The position numbers and the translations under genes are program-made. Source: Candidatus Sumerlaeaceae bacterium (GTDB lineage: Bacteria; Sumerlaeota; Sumerlaeia; Sumerlaeales; Sumerlaeaceae). Taken from it: a stretch of 64,000 nucleotides of DNA. The notes beneath the pieces are model-generated. The model had not been told where the DNA came from and made no database searches. It was given only the letters and a program-made list of their open reading frames with translations. Shown here piece after piece: positions 1 to 64,000 of the stretch (the first letter of the stretch is position 1; each line of letters starts with the position of its first letter). The DNA lies in assembly GCA_049968255.1 (NCBI GenBank), contig JBMFRB010000001.1:455433-519432 (forward strand). Direction: 5' to 3'.

Positions 1-632
1 TGGACGCGCACCACGACGGGATCAAGTATTCCTTCTTCCGCGTCTTTAAGCAGAATGATGCCGCGGTGGGGAGTTGCCACCTCCCAGATGATGTCCATCA
101 GCTTGTGGAGTAATTCGTTGAGATCCCAAATGGAGCGGATGGAGTCCGTCACGCGGTAGAGTACGCGAAGTCGCTCGAACGGATCATTGAGCTGGTCGCG
201 GCGGAAGGGCTCCTGCACGGCAAGTGGCTGCTGGCTTGCGCTTTCGATAAATAGCTGGCCAGGCGCACGAAGCTCACCATTAGATTCGAGTCTGACCGAG
301 CCCGTGGATTTGGTACGTGGGTCTGGAGCTTCGCCCTCGTCCGGATCCAACTCGAAAAGCAGAAGACAATCGCCAATCTGGATTCGATCACCACTGTGGA
401 GCTGGATTCGGCCAACAAGTGGCTTATTGTTGACTAGCGTGCCGTTCTTGCTGCCAAGATCTTCGATCACAAACCCGTGGCGCTGAGCCTGGATGACGGC
501 GTGATGGCGACTTACCCGCTTGTCAATAATCTGCACATCGCACGAGGCACTTCGGCCAAGTGTGACCGCGCTCGACCCCAGGGGGTAAATCATCCCTGCG
601 TCATGACCTTTCTCAATGATTAGGCGAGCCAT
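1..632 (-). CDS. FHA-domain protein with a downstream GAF-like region (3' end runs off the window)
   Basis: Not in the ORF track. Read by hand from ATG at 632: MARLIIEKGHDAGMIYPLGSSAVTLGRSASCDVQIIDKRVSRHHA...EDLGSKNGTLVN (FHA GR/SxxH/NGT motifs), then RLRVLYRVTDSIRSIWDLNELLHKLMDII (typical GAF entry helix). Frame stays open to the window edge. Confidence 0.85.
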   Translation of the reverse strand, partial: MARLIIEKGHDAGMIYPLGSSAVTLGRSASCDVQIIDKRVSRHHAVIQAQRHGFVIEDLGSKNGTLVNNKPLVGRIQLHSGDRIQIGDCLLLFELDPDEGEAPDPRTKSTGSVRLESNGELRAPGQLFIESASQQPLAVQEPFRRDQLNDPFERLRVLYRVTDSIRSIWDLNELLHKLMDIIWEVATPHRGIILLKDAEEGILDPVVVRV

Positions 633-755
633 CTTTCTGACTGTTTCTAGTAAAGAGAGAGTTCCTCTGGCAAAATAAAGAAGAAAAAATGGCCGGAAAA
701 ATTCAAAGTCGCTCGACCCAGTAATGAAGCAGTGCGCTCATGGCTACGCACACGG

Positions 756-1355
756 CTAATTGAAAGGGTGATCGCTGGTTCGCCAGATGTCACCGTTGCT
801 GACTGTTCCATTGGTGGGATCGTAAATCATGTAGTTATAGTCTGGATCCTGACCTGTGAAAATTTCCCAAGAAAACCCAGGATAGGCTTTGATGGGAACG
901 GAATCCTCGTCCAGATCAGGACCATTGGAGCTGATGGCGTAACGGTGAGGCGTTTGCAGGGGTGTGGCGCCCATTTTGTAAGCGAAGTGCCGCGGTCCCC
1001 AATCGATGTGGTTGTCTAGGTCCCAACGCTGCTCGAAGGGGTCGCGCGGAACATGTGTGAGATAAGCAATTGGAGTCGTCAGACACTCAAAGCGTTGCCA
1101 GCGGGGCGTAAGGAACGTTTCCGGATATCGTCCGTTATCGGTGTGGTAGACTTCCAAGGCGACGGCGATGGTCCGGATGTCGTTTTTTGCCAGCGCAACT
1201 TTGCTGCGAATCTGCGCTTCGAGAAAATTGGGGAGCGCGGTGGCGGCAAGTACGGAAAGGATGGCCACGACCACCAGCAGCTCGACCAAAGTCAGGGCTC
1301 GGCTCCTCGGCGAGTAGATGCTAGGGCAACTTACGGATCGAGTCAAATGGGTCAT
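756..1355 (-). CDS. Type IV pilin/pseudopilin-like protein (prepilin N-terminal methylation domain)
   Basis: RA|LTLVELLVVVAILSVLAATALPNF class III signal with Glu at +5; C-terminal YDPTNGTVSNGD shared with the paralog at 5738. Confidence 0.88.
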   Translation of the reverse strand: MTHLTRSVSCPSIYSPRSRALTLVELLVVVAILSVLAATALPNFLEAQIRSKVALAKNDIRTIAVALEVYHTDNGRYPETFLTPRWQRFECLTTPIAYLTHVPRDPFEQRWDLDNHIDWGPRHFAYKMGATPLQTPHRYAISSNGPDLDEDSVPIKAYPGFSWEIFTGQDPDYNYMIYDPTNGTVSNGDIWRTSDHPFN

Positions 1356-1930
1356 GGGGCGGTTTTCGTTGAAGTGGTTGTCTGGGCTGCCTGGCGACGC
1401 ATTCGTGATTGCTCACGAATAGCTTTCGAGGCGCGGGCCGCGTAGTCGGCCTCATCACCGTAGTACTTTTTCAGTTTCTGCGCGTTAGCCTTCTGCTTTT
1501 CAACTCGCGCTCTTTGCTCTTCGGCGCGTTTAGCTGCGAGTTCTTTGGCTCTGCTTGTGAGCTGCTCGCGTTGCTGTGGAGTCAGCACGCGGTTGACTCG
1601 AAATCGCAAGGTGCGAGGTTCAGTCGTCTCTTTCGCAATCAGCTCGATTTTCTGTTTTTGCTCGTCGGTAAGATTGAGTTCCTTGACGAGCTGCAGAAAT
1701 GCGGGAGGACGCTGCGATGCAGAACGAACTGAGCGAGGCTGAGTTGGACGCTGAACAGGGTTAGTTCGATTCGTCGCGGCCGCTCGTGTACGAGATGGTA
1801 CACGATACTGCACGTATTTGTATCCAATGTAAGCCCAAATGCTCCCGATCACGAACAAAAGGAAAAGAACCTTCCACGAGACGTGCAACCGCGGCGCCTC
1901 TTTCAGAACCCTTGTATCCAAGCGTGCCAT
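1352..1930 (-). CDS. Hypothetical single-pass membrane protein with a Spy/CpxP-like helical region
   Basis: N-terminal TM (VLFLLFVIGSIWAYIGY), LNLTDEQKQKI...VLTPQQR repeats resembling LTxxQ motifs; GGGGAG SD upstream of ATG 1930; 4-bp overlap with the pilin start. Confidence 0.65.
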   Translation of the reverse strand: MARLDTRVLKEAPRLHVSWKVLFLLFVIGSIWAYIGYKYVQYRVPSRTRAAATNRTNPVQRPTQPRSVRSASQRPPAFLQLVKELNLTDEQKQKIELIAKETTEPRTLRFRVNRVLTPQQREQLTSRAKELAAKRAEEQRARVEKQKANAQKLKKYYGDEADYAARASKAIREQSRMRRQAAQTTTSTKTAP

Positions 1931-2126
1931 GCGCAACTCCCCCCGTTGAAAAATAATGAGAGTGGGAGACCAATTCGAGATCCACCTTTTGCTGCTCTAC
2001 CCCTCTCCATCGTAATTGGTCAGCAAGGAATGGGCCAAAAGAAAGCGAAGGAAATGAGAAGCTGACAAAAAAGATATGGAGGGCAAGCTTTCCGCAAAAC
2101 AGACCTTCGAAGCAGCCAAAAGTGTG

Positions 2127-3854
2127 TCATGGCCGAACATGATAGAGATAGAACTCGAATGCGGAGTCGCACGAACGACTGTTTTCAGGGATGTCGATTT
2201 GCTGCAGTTTTTCTGCAAGGCTTGAGCTCCCAAGGCGAAGCGGACGTTTGGCCACATAAAGAAAGCCGGTCGAGGAAAGTTGTTTGGCCAGTTCGTATGA
2301 CTTTGCAATTTTGGTTCCGTCCCAGCCAGGGAGAATGACTCGGCTATAAAACAGCCGCGGGAACATCGTCGCCAACCAGCTCTGTTCGGTGACGATGGGT
2401 TCACCAGGGTCCGTTGCCGCCAGGAATTTTTCAAGGCGACTGATTTGGCGGTATTGGTGAACAAGCCGATCGAGATAAACGACGGAATCGGCGAGACCGA
2501 GCAGGACCAGGAAAGCGACCAACGCCTTCAGCGCACGATGATAGGGACCTTGGCCACCAGACCACAATTCCCTCATGACTGCGAATGCCGCCAGCACCAA
2601 TCCAGGATAAATCGGTAGCAGAAGTCGCGGACCGAAATTGAGGCCAACGGCCGAGCTTGGCACGCTCAGCGCTAATGTCAGAGCCAAGAAAAGAAGAGAG
2701 CAGACAACGACGGAGCGCAGGTTGAGAGACTCAAATCTCCCATGGCCGCTTCGCGGTGCGTCCCACAGGGTCAGCCCGAAAAACACGATTGGTGCCGATG
2801 CAACCATGGCGTTAACAAAATATTGTGATACTATCGGTTGCTTTGTATCCCATGCGAAAAAGCGAGTAACAATCGCGCCGAGGGTGCCCAGGGCAACAAG
2901 AAGGACTCTGTGCTGAAGCGACGATGCGGAGCGAACAAACGCCAGGCATCCTAACGCGAGCAACAATCCTGCGTCGGCCAGAGGCGCCCCCTGAACAAAG
3001 GCCAAATAACGATAGGCGACCCATCCCCTTGATGCGAGAGACCAAGTGTACTCCCAAGACTTACCACTCCCCGTGCTCGCACGGAAGAAAAGCGGAACGC
3101 CGATGACGGCATGATTCACCACCATGAGTGCGATCGCGCCCGCGGCAAACACGCCCGCTGACACTGCCACGAGACGCCAAGCAGGGCGCAAAAGTAAAAC
3201 TGCGAGAAAACAGCAAATCGCCCAGAGGAGATACTCCTCACGCATGACAAACGCCAGCCACAGCAAAACGCCCGCGCCAACAGCGCGTGGCAGTGAGGAG
3301 CGACGGGTGGCGTCGAGGAGATAGACTTGTCCCCACACCGCAAAAGCTAGCGCGGGAATAATGTCCCAAAAGATATAAACGTACGGGAGAATGGGCGTCG
3401 CAAAAATTGCAACAGAGGCAGGAATGGTCGGCCGCTCGAGGCCGCAAAGCCGAGACAACCAGATGATGCCCCAAAACAGCAAGATCCCAGTGAAAAGCGG
3501 CAATACCCGTAAGCCGCATTGACCGAAGAGCGCATAAAATGGGGCGGTCGCATAGCTAAACCACGGTGGGTACTGGGCAAACAGTCGGCCACCATGGACA
3601 AACGTCTGAATAAGGCCGAAGGGAACTAGCTCAAAGTTCGGATCGAGATGCTGCAAGGGATAATCAAGCCAGAACCCCCCAAAATGATGACGTCCCACGA
3701 TATTGATGAGTTGGAGGAGGCGCAAGCCGCAATCCACAACCCAAACGCCTTCGCATGGAATCAGGAAACCAATTGCAATGAGCAAGGCGCTGAGAGCACC
3801 TGCAGCCCAAATATTTCTGTCAGGAATTGGGCCCAGCTTGAACATCAGGGTCAT
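2127..3854 (-). CDS. Polytopic membrane protein, putative GT-C superfamily glycosyltransferase
   Basis: 575 aa, many TM helices, first external loop with VVDCGLRL and YPPWF, MREE motif, late GPRLLLPIYP motif typical of GT-C/PMT-like enzymes. Confidence 0.6.
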   Translation of the reverse strand: MTLMFKLGPIPDRNIWAAGALSALLIAIGFLIPCEGVWVVDCGLRLLQLINIVGRHHFGGFWLDYPLQHLDPNFELVPFGLIQTFVHGGRLFAQYPPWFSYATAPFYALFGQCGLRVLPLFTGILLFWGIIWLSRLCGLERPTIPASVAIFATPILPYVYIFWDIIPALAFAVWGQVYLLDATRRSSLPRAVGAGVLLWLAFVMREEYLLWAICCFLAVLLLRPAWRLVAVSAGVFAAGAIALMVVNHAVIGVPLFFRASTGSGKSWEYTWSLASRGWVAYRYLAFVQGAPLADAGLLLALGCLAFVRSASSLQHRVLLVALGTLGAIVTRFFAWDTKQPIVSQYFVNAMVASAPIVFFGLTLWDAPRSGHGRFESLNLRSVVVCSLLFLALTLALSVPSSAVGLNFGPRLLLPIYPGLVLAAFAVMRELWSGGQGPYHRALKALVAFLVLLGLADSVVYLDRLVHQYRQISRLEKFLAATDPGEPIVTEQSWLATMFPRLFYSRVILPGWDGTKIAKSYELAKQLSSTGFLYVAKRPLRLGSSSLAEKLQQIDIPENSRSCDSAFEFYLYHVRP

Positions 3855-4980
3855 CCTCTCGCGAGAGAGCTGCAGCTGAATCGGTTTGCTTGACCAGACG
3901 CATGATTACGAATCCCGCGTCCCAGGCGCATGCGTGCAAGTATGGGTCGCGCCATCGCAAAGCGACAACTTCGCCCCCAACAAGCATGGAATCTTCGAGT
4001 TGAGGAATCGCAGGATCGGCGAGGTTATAGAGCTGAATGCCGTTCTCATTGTTTGCAACTGCAAACAGGTCATGCGGGAGAAAGCAGATATCCTGGGCAT
4101 AATCTGGAAACTTGTTAACGAGGGAAAGTAGCTCCACGGGGGGCGATGTTTCGGCAATTTCAGTACGGGGCATCGAGATGGCATCTGTGCGAAGAATCGC
4201 AAATCCGCCATTGCGCAAGGCGGCCGCAAACAGGGGCGGCGCCGCTTGCACCGCTACGCAATAACCGGGGAGCGATATTCGCTGCAAAGGTTGCAGCAGC
4301 GCCGGATCTGCGACGCGGAACATCTCTAGTCCGCCCTCATCATTATTCGCCAGTAGAGCAAGATGCCCCGCTAGGCAGACATCTGTCGCATAGTCGGTGC
4401 CCAGGGTGAATGAGCTTACGACGTTTGGCGCAAGAGGGTTTGTGACATCGAGGATCCGGAGTCCTCCACCTCCGCAGGCCACAGCAGCATACGCCTTGTC
4501 TGCGTGATAAAAAAGGTGAATTTTGGTGGCAATCCCCTCGAGAGGAAGCGCGGCATATGTTGAAAGATTGTCCGCGCGGAGCGTGAGAAATCCGCGGAAC
4601 CGATCGGCCACAAAGAGATAACGCCCATCCGAACTTTCCACGATGTGCAATGGTTGCAAGCTGGCCGGCGGCACATGACGTAAGAGGCGTGGAGCGGCGG
4701 GACTTGAGATGTCGACTTCGCTCAGACCTTGAAAATTCTGCGCAACGAACGCACGATTGCCAACCAAAGCCACAGCTCGTGCGCGCTTGAGAGGAAGCTG
4801 GCCAATTTTCTCCAACTTCCAGAGCTCTTTGCGCTGCAGGCGAGACAACCGCTGCGGATGACGAGTCTCTGCGCATGAGGTCACCAAGAGTTCTGCAACA
4901 AGCAGAAGAGTTGACAGCGCAAGGCCAGAGAATTTCTGAATAGGCACGAACATAAGCGAATGGTGAAACATGCGTACCAA
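3820..4980 (-). CDS. LVIVD-repeat beta-propeller protein, probable lipoprotein
   Basis: Repeats such as GLSEVDISSPAAP, GLRILDVTNPLAP, GIQLYNLADPAIP; LLVTSC lipobox-like sequence. True start may be downstream. Confidence 0.75.
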   Translation of the reverse strand: MVRMFHHSLMFVPIQKFSGLALSTLLLVAELLVTSCAETRHPQRLSRLQRKELWKLEKIGQLPLKRARAVALVGNRAFVAQNFQGLSEVDISSPAAPRLLRHVPPASLQPLHIVESSDGRYLFVADRFRGFLTLRADNLSTYAALPLEGIATKIHLFYHADKAYAAVACGGGGLRILDVTNPLAPNVVSSFTLGTDYATDVCLAGHLALLANNDEGGLEMFRVADPALLQPLQRISLPGYCVAVQAAPPLFAAALRNGGFAILRTDAISMPRTEIAETSPPVELLSLVNKFPDYAQDICFLPHDLFAVANNENGIQLYNLADPAIPQLEDSMLVGGEVVALRWRDPYLHACAWDAGFVIMRLVKQTDSAAALSREDDPDVQAGPNS

Positions 4981-5449
4981 TGACGCAATTGCAATACTTC
5001 GCTCCGGCCCAAGACAGCCGAAGTGGTTGGTCCTCGGCTTGAGCTGGCTGGTGCCCGGCTATGGATTTTTTGTCCACGGACTTCGGCGTCGTGCAGTGGT
5101 TCTCTTCTTGGCGATCGAGGGGACCTTTGCCGTGGGCTGTTTTCTGAGAGGTGGCGTTTTTCTGCCAGAATTCCGCTGGGGGCATGAGGGGTTTAATATT
5201 GTTACTTTGCTAACATTTTTTACGCAGATTTTCAATGGTGGCGGCGCACTCCTGAGCCTTGTTCCTGAGATCCTAGGAAGCCGCTGGGCTATCTTGCCAT
5301 ATGATGAGGCTTCCTGCTGGGCTGATTTGGGGTCTTTTTACATGCTGGTGGCAGGTGGACTGAATTATTTTGTCCTCATGAGCACGTTCGACTACTTCTA
5401 CGGGAAAAAGCAGGCTGTTCAAGCCGATGCGATGGAAGGCGAGTCATGA
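4970..5449 (+). CDS. Hypothetical membrane protein (DUF6677-like)
   Basis: LSWLVPGYGFF...G motif, 3-4 TM segments, C-terminal VAGGLNYFVLMSTFD. Confidence 0.65.
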   Translation: MRTNDAIAILRSGPRQPKWLVLGLSWLVPGYGFFVHGLRRRAVVLFLAIEGTFAVGCFLRGGVFLPEFRWGHEGFNIVTLLTFFTQIFNGGGALLSLVPEILGSRWAILPYDEASCWADLGSFYMLVAGGLNYFVLMSTFDYFYGKKQAVQADAMEGES

Positions 5450-5637
5450 CGAGCGGAATAGTCTTTGTGCCGTCCTTGGTGTTTTTGATGTTTGTCCTGG
5501 CAGGCGTTTACTCACTAGCGCAGGAACCCTTTGCCCACCGCCGACATCTCGCGCGGCAATGGCTGCGGCGGAGCATCAAACTTGCAAGCGTTTTAGCAGG
5601 GATCATGATCCTTGCATTTTTTTTCAGCCGAGTCTGA
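5446..5637 (+). CDS. Small two-TM hypothetical protein
   Basis: 63 aa with two hydrophobic helices; ATGA overlap with the upstream gene suggests translational coupling. Confidence 0.55.
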   Translation: MTSGIVFVPSLVFLMFVLAGVYSLAQEPFAHRRHLARQWLRRSIKLASVLAGIMILAFFFSRV

Positions 5638-5647
5638 TTTTTTTGTA

Positions 5648-5676
5648 TTGACACCCAAAAAATGCTGCTCATAAAC
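5648..5676 (+). promoter_or_regulatory. Possible sigma70-type promoter for the pilin gene
   Basis: Perfect TTGACA at 5648-5653 with only a weak -10 (CATAAA/ATAAAC) 16-17 bp downstream; strong AGGAGG SD precedes ATG 5738. Confidence 0.35.
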
Positions 5677-5737
5677 GCGGGGTAGAATCGGGGCAAACCC
5701 GAAAAAATTCATTATTCCCGGAAAGGAGGGAAACGTA

Positions 5738-6415
5738 ATGAAGAAAGGCTTTACCCTAATCGAGCTGTTGATCGTGGTGGCAATCATTGCGATCCTGGCA
5801 GCTATCGCGGTGCCAAACTTCCTCGAGGCCCAGGTACGCTCGAAGGTCTCTCGTGCGAAGTCGGATCAGCGCTCGCTGGCAACGGCCATTGAGGCGTACT
5901 TTGTCGATAACAACCTGTATCCGGCTGCAGCGCGCGAGGGATCAGGCACTTGTGCTGCCCCGAACGCAACAGTTCCGGTCAATCCGGCGGGATCTGGCAA
6001 CTTCAATAAATATGCCAATCCATCGAACCCCAACACGCAGCTGCGCAACGTGTTCAGCTTTGCAGTGAAGGGAACCACGGCGATAGGCCTGCTGACCACC
6101 CCGATTGGCTACATCACCAGCTATCCGGCCGATCCGTTCACGGATACGAAGGGCGCAACATTCTGCTACTTCGCGAATGCGAATGGGTGGATCCTGTGGA
6201 GCCCCGGTCCCGACACGGACGAGGCCCAGGGAACAAACCTGGGGACCAACGCCAACCCGGGGACGAACGCTGTTGAGACCTTGTATGACGTTTCGCAGTC
6301 TCAGCCAAGCGTTACCCTCGTGGCAGGCATCGGCGGATCTCAGACCAAGGCGTTCACCTATGACCCAACCAACGGAACGGTCAGCCCGGGTGACGTTTAT
6401 CGCGTGAAGCAGTAA
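5738..6415 (+). CDS. Type IV pilin-like protein, candidate major pilin
   Basis: MKKG|FTLIELLIVVAIIAILAAIAVPNF canonical prepilin peptidase site; strong SD; own terminator; C-terminal YDPTNGTVSPGD. Confidence 0.92.
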   Translation: MKKGFTLIELLIVVAIIAILAAIAVPNFLEAQVRSKVSRAKSDQRSLATAIEAYFVDNNLYPAAAREGSGTCAAPNATVPVNPAGSGNFNKYANPSNPNTQLRNVFSFAVKGTTAIGLLTTPIGYITSYPADPFTDTKGATFCYFANANGWILWSPGPDTDEAQGTNLGTNANPGTNAVETLYDVSQSQPSVTLVAGIGGSQTKAFTYDPTNGTVSPGDVYRVKQ

Positions 6416-6444
6416 GCACGTTTTTGCAGAAAATCTTTAAAGGC

Positions 6445-6486
6445 GGCCGGGCGGCAAACTCTCTTGTCGCCCGGTTTACTTTTTCT
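6445..6486 (+). terminator. Rho-independent terminator after the pilin
   Basis: GGCCGGGCGGCAA-actctc-TTGTCGCCCGGTT stem followed by TACTTTTTCT. Confidence 0.75.
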
Positions 6487-6583
6487 CTAAGGCAATGTGG
6501 CTGCACTGACGTATCCCCGGCAAACATTCACCTAATTTCGCTTTACTTTCAACTTCTCTCCGCCCTATCCCAATGCCACTCTT

Positions 6584-7762
6584 ATGCCTCAGAAAACTGA
6601 CTCGATTACGTCCGTTGAGGAAAGCACCCATCGCCAACGTCGGTGGGGTTGTACGTGCGGGTGCCTCACCTTCTTGTTGGCGCTGGTCTTGGCAATTCTT
6701 GGATTCTTCTACGTCGCACTGAAGCCGTATCCCCTCAATAAACCCGACCGTTGGCTGGGCAGTGAGACCATCGGGTTTGGCGTACTAAGGCTTAGCTCGG
6801 CTGACAGCGGAATTTCGGACTTGTTTAGCTTTGTAGCAACACGACTGGAGGAGAGATGGTCTCGCGAGCTCAAGGAAAACGAGCGCACTGCCTTCCATTC
6901 ATTTATCACGCTTGTACGCCAAACAAGTGACTGGGTCTTCTATCCCCCTGTTTATCTGTATTTAGAGCAGCCAAGCGGTACAACTGCCGTGCGCTTCGCT
7001 GGCATTGCGCAATTCCGACACTTTTTTGGCTATCTTGTGGGACGTTCGCTGATCAACTCCCTCGGCCTTCCAGCGCGGACGGAATCGCCCTCGCTACTCG
7101 TCTATGACCTAGGCGGCCAGGAGAAGCAAAAGGCGGTGGTGGCCATCTCGCATCTGCGCCTGATGGTCGCGAATGACAATTCGTTGCTGCAGAGCATGGC
7201 CTCAGCGGAAAACACTCGATCAGCGAGCACCCCCAGTGAGCGATTTATGACTTACTATGGGGAACTCCATGCAGACAAACCCGCACCAGGCGAGGATCTT
7301 GGACTCGTGCTCGAGAACAAAGACAACGCAATCGCACGCGAACTGGAGAATGTGTTGAAAGCATGTGGCCAAAGCCTAGCGTGGGAGCGTATTCAGGAAA
7401 CAATGGCCAAATACAACGTGGCATTCGAAGATGTGCAGGGGCTGCGCCTCTCCGGGGATGTGATTTCAGCTGATCGAGTCAAATGTGTGGCCACGTTCTA
7501 TGTGGAACAGCCCCCTGCTTTGAAAAGATTTGCGGAAGCTGCGAAGCTTCTTGAAGGACTTTCGACACCCTCGGCTCAGAAATCTCCAGCTATTTTCACC
7601 AAGATTGAAACACAAGCAGGCCGCAATTACGTGAGCGTGACTCTCGAGCTAACAGGGCTGCGTACACTCTTGGGGACCTGGATTCAGGGCGGCGCCAACG
7701 CCACGGGGGCATCGAACTTAGCGTCGACCAAAACCGAGGAATCGGCTACGACCCAGCCATGA
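6584..7762 (+). CDS. Hypothetical single-pass membrane protein
   Basis: 392-aa ORF; RRWGCTCGCLTFLLALVLAILGFFYV anchor then a soluble domain; coupled to the downstream GT by ATGA overlap. Confidence 0.7.
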   Translation: MPQKTDSITSVEESTHRQRRWGCTCGCLTFLLALVLAILGFFYVALKPYPLNKPDRWLGSETIGFGVLRLSSADSGISDLFSFVATRLEERWSRELKENERTAFHSFITLVRQTSDWVFYPPVYLYLEQPSGTTAVRFAGIAQFRHFFGYLVGRSLINSLGLPARTESPSLLVYDLGGQEKQKAVVAISHLRLMVANDNSLLQSMASAENTRSASTPSERFMTYYGELHADKPAPGEDLGLVLENKDNAIARELENVLKACGQSLAWERIQETMAKYNVAFEDVQGLRLSGDVISADRVKCVATFYVEQPPALKRFAEAAKLLEGLSTPSAQKSPAIFTKIETQAGRNYVSVTLELTGLRTLLGTWIQGGANATGASNLASTKTEESATTQP

Positions 7763-8910
7763 AAAGGATTCGTGTTCTGAGGCTCATCACGTGGTTGCCC
7801 AAGGGGGGAATTGAGCGGAAGATCGTTGCAGTGCTGCCCCGGCTCAACAAGGAACTTTTCGAGCCGCACGTCTGTTGCATCCGAGAGCGTGGGCCACTGG
7901 CGGAGGACCTCGAAGCCAAAGGAATTCCCGTGCACGTCGTCCCTTTTCGCAGCCGGCTTCATCCGTGGAGCCTTTGGCAATTACATAAGCTGACGAACCG
8001 CCTGGCTATCGAGCTCGTTCATGCGCACATGTACCGTGCGAACACCCCCGCCACTGTCCTTTCCTTGCTTGGGGCCCCGTTCAAAGTCATCGGGCACTAC
8101 CATAATATCGACACCTGGGAGACATGGCGGCAACTCCAGCTCGACGCCTATCTGGCGCGGCAACGCGCCATGAATCTGGCTGTCTCGGAAGCAGTTCGCC
8201 GGGACGTCATGCAACATCTGAAGGTTCCAGGTGATAAAATCCGAACCTTACACAACGGTGTGGATACGCGGGAATATTGTCCGGCAAGCAATAGTGAGCG
8301 CGAAGCTCTGCGCTACGCGTTGGGATGGCCAAGCGATGCCTTGGTGGTCATGATGGCTGCGCGGCTCGTGCCACAAAAGAATCATCGGTTTGTTATCGAA
8401 AACGCACGCGACATTATTCGCGATTTTCCCGATCTGTATTTCGTGTTCGCCGGCAACGGCCCCCTTGAAGCCGAGCTCAAGGAGTTGGCGGGCCAATGCA
8501 GGGTGGCTGAACATATTGTGTTCCTTGGCCACCGCGATGATGTCCCCCAGCTGCTCGCCGCTTCCGACATGAGTATTCTCCCATCCAGCCGCGAAGGCTT
8601 TTCTAATACGGTGCTTGAATCCATGGCGTGCGGTCTACCAACGGTCGCGAGCGATGTGGGTGGCAACCGGGAAATTATCGACCATGGGTTGAACGGGTTT
8701 CTGCTGGAAATGGAGAATACGGGGGCAGGCGCCATGCCAAAAGCCACGCAATTCGTGCGTCTTGTCCGCAGACTTGCAGCCGAGCCGGAGCTACGAGCCC
8801 GGATCGGCACGGCCGCGCGGCAGACGGCGCTCCGGTTTAGCTTGGACGTCATGGTGGAAAAGACCGAAAAACTTTATCTCGAACTTCTGGGCAGAGGGCG
8901 AAGCTTATGA
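7759..8910 (+). CDS. Glycosyltransferase family 4
   Basis: GGIER N-terminal motif, ARLVPQKN, EGFSNTVLESMACGLP signature. Confidence 0.92.
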   Translation: MKRIRVLRLITWLPKGGIERKIVAVLPRLNKELFEPHVCCIRERGPLAEDLEAKGIPVHVVPFRSRLHPWSLWQLHKLTNRLAIELVHAHMYRANTPATVLSLLGAPFKVIGHYHNIDTWETWRQLQLDAYLARQRAMNLAVSEAVRRDVMQHLKVPGDKIRTLHNGVDTREYCPASNSEREALRYALGWPSDALVVMMAARLVPQKNHRFVIENARDIIRDFPDLYFVFAGNGPLEAELKELAGQCRVAEHIVFLGHRDDVPQLLAASDMSILPSSREGFSNTVLESMACGLPTVASDVGGNREIIDHGLNGFLLEMENTGAGAMPKATQFVRLVRRLAAEPELRARIGTAARQTALRFSLDVMVEKTEKLYLELLGRGRSL

Positions 8911-10178
8911 AAAAAGCGGGTCCAAATGTGACGGCGGTGATCCTTGGCGGGGGACGTGGAACGCGGCTTGACCCACTCACACGCTATCGCTCCAAACCGG
9001 CTGTCCCCCTCGCTGGCAAGTATCGCCTTATTGATGTGGCCATCAGCAATTGCATCAATTCTGGCATTCGCAAAATCTACGTCCTCACTCAGTTCAACTC
9101 GGCGTCGCTCAATCGCCACATCTCGAAAACGTATAGGTTCGACGATTTCAGTGGTGGTTTTGTGGATATTCTCGCGGCCGAGCAAACCGTGGAAACGGAG
9201 AAGTGGTACCAAGGCACGGCTGACGCGGTGCGCCGCCAACTGCGTCACATTCACGATCATGAGGTAACGCACTACCTTGTTCTTTCGGGCGACGCCCTTT
9301 ATCGGCAGAATTTTCAAGACATGATCGCAGACCACGTTGCGGCTGGTGCTGACATCTCGATCAGTTGCAAGATGGTGAGCGAGCGTGAAGCCCCACAGCT
9401 TGGAATTCTCGGCATAGACGAAGCCCGCCAAATTCGATGGTTCCGCGAGAAACCGGTCCCCGAAGAGCTTCCCAAACTGAAGATGCCGCCTGAAGCTGCT
9501 AAGCAGGCCGGCCTCGATTGCACAGCTACACCGTTTCTCGCTTCGATGGGAACTTACTTGTTTGAGCGCGACGTGTTGAGCAAGGTTCTTACGGAAAACC
9601 CGTCGCACGATTTTGGTAAACAAATTATCCCTTGGGCTCTCGACCGTTACAAAGTTCACGCCCACCTTTTCCACGGATACTGGGAGGACATCGGAACGGT
9701 GCGCAGCTTCTACCAGGCAAATCTCGACCTGCTCAAAGATCAGCCCCCGTTCGATTTTTACGATCCAGATTTCCCCATCTTTTCACACGCGCGCTTGCTT
9801 CCGTGCTCTCGTATCGTGGATTCGCATATCGAGCGGGTACTTGTTGCGGAGGGTTGTTTTATCGAAAAAGCGGTCATCCGCAATAGCGTGATTGGAATTC
9901 GGAGTCACATTCGCGAGGGCTCCGTGGTCGAAGATTCCATTGTCATGGGTGCTGATTTGATCGAGACAGAGCCTCCACCGGGTGAACTTCCCTTGGGCAT
10001 AGGGCCAAACTGCCTTATTCGAAATGCGATCATAGACAAGAACGTCAGGATTGGGCCCAACTGCCAAATCATCAATACGACAGGCACTCAGCATGCGAAT
10101 GGTGAGCACGCTTGCATCCGCGATGGAGTGATCATTGTCCTAAAGAATGCAGTCATTCCACCAAACACCATGATCTAA
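8907..10178 (+). CDS. glgC: Glucose-1-phosphate adenylyltransferase
   Basis: ILGGGRGTRLDPLT, KPAVP, WYQGTADAV, DFGK, GYWEDIGT motifs and C-terminal beta-helix. Confidence 0.97.
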   Translation: MKKAGPNVTAVILGGGRGTRLDPLTRYRSKPAVPLAGKYRLIDVAISNCINSGIRKIYVLTQFNSASLNRHISKTYRFDDFSGGFVDILAAEQTVETEKWYQGTADAVRRQLRHIHDHEVTHYLVLSGDALYRQNFQDMIADHVAAGADISISCKMVSEREAPQLGILGIDEARQIRWFREKPVPEELPKLKMPPEAAKQAGLDCTATPFLASMGTYLFERDVLSKVLTENPSHDFGKQIIPWALDRYKVHAHLFHGYWEDIGTVRSFYQANLDLLKDQPPFDFYDPDFPIFSHARLLPCSRIVDSHIERVLVAEGCFIEKAVIRNSVIGIRSHIREGSVVEDSIVMGADLIETEPPPGELPLGIGPNCLIRNAIIDKNVRIGPNCQIINTTGTQHANGEHACIRDGVIIVLKNAVIPPNTMI

Positions 10179-10226
10179 CGCGCAGAAAGCGGTTCTACGA
10201 TTGGCACTTCCTGGGGCTGTGAAAAA

Positions 10227-11051
10227 TCACTCGGCATCGTTGCCAGTGGAAATGGGGCGGCTACGCACGCTCACGATTTTCCAGCCGTTCATAGTTTTGC
10301 GCAGCATGTAGCGTTCGTCTTTAGCGATGACTTGTGTACCGACACGATCTTCGCGCAAGCAGTCCACCGCAGCCATCACATGGCTAATTTTGACATGAAG
10401 GTCGAGCACATGCTGCTGAATCTTCTGACCGCTACGTTCCTCGTAGGCTTTCCGTCGGCGCACAATGTAGTCGTCGCGGCTTAGCCCAGCACGCATCTCT
10501 TCTGCAAGTGCCTCGTATTCAGTGGCGAAATCTCGCGTGTTCCAACTTTCGACGAAGACACGGACCACTTCTTTCGGATCCTGCTTCCAATCGGCCGGTA
10601 ATTGCCTCACCGGCAAAAGCTCCGGCTGAGATTCCTCCACTTCCTTGGCATGGTTTCCTTCCGAGAGATATTGGCGACGCCGGAGCAAATGCTCGACTCG
10701 CCCGAGCAGGGCCAGTGGCTCAAATGGTTTCGACAGAAAATCGTCGGCCCTCAGCCCTGCCGCCCAGAATGACTCTGGCTTGTCGGAGACCGCACCAAGA
10801 GAGGAAATAACCATCAGCGGCATGCTGGCAATCTCTGGCGTACGGCGGACACGGCGACAGAACTCGAGTCCACTCACTTTCGGCATGCGCAGATCAACGA
10901 TGGCCATATCGGGGCGCTCGCGAAGGAGGAGCTGCCAGCCTTCTTCGCCATCGTAAGCGCCGATGACGGTATGGCCCTTTGTCTTAAGGATGGCTTTGAC
11001 GTATTCGACAATTTCGAATTCGTCGTCTACGACTAGGATTTTGCACCCCAT
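10227..11051 (-). CDS. Response regulator receiver with an uncharacterised C-terminal domain
   Basis: KILVVDDE, DLRMP (phospho-Asp), KPF; ~110-aa C-terminal alpha+beta domain without HTH. Start moved to ATG 11051. Confidence 0.85.
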   Translation of the reverse strand: MGCKILVVDDEFEIVEYVKAILKTKGHTVIGAYDGEEGWQLLLRERPDMAIVDLRMPKVSGLEFCRRVRRTPEIASMPLMVISSLGAVSDKPESFWAAGLRADDFLSKPFEPLALLGRVEHLLRRRQYLSEGNHAKEVEESQPELLPVRQLPADWKQDPKEVVRVFVESWNTRDFATEYEALAEEMRAGLSRDDYIVRRRKAYEERSGQKIQQHVLDLHVKISHVMAAVDCLREDRVGTQVIAKDERYMLRKTMNGWKIVSVRSRPISTGNDAE

Positions 11052-11074
11052 GGCTTTACTTCTAGCGTACGCGC

Positions 11075-12187
11075 TCAGCGACATTCAAGTGTTACATGTT
11101 CGAGAATAGCGTCCACGGTTGGGGGCACTGATATTGGCTTAGGGGAAAATTCGATGGCGTTCTTAGGATCCTTGAGACCATGTCCAGTAAGCACGCAGAC
11201 AATTCGCACTTTGTCCCCCGTCGCATGGGCCCCAACAGCGGCAGGGTGATGTTTGGAAAAATATCCTGCCCGGGCATACTTGAAAAGCCCAGCCACGCTG
11301 GCCGCGCTCGCGGGCTCGCAGAAAACTCCTTCGTATCGGGCGAGGAACTGGTACGCAGCAACGATTTCCTCATCGCTCACCATATCGATGACGCCATGGG
11401 ATTCATCACGGGCCGCTTCGGCCAATTTCCAGCTCGCCGGATTTCCGATGCGAATCGCTGTGGCAAGGGTCTCGGGTTTTTCTACGACGTGTCCGCGCAC
11501 GATTGGGGCAGCACCCTCCGCCTGAAAGCCCATCATCTTGGGAAGACGACGCACGAGCCCTTTGCCGTGGTATTCCTTGTAGCCTTTCCAGTAGGCCGTG
11601 ATATTGCCGGCATTGCCGACAGGGATGAAGTGATAGTCGGGTGCATCGCCAAGAACATCACAAATCTCGAAAGCCCCCGTCTTTTGCCCCTCGAGACGAT
11701 AAGGATTGATAGAATTGACAAGGGTAATTTTGAACTGAGTTGTGACCTCGCGCACAATTCGGAGCGCATCGTCGAAATTTCCCGCCACGGCGAACACCTT
11801 CGCTCCATGCATAAGCGCTTGGGCAAGCTTGCCAAGCGCGATGTTTCCATCGGGGATGATGACAATGCATGTCATGCCTGCACGCGCCGCATATGCAGCG
11901 GCGCTCGCCGAGGTATTGCCCGTGCTGGCGCACATCACGGCGTTCGAGCCTTCTTCCAGAGCTTTGGTCACGGCCATTGTCATGCCGCGGTCTTTGAAAG
12001 AGCCGGTCGGATTCAAGCCTTCGAACTTGAGATAGACCTCGACGTGAGAGCCAACCTCGCGCGCGACTGCAGGGGCCGGAATCAGCGGCGTATTCCCTTC
12101 GTTGAGCGAGACAACAGGCGAATCGGCTTCGACAGGCAAAAACTCTCTGTAGGCAGCAATGATTCCAGCCCAGCGCGCTGAGCCCAT
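11075..12187 (-). CDS. thrC: Threonine synthase
   Basis: [14 protein letters not shown] (PLP Lys), [24 protein letters not shown]. Confidence 0.96.
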
Positions 12188-12323
12188 GGCAGCAAGTCCT
12201 TTCATCGCAAACAAATTATGATGTTTCGCCGTTTCTCCGTTTTCGCAAAAGAGCGAACGTTACGAATCGCAAGAGGCGTCAACTAAAAATCAACTACAAA
12301 TCAAAAACCAGCACATCTATCGG

Positions 12324-13010
12324 TCAGGTGCTAAAATTGCGCTGTTCGTTGAGCGCAGAATCCACAAGGGATCGGAGCGAACGCGCTGCAAGTTCAACAT
12401 TCGGCGCTTCTAAGATCGCTCGAATCATTGCGATTCCATCGGCGCCATAGCGAATTATCTCAGCGGCCGTCGCAAGGTTGATCCCCCCAAGTGCGACGAT
12501 TGTTGCCCCTGGGCACTCCCGTCGGGCTTGCGCAATTGTGCTAGGCCCAAGAGGCGCAAGAATGCCTTCCTTGCTCGGCGTGGGGTATATTGGGCTCAAT
12601 GTCACGGCGGGGATTCCACGTTCGAAAACGGATTTTGCCTCGTCTACACTATGAGCAGAATAGATCGTATGTAATCCGGCGTTTTTTTCAAGCCACTGCG
12701 CCAACTCGGTTGGCTGCGCCGGGGACCACGTTGAGCTCTGAAGGTGAACTCCGTGGAGCATCTCAGGTGAGAGGTCGGGGAACCAAGAGCCAGCGTTGAG
12801 AAACAGAAGAGCCCCATGGGCATCGCACAGTGGTTTGAGCGTTGAGAGATATTGGAAAATCTGCGCACGCGTAGCGCTCTTTTCCCGCAACTGAACAGAC
12901 GTCACTCCCCCACGCAGCGCTTGGTCGACGAGGACGCCAAGCTCATCCGGCGAACGCAACCGCCCATCGGTGATGAGATAAAGTCGCAGATAGTCGCAAA
13001 GTTTTGGCAT
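12324..13010 (-). CDS. thiE: Thiamine-phosphate synthase (ThiE/TenI family)
   Basis: LYLITD, VQLREK, HGVHL, SAHS, PIYPTPSK, ALGGI. The NDR motif is replaced by NAG, so a TenI-like function is possible. Confidence 0.75.
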   Translation of the reverse strand: MPKLCDYLRLYLITDGRLRSPDELGVLVDQALRGGVTSVQLREKSATRAQIFQYLSTLKPLCDAHGALLFLNAGSWFPDLSPEMLHGVHLQSSTWSPAQPTELAQWLEKNAGLHTIYSAHSVDEAKSVFERGIPAVTLSPIYPTPSKEGILAPLGPSTIAQARRECPGATIVALGGINLATAAEIIRYGADGIAMIRAILEAPNVELAARSLRSLVDSALNEQRNFST

Positions 13011-13184
13011 TGCCGTTATTTTCCACGACGAAAAACCGTGCTGATAAACGAACGTTTATTGCACTGTTTCTCGAAAAGAATCTCTGACGGCTAGAGATTC
13101 TTTAGGTTCAAAAATCCATGCTTGCGGCCGATCGAGAAATTGTAAAAACTTATACAGCATCATTCACCGGGGACATCAAAATTT

Positions 13185-13778
13185 ATGGCCAAAGTTCTTG
13201 GGATTTGCGGAAGCTTGCGGGATCATTCCCATACACGGGTGTTGTTAGAAATCGCTCTGCAGCATGCGCGACGATGTGGTTCGGAAGTGGAACTGCTCGA
13301 CCTTCGCGAGTACCCGCTTCCCCTATTTGAGGCACATCGGCAATATGATTGCAACGCCACAGTGCAGAAGGTGGTGGCAAAGATCAAGGAAGCCGATTGC
13401 TACCTCGTGGGGACGCCCGAGTACCATGGCTGCATGAGTGGCGCACTCAAGAATTTTTTCGATTTTGTATACACAGAGATTTCTGGCAAACTCTTTGGTG
13501 TGGTTGCAGCAACGGGCGGAAGTCAGGGAGTAAGCTCATTGGACAATTTACGAGCATGCCTGCTTTACTGTCACGCATGGGTTCTGCCTTACAATGTGGC
13601 CGCTTCGCAGCGAGATTTCGACGACAATGGACGCTTGGTGAACGAACAAGTTTTGGATCGTCTTGCGCGCCTTGGGCGCGACGTGGCTGTCTATGGGCCG
13701 CTTTTGGTGAATCAATTTCGCGCTGATTTAGAACTGCCGCCGGATGCTGCTCAAAGTTTTGCAGGGTGGGTTCGTTGA
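13185..13778 (+). CDS. NADPH-dependent FMN reductase
   Basis: GSLRDHSHT, TPEYHGCMSGALKNFFD flavodoxin-like signature. Confidence 0.92.
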   Translation: MAKVLGICGSLRDHSHTRVLLEIALQHARRCGSEVELLDLREYPLPLFEAHRQYDCNATVQKVVAKIKEADCYLVGTPEYHGCMSGALKNFFDFVYTEISGKLFGVVAATGGSQGVSSLDNLRACLLYCHAWVLPYNVAASQRDFDDNGRLVNEQVLDRLARLGRDVAVYGPLLVNQFRADLELPPDAAQSFAGWVR

Positions 13779-13895
13779 AATCATGGTGGCCGGGCAACTC
13801 AGAGAAGGCAAGCTAGTAGACCGCAGCGTCCTTTCTTGCTTTTGTCTGTAGCTGGCGCCAGAATTGTTTGACACACACGAAAGGGAGGAGAAGCT

Positions 13896-16800
13896 ATGCA
13901 ATTCGCGGTGTGGGTATTGATTGCCGTTCTCATGTTTGTAGGGGGACAAACTCGCGGCGAGGATTTTCAACTGGCCACAAAAGTTACTGGTCTAAATTCT
14001 CCCAACGAGCCGGTACTTTACGACGTCGACGCTGACGGTCATTTCGAGGTTCTGCTCACGGGAGTCAATGGCGAGGTCGCTGCATATCGTTTGCCCTCAC
14101 TGTCAATCCTTTGGAAGACAAAGCTCCCTGCGAAAGGACTCACTTCTGCAGCAATCGGTGATTTGCTGGGAACGGGCGAGGGTATCGCTGTTCTTGGCTC
14201 AGGCGACGGGAATGTTTTTTTCGTCCGAGCTGGCAGCGGAGAAATTCTTGCAACCTTGCCTCTGGGCAAAGCGGTGTCGGTGGCTCCAACTATTCTCCCC
14301 GCGCCGGATGAAACCACGGCATCTGCGGAAAGCGCAGTCGTTTGCGACGAGTTTGGTGAAGTGCATCTCGTCAAACTCGAGGGCCAAACGCCTTGGGTTG
14401 TTTTTTCCAGCCCGAACACACTAGAAAGTCCCACGGGGGAACAGATCTCGCTCGGTCGTGTCAACTACCCCGCCAGCATCGCTGATATTGACGGCGATCA
14501 TAAACCGGAAATCGTCGTTGGGACGGCTCTGGGGAAAGTTGTGGCGATCAGCTCGACAAATCCCAGGACACGTTATGTGTGGCACGGCCCCCAAGGGCTC
14601 TCGATTATCACAAACGTGGCAGCAGGGGATTTTTTCGGACTAGGTCGCGATGCGCTGGTCTTTGGAACGAACGCAGGCAACCTCTTCGCTATCGCGTTTG
14701 ATCCCGCCACGCACACCCTGAAAACTGCTGTTGGTCAACTCAAGCTGTCGGGGCCTGCGAACGGTCACATTCTCGCTGCCGATTTCGATGGTGACCACTT
14801 GCCCGACGTCATCGCGGGTTGCGACAACGCGGTCCTTAGCTTCGCCCCGGCTGTAGGATTTGTGCCGCGCGGTCAGCCCTATGGGGCGAACGCTCCGCCT
14901 TTCAGCCCTGTCGCGCTTATTGCGCTCGCCGACAAAACGTACCGCGCTCTCGTTATCGACGGGAAAGGAATTCTTCATCTCATCGATCCAATCAAGACTT
15001 CACCTTCGGGGTCGCTTGCGCTCGACACTGTCGCCAATAGTACAATTGTCGGAGGCAACTTGACCAACGCGGGATTTCCCGAGCTCGTCTATCTGACAAA
15101 AAACAGAGCGCGACTGACGTATGTGGGACTAACGGAGCGCAAGGTCTCGTCCGAAATTTCACCAGTGTTGGCGATGGGCAGCAATTTCCAGCGCAGCGGG
15201 GAGATCGGTACGAGACCCCTTGCACAGTTGAAAGCAAACCGCGAACGTTTCGCCAAGCTTTTAGCCTCACAAGTAGCCGAAGCAAAGCAGCTTTACGACA
15301 TGGGCCGCTATGCCGAGTGCCGAGCGACGCTGGCGCGGGTTTTGCAGGCCGTGGCGGATCACCGTGAAGCGATATCTCTCGAACGTAAGGCAGCATTCCG
15401 CCAGCATTGGCTCCTGTATGTCGCTCTGATGCTCCTCGTGGCGGGTACGGCCGGAATCGGAGTTTGGGCGGTCATGAGGCTCCGCCTACACCGAAGTGCC
15501 ATTGAGAATGTGGAAAAGCTGATAGAAATCCAAGCCTACCCGCAGGCAGCCGCGCTGCTTCAGGAACTGCGGCGGAAAGACCCCAAGAATGCGACGTTTT
15601 TGCGCCTTCTCGCGAAGGTCTATCTTTTGTGGGAACGCATTGGGACTGACACGATTCGCGTTTTAGAAGAGGCGCACCGCACCTTCCCTGACGACTCGGG
15701 GATTACGCTCGCGCTAGCCAAAGCTTACGCCGAAACGGGCGTGGAAAACGAGCAAGCCCTCGAGCTCTACCAAATCGCCCTGGCAGTCATGGAAGGCGAA
15801 CGCGGGGACATCGCCTATCGGGCGGCGAAGATTTTTGAGACCAAGGGAAACGTCGAACAAGCGATTCGGCATTACAGGCTGGCTGAAAAAGAAGGATGCA
15901 CCGCCCCCGATTTGCAGGCACGGCTCGTGGAACTTTACCTCGCTACTCATCAGTTCAACGAGAAAACCCTGCCAGCGTTCGAAAGCATGTTTTCGGAGTA
16001 CACTCAGGACGCGCGGTTCCTTGAAGGGCTGTGCCGCGCCCAGGCGGCTGCGCGACGTGTGGACGACCGCGCGCGTGCTGCCGCATCGAGCTTGCTCGCT
16101 CTCAAGCCAGACTCCGTCGTCGCCCTTCGGCAGCTAGCCAAATGCGAACTTCAGGCGGGTCGCCACGAAAAGGCGAAGAACTTCGCGGAGCGAGCATTTG
16201 CCCTAGAGCCAAATGATGACGAAACGGCCTTGGTGTTAGCGTTCTGTTATTCCGCCTTGGAATTTTTCGAACCCAAGGCGCGCGAGATTTACAGACGCGC
16301 TCTTGCCTTGGATCCGCAAAACCCCACTTTCCTCCGGTGCGCAGCACTGACTGATCACACAACGTTGGGTAGGCCTCTTGATGAAACTGATTTCGACATT
16401 CTTAAGCGCGCCGTCCAGGCTAACCCTAACGACGTGGTCCTGTTGCGTACCTACGCCGAAGAGTGCCGAAAACGAACTGATTTCACCAGTGCCCGTGAAG
16501 CGCTCGAGAGACTCTTGGAACTCGGAGGCCAGAGCTCGGCAGTGTATTGCAGTTTGGCAGAGGTGTATGCCTTACAGGGCGAATTCAGCTCTAAAGCCAT
16601 TCCTGCCTATGAGGAAGCCCTGGCCGCTGACCCTGAGAACGCAACCTACTTGGAGGCATTGGCCCGCAGTTACATAGTTGCAGGACGCAAAGATCCCGCC
16701 GCAATTCAGTTGATCGAAAAGGCGCTCAAAAAAGTGCCTCGTGCCATTGAGCTGGGGGTGTACCTTGCAAAAAATTATCTAGAGACAGAACGTTATGAGG

Positions 16801-18737
16801 ACGCACTGAAACTTGCTCGTTGGCTACTAGAGCGCGATAAAGAAAATGAGGAAATTCAGAAGCTCTTCGCCCAAGCCTCATTCGCTTCTAACCGACTCGA
16901 TGAAGCGATAGAGCAGTATCAGCACGTCTTGGCCAAACACCCTGATGATTCCGAAGCCTTGGTGAACATTGCGCTCGCGTTTGCGCGAAAACACCGCACG
17001 GATGCAGAAGCCGCGCAGCGCTACACGGCCGCACTGGCGGTGTCACCCGCCCAACCATTGATCAGGTTCATGCTGGCGCGCCATCACGCCATGGCGGGAC
17101 GTTATGGCGCAGCCTTGGATCAATTGGCCGAAATCCTGCGTATATCGAACGAACATCAGCCGCGACTTTTAGACGAAGTGAGGCTCTATCTGGCCCATGC
17201 GCCGGATCGCGCCGACCTGCGCTGGTTCTGCGCCACCCTCCTCACTGAAATGGAACACATGGACGAAGCATGCGAGGAGATTGAAAACCTTCTCGCGCTC
17301 GAGCCCGGCGAGACAAAAGCAATCCTTCAGGCCTACGATCGCATTTTGGGCAAAGACCCTCTCAACGTCACAGCTCTCGTCGGTAAGGCACGCCTGTTGC
17401 GGGCGATGGGAAATCACGAGGCGGCCAAGCCGCTGCTGGAGCAAGCTCACCGCATTTCACCAAAGAATGCCGATGCGCGCAACGAACTAAAAGAACTCTA
17501 CGAGGAAATTCTCCAAGAAAAGGACGAAACGGAGATCCGTTTCGAACTCGCCAAGCTTCATTTTGAAGAAGGCGCCTACGACAGAGCAATCGCCCTGTTC
17601 CAGAAAACAGTTCTAGATTTCCGCTTCGAGAACGAATCCATCAAGATGCTGGCGCGCTGCTTCATGGAAAAAGGCATGCTCGAGTTCGCATTCCAGGAGC
17701 TGCGCAAACTCCTGATTGATGACGAGGTCAAGGAACTGCTCTACACGCTTGCCCAGCGCTACGAAGCGAAAAATGATTTCGTCGGCGCCAAGCAGGTTTA
17801 CCGCGTGCTTTTCGCCGCCGATATGAACTACCGCGACGTGAAACATCGTTTCGAGATGCTCGCTGGCGCCACGAGTGACCCCCTGGCTCTCGATAGGTCT
17901 GAGCTTATCACCCAACTGGGCGAACGAGCACGAAGCCGCTACGAATTGGTGGAAGAGCTGGGTCGCGGAGCAATGGGGGTGGTTTACCGGGCTCGCGACA
18001 ATGAGCTTGAAGAAATCGTCGCGCTCAAAATTTTGCCTGAGAATTTGTCGCAAAATCCCGAGGCACTTCATCGTTTCCGCGCGGAAGCACGCGCTGCAAG
18101 GCGACTTTCGCACCCAAACATTGTACGCATCCACGACATCGGCGAAGAAAAGGGGCGTAAATACATCTCGATGGAGTTTGTCCGGGGAACCGACCTGAAA
18201 CGCTATTTGCGGCAGAAGGGCAAGTTGAGCATTGAAGAAGCGATCTCGATCATTCTGCCCTTATGCGATGCTCTTGACTACGCGCACAGCAACTCGATCG
18301 TGCACCGCGACATCAAGCCAGCCAATATTATGATCACGGAACAGGGCGTTGCAAAACTTAGCGATTTTGGCATCGCCAAGGTCTTGGAACTGACAAGCGA
18401 AACCGTGACCGGTGCAATCATTGGGACACCCCTCTACATGAGTCCGGAGCAGGTGCAAGGCCAACCGGTCGATCACCGCGCCGACATTTACTCGCTGGGC
18501 ATCACGTTTTATGAGCTGCTCGCCGGCAAACCGCCCTTCACGGAGGGCGACATTGCGTATCAGCACTGCCGTGTGCCGGCACGCCCGATTCCGGGTGTTC
18601 CAGAAGAGCTCAACGTTATCATCTTGAAATGCCTGGAAAAAGACAAAGAGAAGCGATGGGCCAGCGCGGCAGAACTCGCCCAAGCCCTGCGCTCGTGGTT
18701 CGAAAAATGGCAGCAGAGCAAACCGCTTGTGTCGTAG
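13896..18737 (+). CDS. Membrane Ser/Thr protein kinase with extracytoplasmic FG-GAP repeats and a cytoplasmic TPR array
   Basis: Signal peptide; DVDADG, ADIDGDHKPEIVVG, ADFDGDHLPDVIAG repeats; TM WLLYVALMLLVAGTAGIGVWAVM; many TPR-like helices; kinase motifs GRGAMG, VALK, HRDIKPAN, DFG, GTPLYMSPE. Confidence 0.93.
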   Translation: MQFAVWVLIAVLMFVGGQTRGEDFQLATKVTGLNSPNEPVLYDVDADGHFEVLLTGVNGEVAAYRLPSLSILWKTKLPAKGLTSAAIGDLLGTGEGIAVLGSGDGNVFFVRAGSGEILATLPLGKAVSVAPTILPAPDETTASAESAVVCDEFGEVHLVKLEGQTPWVVFSSPNTLESPTGEQISLGRVNYPASIADIDGDHKPEIVVGTALGKVVAISSTNPRTRYVWHGPQGLSIITNVAAGDFFGLGRDALVFGTNAGNLFAIAFDPATHTLKTAVGQLKLSGPANGHILAADFDGDHLPDVIAGCDNAVLSFAPAVGFVPRGQPYGANAPPFSPVALIALADKTYRALVIDGKGILHLIDPIKTSPSGSLALDTVANSTIVGGNLTNAGFPELVYLTKNRARLTYVGLTERKVSSEISPVLAMGSNFQRSGEIGTRPLAQLKANRERFAKLLASQVAEAKQLYDMGRYAECRATLARVLQAVADHREAISLERKAAFRQHWLLYVALMLLVAGTAGIGVWAVMRLRLHRSAIENVEKLIEIQAYPQAAALLQELRRKDPKNATFLRLLAKVYLLWERIGTDTIRVLEEAHRTFPDDSGITLALAKAYAETGVENEQALELYQIALAVMEGERGDIAYRAAKIFETKGNVEQAIRHYRLAEKEGCTAPDLQARLVELYLATHQFNEKTLPAFESMFSEYTQDARFLEGLCRAQAAARRVDDRARAAASSLLALKPDSVVALRQLAKCELQAGRHEKAKNFAERAFALEPNDDETALVLAFCYSALEFFEPKAREIYRRALALDPQNPTFLRCAALTDHTTLGRPLDETDFDILKRAVQANPNDVVLLRTYAEECRKRTDFTSAREALERLLELGGQSSAVYCSLAEVYALQGEFSSKAIPAYEEALAADPENATYLEALARSYIVAGRKDPAAIQLIEKALKKVPRAIELGVYLAKNYLETERYEDALKLARWLLERDKENEEIQKLFAQASFASNRLDEAIEQYQHVLAKHPDDSEALVNIALAFARKHRTDAEAAQRYTAALAVSPAQPLIRFMLARHHAMAGRYGAALDQLAEILRISNEHQPRLLDEVRLYLAHAPDRADLRWFCATLLTEMEHMDEACEEIENLLALEPGETKAILQAYDRILGKDPLNVTALVGKARLLRAMGNHEAAKPLLEQAHRISPKNADARNELKELYEEILQEKDETEIRFELAKLHFEEGAYDRAIALFQKTVLDFRFENESIKMLARCFMEKGMLEFAFQELRKLLIDDEVKELLYTLAQRYEAKNDFVGAKQVYRVLFAADMNYRDVKHRFEMLAGATSDPLALDRSELITQLGERARSRYELVEELGRGAMGVVYRARDNELEEIVALKILPENLSQNPEALHRFRAEARAARRLSHPNIVRIHDIGEEKGRKYISMEFVRGTDLKRYLRQKGKLSIEEAISIILPLCDALDYAHSNSIVHRDIKPANIMITEQGVAKLSDFGIAKVLELTSETVTGAIIGTPLYMSPEQVQGQPVDHRADIYSLGITFYELLAGKPPFTEGDIAYQHCRVPARPIPGVPEELNVIILKCLEKDKEKRWASAAELAQALRSWFEKWQQSKPLVS

Positions 18738-18788
18738 GAAAGGATGACCAATGTCACTCGGGGCTACTGGCCAAAAACAACCGGGGCT

Positions 18789-19418
18789 TTAGCGTCCGAT
18801 CCCGGCGCGCAAGTAGCCGTTATCATCGAGGTAACGCAGGAGCACTGCCACGCACTCCTCCACAGAGAGCTTGTCCGTGCGCAAGTGGATCTCTGGAGCC
18901 AAAGGCGCCTCGTAGGGCGCATCGGGGGATACGCCGGTGAAGCTTTTAATCTCGCCGCGCATGGCTTTTTCATAAAGCCCTTTGGGGTCACGCGATGCGC
19001 ATACCTCGATCGGGGCGTCCACAAATGTCTCAATGAATTCACCCGGAGCAAGGAGTTGGCGCACGCGATCGCGATCTTCGCGATAGGGACTAATGAAGCT
19101 TGTGATGACGATGAGGCCAGCATCCACAAATAGCTTCGCGACTTCGCCGATCCGGCGGATGTTTTCTGCCCGATCCTCTGGGGAGAAACCTAGATTTTTG
19201 TTCAAGCCGTGACGGATGTTATCACCATCAAGAACGTAGGTCGCGTGCCCACGTTGGATAAGGACTTGTTCGAGGGCCATAGCGATTGTGCTTTTCCCGC
19301 ATGCTGAGAGACCTGTCAGCCAAAGGCAACAAGGCCGCTGTCCCAGAAGGTGCATACGTTCTTCGCGCGTGACATGGCCGGGATGCCAAGTGATGTTCTG
19401 TGCTTTCTGAATCGTCAT
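18789..19418 (-). CDS. cysC: Adenylyl-sulfate kinase
   Basis: [37 protein letters not shown]. Confidence 0.96.
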
Positions 19419-19917
19419 CCGTCTTCAACTCCTTGATTGGATTCTCGCGAGCCCCATTGGTTTTGCCGCTCTCAGAGCCACAAAGAAGGGGAATCCTAAA
19501 TTATAAAAAGAGGGAGTGGTAAAAATTCACTATAATACGACTAGCTTTATAGAGTAATTAGCGAAATAAATTACCGCTACTTGCATGTAAGGGACTTAGA
19601 AATCTTGCCGTATTTTATTGCTTTATTGCCGAATGAAAATGTTGTCGGAGAATCTTTGATTTTAGATCTCTGAAAAAAAGATACTTATCTACTATTCTCC
19701 CTGGATTCTCTTTTAGCGATGCCGGTGAGCTTTCTTTTCCATAAGTTCCGCGCGGTTCCCATGAGAATGACTGTGCGGCGTCTAAATGCAGCTTATTCTT
19801 AGGGGTACTCCTAGAGTGCCGGCGACGGTGAGACCTCGTGGAAGCAGTCGCTTCCTTTTCGCGAGGCAACCGTAAGGGAATCGCAATCCCACCGCGACAA
19901 CGCAACAAAGGACTACT

Positions 19918-21183
19918 ATGGAGCAGTTCAAAAAAATTGTGCTTCCCAACGGCGTGAGAATCGTTCTGGAGCGCATCCCCTACGTTCGCAGCGCCTCCGT
20001 GGGCATCTATCTGGAAGTGGGGAGTCGCAATGAGAAACCCGAGGAGCATGGGCTGTCGCATTTCGTGGAGCACATGTTCTTCAAAGGCACTCGGCAGTAC
20101 GACGCCATGGCGCTCTCTGTGCTGATCGATAAGCTAGGTGGCAACGTGAACGCTTTCACCACGCAGGAGAATATTGCGATTTCGGCTAAGGTGATAGATG
20201 AAGATCTGTCCGCAGCTATCGATTTGCTGGCGGAGATCTACCTCGACAGTGTGTTTGCTCCGGAGGAAATTGAGCGCGAACGCAACGTTGTGTTGGAAGA
20301 GATTAAGATGTACAACGACACGCCAGACGAACTCGTTCTGGACGTGTACCTGGATCACCTCTATGCCGATCATGCGCTTGGCCGGCCGATTCTTGGCACG
20401 CCGGATCAGGTGCGACGTTTCACGCGCGACGACATTGTTCGTTACTTGAACCGCGAGTTTGCCCCGGACCGCGTGGTTGTGGCTTTAGCGGGGAACTTTG
20501 ATCTGCGGCGTATCGAGCCGCAACTGAGACGGATTTTCGAGCGACTGGAACCCAATGGTTGGGAACGCAATCCCCTCGAGCCGCCTGCGCCGACCTTTCA
20601 AAGCTATAACTTGGATCGCGACACGGAACAGGTGCATTTCTGCATGGGGACGGATGGTCCGCCGCGCGACAGCGAGGACCGTTATGCCTTTGCGATTCTT
20701 AGCACCATTCTTGGCGGTTCGACGTCTTCACGCATTTTCCGCGAGGTGCGCGAAAAGCACGGCCTGGCTTATTCGATCGGCACGTTCGATTGCTCGTTCC
20801 GCGATGCAGGGGCGATCGCCGTAACTGGGGGGACAAGTCCAAAGCATATTCATCAAGTGGTGCGGTTGTGCCTCGACGAGATCCACAAACTCTACACGGA
20901 AGGCGTCTCGGAGGAAGAGGTCGACAACGCCCGCCAGCAGATCAAAAGTTCGTTGATCCTGGGCATGGAAAATAGTGCCACGCGCATGGGGCGCCTTGCG
21001 GAGTGCGAAATTTTCTACGGTGAGTACATTCCCGTGGACCGCGTGCTGGCACGAATCAACGCCGTCACGCCCGACGACGTACAACGAGCTGCCGAGATTT
21101 ACTTGAAGGACAGACCGGTGTCGTTTGCATCCATTGGCCCGTCGCACAAGTTCGAGCTTTCCTTCTGCGGCATGACCTTCTGA
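19918..21183 (+). CDS. M16 family zinc peptidase
   Basis: Inverted zinc motif HFVEH (HxxEH) MFFKGT, NAFT, ERNVVLEE, SSRIFREVREKHGLAY. Confidence 0.93.
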   Translation: MEQFKKIVLPNGVRIVLERIPYVRSASVGIYLEVGSRNEKPEEHGLSHFVEHMFFKGTRQYDAMALSVLIDKLGGNVNAFTTQENIAISAKVIDEDLSAAIDLLAEIYLDSVFAPEEIERERNVVLEEIKMYNDTPDELVLDVYLDHLYADHALGRPILGTPDQVRRFTRDDIVRYLNREFAPDRVVVALAGNFDLRRIEPQLRRIFERLEPNGWERNPLEPPAPTFQSYNLDRDTEQVHFCMGTDGPPRDSEDRYAFAILSTILGGSTSSRIFREVREKHGLAYSIGTFDCSFRDAGAIAVTGGTSPKHIHQVVRLCLDEIHKLYTEGVSEEEVDNARQQIKSSLILGMENSATRMGRLAECEIFYGEYIPVDRVLARINAVTPDDVQRAAEIYLKDRPVSFASIGPSHKFELSFCGMTF

Positions 21184-21315
21184 GAGCTGCTGCGTTCTCC
21201 CAGAAGGCCCAGACAATAAGGCGGTGAGGACTGTCCATTTTTCGTTTGTCCAAGAAGCCCATGCAGTGGCGGCCGCCATGTGTTGTAGCGAGGAGAAAAA
21301 AGAGTGAACGCGGGC

Positions 21316-22602
21316 CTAGCCGGCGGCAAGCAGGTGTTGTGCGGCGGCCCGGGCAGCCACATAGGCACTGGACCAAGCCCATTGGAAATTAAATCCCCCT
21401 AGGCGCCCGTCCACATCGAGGATTTCGCCACAAAGATGCAGTCCGGGGATCTTGCGCGATTCGAGGGTACGCCAGCTTACTTCGTCGAGATGAACTCCGC
21501 CGGCTGTGACTTCAGCGGCGGAAAACCCTCTATCGCCGATCACACGCAGGGGCAGCGCAAACATGGATGCTGCGAGAGCAGACATCTCGTCGCGACGAAG
21601 CTGGCCCATGCGGCGGGTGGCAAGTATCCCCGCAAGTGCTTCTGCAAAACGCTGGGGATAGAGTTGCGCTAGTACTGCGGCCACAGTTCGGCGAGGATGG
21701 TCGGCTCTCTCGCGCTGCAGGAAAGCCGAAGCCTCATGAACGCACCCGAACTGGGGATGCCCAAGCGTGAGCTCGAGAGAGCCGCTGCCACTCCGAAGTG
21801 CACGAGTCACGTGGCGCGACAAGTCGAGGACAGCCGGCCCACTCACGCCAAAGTGGGTAAAAAGGATCGGCCCGAATGTCTCATAAGTCGCACCGTCCTG
21901 CGGGTTGATGAAACGGAGGCGACAAAGGAAGGAGATCCCCGCAAACTCTGCAAAACGCCCCCCGGCGCTTTGGTCGGGAGAGAGAACAAGAGGAACGAGC
22001 GCGGGCACAGGATCGACGACGGTGTGACCTAGCTTGCGCATCCAGTGCAGTCCAGCGCCATCGCTGCCGGATTTAGGGAGAGCAAGACCACCGGTGGCAA
22101 GAATCACACGCTTTGCAATGCATGAGCATCGGGTGAGCGCCCATTGGAGGAGAAATCCTGGCGAAATTGGTTCCAGGTTTTCGATTCTGGCCCCCGAGAT
22201 GATCTTGCAGCCTCGCTCGGTGGCGCCACGCACCAAAGCATCGCGCACGGATGCTGCCTCATAGGTGGCTGGGAAGTACTTACCCTTTTCTTCGAGCACG
22301 AGCTCGACACCGAGAGAGCGGAACCAGTCAATTGTCTGCTTCACGTTGAAGCTGCGCAGAACATTGCGCACGACAATGCTCGAGCTGCTCCAGAAATCGC
22401 GTTCCGTCACGATGGCGTTTGTCACATTGCACCGCCCACCGCCGCTCACCAAGATTTTGGTGCCAATGCGAGTGGCGCCCTCGAAGACCATGATGCGCAA
22501 GCGCCGCGCCGAGTCATGGGTTGCAGCAAAGATTGCAGCCGCAAGCCCAGAGGCACCTCCCCCAATAATCGCAATGTCTGTTTTGATTTGTTGTTCTTTC
22601 AC
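21316..22602 (-). CDS. HI0933/BaiN-family FAD-dependent oxidoreductase
   Basis: GGGASG, KILVSGGGRCNVTN, LATGG, FTHFGVSGP, VTAGGV, GGFNFQWAW. Confidence 0.92.
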   Translation of the reverse strand: MKEQQIKTDIAIIGGGASGLAAAIFAATHDSARRLRIMVFEGATRIGTKILVSGGGRCNVTNAIVTERDFWSSSSIVVRNVLRSFNVKQTIDWFRSLGVELVLEEKGKYFPATYEAASVRDALVRGATERGCKIISGARIENLEPISPGFLLQWALTRCSCIAKRVILATGGLALPKSGSDGAGLHWMRKLGHTVVDPVPALVPLVLSPDQSAGGRFAEFAGISFLCRLRFINPQDGATYETFGPILFTHFGVSGPAVLDLSRHVTRALRSGSGSLELTLGHPQFGCVHEASAFLQRERADHPRRTVAAVLAQLYPQRFAEALAGILATRRMGQLRRDEMSALAASMFALPLRVIGDRGFSAAEVTAGGVHLDEVSWRTLESRKIPGLHLCGEILDVDGRLGGFNFQWAWSSAYVAARAAAQHLLAAG

Positions 22603-22747
22603 ACGTCTCGGCAGTGGCCTCTTTTTTTTCGACGTTAGCGGCGAAGGTTGATAGCGGCCAGTGACTATGGGCAGGCCTCACCGCTGCTCAAGCGCACCGG
22701 ATGCCCGACCGGTTGGTGAAACCGGTCCGTTTCCGCGCCGTCATGGG

Positions 22748-25063
22748 TCATGAATTTTGGCCGGTCATTGGCGCCGCTGCCGGTTCGGGCACTACGACCG
22801 TTCCAGCCGGCTTCGAGCGCGCCTGTCCCGGTTGCGGGTAATCGACTCGGCGATGATAGCGGCTCAGGAGAGTTTTCACAAATACCTCGAAAATTTCGTG
22901 CAGGTCTTCAAAAGTCATTTTGCACTCGTCGAACTGGCCGTCGCTGAACTTGTCCTGGATGGTTTGGCGCACAAGCCGATAAACGTCTTCTTCGCGCACG
23001 ATCTTCCCCGTAAGTTTTGCAGTGGCGGTGGCTTCAACTGCGTCAGCCAGCATGACGATGGCGGCCTCGCGGGTTTGAGGTTTAGGGCCTGGATAGCGGA
23101 ATTCCTCTTCGTCGAGCGTACTGATTTGTGTTCCTAACTGCTGGCGCGCCTGTTCATAAAAGTATTTGATGAGCGAGGTGCCATGGTGTTGGGGTATAAA
23201 ATCAATGACTTGTTGCGGGAGCCGGAAGCGGCGCGCCAACTCAATGCCTTCGCGCACGTGGTTTTTTATGATGAGGCAGCTGAGAAATGGGGACATGCGC
23301 GAGTGAATGCGGCGTTCTTCGGGGGTGACCTGGTTTTCGGTGTAATACTTAGGTTTGAGCAGTTTTCCCACGTCGTGAAAATAAGCTCCAGCGCGAACAA
23401 GAAGGTAATTGGCGCCGATACGTTCTGCGGCGGGTTCTGCAAGCTTTGTCACATTGAGGACATGCTGATAGGAGCCTGGCGCGCGTTCTTCCATGAGACG
23501 CATAAGAGGATGTTCGATACTTGTGAGCTCCATGAGGCGCACGTCGGTGACTATGCCGAAAAGGCTTTCGATGAGGGGAAGTCCACCCACCGCCAACACG
23601 TAGCAGGCGAGGCCATTGGCCACCGCGAGAATTGCCACGTCCGCACGGATGGCCAAACGGTTGAACATCACGGCACTGACGATGGCAAGCAAGGCATTGA
23701 GGGCTGCTAGGCGCAGTCCAGCCATGAGCACCTCGCGGCGTTCGCGCACGGAGTGGAGGAACACAACGCCTGCGAGACCGCTCACAGCACCGACGAAGGT
23801 CGGCCAGAAGCTTCCGTGGAAGGCAAGTCCTGCAGCTAGGGCGGACACCAACGAAATGACGATAGCCAGCTGGGGCTCGAAGAGAATAACGTCAAGCATT
23901 CCTACTAAGCCGGCCGGATAAGCAAACGTCGAAAGAACAACATCGTCGGAAAGGGTGAACACAAACTTTCCCACCGCTAATGCAAACACCGATGGAAGCG
24001 CAAGCATCGCGATGCGCGCCGGGGTGAACAAAAAATCGCGAACATAGCGCGCGGCGAAGCCTGCGACGAATGCCATGGCTAACGCAACGATCAATGCGTT
24101 GGAAAATAAGCGCAGCGTGTCATAGCGCCGCAGCTTCTTGTCGAGCAGGCCAAGTAGCTCAACCTGGAGAGAAGACAGTCGCTCGCCACGTGTGATGACA
24201 CGGTTGCCCGCCGCGACTTCGAATTTGCGCTGAACTTTTTTGAGTGCCGCTTCGAGCGACTCAGCGGTAAGGTGTTCGCTGTAAACAATGTTGGGACGCA
24301 AGATGGGGAGCAAGAGCTCGGTGTAAGCTTTTCTCCATTCGGGCGCGACGGGCGCTCGCGCAAAAGCTCTGCGTTCGAGGAAACTCTCGACTTCTGTTGG
24401 ATACTCCAGGACGCGCTCGAGGTCAAAGGTTGTGGTACGATCGAGTGCCGACGGGGCAGCGCTCAGGATTCGCAAACGCCCCGTCAATGCGGCGCCAATC
24501 AACAGACGCTTATCGTTAGTGATGCCGCGTTCGGAATAAAGGGTGCGGAGCACTTCGAGCAAATCTGTGTGAAGGCGCGGATCGTCCGCATGGGCAATGA
24601 GAAACTCGCAAGTCGGGTGGGAAAGCTCCACGCCGTATGCGGTTCGCAGTTTCTTCTGAAAAACCGACTGAGAGCTAGGTAGATCGCGAGCTTTGCTCGC
24701 CTCGTTCAAAACGCGTTCAAGGAGTTCTACTGTGCCGTGCTCGACAGCTACATCGTGGACAAAGATTTTCGCGTGTTGAGAGCGAATTTCTGCCTCATCT
24801 CGTGCAACTTGTTCCGTATCCTCGACGGCAAGGGCGAAGGGGGTCACGACATCGCCTTCCGTCCATTCTTGGCCGACCTCGGCCCGAAAGGGCGTGAATC
24901 GGGGAATGGGACCGACAATGACAACAAGCCCAAGCCATACGACGATCACTGTGGCCCACCGCATGAGCGAATCGAGGCGCGAGGCCAAGGGCGATTTGGG
25001 CGACCGCCCGGCTACATTGCGGCTCTCGACGGTGCGACGCGCTCTGTCAACTAGCTTGCCCAT
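22748..25063 (-). CDS. 7TM-HD phosphohydrolase (PgpH-like cyclic dinucleotide phosphodiesterase family)
   Basis: N-terminal TM, large extracytoplasmic domain, ~7 TM bundle, APGSYQH, YFHDVGK, QHHGT, YPGPKPQTREAAIVMLAD; follows phoH as usual. Confidence 0.9.
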   Translation of the reverse strand: MGKLVDRARRTVESRNVAGRSPKSPLASRLDSLMRWATVIVVWLGLVVIVGPIPRFTPFRAEVGQEWTEGDVVTPFALAVEDTEQVARDEAEIRSQHAKIFVHDVAVEHGTVELLERVLNEASKARDLPSSQSVFQKKLRTAYGVELSHPTCEFLIAHADDPRLHTDLLEVLRTLYSERGITNDKRLLIGAALTGRLRILSAAPSALDRTTTFDLERVLEYPTEVESFLERRAFARAPVAPEWRKAYTELLLPILRPNIVYSEHLTAESLEAALKKVQRKFEVAAGNRVITRGERLSSLQVELLGLLDKKLRRYDTLRLFSNALIVALAMAFVAGFAARYVRDFLFTPARIAMLALPSVFALAVGKFVFTLSDDVVLSTFAYPAGLVGMLDVILFEPQLAIVISLVSALAAGLAFHGSFWPTFVGAVSGLAGVVFLHSVRERREVLMAGLRLAALNALLAIVSAVMFNRLAIRADVAILAVANGLACYVLAVGGLPLIESLFGIVTDVRLMELTSIEHPLMRLMEERAPGSYQHVLNVTKLAEPAAERIGANYLLVRAGAYFHDVGKLLKPKYYTENQVTPEERRIHSRMSPFLSCLIIKNHVREGIELARRFRLPQQVIDFIPQHHGTSLIKYFYEQARQQLGTQISTLDEEEFRYPGPKPQTREAAIVMLADAVEATATAKLTGKIVREEDVYRLVRQTIQDKFSDGQFDECKMTFEDLHEIFEVFVKTLLSRYHRRVDYPQPGQARSKPAGTVVVPEPAAAPMTGQNS

Positions 25064-25108
25064 GGCGTAGGCGGAAAGCCAAATCTCCCGGAGGTTTATA
25101 ACCTCAGC

Positions 25109-26191
25109 TTAGCTTTGCGGTACAATTTTCACCGGCTCTGGTGACGCAGTGTCATCGGCCGATGGCTCTTCCGCAAGCATTTCCGGACGACCGCCGCGCC
25201 GATATCCTAAAGGGAGCTCAGGTTGGGTGGTGCTGGCACGCTCGGCTGCGTCGTAGGCGCGAATGATTTTCTGGATGAGCTCATGGCGGACCACGTCTGT
25301 CTCGTCGAAACGCACGAATTCAATGCCCTCGATGTTGCCTAACACGCGGTGCGCGTGGACGAGTCCCGATTCCTTGCCCGCCGGCAAGTCAATCTGCGTA
25401 ACATCGCCTGTGATCACTGCTTTCGAGTCATTGCCCAGACGCGTGAGAAACATTTTCATCTGTTCAACAGAGGTGTTCTGCCCCTCATCAAGGATAACAA
25501 ACGCACTATTGAGCGTGCGGCCACGCATAAACGCCAGCGGAGCTATCTCTACTGTGCCATTTTCGATGAGCTGACGTGCGCGCTCGGGGTCCACCATGTC
25601 GTAGAGGGCGTCGTAAAGTGGGCGCACAAACGGATCAAATTTTGCGGCAATGTCACCTGGGAGAAAGCCAAGCTTTTCTCCTGCTTCCACTGCCGGGCGG
25701 ACAAGGATGATCCGGCGCACCTGGCTGGTGATAAGGTAATGCACAGCCATCGCCATGGCAAGATAAGTTTTGCCAGTTCCAGCAGGGCCGATGGCAAAAA
25801 CGATGTCGCAACGCCTTATGGCATCCAGATAGTGCTTCTGATGCGCAGTCATTGGGGCGACGCCACGTTTTTTCAGCGGAAGTGTTACGCGGTCGGAGAA
25901 AATTTGGTGCAGATCCTCATCTCGCTCTTGTTTGATACTTTCCACAGCATAGCGAATCTGGCGTTTTGTCAGGCCGTTTTTCGTGCGGGAGAAATTCAAC
26001 AGATGCTCGATAAGGCGGCAGGCTTGCTCGACCTTCGGCGCGTCGCCAATAATTTTGAGGGTTGTTCCGCGCGGGACAATGCGTACTTCGAATTGAGCTT
26101 CCAGCTCGCGCAGTTTTTCGTCGTTCTTGCCGCAGAAATCGAGGATTTCCGAGGCACCTAATTCGACAATCTGCTCAAAAAGTTCCGTCAA
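25109..26191 (-). CDS. phoH: PhoH-family ATPase (YbeZ)
   Basis: GPAGTGKTYLA, RPAVEAGEKLGFLPGD, APLAFMRGRTL, MKMFLTRLG. Confidence 0.95.
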   Translation of the reverse strand: MTELFEQIVELGASEILDFCGKNDEKLRELEAQFEVRIVPRGTTLKIIGDAPKVEQACRLIEHLLNFSRTKNGLTKRQIRYAVESIKQERDEDLHQIFSDRVTLPLKKRGVAPMTAHQKHYLDAIRRCDIVFAIGPAGTGKTYLAMAMAVHYLITSQVRRIILVRPAVEAGEKLGFLPGDIAAKFDPFVRPLYDALYDMVDPERARQLIENGTVEIAPLAFMRGRTLNSAFVILDEGQNTSVEQMKMFLTRLGNDSKAVITGDVTQIDLPAGKESGLVHAHRVLGNIEGIEFVRFDETDVVRHELIQKIIRAYDAAERASTTQPELPLGYRRGGRPEMLAEEPSADDTASPEPVKIVPQS

Positions 26192-26490
26192 TGTCTGGTG
26201 TTTTTACCTCCTCCGTATCCCCGACTGACGGCCGTTCGGAGTCGACGGGGCATTTGTTTGTTTTCAATAGTAACTACAGTAAGGGGCAGCACCGATTCAA
26301 AAGGGGAAGCCACATTAAATTCCACTGAAAGCTCGTCGGTGAAGTGCTCAGGAATTTTTGTTTTGAAGTGGGTAGGGCTGCTGTCGTCTAATACGAAGCA
26401 ATTCAAGGAGGCTGGCCCAGGCGTAAGCTCGGAAATACCTTCAGGATATGATGGAAGCCTCACGAGGAAAACGACGCAAAAGGAAGTGCG

Positions 26491-27966
26491 ATGCGAATTC
26501 TCTTGGTATCGTCGGAAGTCGAGCCGTTTGCAAAAACTGGAGGGCTCGCTGATGTTGCGGGAAGTCTGCCGCTGGAACTTGCGCGGCTAGGCCACGATGT
26601 GCGCGTGGCCATGCCGAAATATCGCGCGGTGGATGAATTGCGTTTCAATCTCGTCCCAATTCTCGATGAGATCATTGTGCGGCTGGGCGACACTTCTTAC
26701 CTGACGCAAATCAAGCGCTCTTACTTTCCGAAAACTCAGGTGCCCGTTTACTTTGTCCAATGTCACAGCTGTTTCGACCGTGACGGCCTCTATCAGGAAA
26801 ATGGCGTAGATTATCATGACAACGAAGTGCGTTTCGGGGTTTTCTGCAAAGCGGTGATTTGGTTGCTTAAGGCCCTGGATTGGATGCCAGACGTTATTCA
26901 TTGCAATGATTGGCAAACCGCGCTAATCCCCATTTTCCTGCACAATGACTCCGAAGTTGCAGCTGCTGACCCAGCATTCACGCGAATGAAGGTCTTGTAT
27001 ACGATACACAATTTGGCTTATCAAGGGCTCTTCGAACTGGACTCGCTGAAACGGCTTGGGCTGCCACTGTCGTTGTTCACGCCAGAGAAACTCGAGTTTT
27101 ATGGCAAGATCAACTTGATGAAGGGCGGCATTGTGTTCGCCGATGCTGTTTCTACAGTCAGTCGCCGTTATGCGGAAGAAATCCAGACACCTGAATTTGG
27201 GTGTGGCTTGGACGGTTTGCTGCGGCAGCGGCGCGACCGTCTCTACGGGATCATGAATGGCATAGACTATACTATTTGGGATCCGCAGAGGGATCCGCAC
27301 TTGCCGGTGCACTATAGCCCCAAATCGCTTGGCGGAAAGACGCGCTGCAAGAAGGCGCTGCAAAAGGAATTGGGCCTCGAGGAGAACACAGACATACCGC
27401 TGGTGGCCATGATTTCCAGGCTCGACCCGCAGAAGGGATTTGATCTCGTCGTGGAAGCTCTGGAGGCCATCATGGCCGAAAACCTTCAATTTGTGCTACT
27501 CGGCACAGGCCAACCACGCTACCATGAGATTTTCGGGGAAGCGGCGAAACGCTGGCCAGGCCGGATGAGCGTGAATCTACGCCTGGACGTACCGCTGTCG
27601 CATCGCATCGAGGCAGGCGCTGATATTTTCCTTATGCCCTCGCGCTACGAACCGTGCGGACTCAATCAGCTTTATTCGATGCGCTATGGGACGATTCCCG
27701 TGGTTCGCCACACGGGTGGCCTTGCGGATTCTGTGACAGACGCCTGCGAAACGAACATTAAAGCCGGCACAGCCACAGGTTTTGTGTTCGAAGACTTCAG
27801 CGCCCACGCTATGATGGAGGCGCTGCGGCGCGCCTTTAGTGCGTATAAGAAAAAGCCGCTCTGGCGACAACTCCAACGCACAGCTATGGCTCAAGACTTC
27901 TCCTGGCATGCTTCGGCGAAAAAATACGAAGATCTTTTCACTAAAATGACCAGTGGACAGGTGTGA
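26491..27966 (+). CDS. glgA: Glycogen synthase
   Basis: KTGGLADV, IHCNDWQT, TIHNLAYQG, PSRYEPCGLNQ. Confidence 0.97.
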   Translation: MRILLVSSEVEPFAKTGGLADVAGSLPLELARLGHDVRVAMPKYRAVDELRFNLVPILDEIIVRLGDTSYLTQIKRSYFPKTQVPVYFVQCHSCFDRDGLYQENGVDYHDNEVRFGVFCKAVIWLLKALDWMPDVIHCNDWQTALIPIFLHNDSEVAAADPAFTRMKVLYTIHNLAYQGLFELDSLKRLGLPLSLFTPEKLEFYGKINLMKGGIVFADAVSTVSRRYAEEIQTPEFGCGLDGLLRQRRDRLYGIMNGIDYTIWDPQRDPHLPVHYSPKSLGGKTRCKKALQKELGLEENTDIPLVAMISRLDPQKGFDLVVEALEAIMAENLQFVLLGTGQPRYHEIFGEAAKRWPGRMSVNLRLDVPLSHRIEAGADIFLMPSRYEPCGLNQLYSMRYGTIPVVRHTGGLADSVTDACETNIKAGTATGFVFEDFSAHAMMEALRRAFSAYKKKPLWRQLQRTAMAQDFSWHASAKKYEDLFTKMTSGQV

Positions 27967-27974
27967 TTGGTTTG

Positions 27975-28781
27975 CTACACGCGAAATTCTCGCCTGGCGT
28001 ACACCACACACGCGAGGACGAGACCGCCAAGCCCCACTCCCATGAAAAGACTCCACGTGGCTAGGGGCAGGGATTTATGGGCGAGAATTTCGATTGGCTT
28101 GTAGTGATTGAAAAGGGAAAGGCGTGCCCATGGTCTGGCGGCGTCCCAAAGTTGGGCCACAAAATTTCCCACATACATCGCAAGCAGGACGCTCACGCTC
28201 CAGCCTGCGGCATCCGAACGCGTGTCGGCGATCGCCGAGAAGAAAAGACTTCCTCCCGCGACAGCAAAACCAAGCGCAAATAGGGCCAGACCCAGTTGCA
28301 AAAGCTGCGTGGCTGACGGCAAAGTGTAACCAAGCCGGGTGAAGCCAAGGATGGTGCCCAGAATCGCCGACGTCGAAGCGACAGCGAGCCAAACGAGCGG
28401 CGTGGCGAACGCATAGGCCGGTAGGAGCGGCCGTGCTATTGGACGCGCCAAGAGATGGGTGATCGTGAGGCGCTCGACCTGACCAACAAGAAATTCGACA
28501 GTGCAGGTGACGGCGAGTGCACAAATGACAATCAACACAAAGGGATGTTGATACGCAAGTGTCAGGATTCCAGCCACCGAATCAGGGGCGAGGCGATCCA
28601 TCCCCAAAAAACTTTGTACGGCCTTTGGAATCACCCGCATCAGGAGCGTGGGCGCTCCTTCGAGGTTGAGAATGAAGCCGCGATAAACAAACGCCATCAT
28701 GTAGTGAAAGCCAAAAAGCGCTAATGCGGCGAGTATTCCGGTCGGTGAGCTCCGACGCAGATAATAGCGCAGGAGAATCAT
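27975..28781 (-). CDS. ABC-2 type exporter permease
   Basis: Six TM helices, LLARPIAR motif, adjacent to ABC ATPase. Confidence 0.8.
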   Translation of the reverse strand: MILLRYYLRRSSPTGILAALALFGFHYMMAFVYRGFILNLEGAPTLLMRVIPKAVQSFLGMDRLAPDSVAGILTLAYQHPFVLIVICALAVTCTVEFLVGQVERLTITHLLARPIARPLLPAYAFATPLVWLAVASTSAILGTILGFTRLGYTLPSATQLLQLGLALFALGFAVAGGSLFFSAIADTRSDAAGWSVSVLLAMYVGNFVAQLWDAARPWARLSLFNHYKPIEILAHKSLPLATWSLFMGVGLGGLVLACVVYARREFRV

Positions 28782-29740
28782 TATGCTCCGTCCTTCGGTA
28801 ACCGATAGTAATCGAGAAGGTGTTCAAGCGCGGCGGACTCAATACGGACATCTGCGATGGGCAAATGGGTGAGTTCGTGGAGCACGTCTGGCACCACATC
28901 AGGCTCAATGCGATAAACGAGCCAGCCGTTCTCTTCGCGGAGTAAATCGGCAAACGGCAATCGGGGCGCACGCGCAGGTTGGGAATGCGCCGCGTGGTCC
29001 ATCTTTATGTAAAGTAGCCGATGGGCAGTGTCAGTGAACTCAGCAACGCGAAAACAGTTGAGCAACTTTCCCTCGCTGAGTACGGCGATACGATCGCAAA
29101 GTTGCAGCGCTTCGCTCAGGACATGCGTGGAGAAGAGGATAGCGGTCCTCGATGTCGCTCGCTCCCGAAGGATCTCATAAAGAACTTGCTGGGCAACAGG
29201 GTCGAGTGCAGTGGTCGGTTCATCCAAGATCACAAGTTCCGGATCGTGCTGGAGCGCGGCAATCAAGCCGAGCTTTTGCTTCATTCCGCGGGAGTACTTG
29301 CGGATGGTGAGTCGCAAATCGGCCGCGCTCAGCTGGAAGCGCTCGCACAGCTCGTTGCGCCTATTGACAGGAACACGTGAAAGCTTGCCGAGCAGTTCAA
29401 GCAGGCGAGCACCGGTTTGCGCTTCGTCGAAAGCGAGATCACCCGGCAGATAACCGATTCGCCGCCGTATGAAGCACGCACGCCAAGAACGAGGCGCGAT
29501 GCCGAATAGTGTGACGTGGCCTTTTGAAGGACGAATGAAGCCAAGAATGGCGCGAAGGGCTGTTGTTTTCCCTGCGCCGTTGGGACCGAGCAGACCCAAA
29601 ATCTCCCCTGAATGAAGTTCCAGATCAAGGGCAGTCAATGCAGGGCGCGGTCCATAATGTTTCGTGAGCGCGACTGCATGCACGACAGGCTTGGAACTGG
29701 GGGCAGGTGCTTCAAGATGCTCTTCCATGTAAGGCTTCAT
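28781..29740 (-). CDS. ABC exporter ATP-binding protein
   Basis: GPNGAGKTT, YSRGMKQK, ILDEPT, STH. Confidence 0.93.
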   Translation of the reverse strand: MKPYMEEHLEAPAPSSKPVVHAVALTKHYGPRPALTALDLELHSGEILGLLGPNGAGKTTALRAILGFIRPSKGHVTLFGIAPRSWRACFIRRRIGYLPGDLAFDEAQTGARLLELLGKLSRVPVNRRNELCERFQLSAADLRLTIRKYSRGMKQKLGLIAALQHDPELVILDEPTTALDPVAQQVLYEILRERATSRTAILFSTHVLSEALQLCDRIAVLSEGKLLNCFRVAEFTDTAHRLLYIKMDHAAHSQPARAPRLPFADLLREENGWLVYRIEPDVVPDVLHELTHLPIADVRIESAALEHLLDYYRLPKDGA

Positions 29741-30141
29741 TCCTCCCAGCCAAAGGCGTCGCGATGTAACTCCAGCATTTCGATCCGTCCGTCGGGGCGC
29801 AGAATTACGCTCACAATATCAAACGTCGAAGGCGAGGGCTGGCGAAAAGACCTAAGATAGTGCCGAGCAGCTCGGCGGATATGGCGGCGCTTCTCGCTAT
29901 CGACCGCATCTTCGGGGGCGAATTTGTCGAGTGTGGAGCGCGTTTTGACTTCCACAAAATGCAAGCGATCATTGCGCTCGGCGATGATGTCGATCTCGCC
30001 CGCGGGACACCGATAATTCCGCTCAATGATGCGAAACCCCTCGTTTGCAAGAAAACGCGCAGCGATTTCTTCGCCTTTGTCTCCAAGCTGGCGATTGAGG
30101 GTATCGCGCTGTTCTTGATCGTGGCGCCCCATCGTGGCCAT
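29737..30141 (-). CDS. yraN: YraN-family (UPF0102) putative endonuclease
   Basis: GDKGEEIA, ERNYRCPAGEIDII, FVEVKTR, FDIV. Confidence 0.92.
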   Translation of the reverse strand: MATMGRHDQEQRDTLNRQLGDKGEEIAARFLANEGFRIIERNYRCPAGEIDIIAERNDRLHFVEVKTRSTLDKFAPEDAVDSEKRRHIRRAARHYLRSFRQPSPSTFDIVSVILRPDGRIEMLELHRDAFGWEE

Positions 30142-30203
30142 GATATCTCACAGCTCCCTTGCCCTGAGTCAAGAAACCAAGATCGCAGCCAGCACCGGGT
30201 GGT

Positions 30204-31268
30204 TCAAAGGATGTTGATGTCGCGCTTGCACTCGATGTTGTCGTAGCCGTGTGGGTTGCATGCGGCACAAGTGGGATGCAGCTTGAGACGGGCGAGCGAA
30301 CGGCGCAACTCGAGGTATGGCCGGCTATTCCAAATCTCTAGAAAATCCTGCTCCCGCAAATTACCGAATGCTTTGCCATAGTAACCACATGGGTGAAGCG
30401 ACCCATCAGGATAGATCTGCACTGCGCGCCAAGGAGCCTCACAAAAAGTGGAATATTCCCCTCTAATGTCATCGCCCGAGCGGCTTTCGAAAGGCGGAAG
30501 CTCATAGGGGGCGAGACGCTCATCTTGCACGGGAAGCAGGAGATAGATACCCAGCTCGTAGGCGCGGCGCTTGGCCTCCACCAAAATGGGCATGACGGTT
30601 TCCCAATCTTCAATAGCTTGGTCGAGACCGGAGGTCATTGGGAGATAGCGAATTGCCTCGATCACCACGGCTCCGACACGTTTCGCGAAGTCCACAAGCA
30701 AGGGGAGTTCCGCCACTGTGGATTTCATAAGGACCATGTTGAGCTGGATGTAAGGACGTGGCGTGCCGCGGTCAGCTTTGACGGCGGCCAGAGTCTCAAG
30801 ATTCTCGACGAGTTTCTCCCAGCGCGCGTTGACGCGAATGCCCTCGTAGGTCTCTTTCGTGGCGCCGTCAATCGAAACAGCAATGGACTCGATCCGAGGA
30901 TTCTCGACAAGGCGTTCGCAGCGGCGGCGCGTGAGAAGTGTGCCATTAGTGACGAAGCCCACACGGGGACATTTCCCCTCGCCGACGATGTCGAGGATTT
31001 CATCAAAATGACGCGACATGAGGGGTTCATATTGGCAGGCTAGTGACACCGTCTGCGCGTAGCAGAAGACTTGGTCGACAATTTTGCGGAAGAGCGCCGG
31101 CTCCATGTCGAACTTGGGCTGCCTCACTGTGGCTGGGTAAAAGCACATTTTGCACAGGAGATTGCATTTGTTCGTAATATCCATGCGCACGCGCAACGAA
31201 CCCACAGTGGGCTCGTGGCGGTATGACCCGAGCGGATCGCGAAGATCTTCGATGAACGATCGCAACAT
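30204..31268 (-). CDS. Radical SAM protein with a twitch/SPASM-type C-terminal domain
   Basis: CNLLCKMC; YEGIRVNARWE; auxiliary Cys pattern CEAPW...HPC...CAAC. Start moved to ATG 31268 by comparison with the paralog at 39920. Confidence 0.9.
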   Translation of the reverse strand: MLRSFIEDLRDPLGSYRHEPTVGSLRVRMDITNKCNLLCKMCFYPATVRQPKFDMEPALFRKIVDQVFCYAQTVSLACQYEPLMSRHFDEILDIVGEGKCPRVGFVTNGTLLTRRRCERLVENPRIESIAVSIDGATKETYEGIRVNARWEKLVENLETLAAVKADRGTPRPYIQLNMVLMKSTVAELPLLVDFAKRVGAVVIEAIRYLPMTSGLDQAIEDWETVMPILVEAKRRAYELGIYLLLPVQDERLAPYELPPFESRSGDDIRGEYSTFCEAPWRAVQIYPDGSLHPCGYYGKAFGNLREQDFLEIWNSRPYLELRRSLARLKLHPTCAACNPHGYDNIECKRDINIL

Positions 31269-31549
31269 CGCTGTGCAAAAGCGTACTTGTGCGGCACGGT
31301 TTTGTTCGCAAATTGAACGATGCGAAATGTTTTGGCTAACGCTGTTCCGATCTCCCCATAGGCGACGATTGGCCGCACGTCGGTAAAAACGCATTCGAGA
31401 CTAATGGCTTTCTCGCTGTTTCCTGAGGAGTCGGGCTGCTGCAGCGTTTCCCTAATTACCCCCCAAGGTCAGCGAGAGTCGCTAGCATCGAAATCAGTGC
31501 AGATGTGCACAGAGGAAAGAATTGAACTCGGCTAACGGAAACTGAAGGC

Positions 31550-31602
31550 GCCGGCTACTTGGACGGTGGGAACATTCGACATGTGGCCCCCAAGCAGCCG
31601 GC
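31550..31602 (-). repeat. 13-bp inverted repeat downstream of the 31637 gene (possible RNA hairpin)
   Basis: On the minus strand GCCGGCTGCTTGG...CCAAGTAGCCGGC pairs fully with one G-U; no clean U-tract. Confidence 0.45.
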
Positions 31603-31636
31603 TCTGCAGGTCTGGCACTGCTACACCGACAAAGAA

Positions 31637-32317
31637 TCAATCTTGCTTGAGAAATCGGCCGATAAAGACGTGTGCATCCTTCTTTTTGAGTGAGCCGTAG
31701 ACTCCAAATCCATCAGTGAGCAGACGCTTGCCGTCAATGCGCTCGCGCGAGTGCTCAATGCCATCGTTGATCTGTGAAAGGAAGAAGACAGAGCCATCAT
31801 TGTAGTGGCCAATCTGCTTGAAGGTGCTACCATCGGGCTGTTGCACCGTGCAGAAGATTTTTTCGCCTTCCACTGTGTAAATGGCGGTGACTTTTGTGAC
31901 CCACAACTTGGAAATGAGATCGCCGCTCCACATTTCCATTTTCATGGAGCCATCCGCTTGTGGCGTGAAGGTGATGCGCATTTTGTTGTGCTGTTCGAGA
32001 CGCCCCTCCACAGAATAGACCCAGAAATCTCCCTGCCACGTGCCCGCGTAGCGCTGGAAAAGATCCTTTGGTGGCTTCTCCCAATCGAGGGCAGCTTTGA
32101 GCTTTTTTACCTGCGCGGGATCAGGTGTTGGAGTGGCGGAGGTCAGTTTGTCGCCACCGGCCCGTTTGGCGTTGGGGCCCTTCTCTGCAGCAGCGGCCTG
32201 TTCTTGTTGCGTTTGATCCTTGCCGAGAAAATTCGAGAGCCAGCCAGCCCGTGCCGGCATAGGAGTAAAAACAAGTGTTAAAATAGTGACCGCAAGTAGT
32301 ACTAAAATCCTACGCAT
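31637..32317 (-). CDS. Secreted hypothetical protein (beta-barrel-like)
   Basis: Signal peptide MRRILVLLAVTILTLVFTPMPARA; low-complexity linker; YAGTWQG followed by beta-strand pattern reminiscent of lipocalin-like folds. Confidence 0.7.
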   Translation of the reverse strand: MRRILVLLAVTILTLVFTPMPARAGWLSNFLGKDQTQQEQAAAAEKGPNAKRAGGDKLTSATPTPDPAQVKKLKAALDWEKPPKDLFQRYAGTWQGDFWVYSVEGRLEQHNKMRITFTPQADGSMKMEMWSGDLISKLWVTKVTAIYTVEGEKIFCTVQQPDGSTFKQIGHYNDGSVFFLSQINDGIEHSRERIDGKRLLTDGFGVYGSLKKKDAHVFIGRFLKQD

Positions 32318-32405
32318 ACGTGTATTTCCTTTTCGAGAGTGTGCTTTGGCCCCGATGAGCCAAAGCGCATCGCAACTCACTGACTTCGTGCAACAATGCA
32401 AGAGA

Positions 32406-33362
32406 ATGGATAATCGCGTGGCAACAACAATTCGGCCGGAAGTCGCACGACTTCAGCAAAATATCGAGCAAGTCATCAAGGGCAAGTCGGAGGTTGTGAA
32501 AAACCTTCTCATTGGTTTTCTCGCACAGGGGCACATTCTGCTGGAGGACGTGCCTGGGGTGGGCAAAACGACGCTGGCGCAGCTTTTGGCCCGATCGCTG
32601 AACCTGAGTTTTTCGCGGATTCAATTCACAAGCGACCTGCTGCCTTCGGACATTATTGGCGCAGTGATTTTCAATCAGAGCTCGCATGAATTTGAGTTCA
32701 AACCCGGACCGATCTTCGCGAATGTCGTGTTGGCCGACGAGATTAACCGCACTACGCCCAAAACGCAGTCGGCCCTGCTGGAGGCCATGAATAGCGCTCA
32801 GGTGTCTGTAGACAAACACACCTACGATTTGCCGCGGCCTTTCATGGTGATCGCCACACAAAACCCTATCGAATTCCATGGGACATTTCCGTTGCCCAAA
32901 TCGCAAATGGATCGCTTCTTGATGCGCTTGGAAGTTGGCTACCCGAGCATCGAAGACGAAGTGGAGATCCTACGTGACCAGCGCGAGGTTGGCTACATCG
33001 AGTTTGTGAAACCCGTGTTAGAAGCTCAGGATGTGCTCGATCTTCAGAGACGCGTGCAAAAGGTTGAGATTGCTGATGAGCTGCTCCATTACCTCGCAAG
33101 AATTGTGACAGCGACGCGTGAATCGCAGCTCATCGAATTGGGCGCGAGCACTCGTGCTGCTCTAGCACTGCGCCGTGCCGCACAGGCGCGCGCATTCTAT
33201 GAGGGCCGCGATTATTGCATTCCCGACGACATCAAAACGATGGTGGTGCCGGTGCTGGCCCATCGGATTCAGGCTGTGCGTACGTTTGAGCACAACGGCG
33301 CCGAATCCGAAGAGGTACGAGCCCTGCAAAGAATTTTGCAAGAGGTGGAGGCCCCCCTCTGA
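32406..33362 (+). CDS. MoxR-family AAA+ ATPase
   Basis: LLEDVPGVGKT, RIQFTSDLLPSD, LADEINR, ATQNPIE, QMDRF. Start moved to ATG 32406. Confidence 0.95.
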   Translation: MDNRVATTIRPEVARLQQNIEQVIKGKSEVVKNLLIGFLAQGHILLEDVPGVGKTTLAQLLARSLNLSFSRIQFTSDLLPSDIIGAVIFNQSSHEFEFKPGPIFANVVLADEINRTTPKTQSALLEAMNSAQVSVDKHTYDLPRPFMVIATQNPIEFHGTFPLPKSQMDRFLMRLEVGYPSIEDEVEILRDQREVGYIEFVKPVLEAQDVLDLQRRVQKVEIADELLHYLARIVTATRESQLIELGASTRAALALRRAAQARAFYEGRDYCIPDDIKTMVVPVLAHRIQAVRTFEHNGAESEEVRALQRILQEVEAPL

Positions 33363-33625
33363 TAGACCGAAATGCTCTGACATTGGAGAATGGATGGGCA
33401 GCGCGTAGCGCGCAAATTTAGCCAACATGAGGCGTCGCGCTCAAGGCAAGACGCCTCCCTGAGGCGAAGCCTGCTGCTATGAGGCTCAGACCGGACAGAG
33501 GGAACGCACACCAGCTGCGTGACAAGGTTTTTTCGCAATACGATTTTCACCGAAGGATAAACTTGTTTCGCTTCAGGAGCGCACTGCACAACGGGGAACG
33601 TATGGCTTGAGAGAGAATCTGGCGT

Positions 33626-35356
33626 TCAGTGGCCGGACGCCACGGCTTCGCACGGTGCGGGAGCAGACACGTCCTTGGGTGTTGGTTTTGCTTGGGATGC
33701 TTGTGCGCAAGCTTTTCTATTTTTCAGGAATCCGGTCAAGCGGCGCTTGGCTGCTCGTGCGCGTTCCGAAACCCAGAGGAACTGACGGAAGCCGCGGCGC
33801 GCCTTGATGTAATGAAGCTCCGCTTCGAGCTCGCGTAGGCGGTCCGCCAGCCGATAGACCTCGCGTAGATAATTGTCCGCGAGAATTTTCGAATCGAGCC
33901 CCTCATGTGTGAGGCGCACTGTTGTTCCCGCAATAGCTTCGAGCAGTGAAGGATTGCGGCGCAGCTCCTCATTGTTGAGGAGGAATTCGGCATCTTTGTC
34001 CGACAGATCCACCGTTGAGGCGATGTAATAGAGCGCATTCCAGTAGCGGAAGCGCTGGTAGTCCGCGACAGGGGATATGCCTGCTTCCTTACACATATGC
34101 CAGATAGGCATGCCAGGATAAATGATAAGGATGCCCATGCGCATCTCGTAAGGTTTGGGCAGTTCACGAAGAAGCTCGAACGTCGCACGACAGTCTTCGT
34201 CCGTTTCGAAGGGGTTGTTCGTGATAATGTCATAAAACGCCCGAAGACCGGAAGCGTGGATATTGTGTGCCGCTTCAAGCACGCGTTCGCGTGTCGTGCG
34301 TCGATCGTAGAGCTCGTTCGCAATGCGTTCGCTTCCGCTCTGGATTCCCATCGCGACAAATTCCGCATGATGGTCTTTGAGAATCTGCAGCATCTCTGGG
34401 CGCGCGTAGTTGGGATGTGTCTGGCACCCAAAGGGCATTCGGATACGCGCCGAATACTCGTTGAAAAACTCGCGCATGCGCTCGGGACGGACCGTGAATA
34501 TGTCGTCTTCGATTTCGAGATAAAAGTTGCCCATGCGCGCTTTGGCCTCCTCGAGCTCCTGCATGCAATGGGGAATCGAGCGAAAGCGCAATTTGGCAAT
34601 GTCCGGCATGACATTTTTTGTTAGCGAATAAACACAATAGGTACAGACGTAGGGACAGCCGCGGCTGGTGAGGATTTTGTAGTAAGTGTGAAGCTCGCTA
34701 AAATCGTGGGGGCGTCCTTCCAACAGTTCATTATCGTCGAGGTAGTAAATCCCTTCCGGGCCAAAATAGGGATAAGGGATCGAGTCAAGGTCCTTTACGA
34801 CCGGACCGACAGGATTGCGATGGAGCTTGCCCCGCTCGCGCCAAACGATGTTGGGGGTTTGACGCCAATCTTTGCCTTCCTCGAGTGCCTTGAGAAAATC
34901 GCCAAGAATGAGATCACATTCGCCGACGAACGCCACGTCGCAGAATTCTGCTGATCCGATGGGATCGAGTGTGACGTGCGGCCCTCCCCACGAAACCACA
35001 GCTTCAGGCGCTGTTTGCTTTGCAATTTGCGCAAGGCGTTTGGCCTGGGCCACAAAAGCCGTGTAGACGCTGATGCCAATAAAATGAGGGCGAATTTTAC
35101 GGATAAGCTGCTGGAGCAACTCCTTTTCGGTGGGCGAAAGCGGCTCGGGGTAAGAAAGAATTTTGAGTCCGCCGCCTGGCAGAACACTCACCTGCCAAAG
35201 CGGGTCCCAGCCATCGTTGCTGGGGATATCGCGCGTACGCGTGAGCTTGGCGCAAACCAGGTAGGCCTCGTGTCCCTCGGCGCGCAGATTTGCAACAAGT
35301 TGTCGCGTGCCAAGGTCCGATTCATTGTAGGGCGTGATGAGGAGCACTCGCGCCAT
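33626..35356 (-). CDS. Cobalamin-binding (class B) radical SAM protein
   Basis: WGGPHVT...GECD B12-binding domain, TSRGCPYVCTYC, EDDIF, GIQSGS; C-terminal coiled coil. Confidence 0.92.
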   Translation of the reverse strand: MARVLLITPYNESDLGTRQLVANLRAEGHEAYLVCAKLTRTRDIPSNDGWDPLWQVSVLPGGGLKILSYPEPLSPTEKELLQQLIRKIRPHFIGISVYTAFVAQAKRLAQIAKQTAPEAVVSWGGPHVTLDPIGSAEFCDVAFVGECDLILGDFLKALEEGKDWRQTPNIVWRERGKLHRNPVGPVVKDLDSIPYPYFGPEGIYYLDDNELLEGRPHDFSELHTYYKILTSRGCPYVCTYCVYSLTKNVMPDIAKLRFRSIPHCMQELEEAKARMGNFYLEIEDDIFTVRPERMREFFNEYSARIRMPFGCQTHPNYARPEMLQILKDHHAEFVAMGIQSGSERIANELYDRRTTRERVLEAAHNIHASGLRAFYDIITNNPFETDEDCRATFELLRELPKPYEMRMGILIIYPGMPIWHMCKEAGISPVADYQRFRYWNALYYIASTVDLSDKDAEFLLNNEELRRNPSLLEAIAGTTVRLTHEGLDSKILADNYLREVYRLADRLRELEAELHYIKARRGFRQFLWVSERARAAKRRLTGFLKNRKACAQASQAKPTPKDVSAPAPCEAVASGH

Positions 35357-35617
35357 GATTTAGCTGACTCCATCAGAGTTTTACCGCAGCGAACAGCCGG
35401 AAATTGTTAATTTCCGCTCAACGCCGAAAATAGTACCTAATGCGTTCGCTTACTGTGTGTCCACAAAAAAGTCAAACTTCTTTGCCACCTGAGGTAATAA
35501 TCCCACGCACAATTGGCACCGCAATAGGAAAGTGATTCTTCTACATACAGCGCGGGCAGCGACACATATAGCCACGCAAACAACGGAGCCTAAGCATTTT
35601 CCCTGGCGTCTAGCGCG

Positions 35618-37429
35618 CTAGATTCCGATCTGACGTGCGAGCCGCTCGCCGCTGGGATTAGTCGGCATCGCCAAATGATCGTTGGCATGCCCATTCCCGT
35701 TGCGAGCGCAGCCACACGGGTCTGCTGCCTGTGATGCATAAGCCTCACGTTGATTTTGCGCGTGAGTACCAGTTCCATTGCCATTGTGATAATGGGGCTT
35801 CAACCCGAGCACGTCGTGCTTGAGGTGACGCAAGCGATCGGAAATACGAAGGAATTGTTCAAAGCCTCGGCGCGCCTTGATATAGCGCAGTTCTTCCTCG
35901 AGTTCATGAACTCGTGCGGCCAGCCGACGCACTTCCCGCAAATAGTTGTTTGCGATGCTGCAGAGCTCCCCATTTTGACGAACAAACCGAACCGTGGTGG
36001 CCACGACGGATTCCAGAAGCGAAGGATCGCGGCGGAACTGTTGGTTTTGCAAAAGCTCCTCGGCCTGCTCATCGCTCAGGTCCACCGTAGAGGCTAAGTA
36101 ATAGAGTGCGTTCCAGAAGCGATACTGCTGGAAATCCACCACGCGCGGCAGTCCACGCTCCTCACGCATTCGGGAGATAGCAATACCTGGGTAAAAATTC
36201 AAAATCCCCATCTGAAGGCCGTAGGGTTTGGGAATTTGACGCAAAAGTTGGAAGGTCTCAACCCGGTCCTCTTCTGTCTCGAATGGGTTGTTTGAGATGA
36301 TATCATAAAACACGCGGATGCCAGATTCGTGGATATTTTTCGCAGCCTGCAAAACGGTGGCGTTGGTGACGCGTCGATCGAAGATTTCCGTCGCTATGCG
36401 ATCGCTGCCTGTCTGGATCCCCATGATGATGAACTCGACATTGTTTTCTTTGAGGATCTGCAGCATTTCCGGGCGCGCATAGTTGGGGTGCGTGTAGCAC
36501 CAGAAAGGCATCCGGATGCGACGTGCGTACTCTTTGAAGAACTCGCGCATGCGCTCGGGTTTGACGGTGAAAATGTCGTCCTCAATCTCCATGAAAAAGT
36601 GGCCCATGCGCGCTTTGGCTTCCTCGAGCTCGCGCATGCAGTGATCAATCGAGCGGAATCGAAGGCGCGACGTGTCGGGCATGACCTCTTTCTGAAAAGA
36701 AAGCATGCAGAACGTGCAGGCATAAGGACAGCCGCGGGTCGTCATGATTTTGAATGACGAGTTCAACTCACTCGAGGGAAAGGGACGGCCTTCTATGAGC
36801 TCATCGTCTTCGAGATAATAAGCGCCTTCAGAGCCAAAAAAGGTGAACGGGAGTGAGTCGAGGTCCTTGATGACGGGACTGACTGGCTGACGATGGACTT
36901 TGCCTTGTTCGCGCCAGACAATGTTGGGGGTCTGGCGCCAATCCCTGCCGGTATCAAGGGCACGAGCAAATTCCACGAGCGGAAGATCACATTCGCCCAC
37001 AAAGGCCACATCGCAGAGTGCTGCCGAACCAACAGGATCCAAGGTCACGTGCGGGCCACCCCAGCCGACGATGGCGTCGGGAACGGTGCGACGAATCACG
37101 GCTGTGACCTGATTTGCCTGTGGAACAAAAGCAGAGTAAACGCTGAGGCCGACAAAATGGGGGCGGCTCCTCCGCAGGAGATCCTCCAACAAGTGGATTT
37201 CATGCTCGGAGAGTGGGTAAGGATAGGAAAGAACGCAGCGCCCGCCCGATGGAGTGAGCTCGGTCTGCCAATCGGGATACCATTCTTCGTCTGGGGCAAG
37301 ATCTTTTTTCCTGTACTGCTTTAGGCAGAGTAGATACGCTTCGTGTCCCTCTGCCCGTAGCTCGGACACAAGCTGGCGGACTCCTAAATTGAACTCGTTG
37401 TACAGCGTGATGAGTAGGAATCGTGCCAT
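35618..37429 (-). CDS. Cobalamin-binding (class B) radical SAM protein, tandem paralog
   Basis: WGGPHVT, TTRGCPYACTFC, EDDIF, GIQTGS; collinear with the 33626 gene. Start at ATG 37429 (GGGAGA SD; MARFLLIT matches MARVLLIT). Confidence 0.92.
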   Translation of the reverse strand: MARFLLITLYNEFNLGVRQLVSELRAEGHEAYLLCLKQYRKKDLAPDEEWYPDWQTELTPSGGRCVLSYPYPLSEHEIHLLEDLLRRSRPHFVGLSVYSAFVPQANQVTAVIRRTVPDAIVGWGGPHVTLDPVGSAALCDVAFVGECDLPLVEFARALDTGRDWRQTPNIVWREQGKVHRQPVSPVIKDLDSLPFTFFGSEGAYYLEDDELIEGRPFPSSELNSSFKIMTTRGCPYACTFCMLSFQKEVMPDTSRLRFRSIDHCMRELEEAKARMGHFFMEIEDDIFTVKPERMREFFKEYARRIRMPFWCYTHPNYARPEMLQILKENNVEFIIMGIQTGSDRIATEIFDRRVTNATVLQAAKNIHESGIRVFYDIISNNPFETEEDRVETFQLLRQIPKPYGLQMGILNFYPGIAISRMREERGLPRVVDFQQYRFWNALYYLASTVDLSDEQAEELLQNQQFRRDPSLLESVVATTVRFVRQNGELCSIANNYLREVRRLAARVHELEEELRYIKARRGFEQFLRISDRLRHLKHDVLGLKPHYHNGNGTGTHAQNQREAYASQAADPCGCARNGNGHANDHLAMPTNPSGERLARQIGI

Positions 37430-37545
37430 GTTTTTCTCCCTCTTGTTGCTACGATTTTCAAAATGCACTCAAGAGCATTCAATAACTCATTCACAATAGT
37501 ACCAACCTATTACCATATGGCACTTAGAACATCGTTCGTTGCAAT

Positions 37546-37584
37546 CAAAAAGAAAGAGCGGAAGGATCTTTTCGATCCCTCCGC
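37546..37584 (-). terminator. Rho-independent terminator after the large secreted protein gene
   Basis: Minus strand GCGGAGGGATC-GAAAA-GATCCTTCCGC followed by TCTTTCTTTTT. Confidence 0.75.
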
Positions 37585-37620
37585 CAGTCATTTGATGTTG
37601 CCAGCGTTCGGCCCAGTTGC

Positions 37621-39537
37621 TTATGGCTCAGGTTCGTCTGCGACGTACACCCGAATCTTGTCGACAGTATAGAGCATACCCTCGTTATTCTGGTCAACGC
37701 CGCTGCTCCATGTGTCGAGCAAGCCGAAGCCGATCTTCAGGTCGCGCCGCGGTGAAGCCACGTTCTGCCCAGGTCCTGGCAACGAGGTCAGGTTGGGCAT
37801 CTTCGTGGTAATCGGGCCAGAGACATCCGGCCGGATCTCGCCGTTGAGCGGTGAGCTCAACAACAGTGTGTACCAGCAACCATTTTCACCCGGCACTTCT
37901 TTGTCGGGGTTCTGGTTGCCGACACCCGGCAGATGCTGCCACGCCAAGGCTCTCGCCTGCGCCCCAGGCAACGCGTATGCACCACCAACCTCGTACAGCA
38001 GGTTGTACAGGAACGCGCCAAAGCGGAGATACAGACGCATCTGCGCCTGTGCGTTCGAGTTACGTGTCGAGGTGATGTGGTAACGCACCTGGTACAGCTT
38101 GCCAACGTCGAACCGCACGCGGTCGGAGTATGGCAGGCCCGCATCTACCGTGAACTGCACGATAGCGGTGCGCTTGTTGCCGCTTCCGTCAATTCCGAAA
38201 GCCGAGCTGGTCGAGTCTACCGTTACGCCGCCCGACGATTTTGTAACAGTCGGCTTCGTTCCTGTATCCGGTGCTGGTTGATAGCCAGGCTGGCTACCGC
38301 TCGGGAAGTACAGGCTATAGACTTCTGCCGGCTCGTTCACCGTGTCGTCGACAATTGCGCTTCCCGCGTACTCTTTGACCTGTGTACCGAGAATGGCCGG
38401 ATAAGTGCCAATGACAACCTCCGTCAACCCGAGGTAACCGTTGTCAGGGTTCGCGGTTGTGTAGCCGCTGAAGCTGACCTGGATACCTTCGGTCGCGGGG
38501 TTATTCACGTTTTGCGGCACCTCTGGTGGATCAAAGTCCACGCGGTAGACGGACGGATTATTAGAATCCGTATTCGGCGCAAGTTCTGCACCGTACGGTT
38601 CAACCGCTGGGAGACCAGGCGTATGGGTCCACACCTCAAGCGTGTTCGCGATCACGAAACGCTGCATCAAACGCATGCGGACTGACGGGATGACATTCGC
38701 TTGAGCTGGCGTGTGCCCCGTGGCATACACGTAGAATTTCGCGCGGACCCAGTTGTTGGAGCCAACCGAGCCGTACGGCACTACGATGTCAGAGAACCAC
38801 TGTTGCGCACGGTAACGGTTCGAGGCATCGCTTAGGATGCGAACCCGAATCGCCCCGTTGGCCGAGTCAAAATCACCAGTGGTGGAGCCCGACGGAATGC
38901 CTGCCTCAAGCGTCCAGCCGCTTGTTGCGGTGCCAGTCACTGGTTCGTCATAGACCTGCGTGAACTGGGAGCCACCGCTCAGAGCGTCAAACTGGTTGTC
39001 CTTCGTAGCCACCACGATCGACTTGCTGGCGACATTTGTCCCGTCAGAGACATAGAAGGTAACAACCTTGCCGGCGGCATGGTCCGACTTCTCAGGCTCC
39101 GTAGGGGCCGGGAAGGGCCCAGAGCCCGAAGGAGAGAAGACGATATCGCGGAAGCTGGCGAACTGGCTCACAGAGCGCAGTTCGTTTGCTGGTGCCGGCG
39201 GATTGTGGCCGGTGTTTCCGCTCGTGGCAATTTCAGACGTGCCAAGATGGACTGCCTGCTTGCCATTGATTGCGAACCACCGCGTATTCGGGGCCACATT
39301 GTCATCGCCTTCGTCGAAGCTCCATTGGAGCGACGACTTCGGAGTGTCCAAATCCGACACAAAGTTGTCGAAATTGAACGCATTGGTAAAGACAAAGAAA
39401 TTATTGTCTGTCCCAATGTTGTCCTCCGCATCGCCGATGATAACATCGGGGATGTTGCTGATGACAGGTGCCGCCGCAAACGCGCTGCCTGCAAGGGTCA
39501 CCGACAGGATAAGGCCTGTGTAGAGTCCCTTCTTCAT
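37621..39537 (-). CDS. Large secreted beta-rich hypothetical protein (surface/S-layer candidate)
   Basis: Signal peptide MKKGLYTGLILSVTLAGSAFA; 638 aa rich in S/T/G/N/P; GGAGGG SD; own terminator; no catalytic motif recognised. Confidence 0.8.
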   Translation of the reverse strand: MKKGLYTGLILSVTLAGSAFAAAPVISNIPDVIIGDAEDNIGTDNNFFVFTNAFNFDNFVSDLDTPKSSLQWSFDEGDDNVAPNTRWFAINGKQAVHLGTSEIATSGNTGHNPPAPANELRSVSQFASFRDIVFSPSGSGPFPAPTEPEKSDHAAGKVVTFYVSDGTNVASKSIVVATKDNQFDALSGGSQFTQVYDEPVTGTATSGWTLEAGIPSGSTTGDFDSANGAIRVRILSDASNRYRAQQWFSDIVVPYGSVGSNNWVRAKFYVYATGHTPAQANVIPSVRMRLMQRFVIANTLEVWTHTPGLPAVEPYGAELAPNTDSNNPSVYRVDFDPPEVPQNVNNPATEGIQVSFSGYTTANPDNGYLGLTEVVIGTYPAILGTQVKEYAGSAIVDDTVNEPAEVYSLYFPSGSQPGYQPAPDTGTKPTVTKSSGGVTVDSTSSAFGIDGSGNKRTAIVQFTVDAGLPYSDRVRFDVGKLYQVRYHITSTRNSNAQAQMRLYLRFGAFLYNLLYEVGGAYALPGAQARALAWQHLPGVGNQNPDKEVPGENGCWYTLLLSSPLNGEIRPDVSGPITTKMPNLTSLPGPGQNVASPRRDLKIGFGLLDTWSSGVDQNNEGMLYTVDKIRVYVADEPEP

Positions 39538-39919
39538 CTAAACTTCAACCCTCCCTTCTGCTTGGGAATTGTGGGCGTCCGAGTCGTTCGAGACTCGAAC
39601 TGGAAACAACCAGAAACAACCAAATGCTTTGTTGTCTTTGCATCGCACTCCTGCCAAATTTATTGGTTCTGCCCCATCTTGTATTCCAATTGTCTAGCGC
39701 ACAGCATCTCCGCGTCAATAGAAAAATGCATGCTTTTCAATTTTCACTGAAGCTGAAAGTACTCCGCGGCTGAACTGGCCGTCAATACAAAAACGCACGT
39801 CGGCCGTGCATTCACACGGATGCCACAAATCCCCAGGGTTGAATTCTTCGCCGCGCCGGCACGTAGCTTGTGTAAATGTTGCATGTTGCGGCTCTGTTAG
39901 AGGTCTGAACCCTAGCGCG

Positions 39920-40972
39920 ATGAACATTTTGCGGAACATACTTTCTCCCCGTTATTCTCATCGACCAGGCGATCCCCTACTTGCAGTGCGCATGGATATT
40001 ACCAACAAGTGCAACCTCTTATGCAAAATGTGCGGCTACCCGCTGCAGGCCAAGGACCCAAAATTTGACATGCCGCCGTGGCTCATGCAGAAAATCGTGG
40101 AACAAGTGCTTCCTTTTGCCGAATGGGCCACGCTTTCCTGCCAATATGAACCCTTCATGAGTGCGTCTTTTGACGAAATTCTTGAGATTCTGCGCCAATC
40201 GCCTTGCCCTGTGGGGTTGACCACGAATGCGACCTTGCTCACGGAGCGGCGCGCACGTGTGCTCCTCCAGCACCCGACCATTCACGGGCTAAGCATCTCG
40301 TTTGATGGGGCGACAAAAGGAACATTTGAGAGAATTCGCGTCAATGCTCGGTGGGAGAAGGTTCTTGCAAATCTCGAACGGTTCGCAGCAGTGCGCTCTG
40401 AGCTGGATCCCCAACGCGAATTCCTTGTGCAATTCAACACTGTCTTGATGCGTAGCACCATCGGCGAGTTGCCCGATTTTGTTGCGTTATGTGCGCGGTT
40501 GGGTGCTCGCCGAATTGCAGCCATCCGTTACGTCCCGATTCAAAGCGGGCTCGATGAAGAAATTTCCAATTGGGAACCCCACATCGAAACCCTTTTGCAC
40601 GCGAAAAAGTTAGCACATCAATATGGTATCGAGTTATTACTTCCACTCACCGATCCGCGCATTTACTTGCCCGACGACACATCGGCAGAGCGCGGCGCCA
40701 ACGAGGCCCGCATTGGACGGTTTAGCAAGTTTTGCGAAGCACCGTGGCGCGGGCTGCAAATTTATCCCAATGGCGATGTCCACCCATGCCTCTATTATGG
40801 CGAACCGTTTGGCAACCTCGCCGAGCAAGATTTTCTCGAAATTTGGAATAGCCCAAAGTACAAAGAATTGAGACGGTCGTTGGCAGCAATGCACCTCCAC
40901 GCGCAATGTGCACGTTGCAACCCCCACGGTTATGACAACGTTGAGAAAAAAGCGCAAATTAACGTTTCCTAG
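39920..40972 (+). CDS. Radical SAM protein with a twitch/SPASM-type domain (paralog of 30204)
   Basis: VRMDITNKCNLLCKMC, CQYEP, CEAPW...HPC...CARCNPHGYDN. Confidence 0.9.
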   Translation: MNILRNILSPRYSHRPGDPLLAVRMDITNKCNLLCKMCGYPLQAKDPKFDMPPWLMQKIVEQVLPFAEWATLSCQYEPFMSASFDEILEILRQSPCPVGLTTNATLLTERRARVLLQHPTIHGLSISFDGATKGTFERIRVNARWEKVLANLERFAAVRSELDPQREFLVQFNTVLMRSTIGELPDFVALCARLGARRIAAIRYVPIQSGLDEEISNWEPHIETLLHAKKLAHQYGIELLLPLTDPRIYLPDDTSAERGANEARIGRFSKFCEAPWRGLQIYPNGDVHPCLYYGEPFGNLAEQDFLEIWNSPKYKELRRSLAAMHLHAQCARCNPHGYDNVEKKAQINVS

Positions 40973-41150
40973 CGTTTAGCGTTTAGGATCAAACTCCACC
41001 TTGATCCCGCAACCTTCGCAGGCATCTCCAACGAATACTTTTTGCAAGATGGTGCACTAGTGCATAGAAATTGGCATAACAGCCATGTAATTTCGTGGAT
41101 TGAGCAGCAACAAAAGCCAGCCAGCAAAATAAGGACCATTTTAGGCATCG

Positions 41151-43091
41151 ATGAACGGATTCAAGTCAGCCACCCTGTGGATCGTGATTTTCCTCGTTTT
41201 TATTCTCATGTTTATGCAGTATGGCGAACGCGAGCAGCCGAAAAAACTCGACCTGACGAAGGTAGTGGAGCTGGCGCAACAGAAGAAGCTCCTCAAAGTG
41301 GTGGATAAAGGCGGCAAGATTGAGGGCCAGTACCTTGACGCCGGCGACGCGAAAATTCAGTTCGTGGCGCAATACCTCCCAGGCCAGGAATCAAAAATTT
41401 TTGATATCATGACGCAAAACGGGGTGAATTACGTCGCCGATCCCACCTCGCCATTCCTTTCGCAACTCTTTTTCTCACTTGTTTTGCCTTTTGCTGTGAT
41501 CATGGGGCTGTGGTTTCTCATCATGCGCCAAATTCAGAGCGGCGGCAACAAGGCCATGAGTTTCGGCAAGAGCCGCGCAAAGCTTATCACGGAGGGGCAG
41601 ACGAAAGTCACATTCGAAGATGTGGCAGGTGTGGATGAAGCCAAGGAGGAGCTCAAAGAGATCGTCGAGTTCCTCAAGGATCCACAGAAGTTTGCACGTC
41701 TCGGCGGAAAGATTCCCAAGGGTGTGCTGCTCGTGGGTCCGCCCGGCACCGGGAAAACTCTTCTCGCTAAGGCCGTAGCTGGGGAGGCCAATGTGCCGTT
41801 TTTTGCCATTTCGGGTTCGGATTTTGTGGAGATGTTCGTGGGCGTGGGGGCAAGCCGCGTGCGCGATCTTTTCGAGCAGGCCAAAAAACACAAGCCATGT
41901 TTGGTGTTCATTGACGAAATCGATGCGGTGGGGCGTCACCGTTTCGCGGGTATTGGGGGTGGCCACGATGAGCGCGAGCAGACGCTGAATCAGTTGCTCG
42001 TGGAGATGGATGGTTTCAATTCCAATGAAGGCATCATTCTCATCGCCGCCACGAACCGGCCAGACGTGCTCGATCCAGCTCTGCTGCGACCCGGGCGGTT
42101 CGATAGGCAAATCACTGTCGATTATCCGGACGTGGTGGGACGCGAGAAAATTCTTCTCGTCCATGCACGGAAAGTGAAATTGGCCAAGGACGTGGATTTT
42201 AAGAAGCTGGCTAAGGCCACAGTGGGATTTTCCGGCGCAGATTTGGCGAACCTCATCAACGAGGCGGCCTTGCTGGCAGCTCGACGCAACAAGGACGAAA
42301 TCACCATGGATGAGCTGGAAGAAGCCAAAGATCGCGTGATGATGGGGCCGGAGCGACGGAGCCTTGCGCTTACCGACAAGGAAAAGCGGCTAACCGCTTA
42401 CCACGAGGCTGGCCACGCCGTGACGGGCCGATTGGTGAACACGGATGAACAGGTGCACAAGGTGACAATTGTTCCGCGCGGCCGGGCGCTCGGCGTGACA
42501 AGCTTCCTGCCTGGCGAAGAAAGATTCACCCAGTTCAAGTCCAAGCTAAAAGATAAACTTGTTTATATGCTAGGCGGACGAGTGGCGGAAGAAATCATTT
42601 TCGGCGACTTCACCACGGGTGCCGCGAATGACCTCCAGCGCGTGACCCAGATCGCACGTCGCATGGTGTGCGAATTCGGTATGAGCGAAGTGCTGGGGCC
42701 GCGAACGTTCGGCGAGAGTAATGCGCCCATTTTCCTCGGCCGCGATTATGGCTCGCTCGAGCGTGATTATAGCGAAGAAACGGCGCGACTTATTGACCGC
42801 GAGATTCAGCGCATTGTGGATGAGGCTCACGAGCGTGCGAAAAACTTGCTGACAGAGCATAAGGAGATTCTCGTGCGCGTGGCCGAAGCGCTCGTGGAGC
42901 GCGAGACACTTGATTCTTCGGACCTCGATAAATTGATGGCCGGTGAGCCCCTTTCTGACGTGACGAGCCAACCGCCAAGCCCCCCCGCGGTGCCAACGGA
43001 GATGGAGAATGCGAGCGAAGAGAAAAAAGCGCGCTCGCCTCGCATTTTTGACAAGTCCATCCTCGATCGGCCGTCTGAGGCCGCGAGCTGA
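41151..43091 (+). CDS. ftsH: ATP-dependent zinc metalloprotease FtsH
   Basis: Two TMs, [37 protein letters not shown]. Confidence 0.98.
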
Positions 43092-43371
43092 TTGCTTGCG
43101 CCTGCTGCGGAATTTGGCTATGGTGGCGAAGTCGACCAATGCCAAGTCGCGCGAAGACATTTTGCGCCTTTCTGTCGGGAAACCACTACGTCTGTCGCAA
43201 CGCAGGCGCCGGATTCCGGTAGCGGCGCGCTGCAGAGGATGCTGCGCACCGCACAGCTGGGAGACGCTGGAAAACGACCTCCGGCAGTTATTCTTCGCGA
43301 CGTGGACATAAACATTGGGAAGACACTGAGATCAAGACCTCAGTGAAAGACCGCTCTCAGCGGTGTTTTAG

Positions 43372-44934
43372 CTAATCCACGCGGTAATGCGCGCCATACG
43401 ATCTGCGATTCTCCAGGGCCGCAAAAAGTACTGCCAAGGCGGCCTGGCAGCCATTGCGCAAGCCGATGATCTCATCGCTAAGACGAGCCCGCTCGTAGAA
43501 ATACTCGATTTCCGTTTGCAGCTCGCGCAGGATGCTCCGTGCACGTTTCATGCGCTTTGTTGTCCGGATCAGGCCGACGTAGTTCCACATTGTGTATTTG
43601 ATCGTAAGCCAATCTTGGAAAATGAGCGCAGGATCAACGGGCTCGTTCTCGTAGCGCCATGGCTCGATCGTGGGGAAATAATAGGACTCGCGACCGTTCT
43701 GGCTTATTTCTCGCGCGATGGAGCGTGCCGAATCCACCCCCCAGACCAATCCTTCGAGCAAAGAGGTGCTCGCAAGGCGATTCGCTCCGTGAACTCCTGT
43801 GCATGAAACTTCGCCGGCAGCGCGCAGACGCCGAATCGAGGTTCGGCCCTCAAGATCAACAGCAACACCCCCGCACGAGTAGTGGGCCGCCGGCACCACG
43901 GGGATTGGCTGCTTTGTCATGTCAATACCAACACTTAGGCATTTGGCATAAATGTTTGGGAAACGCCTGCGAATCCAATCGGCATCTTTCATAGTAATGT
44001 CAAGATAGACACAGGGTTCCTGATTTTCGAGCATTTCGGTGTGAATGGCACGGGCCACCACGTCGCGCGGTGCCAACGATCCTAAAGGATGATACTTCTC
44101 CATGAAGGACTCGCCGGTGCGGCGAATGAGCACGCCCCCTTCGCCACGCACGGACTCGCTGATCAGGAAACGCTCTCCGTCGCCATGATAAAGGGCGGTG
44201 GGGTGAAACTGAACGTACTCGAGGTTGAGAAGACGAGCACCCGCCCGATAGGCCATGGCGATGCCATCACCGCGTGCGCCTTTCGGATTTGTCGTGTGCA
44301 GGAACAGCTGACCGAGGCCACCGGTGGCCAGCAGAGTTTCGCGTGCCAGCAAGGTCTCCACGCGTCCTTCCTTTTGCAAAAAGATGTAGGCACCAACGCA
44401 TGTTGGTGGTTCATACGCATCGTTGGGACGCAGCGAGTGGTGCGAGATGGTCAGAAGGTCAAGCGCTGTGGCGTTAGAGATCACTCGAACGTTCGGCTTG
44501 GCGAGCACCTCTTCGACAAGCCGCTCCTCGATGGCTTTGCCAGTGAGATCGGCCACATGAATAATACGTCGGACGCTGTGAGCCCCCTCTTCGGTGGTGT
44601 CGAGCATATCGTTTGGCGTGCGATCGAAACGCACACCGAGCTTTTTGATGAGGATTTCTTCAACGTATTCGGGTCCGCGGGTGGCTAAGTGTCGAATGGC
44701 GGGCATGTGTCCGATCTCAGCGCCTGCACGGTAGATGTCCTGCGCGAGAAGGTCGGGACTGTCATTTTCCCCCTTGTAAATGATTCCGCCCTGAGCCCAT
44801 GCGGTGGCTGTGCATTCGGTCAGGGAGGGCCCTTTCGTGACAATAGTCACATCCAAGCCTGCTTCAGCGGCCACGAGTGCGGCCGAGCATCCCGCAATGC
44901 CTGAGCCTAAAATGAGAAAATCGGTCTTTTCCAT
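43372..44934 (-). CDS. nadB: L-aspartate oxidase
   Basis: GSGIAG, WAQGGI, EGAHSVRRIIH, QFHPT, LAPRDVVAR, HGANRLASTSLLE. Start moved to ATG 44934. Confidence 0.95.
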   Translation of the reverse strand: MEKTDFLILGSGIAGCSAALVAAEAGLDVTIVTKGPSLTECTATAWAQGGIIYKGENDSPDLLAQDIYRAGAEIGHMPAIRHLATRGPEYVEEILIKKLGVRFDRTPNDMLDTTEEGAHSVRRIIHVADLTGKAIEERLVEEVLAKPNVRVISNATALDLLTISHHSLRPNDAYEPPTCVGAYIFLQKEGRVETLLARETLLATGGLGQLFLHTTNPKGARGDGIAMAYRAGARLLNLEYVQFHPTALYHGDGERFLISESVRGEGGVLIRRTGESFMEKYHPLGSLAPRDVVARAIHTEMLENQEPCVYLDITMKDADWIRRRFPNIYAKCLSVGIDMTKQPIPVVPAAHYSCGGVAVDLEGRTSIRRLRAAGEVSCTGVHGANRLASTSLLEGLVWGVDSARSIAREISQNGRESYYFPTIEPWRYENEPVDPALIFQDWLTIKYTMWNYVGLIRTTKRMKRARSILRELQTEIEYFYERARLSDEIIGLRNGCQAALAVLFAALENRRSYGAHYRVD

Positions 44935-45035
44935 TTTACAGAATTTCTGCTTGCAACGCAGGAGGAAGAGCGCTGAAGGCACATGACCGCGTGCCCATCC
45001 TCGCATTCCCGCGCCCCCAAGCGCGAGGGAGCCTC

Positions 45036-45329
45036 CTATTTCTGCTTTGTGGTGACGGTAATTTCGCCGGAAGTCTTTTCCGGGATTGTGACTTTCTTGG
45101 TTGTGGCGTAACCCTTGCCTATCGGCTTCTCGAGATAGGGGCCTCCCGGTGGAAGTTCATACTCTGGACGAATTCGCGGGCACGCTTTTTGGGCCGGGGT
45201 GCGGAATGTGTGCTGCCAGACAACGCTCTCGCGCACGCAGGCGCGGCAACCGGAAAGTGCGAGCGTAAGGGTTGCCGCAAGAGCTACGAATCTGAAAACA
45301 TATTTCGCTTTGCCACTCATCGTCGCCAT
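45036..45329 (-). CDS. Small putative lipoprotein
   Basis: Hydrophobic signal ending LALSGC; AGAGG SD upstream. Confidence 0.6.
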   Translation of the reverse strand: MATMSGKAKYVFRFVALAATLTLALSGCRACVRESVVWQHTFRTPAQKACPRIRPEYELPPGGPYLEKPIGKGYATTKKVTIPEKTSGEITVTTKQK

Positions 45330-45481
45330 AACCTCTTTTTACCCTCTTTGCTGCTTTGAGCAGCTCAGTGTGATTTCGATCTCAAACCAACTAGCTTTTC
45401 CAAGAAAAACTTTTTCCGCAGGAGTCACTGTGGCTAGACATATGATGTGCTTTCGTGCTCCGCGCGCAACCGATCTCCCAT

Positions 45482-46420
45482 CTATCTTGCTTTAGCAAGC
45501 CGAAGCTCGACACGTGGAAAATGTGTCTGCTCTTTGAGCTCTCGGCATCGTCGCACAATGTCCTCGGGCTTGAGATGGGCAAGCCGCCCCAACGAAAACT
45601 CTTCCACAGTAAAGCTGGCCATAGCGGTTCCCACGATCACCGCCTTGCGGAATATGGATTCGCTCAGGCGATTGGCCCCAGCAATGTAACCAAGGAAACC
45701 GCCTGCAAATGTGTCGCCGGCGCCTGTGGGATCCTTGATAAGCTCAAGGGGATAGGCCGGCGCGGTGAAGTAGCTATCGCGGCTGAACATCAGACACCCA
45801 TGCTCGCCTTTCTTGATGATGACGCGTTGAGGGCCGAGCTTGAGGATCTGACGCGCTGCTTTCTGAAGATTCGGAGTGTCGCAGAGCTGACGAGCTTCCG
45901 CATCATTGAGCAACACGACATGGCAGCGGCGAATGACACGCAAGAGCTGCTCTTGCTTGCCTTCGATCCAATAATTCATCGTGTCCACAAGAGCCAGACG
46001 AGGCGTTTGGAGCTGCTCGAGGACTTCGTATTGCAGGTCAGGATCTATGTTACCGAGGAGCACGTAAGGAGTTTTACGCAGCGCCTCTGGAATTTGCGGA
46101 TGAAAATCGGCAAACACGTTGAGCCGCGTTTCGAGCGTGTGGGCCTGATTCATGTCGTATTCGTAGTAGCCACGCCAGCGAAACGTCTTTCCTTTCGGAA
46201 TAACCTGTAAGCCCGAGAGATCAATCTCGTGCTTTTCGAGCAGACGGCGGTATGTGTCGGGAAAATCCCCACCAATAACTGCGACGATGGCCGGTCGAGT
46301 GAAATACGAAGCGCTCACCGACGCATAGGCACAGCTTCCGCCCAAAGCTTCGGTCACTTCCCCGAAAGGCGTGCGGACGTTATCGAGCGCTACGCTTCCG
46401 ACAATCAGCATATTTCCCAT
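45482..46420 (-). CDS. PfkB-family carbohydrate/nucleoside kinase
   Basis: LGGS, NDAEA, KKGEHG, DPTGAGDTFAGG. Confidence 0.93.
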   Translation of the reverse strand: MGNMLIVGSVALDNVRTPFGEVTEALGGSCAYASVSASYFTRPAIVAVIGGDFPDTYRRLLEKHEIDLSGLQVIPKGKTFRWRGYYEYDMNQAHTLETRLNVFADFHPQIPEALRKTPYVLLGNIDPDLQYEVLEQLQTPRLALVDTMNYWIEGKQEQLLRVIRRCHVVLLNDAEARQLCDTPNLQKAARQILKLGPQRVIIKKGEHGCLMFSRDSYFTAPAYPLELIKDPTGAGDTFAGGFLGYIAGANRLSESIFRKAVIVGTAMASFTVEEFSLGRLAHLKPEDIVRRCRELKEQTHFPRVELRLAKAR

Positions 46421-46700
46421 AACGCTGCGATCAAAGCTCCTCTCGTGTTGGTCCAGTGCTGCTCACGGCAAAGCGATGGCACGTGCGAGTCAAGGACGGA
46501 AATTTTCGGTCGGGGAAAGGCCCGCTGTTGGCCACGTTGATCAGCCTAGCGTCAGAGTGAGATCGTTGATAGCACGGACTCCACCGTTGCGCTGGTAAAA
46601 AGCATTGTGCGAAAAGCGGTGCATAAAATTTTCAAAATCGTGTTTCTTGCAAATGAACCGAACCGGTACTGAATCGGAATTTCTTTAAGGAGAAAAAGAC

Positions 46701-46895
46701 ATGAAGCAGATTGCTGCGCTTGTGGTCACCTTAGCGCTTGTCGGTGGGGCTGTCAGCTCCGTATATGCCCACTGCGGCAAATGTGGGAAGGGAAAATCGG
46801 CAGATGAGCTGATGTCGGGGGCTGGCTCGGCTCAAAAGATGGGAAGCTGCTGCAAGGACAAGAATACGTCCGGAACAATGCAATTTGGCAAGTAA
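46701..46895 (+). CDS. Small secreted Cys-rich peptide
   Basis: TAAGGAG SD; signal peptide ending VYA; mature HCGKCGKGK...GSCCKDK; terminator downstream. Confidence 0.75.
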   Translation: MKQIAALVVTLALVGGAVSSVYAHCGKCGKGKSADELMSGAGSAQKMGSCCKDKNTSGTMQFGK

Positions 46896-46948
46896 ACTGC
46901 CTGCCCCTCCTGGGTGTCTGGCGCACTCTTGGGGCGGGAGAAGAAAGC

Positions 46949-46984
46949 AAAAGCCGGCGCATCCATCGGGATGCGCCGGCTTTT
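46949..46984. terminator. Bidirectional Rho-independent terminator
   Basis: Perfect 16-bp IR AAAAGCCGGCGCATCC-ATCG-GGATGCGCCGGCTTTT between convergent genes. Confidence 0.88.
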
Positions 46985-47019
46985 CTCATGAGAAGAGAAA
47001 AGGCAGCTGACCCGGATTG

Positions 47020-49104
47020 TTATTGCGGCCCGAGATAGGTCATTTTTGCCGCATCAGCTGAGACGTAGTCGTTCGGATCTGCCACGTTTGTGCTCACTTG
47101 GACAGCTGGAACGGAAATCCCTGAATTGAACCACCATTGACCAAGAGGGTTAAACTTACTGCCGTTGATGGTCTGATTTTGAGTAACTGTCGCCGTGCCG
47201 CCGTTATAGGTGATCGTGTATGGCACTGCTGTCGAACGATAGGTGTCGCTGGCCGCTACGTACCACACCGACGGCTCATAAACGCCGTTGACAGGGAGAT
47301 TGAATTTCCACGTCGCGGTTTTGAGGCTACCGGCTGCCTGAGCAACAAGGGAATTTGTGCCATAGTAGCCAGCGTTGACGCTCGTTGTCCATGTGCCAGT
47401 GGTCGCAAAATAGGCAGCCCCACTTGTGTTGTCCGAGACGAAATACGGAGCATTTGCTACCCAGGCTATACGCACAGCGTCGGCGCTCACGTACTGAGTG
47501 CTGCTGCCAATCGCATTCGAGACCGACACCACAGGATAGGTTCCCGCTTTGAGGCGGAAAGTGCCGAGCGAAACGAAGCGTTTTGCGCCGCCCGCGGAGT
47601 CCTGTTGATTGACGATGACGGTCTTATTGCCGCCTACGGCATACACTGTGTAAGGCACAGTGGCGCTGCGGTACGTCGAGTTCGAAGTCGTAAACCAGAC
47701 GCCGATCTCATAAACACCGTGGCGCGGAATCGTTGCCGTCCACGTAGCTGTTGCTGTGGCACTGCCGCTCGAACCCAGGGCCACTTTGCAATTTGTCCCA
47801 TAGGGATAACCAGATGTGGTGTCGCTCCACGTGCCAGTGGTGGAAAAAGCTCCCGCCGTGGAATTATCCACGATAATCGGGGTGAGAGGTGTAGGAGCCG
47901 TTGACGAGACGGGCTGGAACTTCACCGCGTCGGCGCAAACATAACTGCCGCTCGACGCCCGGTTGCTAATCTCAACATACCCTGAGGTTCCAGAATTGAA
48001 TTGGTAACGCCCAACGTAGACCCAGCACGCCTTGTTGATTCGCTGATTCACGTACACCGTGCTGGTACCTGTCGCGTGCACCACACGGTAGAGGGCAGAA
48101 TCAGTATTGAGGTACGGATCGGTCGGCGCCTGATACCAGGTGAATACGTCATAATAGCCGGTGGTGGGCAAGCTGGGGGTAAACCGAACCACAGCTGTTT
48201 CGGTTGCGGAGACGCTAGCCTGGCGATAATTGCTCCCATAATGTCCGTAGTTTGAAGTGGACGACCCAAGCGTGGACCACGTTCCGCTGCGCACGCTGAA
48301 GCCGGAGTCGGCGTTGTCGACGATGATTGGCCCGCCGGTGTCGGTTCCTGTGAAACCGCAAAGCGACTTGAAGCCGGCAAGTGTGATGTCAATTCCAACA
48401 CCGTAGCGCTTGAGCTCGAAGCGTGGGGTAGATTGGTAGTTTAGCCCACCTTGCGTCGTAAACGCTGCCTCGTAGCCAGCCGCTTGCGCTGCGGCGATCA
48501 CAGTGCTGTTGTAATCACCAAACGGATAAGCCAAGTAGCGGCATGTTTTCCCGAGGTTAGCCTCAATCGCCTGCTTTGAATTCACGAGCTCCGCGTTGAG
48601 ATTGCTGGTCTGAGTGAGGTAGGGATGGGTCACCGTGTGCGACTCGCAAGTCACCAGTCCCCATTTCTCGGTGAAGTTCAGCTCATTCCAGTCCCCGTGG
48701 TCGCGACTTGTCACCACGCCGACGTAACCCGTGTGGGCAAAAAAGCATCCGGGCATCACAAGTTCCTGCATGATAGGATGCGCAAACTCATGGTTGCCGA
48801 TATAGTTGTCGTCAAAGGTGAGGACGACAGCGTTTGTGGGAATTGTGGCGTTGCCCTTGTGCCATTCCACGAATTGGCTAATCGGGATCACGTTGTAGCC
48901 GCGCCGCGCGAGAAATTCAAGCATGTCGCGGAAATTGTCAGGATAGACGTCGGAGGTTGCAGCCACCTGCCCGTCATAAAACTTCGTTTCATGAAACATG
49001 AATACACGAGCACTTGTGCCCTGGGCATAAAGCTGATCAGGAATGCACGCACCGACAATGACGGCACATGCCAGAAGGAAGTGCAACGTTAACTTTAGAC
49101 GCAT
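47020..49104 (-). CDS. Secreted polysaccharide deacetylase (CE4) with three Golvesin/xanthan-lyase-CBD-like modules
   Basis: Signal peptide; LTFDD, ESHTVTHP, LAYPFG; three repeats IIVDN...GTW...Y.V..W...VNQ...W..LG.F...ADAV. Confidence 0.88.
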   Translation of the reverse strand: MRLKLTLHFLLACAVIVGACIPDQLYAQGTSARVFMFHETKFYDGQVAATSDVYPDNFRDMLEFLARRGYNVIPISQFVEWHKGNATIPTNAVVLTFDDNYIGNHEFAHPIMQELVMPGCFFAHTGYVGVVTSRDHGDWNELNFTEKWGLVTCESHTVTHPYLTQTSNLNAELVNSKQAIEANLGKTCRYLAYPFGDYNSTVIAAAQAAGYEAAFTTQGGLNYQSTPRFELKRYGVGIDITLAGFKSLCGFTGTDTGGPIIVDNADSGFSVRSGTWSTLGSSTSNYGHYGSNYRQASVSATETAVVRFTPSLPTTGYYDVFTWYQAPTDPYLNTDSALYRVVHATGTSTVYVNQRINKACWVYVGRYQFNSGTSGYVEISNRASSGSYVCADAVKFQPVSSTAPTPLTPIIVDNSTAGAFSTTGTWSDTTSGYPYGTNCKVALGSSGSATATATWTATIPRHGVYEIGVWFTTSNSTYRSATVPYTVYAVGGNKTVIVNQQDSAGGAKRFVSLGTFRLKAGTYPVVSVSNAIGSSTQYVSADAVRIAWVANAPYFVSDNTSGAAYFATTGTWTTSVNAGYYGTNSLVAQAAGSLKTATWKFNLPVNGVYEPSVWYVAASDTYRSTAVPYTITYNGGTATVTQNQTINGSKFNPLGQWWFNSGISVPAVQVSTNVADPNDYVSADAAKMTYLGPQ

Positions 49105-49362
49105 AGAGAATCTCCTTTGCTATTGGAATAGCGTCGCTGCCAAGCTCCGAGCGAGTTGCCCAACCATAGGCGCTTCGTCTGGCATTTGGCAGAAGAAGCG
49201 ATGGCCTTTTTTGAGCTGTGATGAGGAGGAATGAAAATGAAGCGATTACAAAATTACAATGCAAAATTCAACACTAAGCTAAAGTTTCCAAAGAGACATG
49301 TTCCTCATAAGATTCTAAATAACAATGGTTTGGGCCAGAATTTAGATCGGTTTGATGGTTGG

Positions 49363-49860
49363 TCAAAGCGACGAGGATTGCTTATTACATGGAGAGAACA
49401 ACTCGTTGAGCTTTTCATTGATAGCTTCCAACGAGCGTGTGGACGGTGTTCTTTTTGTCTTGTCGCCAAGGAGGATGCGAGCTTCTTCGACCAAGCCTTT
49501 GAGAGCCGCATCAAGAATCTTGTCGTCGCGGGCAACCAGGCAGAATGTGCAAACAAAGAGCCGGTCGTCCACTTCGATGAACCGAAAGACAGCTTGATTT
49601 GTGAGCATCCGGACAAGGAATTCGCGCCGATCGCTGTCCGGCATCACAGCGGAGATCGTCGAAAAGACGCCGGCGGCAGTTGCTCCCATTTGCTCTTCGG
49701 AGAGAGGCAGCTCGCCAGCATGACTGAGAATTGCCCCCGTTCGGTCGACTAACGCCACAGCGGTCAAGTGACCTTTTCGAACAAGCGCGCGCAACTGCTG
49801 TTCGATGCGCGCGAGCGCCTCGGGATCAACAAACACAATGTTTCGGCTTCGCGACGTCAT
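49363..49860 (-). CDS. mglB: Roadblock/LC7 protein, MglB-like
   Basis: AVALVDRTGAILSHAG roadblock pattern, C-terminal INEKLNELF helix, directly after mglA. Confidence 0.75.
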   Translation of the reverse strand: MTSRSRNIVFVDPEALARIEQQLRALVRKGHLTAVALVDRTGAILSHAGELPLSEEQMGATAAGVFSTISAVMPDSDRREFLVRMLTNQAVFRFIEVDDRLFVCTFCLVARDDKILDAALKGLVEEARILLGDKTKRTPSTRSLEAINEKLNELFSPCNKQSSSL

Positions 49861-49873
49861 GGAGCAAATGTTT

Positions 49874-50473
49874 TTAAAGTCTGGCGTGCAGATCCTCATT
49901 GAGCTTCGTCACAACTGCCGCGCAGATGGCTTTGAACGTTTCCACGACTCCCACGGATTGAATTGCAATGGCCTCGAACCAGGGCACGTTGCGCTCATTG
50001 AGAGTGCGGTTGAGTTGCTCTACACTCAGGATATTGGGCAGATCGCGTTTATTATATTGGATGACGAGTGGGAGCGAAGAGTAGTCGTATCCATACTCTG
50101 CGAGCAATCCCTTCATGTCGGCCAAGCTGGCTAGATTGTCGGCTAAACGGTTAGCATCGGAATCGGCGACGAATACAATGCCGTCCACGCCTTGCAGCAC
50201 CATCTTTCGCGTGGCACGATAATAGTCCTGACCTGGGACGCCATACACAAGAAAGCGCGCCTTCAGGCCGCGAATCTGGGCTACGTTGAGAGAAAAATAA
50301 TCGAAAAACAGAGTGCGTTCATCGGCCGTGTCGATGATTTGCAATTCACTGCGGTGTTGCGCTGGCAATGCCGCATGGATCGCTTTGATGTTAGTGGTCT
50401 TCCCTCCTAGACTTGTGCCACAATAAACGATTTTGCAGTTGATCTCGCGAGACCTGTAGTTGATTATCGGCAT
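49874..50473 (-). CDS. mglA: MglA-family small GTPase
   Basis: INYRSREINCKIVY, GKTTN, RTLFFD, VPGQ, GVDGIVFVADS, NKRD. Confidence 0.92.
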   Translation of the reverse strand: MPIINYRSREINCKIVYCGTSLGGKTTNIKAIHAALPAQHRSELQIIDTADERTLFFDYFSLNVAQIRGLKARFLVYGVPGQDYYRATRKMVLQGVDGIVFVADSDANRLADNLASLADMKGLLAEYGYDYSSLPLVIQYNKRDLPNILSVEQLNRTLNERNVPWFEAIAIQSVGVVETFKAICAAVVTKLNEDLHARL

Positions 50474-50625
50474 CCGCTGTCACTCCACTTTGCCTACGTT
50501 GCCTACCGATATTTCCAAGAATAGGGTATGAACTAGTCAAAGTCAATTATCGGGCTGACCAAGATTTTTTCGCACTTCACGCCGTCACTCTGATATTTTG
50601 CGAAAATTCCCTTGGGCCGAAATGT

Positions 50626-52275
50626 TTGACAAGGGAAGGCTCCAACGGAGACTCTGGGAGCGTGAGCCATGCAGAAGAGAGCCAGCTGCGAAACGTCGTT
50701 GAAATCATGTCCGAGCTGCGACGCGGGACTTCAACGCGGATTGCAATCCTGACTTCAGCATTCGAAGAGCTGCGAGAAGTTCTGCAATCCCTTTACTCAG
50801 AATCCGCGTTCGATGGCATTCTCGCCCCCCTAAACCAGGCTCATGCGATCCTAGAGCAAACACAGGCTGAAGGCGATGCGACAGGTGGATTGCCTTTCGA
50901 GGCTTTTGCATCTCTCGAAATTTTGGCAAAACCTCCTGGACATTCCTATTCTAGGTGGCATCCAAAAGGGTGGGTTGCCCGGCTCTACCGCTTATTCTTT
51001 GGGCGGCAATATGCGTTCAACGAGCTGCTGCTTAGCAGCCTGGCCAGCACTGCCCAGCGGACCGACGTGTTTTGTCATCTCGTGCTGAGACTTTTGGGGG
51101 CGTGCAACGCCCAAGTCACTCATCTCATCCGCTACGAACGGCAGGTGGCTGAAACACTGATTAGCGTATCAGAAAAATTAGAATTCATCGTCGGTGGCAT
51201 GTTGCTGCAGTCCTCCGAAGAGCGTCGAAGTGACGTGGATTCACAAGAGAGTCAGAGAAGCGAACAGCCAGTTGCTTTGAAAACCGAGGTCGATAGCCTA
51301 AAAGCTTTCCTCACCGCTTTGGAAAGGCGTTTGGAGACTCTAGAGGCGCGAGCATCACACTGGCAGACGATTATTGACAATTGGCATGAGTACTCGCTGC
51401 ACCATGAGCAACTCAGGCGGCATGTGGAGCAAACACTGAACGAGGTGTGTGACGAGCTGACAGCGCTAAAACAGTTGGCCTGCGACACCGCCGTCCAACG
51501 CAAGGTTGACCTAGGGCGAGCGAGGGCAGAAGCGAATGAAGGTCTAGCCAGCGCCCCTGCCCCACTCTCGCCGACTTTTAGCTTTCTCGAGTTCGAGCGA
51601 GCGCTGCGCGGAAGTGAGATACAGATCACCCAAGAACAAGCGCGTTATCTGCCTTGGTTTGCTGATGCGGCGGCACCAGTGCTGGACTTAGGTTGTGGTC
51701 GGGGAGAATTTCTGGAACTTCTGCGCGAACATGGAATTCCAGCCTCTGGAGTTGATCGCGATCCAGACATGGTTCGCCACTGCCGAGCAAAAGGCCTGGC
51801 GGTCGAAGAAGGGACGCTCATTGATTATCTTTCGCATGTTCCGGACGAGTCACTGGGCGGAATTTTTATGGGTCAGGTGGTCGAACATCTCGATCAGGCC
51901 ACCGTGCTCGAGTTGCCCCCCCTTCTGTGGAGGAAACTTGTCCCTGGGGGAGCCGTCGTCATCGAGACGGTCAACCCCATGTGCTTGAGCACGTTCGCTG
52001 GAGCCATGTACGCCGATCCAACACACGTGCGTCCCTTGCACCCCAAAGGGCTGGAGTTTTTAATGACGAGCGCAGGATTCGTCGAAGCAACGTTGATTCT
52101 GAGTGCCCCCGTGCCAGAAGGCGACAAACTTGCACTGGTAAAAGAAAAAGGGCCGCTTGATCCCGTGACGAAGGATCTGGTGCTACAAATCAATGATAAT
52201 TTCGCGCGGCTCAATACTTTGCTCTACTCTTATGCCAATTACGCTTTGGCCGTGCGCAAACCCAAACGAGCATGA
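50626..52275 (+). CDS. Class I SAM-dependent methyltransferase with an N-terminal coiled coil (glycan-associated type)
   Basis: FERALRGSE, VLDLGCGRGEF, QVVEHL, IETVNP, DPTHVRP; long heptad region upstream; coupled to a GT4. Start uncertain. Confidence 0.85.
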   Translation: MTREGSNGDSGSVSHAEESQLRNVVEIMSELRRGTSTRIAILTSAFEELREVLQSLYSESAFDGILAPLNQAHAILEQTQAEGDATGGLPFEAFASLEILAKPPGHSYSRWHPKGWVARLYRLFFGRQYAFNELLLSSLASTAQRTDVFCHLVLRLLGACNAQVTHLIRYERQVAETLISVSEKLEFIVGGMLLQSSEERRSDVDSQESQRSEQPVALKTEVDSLKAFLTALERRLETLEARASHWQTIIDNWHEYSLHHEQLRRHVEQTLNEVCDELTALKQLACDTAVQRKVDLGRARAEANEGLASAPAPLSPTFSFLEFERALRGSEIQITQEQARYLPWFADAAAPVLDLGCGRGEFLELLREHGIPASGVDRDPDMVRHCRAKGLAVEEGTLIDYLSHVPDESLGGIFMGQVVEHLDQATVLELPPLLWRKLVPGGAVVIETVNPMCLSTFAGAMYADPTHVRPLHPKGLEFLMTSAGFVEATLILSAPVPEGDKLALVKEKGPLDPVTKDLVLQINDNFARLNTLLYSYANYALAVRKPKRA

Positions 52276-53522
52276 TCGACCTCCCCTATAAGCTGGCTTT
52301 TGTCATTCCCTGGTACGGCAATCCAACCGGTGGTGCCGAAGTCTTTTGCCGTGGGCTTGCTCGCGCCCTTGCTGCGCTTGGCCACGACGTGACAGTGCTG
52401 ACCACGTGTTGCCGCGACCCTTTCCACGATTGGAGTCAGAATCATCTCCCCGCGGGTGAAACGTTCGATGGCCCCGTGCGCGTGTTGCGCTTCCCTGTGG
52501 ACGGCACTGATCGGACCGCGTTTGCGCATTATTATCAGCTCATCGACCGCGGTCTGGATCTCTCGCCAACGCAGGAAGAAGAGTGGATGGCGAATAGCAT
52601 AAATAGCTCGGCACTTTATCGCTATATCGCGGCAAAGCGAAAAAAGTATTTTTTCTTTTTTCTGCCCTATTTGTACGGGACCACGTTTTTTGGCATACGT
52701 GCGGCTGGACGCCAGCACAGTTTTCTCATTCCGTGTCTGCACAACGAACCTTTTGCCTATCTGGCAATCATGCAGGAGATGTTTTCTCGGGTTCGCGGAT
52801 GCTTGTTTCTCAGCGAGCCCGAGCGAGATCTGGCGAACGCGCTTTTTCCTATTTACGAAAAAGAAAATCTCGTGCTTGGCGGGGGGCTGGATCGTGAATG
52901 TGTCGGCGACGCGGCGCGATTTCGCGCGCATTACAAAATTACCGACCCCTACGCACTGTGCGTAGGTCGGAAAGTACCCGGCAAAGGAACAGATTTGCTG
53001 GTGAGCTACTTTGAGGCATATCGCCGCTACTGTTCGCACGATCCTTTGCGTCTTGTGCTGATTGGCAAAGGCAAGGTCGAGGTACCGCCGGAGCTAAAGG
53101 ATTTTGTTCTGGAGCCAGAACTTGACGAGTGGACCCATGTGTTCGACGCAATGGCTGGTTGCGAGTTTCTCATCCAACCGAGCTTCTTCGAGTCTTTTTC
53201 ACTGGTGCTGATGGAGGCATGGCTCAACGGGCGCCCTGTTCTCGTCAACGGTGAGTGCGAAGTTACACTTCACCACGTGTTGGAATCGAACGGCGGGTTA
53301 TATTTCACCAATGTTGGGGAGTTTATCGAAATCATTCGCTTGCTGCGAGGGCGGCCCGAACTCGCCGCCACTTTGGGCCGTGCCGGTGAACAATACGTGC
53401 GTTCGCGTTATCTTTGGCCCGCAACAGCCATGAGACTTCACGATTTCGTTGAAAGACTGTGGAAAAAAGTGCGACCGATTTGTTCTGACAGAGCTAACGA
53501 GGCTGCGCCTCCGCCCGAGTGA
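52272..53522 (+). CDS. Glycosyltransferase family 4
   Basis: GGAE, VGRKVPGKG, PSFFESFSLVLMEAW. Confidence 0.92.
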   Translation: MIDLPYKLAFVIPWYGNPTGGAEVFCRGLARALAALGHDVTVLTTCCRDPFHDWSQNHLPAGETFDGPVRVLRFPVDGTDRTAFAHYYQLIDRGLDLSPTQEEEWMANSINSSALYRYIAAKRKKYFFFFLPYLYGTTFFGIRAAGRQHSFLIPCLHNEPFAYLAIMQEMFSRVRGCLFLSEPERDLANALFPIYEKENLVLGGGLDRECVGDAARFRAHYKITDPYALCVGRKVPGKGTDLLVSYFEAYRRYCSHDPLRLVLIGKGKVEVPPELKDFVLEPELDEWTHVFDAMAGCEFLIQPSFFESFSLVLMEAWLNGRPVLVNGECEVTLHHVLESNGGLYFTNVGEFIEIIRLLRGRPELAATLGRAGEQYVRSRYLWPATAMRLHDFVERLWKKVRPICSDRANEAAPPPE

Positions 53523-55044
53523 CTTGTGTGAGCTGCCACTTGACTTCTGGCGAACGTTGCGGCAGGAGCTCGGAGATTGATTTTGATGACGATGACTCGG
53601 CTTTTCGCATGGCATCGCGCACCGCGACCTGTCCCCGCCGAGCGTAATCCAGCGAGAGTCCCACAACACGAGCAGCTTCCTGCGGCGCGTGGAAACCAGT
53701 GGAGTTTTCGGCTTCCACAAAATCGAGTAAGAACTGCGCACGTCTCTGGCACATAAGCGCATTCGTGAGCACGTCGTCGTTGAGTCCCATGTTGCGGGCT
53801 TCTTTGATGTCCTTGATGAGGTCAATCAAAGCATCCATGGCGATGTTGCGCAGGAAAAATGTGCGCTCCTGAATCTGTTCGGCCCTGGCCTTGAGCTCAG
53901 CCTCAGGGAATTTATGGCAGGTTTGGCAGGCATTGGAGATATTGAGTAAGGGGCTCCGCACATGATGATCGCTGATCTTCTGTGCGCCAACACGTTTGTA
54001 AGGCATATGACAATCGGCACAGGCCACACCAGATCGGGCATGAATTCCCTGGTTCCACATTTCAAATTCTGGATGCTGGGCTTTGAGCACAGGAGCACTC
54101 GTTTCGCCATGAATCCAGTCTTTGAAACCAATTTCATCATAATAGGCTAAGATTTCATCGGCTTTGAGTCCTTTGTGCCACGGATAGACGAGGCGCTTCT
54201 CTGCTCCCTTGAAATAGTATTCGTCATGGCACTGGGCGCAAACAAAGGAACGCATTTCTTGGCGTGTCGCCATCGTGTTGGGATCGTAATTTTCAATTCC
54301 TTCGCGACGCTTGAGCGTTTTGATTCCTTCGAGGAAAGCCGGACGTGTTATGCGAAGCTGCATGGTCTGCGGGTCGTGGCAGTCTATGCAGGCCACCGGG
54401 TGGAGCTTAGTGCCGAGGCTAGCCATGATTTTATCCATCTCGGCTTTGGCTTGTGCGTAGGGAAGTTTATTAAAATGCTCGAAACCTTTGAAGATGTCGC
54501 CATTGCCCGCTTTCTTGTAGGGAATGTATACGGACGCGTGACAATGCAGGCATGTTCCCGGCTGCTTGGCAGCCACTTGGCGTTCTGTGTAGAGCTGGTC
54601 TACGAGCATGTAAGCATGGCCGCGCTCCTCACGGAAGTCTCGCGCGAACGCATAGCCCGCCCACATGATCTTCAACCGTGGATCCTCTTCGAGGCGGGAT
54701 TGTGCCACCACGCTTCGCGGATCAGCCTGAGTGGGAGTGCGGGGAAGCGCTTCGCTACCTCCAAAGCGCGTGCGGATCTGATCCGTGGTGCGTTTGTAAT
54801 GATCGAATTGCAGAGGGAAGTTCTTGCCCCACACCTCGGGATCAGCGGTGTCGTCGGTCAGTTCCACGACGCGGAAAAAGGGATTCTTTGCTTCGACTTT
54901 GCGTTCGAAGATGTTCATGAGCAAAGCCGTAAGACCAAAGGCAAGCAATGCGCTCACGATCGTTGTGATGGCGAGCAATCGAACGACCTTGTGCCAGGGC
55001 ATGGCTTGGGTGTTTCTCTCATTGCGAATTTCGTTGTTGGCCAC
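53494..55044 (-). CDS. nrfA: Ammonia-forming pentaheme cytochrome c nitrite reductase
   Basis: WAGYAFARDFREERGHAY; hemes CLHCH, CIDCH, CAQCH, CADCH, CQTCH; KAQHPEFE; ENSTGFHAPQE. Confidence 0.95.
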   Translation of the reverse strand: MANNEIRNERNTQAMPWHKVVRLLAITTIVSALLAFGLTALLMNIFERKVEAKNPFFRVVELTDDTADPEVWGKNFPLQFDHYKRTTDQIRTRFGGSEALPRTPTQADPRSVVAQSRLEEDPRLKIMWAGYAFARDFREERGHAYMLVDQLYTERQVAAKQPGTCLHCHASVYIPYKKAGNGDIFKGFEHFNKLPYAQAKAEMDKIMASLGTKLHPVACIDCHDPQTMQLRITRPAFLEGIKTLKRREGIENYDPNTMATRQEMRSFVCAQCHDEYYFKGAEKRLVYPWHKGLKADEILAYYDEIGFKDWIHGETSAPVLKAQHPEFEMWNQGIHARSGVACADCHMPYKRVGAQKISDHHVRSPLLNISNACQTCHKFPEAELKARAEQIQERTFFLRNIAMDALIDLIKDIKEARNMGLNDDVLTNALMCQRRAQFLLDFVEAENSTGFHAPQEAARVVGLSLDYARRGQVAVRDAMRKAESSSSKSISELLPQRSPEVKWQLTQVTRAEAQPR

Positions 55045-55063
55045 GGCAAAAGCCTCCCTTTCC

Positions 55064-55549
55064 TTACTGACTAAGTTCCATATGTCCCACCGAACTGTGA
55101 CAGGAAATGCACGAGAGTCGTTGGGACTGCGCTGCGCTTACTCCGGGATGCAGATCGATTTGCTGGACAATGTCCGCGTGGCAATAGCGGCACGCATTCT
55201 CTGTGACGCGTCGGTTGATGTCTGTGATCTGGATAGGCTCATGGAAATTTTGGGTCGTGAACGCCGTCGCGTGGCGAAAGCCGTTTAGCGCTTTGACTGC
55301 ATACTTCCCGACGAGATTGTGAGGCGTGTGACAATCATTGCATGTCGCAACAAGGCGGTGGCTCGACTTCAGGTAGGCTGCATAGTTCTCCTGCATGACG
55401 TGGCAGTTGGCGCACGCAGCAGGGTCATTGGTGAGATAACTGGCACCTCGCGCATACCAGAACACGTAGGCGCCCAACCCAACGCTGAGCCCAACGAAAA
55501 TTGATGCCGCAACACCGACACGCAAAAGCTGTTGTTGCCAACTGGTCAT
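55064..55549 (-). CDS. nrfH: Tetraheme cytochrome c nitrite reductase small subunit
   Basis: N-terminal TM; CANCHVM, CNDCH, CRYCH, CISCH; upstream of nrfA. Alternative TTG start at 55594. Confidence 0.93.
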   Translation of the reverse strand: MTSWQQQLLRVGVAASIFVGLSVGLGAYVFWYARGASYLTNDPAACANCHVMQENYAAYLKSSHRLVATCNDCHTPHNLVGKYAVKALNGFRHATAFTTQNFHEPIQITDINRRVTENACRYCHADIVQQIDLHPGVSAAQSQRLSCISCHSSVGHMELSQ

Positions 55550-55653
55550 TGCCACCAGCGAGCGCAGATTTCGTGAAACTAAGTCTGACGACAAAGTTTG
55601 ACAAAAAGTTGGTGGCAGGGCAAAGACAAAAAGTGTGTCCCGTGAGGACGCGC

Positions 55654-55667
55654 TTGATTTGCATCAA
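55654..55667. promoter_or_regulatory. FNR/DNR-type (Crp/Fnr family) binding site
   Basis: TTGAT-TTGC-ATCAA, exact match to TTGAT-N4-ATCAA, upstream of nrfHA. Confidence 0.8.
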
Positions 55668-55777
55668 GTTTTGGGGACCTATTCACTGCGTACGTCGATG
55701 GCCGCAAACGCGCGACGCTCTCTCGCGGGAAAATCGTTGCGACACGAGAGAACCTCTCCATAAGTTGCGCACAGCTG

Positions 55778-56203
55778 TCACCGGATGCCCAGGGCATCGA
55801 GCAAGGCGGCGGCGAGCTTGCCGTCCACAGCCGCACCGTGTTTTTCTTTCAGCGCTTTCATGATCAGGCCTTTTTTGTCAAGTCCGGCGGCTCGGAGCGC
55901 TTGTATTTCTGCCCGAAGTTCGTCTTCTGAGAGCTGGCGGGGCAGATATTCCTGGAGCATCGTTATCTCCGCTGCATACTGAGCGCACACTTCGGGCTTC
56001 GAGGCTTGGTGCTGTTCGATGAACTCGCGTAAGGACTTGATATAGGCAGAAATGACCGCGGCGGCAATGTCGCCTTTTGCGTTGGGATCCTTTTCCTTCT
56101 TTTGAATCTCGCCGAGAATGTAATCGAGTGTGGCTTTCCGAGCTGACTCTCCCGCTTTCATGGCCGCAATGCGGTCGCGTTGAATTTGCGATTTGATATC
56201 CAT
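55778..56203 (-). CDS. GatB/YqeY domain protein
   Basis: AAMKAG, EITMLQEYLPRQLSEDEL, GLIMKAL...VDGK. Confidence 0.88.
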   Translation of the reverse strand: MDIKSQIQRDRIAAMKAGESARKATLDYILGEIQKKEKDPNAKGDIAAAVISAYIKSLREFIEQHQASKPEVCAQYAAEITMLQEYLPRQLSEDELRAEIQALRAAGLDKKGLIMKALKEKHGAAVDGKLAAALLDALGIR

Positions 56204-56235
56204 GGCGGTATCACGTCCTCTGAGCTATAGCTCGG

Positions 56236-56688
56236 TCAAGGCAACAGTGGCACGGCTTTGCCATTTTCCACGCGGACGAGAACAACCTTGGCGAGATGAG
56301 CAATGGCGCGCAAGGGTTCTTCTTCCGCATACGCTTCAGCCTCACACGTCACGTGGCGGCGACCGATTTCACGAATGACGGCGTGGCTGAGCACGCTGTC
56401 GGTGGGGCGCATTGGCGATTCGAGTGAGGCTTCAAGCGCACGACATACGCCAATGCCCGTGTTTTCGCCATCACAGACCACAATCGCCGCATGAATCGCC
56501 ATGCCAAGAGGAAGCCCTGTCATCGGGTGCACCCCTGACCCACGCCGCAACCACGGCTGTACTTCTTCCAAGAGGTATGAGAGCAGACCAGGGCGATGGC
56601 GACACCATGCTTCATCGCTAACAGTGAGGGCTCCAGGGCGGCGACGAACCACCGATAGCACCTCGACGGGATGTGGCACAAAATCCAT
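56236..56688 (-). CDS. Hypothetical protein, possible hotdog-fold thioesterase
   Basis: AGGAG SD before ATG 56688; C-terminus AVIREIGRRHVTCEAEAY...VLVRVENGKAVPL resembles acyl-CoA thioesterases. Confidence 0.55.
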   Translation of the reverse strand: MDFVPHPVEVLSVVRRRPGALTVSDEAWCRHRPGLLSYLLEEVQPWLRRGSGVHPMTGLPLGMAIHAAIVVCDGENTGIGVCRALEASLESPMRPTDSVLSHAVIREIGRRHVTCEAEAYAEEEPLRAIAHLAKVVLVRVENGKAVPLLP

Positions 56689-56787
56689 CTCGATGCTCCT
56701 TCTTGGCACTTGAAACCTAAGTCGTAAGACTCGCATAAAACTTGGTGCGTGCGCGCTCATATTCTCCTTATGCAAGGAGTGTGGAAC

Positions 56788-58299
56788 ATGGCAACAGCGA
56801 ACAAAAAGAAACGTTTTGCGGCCTTCATCAATGGTCGTTGGGTAAAAGAGGGATCGCAGGGGACGTTCGAAAACATCAACCCGGCGGACACACGAGATGT
56901 GGTGGGTGTTTTTCCTGCGTGTGGCCCTGAGGAAGTGGAAGAAGCTGTGGCTGCTGCAAAGGAAGCTTATCAGACGTGGCGGCTCGTGCCCGCCCCGAAA
57001 CGAGCTGAAATCATTCGCAATGCAGCCAACCTCCTCATCAAACACAAGGAACGCATCGCTCAGCAAATGACGCGCGAGATGGGGAAAATTCTCGACGAAA
57101 CTCGTGGGGATGTGCAGGAGGGCATTGACACAGGTTTTTACGCATCGGGCGAGGGACGCCGCCTGTTTGGCGACACAGTTCCATGCGAGCTGCCGAACAA
57201 ATTTGGCATGAGCGTACGCATGCCGATTGGTGTGTGCGGCATGATCACACCTTGGAATTTTCCGATGGCAATTCCAACATGGAAAATTTTCCCGGCGCTG
57301 GTTTGCGGAAACACCGTTGTGTTCAAACCTGCGACAGACACGCCGGCAACTGCCGTCGAGTTGGTGGAAATTCTGCTTGAGGCGGGCCTACCACCGAAAT
57401 GCATCAACCTTGTGACCGGCTCTGGGAGCTTGGTGGGCAACGCAATTGTCGACCACCCTGACGTGGCTGTGATCAGCTTCACCGGCTCGACCGAAATCGG
57501 ACGGAAAATCAACGAGCGCGCCGGCTCCAAACTCAAGAGAGTATCGCTTGAGCTCGGTGGCAAGAATGCGCAGATTGTGATGGACGATGCCGACATGGAA
57601 CTCGCGCTTGAGGGGGTGCTCTGGGGCGCATTTGGCACAACGGGGCAGCGCTGCACAGCCACCTCGCGCCTCATTCTTCACAAGAAAATCCACGACAAGT
57701 TCGTGGAAAAGCTCATCGAAAAGGCGAAAAAGATTCGGGTCGGCAATGGCCTAGACCCGAAAACTCAGATGGGGCCGCTTGTCAGCAAGGTACAGCGCGA
57801 GAACGTGAAGCGGTACGTGGACATTGGCATCCACGAAGACAAAGCGGAACTCGTCCTTGGCGGAAAAGAGCTCACGAGCGGGCCCTACGCCTATGGGTGG
57901 TTCTTCGAACCGACAATTTTCGTCAACGTGAAACCGAAAATGCGCATCGCACAGGAGGAGATTTTCGGCCCGGTCTTGGCTGTGCTACGGGCAAAGGATC
58001 TCGACGATGCAATCGGCATTCTCAACGACACGCCCTATGGTTTGAGCTCGTCTATCTACACACGCGACGTGAACGCGGCTTTCAAAGCAATGCGCGATAT
58101 CGAGGCCGGCATCACATACGTCAACGGCCCGACGATTGGTGCTGAAGTGCAACTGCCGTTCGGTGGAGTAAAAGGCACGGGCAATGGCCACCGCGAGGCG
58201 TCGCACACGGTGCTCGATATCTTCACGGAGTGGAAATCCATCTACGTTGACTATAGTGGCAAACTTCAGCGAGCCCAGATTGACGTGCAGGCCGGCTGA
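56788..58299 (+). CDS. NAD(P)-dependent aldehyde dehydrogenase
   Basis: ITPWNFP, FTGS, LELGGKN, GQRCTA, EEIFGP; AAGGAG SD before ATG 56788. Confidence 0.95.
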   Translation: MATANKKKRFAAFINGRWVKEGSQGTFENINPADTRDVVGVFPACGPEEVEEAVAAAKEAYQTWRLVPAPKRAEIIRNAANLLIKHKERIAQQMTREMGKILDETRGDVQEGIDTGFYASGEGRRLFGDTVPCELPNKFGMSVRMPIGVCGMITPWNFPMAIPTWKIFPALVCGNTVVFKPATDTPATAVELVEILLEAGLPPKCINLVTGSGSLVGNAIVDHPDVAVISFTGSTEIGRKINERAGSKLKRVSLELGGKNAQIVMDDADMELALEGVLWGAFGTTGQRCTATSRLILHKKIHDKFVEKLIEKAKKIRVGNGLDPKTQMGPLVSKVQRENVKRYVDIGIHEDKAELVLGGKELTSGPYAYGWFFEPTIFVNVKPKMRIAQEEIFGPVLAVLRAKDLDDAIGILNDTPYGLSSSIYTRDVNAAFKAMRDIEAGITYVNGPTIGAEVQLPFGGVKGTGNGHREASHTVLDIFTEWKSIYVDYSGKLQRAQIDVQAG

Positions 58300-58325
58300 C
58301 AGAGCAAACCTTCATTCGCGAAGTT

Positions 58326-58356
58326 GGGGAGAGTCCGTCCAGGACTCTCCCCTTTT
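58326..58356 (+). terminator. Rho-independent terminator after the aldehyde dehydrogenase
   Basis: GGGGAGAGTCC-GTCCA-GGACTCTCCCC-TTTT. Confidence 0.85.
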
Positions 58357-58440
58357 CTGAATTGGTTGCATCAGTCGATAAGTTGTTCCGCGCACCACAT
58401 CGTTCCGAAAAAAAGGAGATGTTTTAGGCATTTTGTTGGA

Positions 58441-59625
58441 TCAAGCTCCCCGCTGTAGGAAGCGTGCTAGGCCTTCCACGGCGCGTTCCAGGCGCTCGAA
58501 GCTGGCTGCATAACTGGCCCGCACAAAATCTTCGCCGCTGGGGCCAAAAGCTGTGCCTGGCACGATAGCTACTTTTTCGCGGCGAAGCAGCGCGGTGCAA
58601 AACTCCTCGCTCGACATCCCCATGTTTTTGATATTGGCGAACGCGTAAAAAGCGCCGTCTGGCATGAGCGTGGGCAGCCCGAGATCGTTGAAGGCCTTCA
58701 CAATGAAGTTGCGGCGGCGGCGATATTCGTCGCGCATGGCCTCAACATCTGAATCACAATGACGCAGAGCTTCGAGCGCGGCGTACTGCGAAATGGTCGG
58801 TGCGCAGAGAATCGTGTACTGATGGATCTTGAGCATTGGGGTGATGAGTTCCGGCGGTCCACAAAGGTAACCGAGCCGCCAGCCGGTCATAGCAAAAGCT
58901 TTTGAGAAGCCCGACACGAGCAATGTGCGTTCTTTTGCATGGGGCAAGGCAGCGAGCGAAGCGTGATGCCCCTCGTAGGTGAGCTCGGCATAGATTTCAT
59001 CGCTGAGCACGAGTAGATCGTGTTCCGCAGCAAACTGGACAACTTTTTCCAGATCCGGAAGGCGCAGCGTGGCTCCCGTGGGATTGTTGGGATAATTTAG
59101 AATAAGAGCCTTTGTGCGGGGCGTCACTGCCTCGCGCAGGCGCTCGAAATTCAGGCGAAATCCTTCTTCCTGCAAGGTGGCCACAAAACGCGGTGTACCT
59201 CCAGCGAGAATCACTGCGGGGGCGTAAGAGACGTAACATGGCTCGACGACAATGACTTCGTCGCCGGGTTCGAGGAGGGCTCGCAGGGCAATGTCGATTG
59301 CCTCGCTGCCGCCAACGGTAATGATGATTTCCGTATCGGGATCATAGGAGAGGTCATAGCGCCGCGCCAGCCAGTTCGCCAACTCGACACGTAGCTCGCG
59401 CAAGCCGTAGTTGCTCGTGTAGGTTGTCTTGCCTCTTTCCAGCTCGTAAATCGCCTGCTCGCGTATGCTCCAGGGCGTTGGGAAGTCAGGTTCCCCCACT
59501 CCGAGCGAAATCACACCTTCCGTTGCAAGCACGAGATCAAAGAATCGCCTAATGCCTGATGGTGGCAGCTCGGCAACGCGCCGTGCAATTTTCGCCTCAA
59601 GCCGTGAAGAACTTGGCACTGTCAT
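58441..59625 (-). CDS. PLP-dependent aminotransferase class I/II
   Basis: SLGVGEPDF, NYPNNPTG, SDEIY, GFSKAFAMTGWRLGY. Start moved to ATG 59625. Confidence 0.94.
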   Translation of the reverse strand: MTVPSSSRLEAKIARRVAELPPSGIRRFFDLVLATEGVISLGVGEPDFPTPWSIREQAIYELERGKTTYTSNYGLRELRVELANWLARRYDLSYDPDTEIIITVGGSEAIDIALRALLEPGDEVIVVEPCYVSYAPAVILAGGTPRFVATLQEEGFRLNFERLREAVTPRTKALILNYPNNPTGATLRLPDLEKVVQFAAEHDLLVLSDEIYAELTYEGHHASLAALPHAKERTLLVSGFSKAFAMTGWRLGYLCGPPELITPMLKIHQYTILCAPTISQYAALEALRHCDSDVEAMRDEYRRRRNFIVKAFNDLGLPTLMPDGAFYAFANIKNMGMSSEEFCTALLRREKVAIVPGTAFGPSGEDFVRASYAASFERLERAVEGLARFLQRGA

Positions 59626-59638
59626 GGTGCAGTCTCCT

Positions 59639-60121
59639 TCACGGTGCCACCGGGAGGCGTTCCACAGGCTCTTCACCATCAAGGGCGACGCCATCCTGCT
59701 TGTATTTTTTCAGCACGAAATGTGTCTGCGTCTCTTTGACCCCGTCCATTGTGGCGAGTTTCTCGGTGACGAACTTCGCAATCTCTTTTAGGGACTTTGC
59801 TTCCATGAACAGAAGGAAGTCCGAGCCGCCAGACATCAGATAAAGCGAACGCACTTCAGGGAAGCGATAGATGCGCCGTGCAATGCCGTGAAATCCCTCG
59901 CCGCGCGTCGGCGTGACGTGGACTTCGATAATGGCCTCGACAAGCTCTTCGCCGACTGCATCAGGATTGACCAGGGCTTTATAGCCGTAGATAGCGCGCT
60001 TTGCTTCGAGCTCCTTGAGAAGCTGAGCGACGTTGTCGGGCGTAGTGCCCAGACGCGTGGCCAACTGCTCATTCGTCAGCCGCGCATTTTCGCGCAACAA
60101 TTCCATGAGTTTCGATTTCAT
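59639..60121 (-). CDS. Lrp/AsnC-family transcriptional regulator
   Basis: LLRENARLT HTH, YLMSGGSDF, THFVLKKYK; commonly paired with this aminotransferase type. Confidence 0.92.
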   Translation of the reverse strand: MKSKLMELLRENARLTNEQLATRLGTTPDNVAQLLKELEAKRAIYGYKALVNPDAVGEELVEAIIEVHVTPTRGEGFHGIARRIYRFPEVRSLYLMSGGSDFLLFMEAKSLKEIAKFVTEKLATMDGVKETQTHFVLKKYKQDGVALDGEEPVERLPVAP

Positions 60122-60178
60122 GTTCGCTGCTCCTGCGAGAGTGATGAGACCTTGGTCCCCAACCCGTCAGCGAACCCC

Positions 60179-61048
60179 TCACCATTTGTTGAGAAAGCCG
60201 ATCTTCTTAAGCGGCCAGTAGCGGAAGAACGCTTTGCCACGCAGATTCTGATAGGGTAGACCGCCCCAGAATCGGCTATCGTAGCTATTGCCTGTGTTGT
60301 CGCCAAACACGAGCATCTGCCCGGGTGGCACCTTCACAGAGTATTCCACTGTGTTCGGAATTTCATAGCGCTGGTATTTGAAGAATTCTGGCTGCTCGAC
60401 AGGCTTGCCGTTGATACGTAGGCGTTTCTCGCTGTCAATCTCGGCGAGCTCTCCGTCAAATGCAACGGCACGTTTCACGTAGACGCCCTGGTAGCGATTG
60501 TAAGGCTGGACGCGGAACGTATATCCATTGCGGATGTAAGTCGTCGGTTCGCGCTTGAAAGGAACGCGAAACACGACGATGTCGCCGCGGTTAGGTTTAG
60601 CGAACCAGTAGGCGAATTTGTTAACACAAATGTGATGTTCTTCAAGGTGAACATCGCGCTCAATGAGCGAAAGCTGGCTTGGCGTAAGGGAACCGCGCCA
60701 ACGCTTGCCTTCATAAGCATAACGGCCAGTGGTTTCGTCTTTTCGGAAAACTTGGACGAGATCGCTGCCCCTTTCAAGGATCAGCAGGTAATAGCGCTGG
60801 TGGGCTGTTTCATCCACTGCAATGCCTTCGGCCACGTAGTCACCAAGCAGTGTTGGACTCATGGACCCTGAAGGGATTTTGAAGAGCTCGACGGCGAAGG
60901 TGCGAATGAACATGGCAAGCACAAAGGCAAAGACGAGCGCGTCGAGCCATTCGCGAATCACGATGAAAATACCGTGACCGCTCTGCGCTGCCGGCTCGTC
61001 CGCGATCCACTTGCGCGGGGAAGGCTGTGATTCCACCGATCGTGGCAT
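60179..61048 (-). CDS. lepB: Signal peptidase I
   Basis: IPSGSMSPTLLGD (Ser), YVKRAV (Lys), GDNTGNSYDSRFWG. Start moved to ATG 61048. Confidence 0.92.
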   Translation of the reverse strand: MPRSVESQPSPRKWIADEPAAQSGHGIFIVIREWLDALVFAFVLAMFIRTFAVELFKIPSGSMSPTLLGDYVAEGIAVDETAHQRYYLLILERGSDLVQVFRKDETTGRYAYEGKRWRGSLTPSQLSLIERDVHLEEHHICVNKFAYWFAKPNRGDIVVFRVPFKREPTTYIRNGYTFRVQPYNRYQGVYVKRAVAFDGELAEIDSEKRLRINGKPVEQPEFFKYQRYEIPNTVEYSVKVPPGQMLVFGDNTGNSYDSRFWGGLPYQNLRGKAFFRYWPLKKIGFLNKW

Positions 61049-61238
61049 GAACGATTTGGGCACGAGTTCCTTTCGCAATTCGTTGCGCGTCAGCTTGGAG
61101 ATGCCTCTGGTAAACGCAACTACAATGTAGCCTGAAGTCAATTGCAGCGCGAATTGCGCGAACGTGAACACGTAAATGTTAGTTGGCTGCTTGCGTTGTA
61201 GCCGTGGCAAAGACGATATCGCTCGGAGAACTCGCCGA

Positions 61239-62105
61239 ATGTGGCTGATTCAAGCGCTGACTGACATGGCCCATTACGATTTTTGGCGCTACGCCGTGAT
61301 CGGCGGATTGCTGATCTCGCTCGTCTGTGCGGTCTTGTCTGTCTACGTGGTTCTGCGCCGAATGGCGTTCATCGGGCAGGGAATCTCGCACAGCGCATTC
61401 GGTGGGATTGCGTTGGGGCTTTACCTTTTTGGAACGAACAACCATGCGATGCTCGGGGTCTATGCGACGGCCATTGTGTTTTGCGTGCTTGTGGCATGGC
61501 TGATCGCAGGCACCACGCATGAGGGGCACATCACCGAAGACAGTGCCATCGGCATCTTTCTTGTGGTTTCCATGGCTATTGGTATCATTTTCTTCAAGGC
61601 GGCACGCGGCTATAGTCAGGACGCCATGAGTTATCTCTTTGGGAGTGTTCTCGCAATTACTCCTGAAGAATTATGGTTGATTGGAGTGCTGAGTGTCGTG
61701 GTTCTTGTGCCGCTTTTCATTTTTCAAAAAGAGCTACTTTTCTATGCCTTCGATCCGCGCATGGCGCGCGTGGTGGGCATCCCCGTGGATTTTTTGCATT
61801 ATCTATTGCTCACGCTTTTGGCCGTCACGATTGTGATTTCCACGCGGCTCATCGGCATTGTGTTGGTATCTGCGTTTCTTGTTTTGCCGGCAACCACTGG
61901 GCTTTTACTTTGCGCACGCTTCAAAACACTTCTGGTGGTGAGTGTCATCCTTGGCACTTTTTGCACGCTGTTGGGCCTTCTGGCAAGCAGTGCGACCGAT
62001 GTTCCGGCAGGAGCCTCTATTGTGCTTGTGCAGTTCATCTTTTTCCTGGCCGCGATGGGTTGGAAACGTTGGAAACCACAGCTTCAGCCGCATCGCGCGC
62101 CTTGA
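61239..62105 (+). CDS. Metal (Zn/Mn) ABC transporter permease, ZnuB-like
   Basis: VVLRRMAFIGQGISHSAFGG, YLFGSVLAI, FDPRMA, PAGASIV. Confidence 0.92.
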   Translation: MWLIQALTDMAHYDFWRYAVIGGLLISLVCAVLSVYVVLRRMAFIGQGISHSAFGGIALGLYLFGTNNHAMLGVYATAIVFCVLVAWLIAGTTHEGHITEDSAIGIFLVVSMAIGIIFFKAARGYSQDAMSYLFGSVLAITPEELWLIGVLSVVVLVPLFIFQKELLFYAFDPRMARVVGIPVDFLHYLLLTLLAVTIVISTRLIGIVLVSAFLVLPATTGLLLCARFKTLLVVSVILGTFCTLLGLLASSATDVPAGASIVLVQFIFFLAAMGWKRWKPQLQPHRAP

Positions 62106-62167
62106 ATTCTCTTGAGCGTCGCTCGTGAGGAAAGATGTGTAGAAATCGTTAGCTGAGGGCGAAAAGG

Positions 62168-62674
62168 ATGGCAACAACACGTGTGTCTTCATTTGTGCGC
62201 GCCGGCATCGTGGCGGCAATATTTGTGCTGGCGGGGCGCTTGCTCGCGCAGGAGACAACGCAAAGCGCAACCGTGGCAAAAGCTACGCAAACTTCGTACA
62301 CGCTTGAGACCGGCGTGATTTTTCAAGACCTGCGCGTGGGGACAGGTCCAGAACCGCGCCGTGGCCAAATGGTCGGGATTCATTATGAGGGGAGGGTGTT
62401 GTCGACGGGTAAGATGATCGACAACTCGCGCATTAAAATCATTCCAAATCCGCTGCGCATTACTCTGGGCGCGGGAAAACTCATTCCGGGGTTGGAGGAC
62501 GGACTGATCGGGATGCGGCTTGGCGGACGACGCCTCATCGAGATTCCTCCGGATCGAGCTTATGGCGATGCGGGGATCCCGCCGGAAATTCCGCCAAAGG
62601 CACGTTTGCTCTTCGACGTAGAGCTTGTGGAAGTGCGCGACGCAGAAACGACGTCTTCTGCTGCCCAAGAATAG
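62168..62674 (+). CDS. FKBP-type peptidyl-prolyl isomerase (exported)
   Basis: Signal peptide; HYEG, LIPGLEDGLIGM, IPPDRAYG, LLFDVEL. Confidence 0.93.
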   Translation: MATTRVSSFVRAGIVAAIFVLAGRLLAQETTQSATVAKATQTSYTLETGVIFQDLRVGTGPEPRRGQMVGIHYEGRVLSTGKMIDNSRIKIIPNPLRITLGAGKLIPGLEDGLIGMRLGGRRLIEIPPDRAYGDAGIPPEIPPKARLLFDVELVEVRDAETTSSAAQE

Positions 62675-62756
62675 GCAAGGCCACCGGCGCGACCGAGAAT
62701 TGTCCAGAATTGGAGTTGCCAGCTCGCATGACGCTAGCCCATCCTTTGCCGTCGAC

Positions 62757-63566
62757 ATGCTAAAAAACTTCCTTTTGTGGCTTGTGCTCCTGGCATGCGC
62801 AGCAACTCCGCTGTGGCCAGCGCCGACAAAAGCCAGGCACCTTTCGGGGCGTTATGTGTTACCTGAAACTGTGCGTCGGCCGCTTCGGCTACACAACACG
62901 TGTGTGGCTGTGTGTTCTGTGGTGGATCCCACACCGCGTCGCCCGCTCGGTTTTGCGCGGGGAAGTGGCTTCTTTGTCACGCCCTCTCACGTGATGACGT
63001 GTAGGCACCTCTTGAGTGTTCCGTCGCCGACAGGACTTGTGCCTGCCGACCGGGTAATTATCGAGTGGGTGGATGGGCGCCAATGCGAGGCTCGTGTGGT
63101 AGCGACGGAAAAAGCTCACGATCTGGCTCTGCTGCAGCTTGAGGCATGCCGATGGCATGGCAGCCCCGTGAGATTGGTCGAAAGGCCACTGAGCCTGGGA
63201 GAAAGCGTACGCGTCGCAGGACTTTTCGATCCTCGTGGCTTCTGGGTGACGGAGGGCTCCATAACGGCTTTGAATGTGCTCGATGGGTTCGCTATGGCTG
63301 ACGCGAAAGTGCGCAGCGGCTTCAGTGGAGGGCCGGTATTCGATCGAGACGGTAAATTGCTAGGAATGCTAAGCCAGCGCGATGACGCACGAAACGCCAT
63401 TTTCGTGCGCCAAGATGTGCTGCGCACCTTTCTTGAGGCGTGTGGGGTACTGCCATCTCGCGCCTCCGCCGAGAGCGCAGATGTGGTGAGTAGCAGGGAT
63501 TCAGGGGACGGAAAGAAAGTTCCGGGCATCGAACGGAAACTTCCGTCGAAACGTTCGCCGAGATGA
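62757..63566 (+). CDS. Secreted trypsin-like (S1) serine protease
   Basis: Signal peptide; GSGFFV, TCRH, DLALL, GFSGGPVFD triad; no PDZ domain. Confidence 0.88.
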   Translation: MLKNFLLWLVLLACAATPLWPAPTKARHLSGRYVLPETVRRPLRLHNTCVAVCSVVDPTPRRPLGFARGSGFFVTPSHVMTCRHLLSVPSPTGLVPADRVIIEWVDGRQCEARVVATEKAHDLALLQLEACRWHGSPVRLVERPLSLGESVRVAGLFDPRGFWVTEGSITALNVLDGFAMADAKVRSGFSGGPVFDRDGKLLGMLSQRDDARNAIFVRQDVLRTFLEACGVLPSRASAESADVVSSRDSGDGKKVPGIERKLPSKRSPR

Positions 63567-63945
63567 GCCGTAAACGATTCTCTCGCAGCTTTCTGGTGTC
63601 GGTGGTGAATGGCGGCACCTGTTCGCAAGTCTAGGTCAGAGACTGCGGCGCATCGTTACAGCTCAGGAACCATCCGGTCCGGCCGGGAGATGGATTCGGC
63701 CGCATGGCTTGCTGTCGCCGCGAAAAGAGGAACAAGGGCATAGATCAATCATGCATCTCTTGCAGCTCAGTCGCGCATTGGAACGGCACCGGTTGTTAGA
63801 CTGGGCGCGGCAAATCGATACGCGGTCTTAGGAGATACGGATCGGCAGGTCATGTGGTGGTCTTCGCGGCGCTATTCTCGTTTTTCTGCTACTGGGGGGT
63901 GCGAATGAATTTCTCGGCCTCTCTGTAAAAATGAGACGAAACCGA

Positions 63946-64000
63946 GCGGGAGTAGCTCAGTTGGTAGAGCATCAGCTTCCCAAGCTGAGGGTCGCGGGTT
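63946..64000 (+). tRNA. tRNA-Gly(CCC), truncated by the window end
   Basis: GCGGGAG-TA-GCTCAGTTGGTAGAGC-A-TCAGC-TTCCCAA-GCTGA-GGGTC-GCGGG-TT: D arm, CCC anticodon arm, start of T arm. Confidence 0.95.

Follow-up and report, generated by a model that had tools for sequence, protein, structure and literature searches.

A sensor-first, single-pass receptor serine/threonine kinase with a conserved TPR module beside its kinase domain in the Sumerlaeota

The gene at 13896..18737 on the forward strand of the window (the whole 64,000-nucleotide stretch of Candidatus Sumerlaeaceae DNA that was analyzed) is an open reading frame predicted to encode a 1613-aa single-pass receptor Ser/Thr kinase; all of its parts described below lie on that strand. 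It is free of internal stops and a purine-rich site lies directly 5' of the ATG. The source genome is a 3.1-Mb metagenome-type assembly of 31 contigs, 96% complete, in which 11 kinases scored above the Pfam cut-off. In the receptor, Pfam placed FG-GAP_3 (E 1.7e-9) and FG-GAP (E 1.5e-6) within the first 310 residues, many TPR families in the middle with the best stretches at residues 716-1191, and Pkinase at the C-terminus (E 3.3e-60). Pfam, hydropathy, motifs and a structural model together recovered every part named in the original prediction: a signal peptide, an FG-GAP propeller, one transmembrane helix, a long TPR array and a complete C-terminal Hanks-type kinase. As that prediction had also supposed, protein and literature searches found no characterized protein with this architecture.

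To judge from its relatives, the gene is no peculiarity of one assembly. The first protein search returned eight full-length relatives (44-78% identity, one of them named Candidatus Sumerlaeaceae), and the remaining matches covered at most 23% of the query. The outer domain alone was matched in 56 of 75 Sumerlaeota genomes. Among 63 regions around these matches, 42 contained one ORF of more than 1500 codons carrying the propeller, three TPR segments and the kinase in this order, and the others held copies that were split or cut by a contig end, forms with the outer half only, or unrelated propellers. The whole architecture thus occurs in 42 other genomes from 14 families, and 40 full-length proteins are present in the databases. 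The 42 ORFs and that of the source genome (43 full-length ORFs) are the basis of the conservation counts below. A misassembled fusion had been named at the outset as the case that would undo the prediction, and the source genome is indeed a metagenome-type assembly in many contigs; however, the recurrence of the one-ORF architecture refutes an assembly artefact or chance fusion, to which we assign a negligible probability. One DNA sequencing run covered 24 of 30 bins in short contigs without the joints; this run could be the source sample itself and lends no independent support. No RNA run was listed as carrying the gene.

A profile of the pre-kinase TPR module, a triad of repeats described below, gave one match of at least 148 bits in 62 of the 75 genomes, the next score being 117 (hand count). 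No ortholog-level triad match was found in the other 13, some of which are incomplete and one of which (G069) is a single contig; the receptor is dispensable in some lineages. In a tree of the 43 orthologs, all nine multi-member families (9/9) fell on one side of a branch, with SH-aLRT values of 99-100; this tree and the kinase tree below are quick searches whose root is untested. The counts, the tree and the spread across genomes indicate that the gene is real, near-core, single-copy and vertically inherited in the Sumerlaeota. A motif scan of 185,579 species genomes yielded 43 loci, 39 with titles naming Sumerlaeota, Sumerlaeia, Sumerlaeaceae or BRC1 and four titled only "bacterium", but the motif was taken from the pre-kinase module of the receptor family, so the scan is biased toward that family. 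The sole taxon-named protein among ten distant representatives was from Sumerlaeota (32% identity to the nearest genome member), and no protein named from another phylum matched over the full length in the protein searches. It is likely, but not proven, that the gene is confined to the Sumerlaeota.

Synteny over the Sumerlaeota regions showed no neighbor conserved across the phylum, and gene context therefore does not name a pathway. FMN reductase, thiamine-phosphate synthase, threonine synthase and adenylylsulfate kinase, neighbors common to only four genomes of the receptor's own family, were rejected as partners. Three genomes of one family encode an FHA-histidine kinase upstream of the receptor, and in five genomes, from two families, the receptor gene is followed by a small conserved gene that is lipoprotein-like.

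The two strongest hydrophobic 19-mers of the receptor are residues 1-19 and 509-527. They correspond to a predicted cleavable signal peptide (residues 1-21, 13896..13958), behind which the first strand of the structural model begins at residue 24, and to a single predicted transmembrane helix (residues ~505-529, 15408..15482). Just N-terminal of the propeller, a signal-peptide-like hydrophobic core was scored in 40 of the 43 full-length ORFs; of the other three, two are cut by contig ends and one scored 1.64 against a bar of 1.7. One helix was found at the same place in all 43, ~480 residues past the signal core, and a further strongly hydrophobic window in none (0/43). The segment C-terminal of the helix was net positive in 43/43, but the 15 residues preceding it are also net positive in most members, so that charge alone does not orient the helix. 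Two relatives (L026 and L031) consist of the outer half only and terminate right past the helix in a short basic tail, without a kinase, as expected of a stop-transfer helix with the N-terminus outside. By established reasoning the need for ATP puts the kinase on the cytoplasmic side (PMC11032199). The receptor fits a type I single-pass layout with an N-terminal signal peptide, one helix and a C-terminal catalytic domain, as predicted by hydropathy heuristics and conservation, not dedicated predictors; an uncleaved N-terminal anchor would result in the same sidedness. By these heuristics the inverted order originally proposed (signal peptide, outer propeller, one helix, TPR, C-terminal kinase) is conserved in 40-43 of 43 orthologs.

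An alignment-based model of residues 22-535 reached a pLDDT of 95.3 and a pTM of 0.92 and was used in place of a single-sequence fold of the outer domain (pLDDT 39). In this model a β-propeller (residues ~22-416, 13959..15143), predicted to be periplasmic, is followed by helices that lead into the membrane helix. As read from the model, the propeller has eight four-stranded blades, with the mature chain's first strand completing the ring. The putative periplasmic stalk (residues 439-503, 15210..15404) is helical with one TPR-like hairpin, and positions 425-464 of the outer-domain profile match consensus TPR proteins. The top structural match was YxaL (Z 32.9, rmsd 2.5, 321 aligned), and BamB (Z 32.2, rmsd 2.6, 317 aligned) and the biofilm matrix protein Bap1 (Z 28.0, rmsd 3.0, 366 aligned) also matched; these best matches, with eight-bladed WD40 proteins and KICSTOR subunits, were 8-16% identical to the receptor. 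Across the 43 members, Pfam reported FG-GAP_3 in 31 and the BamB-type PQQ_2 in 24. Three DxDxDG calcium-loop motifs are intact in the receptor (residues 43, 197 and 296), but across the family such loops are variable, being present in 18, 4, 12 and 15 of 43 members at four sites. The outer domain is the least conserved and fastest-changing part of the protein (median identity 19% over the 43 full-length ORFs), and only four of its columns reach 90% conservation.

Integrin alpha chains have a propeller of seven blades with Ig-like thigh and calf domains behind it. The original label "integrin-alpha-type" agrees with the FG-GAP motifs above cut-off and the three DxDxDG loops, but not with the eight blades of the model, the purely helical stalk behind them or the best matches to YxaL, BamB, Bap1 and KICSTOR; there was no integrin chain among the fold matches listed for the outer domain. 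A propeller of the same type is joined to a kinase in 41 proteins outside the family that were returned by two protein searches, a set that is not a census. In every one of the 41 the kinase comes first and a hydrophobic segment separates it from the propeller; none is propeller-first.

The kinase domain (residues 1349-1593, 17940..18674) carries all of the catalytic motifs of an RD kinase: the glycine loop at 1356, VALK at 1375, HRDIKPAN at 1470, DFG at 1490 and GTPLYMSPE at 1510. K1378, E1397, HRDxKxxN (D1472 and N1477), DFG and the activation-loop T1503 are invariant in 43/43, and 39/43 match the first five kinase motif patterns throughout, while four members of family f16 miss the glycine-loop pattern. 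The closest solved structures were PknB (E 1.9e-60) and StkP (E 2e-59), and the top 20 solved relatives were all bacterial Pkn kinases; the best eukaryotic match (E 4e-36) was 24 orders weaker. The NCBIfam PknB model NF033483 gave 334.9 bits, under its cut-off of 450, and no PASTA domain was among the Pfam matches shown for the receptor. We assign the domain to the Hanks-type Ser/Thr kinases of the PknB/StkP type with complete catalytic motifs, and predict that it is active. L1371 and D1414 are likewise invariant in 43/43 and align with what we take to be the positions of L33 and D76 in PknB. Residues of this type are common among PknB-type kinases. L33 and D76 belong to the interface of a back-to-back kinase dimer, a model of activation that is debated (PMC13434768). 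The term "eukaryote-style" in the original prediction therefore suits the topology of the receptor but not its kinase, and because the kinase is of the bacterial PknB/StkP type, the eukaryote-like layout is convergent.

Between the membrane and the kinase lie ~800 aa of TPRs, of which residues ~535-1200 (15498..17495) form the predicted cytoplasmic array. Its repeats cannot be counted reliably: a self-built profile gave 8, and ~800 aa could hold ~23. Median identity over the 43 ORFs rises from the 19% of the propeller to 26-32% in the TPRs, 55% at residues 1201-1345 and 62% in the kinase. The "TPR spacer" of the original prediction is thus present at the proposed length, but it is not only a spacer, since its last three TPRs form a distinct conserved module (residues ~1205-1325, 17508..17870) with a Y-R-D-V motif at its end. 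This highly conserved module and the phylum-wide single-copy distribution of the gene are features beyond the original prediction.

Four further C-terminal kinases of the source genome (an Hsp70 fusion, two TPR fusions and a membrane-anchored clathrin-repeat fusion) carry this triad ahead of the kinase domain, and in all five proteins it is ~20-45 residues from the kinase. It also terminates two kinase-free proteins, P0213 and an 857-aa protein encoded 16 kb upstream of the receptor, the latter matched in 72/75 genomes. The triad profiles of the receptor and the 857-aa protein matched each other with 99.7% probability (E 4e-25). For the triad of the 857-aa family SgmX was the top NCBIfam model, with matches in 11/28 members and a best E of 1.1e-9 at positions 898-1014 of the 1065 in the model, and among the TPR proteins of the source genome only two triad-bearing ORFs matched SgmX model positions 891-1040. 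The receptor's own triad matched the SgmX model in 29/43 members, but weakly (E 0.004), and four other TPR families matched as many members or more; with this model (NF052243) ~55-120 residues matched at 15-28 bits, under its cut-off of 1800 bits. SgmX is a soluble protein of 1060 aa without a kinase or membrane anchor and is linked to PilB (PMC7519303). A frameshift after residue 802 eliminates its last three TPRs, the part to which MglA-GTP binds (PMC7668184, PMC9811614, PMC13408092); the model positions matched by the 857-aa family correspond to this part. These profile matches suggest that the triad is related to the C-terminal MglA-GTP-binding triad of SgmX, mostly by way of the kinase-free 857-aa paralog. 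Similar C-terminal triads are widespread in other phyla, for example in ~460-aa proteins of Verrucomicrobiota; a word-limited profile search with the paralog triad returned no SgmX-named protein, and ESM Atlas searches returned only generic TPR clusters.

In a kinase tree of 47 rows, a single branch (SH-aLRT 94) separated the receptors from all other rows, and their sister was the Hsp70-triad-kinase (SH-aLRT 97). This sister position, in a tree with an untested root, suggests a soluble triad-kinase as the precursor of the receptor. The gene of one sister triad-kinase lies directly behind that of an MshEN-PilB/GspE ATPase in 15/15 genomes that have it (15/16 loci). This adjacency echoes the link between SgmX and PilB but concerns a paralog and not the receptor.

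Taken together, the sequence evidence indicates that the gene encodes a real and intact membrane receptor kinase of the Sumerlaeota, an uncultured phylum, that is sensor-first and has a bacterial kinase. The explanation that we favor, as probable, is an inner-membrane receptor Ser/Thr kinase, single-copy and inherited vertically, that is activated by clustering and has a docking triad beside its kinase. The propeller would bind some protein or polymer of the envelope; because the domain diverges fast, a protein partner is more likely than a fixed small ligand. Binding or local crowding would cluster the receptors, and the kinases would dimerize by way of the PknB-type N-lobe interface, with reciprocal phosphorylation of T1503 in their activation loops. 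The long TPR rod may keep the kinase off the membrane and collect partners, and the conserved triad just N-terminal of the N-lobe may be a docking switch through which a bound partner gates activation or localization. Given the kinship with SgmX and the gene neighbors of a sister kinase, the pathway would most likely be cell polarity or the pilus/secretion machinery, although the pilus link stems from a paralog and not from the receptor gene, which counts against it. The receptor probably arose in the ancestor of the phylum, when a signal peptide, propeller and helix were added to a soluble triad-kinase. Our likelihoods for this explanation and for the three readings weighed next overlap.

A more specific form of this explanation would make the receptor a direct effector of MglA: MglA-GTP would bind the triad, and the kinase would combine an envelope signal with the polarity switch to control type IV pili. 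An mglA small GTPase gene (E 6e-62 to Myxococcus MglA, PDB 6h17) does lie 31 kb away in the window, on the reverse strand at 49874..50473, and its product is a candidate partner of the triad, the link being hypothetical. The gene that follows it is MglB-like by position only, having no Pfam or NCBIfam match, and the roadblock family PF03259 was not found in the source genome. The homology chain to SgmX through the 857-aa paralog is position-specific, down to the restriction of SgmX positions 891-1040 to the two triad-bearing ORFs; a type IV pilus PilB scores above cut-off in the source genome; and MasK, which binds MglA, is a precedent for an interaction between MglA and a kinase (PMC3546991). 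MglA was matched in 53/75 genomes, and the receptor is present in 47 of these 53 and in 15 of the 22 without a match (hand count). These 15 genomes argue against an obligate link to MglA, as do the families f8 and f16, in which MglA was not found in 7/7 and 7/7 genomes although the receptor persists in 6 and 4 of them and the kinase-free triad protein in 14/14. Triad identity is 0.27-0.52 in genomes without MglA as compared to 0.46-0.70 in those with it, but this drop was measured against MglA-bearing genomes, is paralleled in the other TPRs and the kinase, and involves long branches and kin that are not independent. Moreover, with similar C-terminal triads in other phyla the partner may be something else. 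A complex prediction with the triad (43-row alignment), MglA (30 rows), GTP and Mg scored 0.00 twice, but the controls did not fold either, and it is evidence neither way. We regard direct binding of MglA as a tentative possibility. The complete scheme, in which the type I receptor kinase is also a small-GTPase effector, with the propeller sensing the envelope, MglA-GTP docking on the SgmX-like triad and both gating a phosphorylation that steers polarity or pili, is still more speculative and rather doubtful. If MglA-GTP did bind the triad, bacteria would have protein kinases gated directly by a small GTPase; if the scheme were true, the receptor and its four sister triad-kinases would make up a family of bacterial kinases gated by GTPases, and the logic of a eukaryotic receptor and a Ras-effector kinase would have been reached by convergence within one chain.

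It could also be speculated that the triad acts only in cis, packing on the N-lobe as an autoinhibitory or dimerizing clamp, and that the propeller is a structural tether of a localized, constitutively anchored kinase. The short spacing between triad and kinase in all five C-terminal kinases and the kinase-like conservation of the triad fit a clamp, as a poorly conserved, BamB-like propeller fits a tether (BamB being tied to envelope-assembly proteins), and the two lineages that retain propeller and helix without a kinase suggest that the outer half is useful by itself. This is unlikely, however, as the triad also occurs on kinase-free proteins (the 857-aa family, P0213 and SgmX), where it must be able to bind something in trans, and as the 41 kinases that couple a similar propeller across a membrane helix suggest a sensor role for this type of domain. 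Less likely still is the original proposal of a glycan or surface-contact receptor, whose calcium-loop propeller would bind chitin, other polysaccharides or host surfaces. Bap1 is among the related calcium-loop propellers, the profile has a weak match to Photorhabdus lectins (E 2.7e-10), and chitin degradation is predicted for Sumerlaeota (PMC8092238). On the other hand, an inner-membrane anchor with an outer part of ~480 residues would, in a diderm envelope, place the propeller in the periplasm and not at the surface, no binding residues stand out among its four well-conserved columns, the calcium loops come and go across the family, and no conserved glycan genes adjoin the receptor. The proposal thus found no support in the least conserved domain of the protein, and we consider it improbable.

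The favored reading, a clustering-activated receptor kinase, gives a phylum without described signaling biology a candidate central signaling protein, and its gene may serve as a phylum marker. No description of the protein was found in the searchable literature, outside of which lie supplements and most subscription papers, and the accessible main text of the main Sumerlaeota genome paper contains no mention of TPR, tetratricopeptide, threonine or FG-GAP (PMC8092238). The architecture is apparently undescribed so far. In surveys, bacterial membrane kinases are kinase-first with outer TPR, WD40, PASTA or NHL domains (PMC11032199, PMC1262709, PMC2877116), in agreement with the original statement that PknB-type bacterial kinases put the kinase first, but the cyanobacterial CHASE2 Ser/Thr kinases are sensor-first and multi-pass (PMC2176072). 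Against descriptions that are almost always kinase-first, a phylum-wide, near-core, sensor-first and single-pass receptor kinase would mean that the layout of plant and animal receptors arose independently around a bacterial kinase.

Each known system shares some of these parts. The PknB, StkP and PrkC receptor kinases have in common with the receptor an RD kinase, a single membrane helix and the N-lobe interface positions; the receptor, however, has the inverted order, with the sensor first behind a predicted cleavable signal peptide and the kinase last, it has no PASTA domain, and it holds its long TPR stretch between membrane and kinase. Plant receptor-like kinases and animal receptor Ser/Thr kinases share the type I layout, and the plant "receptor-like protein" form even has a kinase-less counterpart in two Sumerlaeota genomes, but in contrast to RLK/Pelle and TGF-beta receptors the kinase here is of the bacterial PknB type. 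Integrin alpha shares FG-GAP repeats with calcium-binding loops but not its seven blades and Ig-like domains. Propellers of the BamB, YxaL, Bap1 and ITFG2 type match the outer domain best in fold and profile, at 11-16% identity, but the receptor spans the membrane and is coupled to a kinase, and the common fold by itself shows no function. The MglA effectors SgmX of Myxococcus and Bd2492 of Bdellovibrio have a C-terminal TPR triad that is putatively related to the pre-kinase triad; the receptor differs in being membrane-anchored with a kinase, and only ~120 residues match. The CHASE2 kinases likewise have an extracellular sensor N-terminal to the kinase (PMC2176072), but with three membrane helices and neither propeller nor TPR rod. 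Finally, the kinase-first WD40, TPR and FG-GAP kinases of Planctomycetota and Myxococcota, and PknD with its NHL propeller, are made of the same parts (PMC11032199, PMC2877116). In the Planctomycetota and Myxococcota proteins the kinase is N-terminal, the TPR or WD40 domains are mostly periplasmic and the families are expanded by lineage, whereas the receptor of the Sumerlaeota appears to be single-copy and vertically inherited.

The triad is also found in proteins that carry no kinase. About 2 kb ahead of the window start, an 857-aa protein (fetched region L087, positions 5730-8303, minus strand) has hydrophobic segments at its N-terminus, followed by a TPR array and a C-terminal triad. This triad is the most SgmX-like region that we found, and it is matched in 72 of the 75 Sumerlaeota genomes. 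The database protein P0213 (1488 aa) shares the layout of the receptor, with a signal peptide, a related propeller, one helix, TPR and a C-terminal triad, but it is a kinase-free form.

Two further triad proteins do possess a kinase. In one, an N-terminal Hsp70 domain (Pfam E-value 6.6e-181) is fused to a TPR triad and kinase (region L090, positions 3879-7361, plus strand); in the kinase tree it branches as the receptor's sister, and other families have this protein too. The other is a clathrin-repeat/propeller/triad kinase whose gene directly follows that of an MshEN-PilB/GspE ATPase (both within region L088, positions 3927-9329, minus strand), an arrangement conserved in 15/15 genomes that possess the kinase.

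A small lipoprotein-like gene without a Pfam match (region L030, positions 4895-5551, minus strand) is matched in 67 of the 75 genomes. It lies after the receptor gene in two families and after the Hsp70-triad-kinase gene in four fetched genomes of another family. In our own genome it comes after what we take, from sequence, to be a secretin-like gene ahead of hslU.

Overlapping the window start is a gene for an FHA-GAF-SpoIIE (PP2C) phosphatase (L087, positions 9377-10969, minus strand), clustered with genes for receiver and TPR proteins. We consider it a candidate for the cognate phosphatase; FHA matches number 11 in this genome. A receiver domain fused to a C-terminal domain without assignment (window 10227-11084, minus strand) is retained close to the receptor in four genomes of the family to which our genome belongs.

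Within the window, mglA is followed by a gene for a 178-aa protein (together 49363-50473, minus strand) that looks like mglB by position and had no match in Pfam or NCBIfam. A second, longer MglA paralog is present in this genome and many others. The genome also encodes seven PilB/GspE-like ATPases scoring above 440 bits, one of which exceeds the type IV pilus cut-off, and the window holds pilin-like genes at 756-1355 and 5738-6415.

The short MglA is absent from both genomes with truncated receptor relatives (L026, positions 4950-6629, and L031, positions 4935-6629, both plus strand). These relatives consist only of a signal peptide, propeller, helix and short basic tail, a reduced layout similar to that of plant receptor-like proteins.
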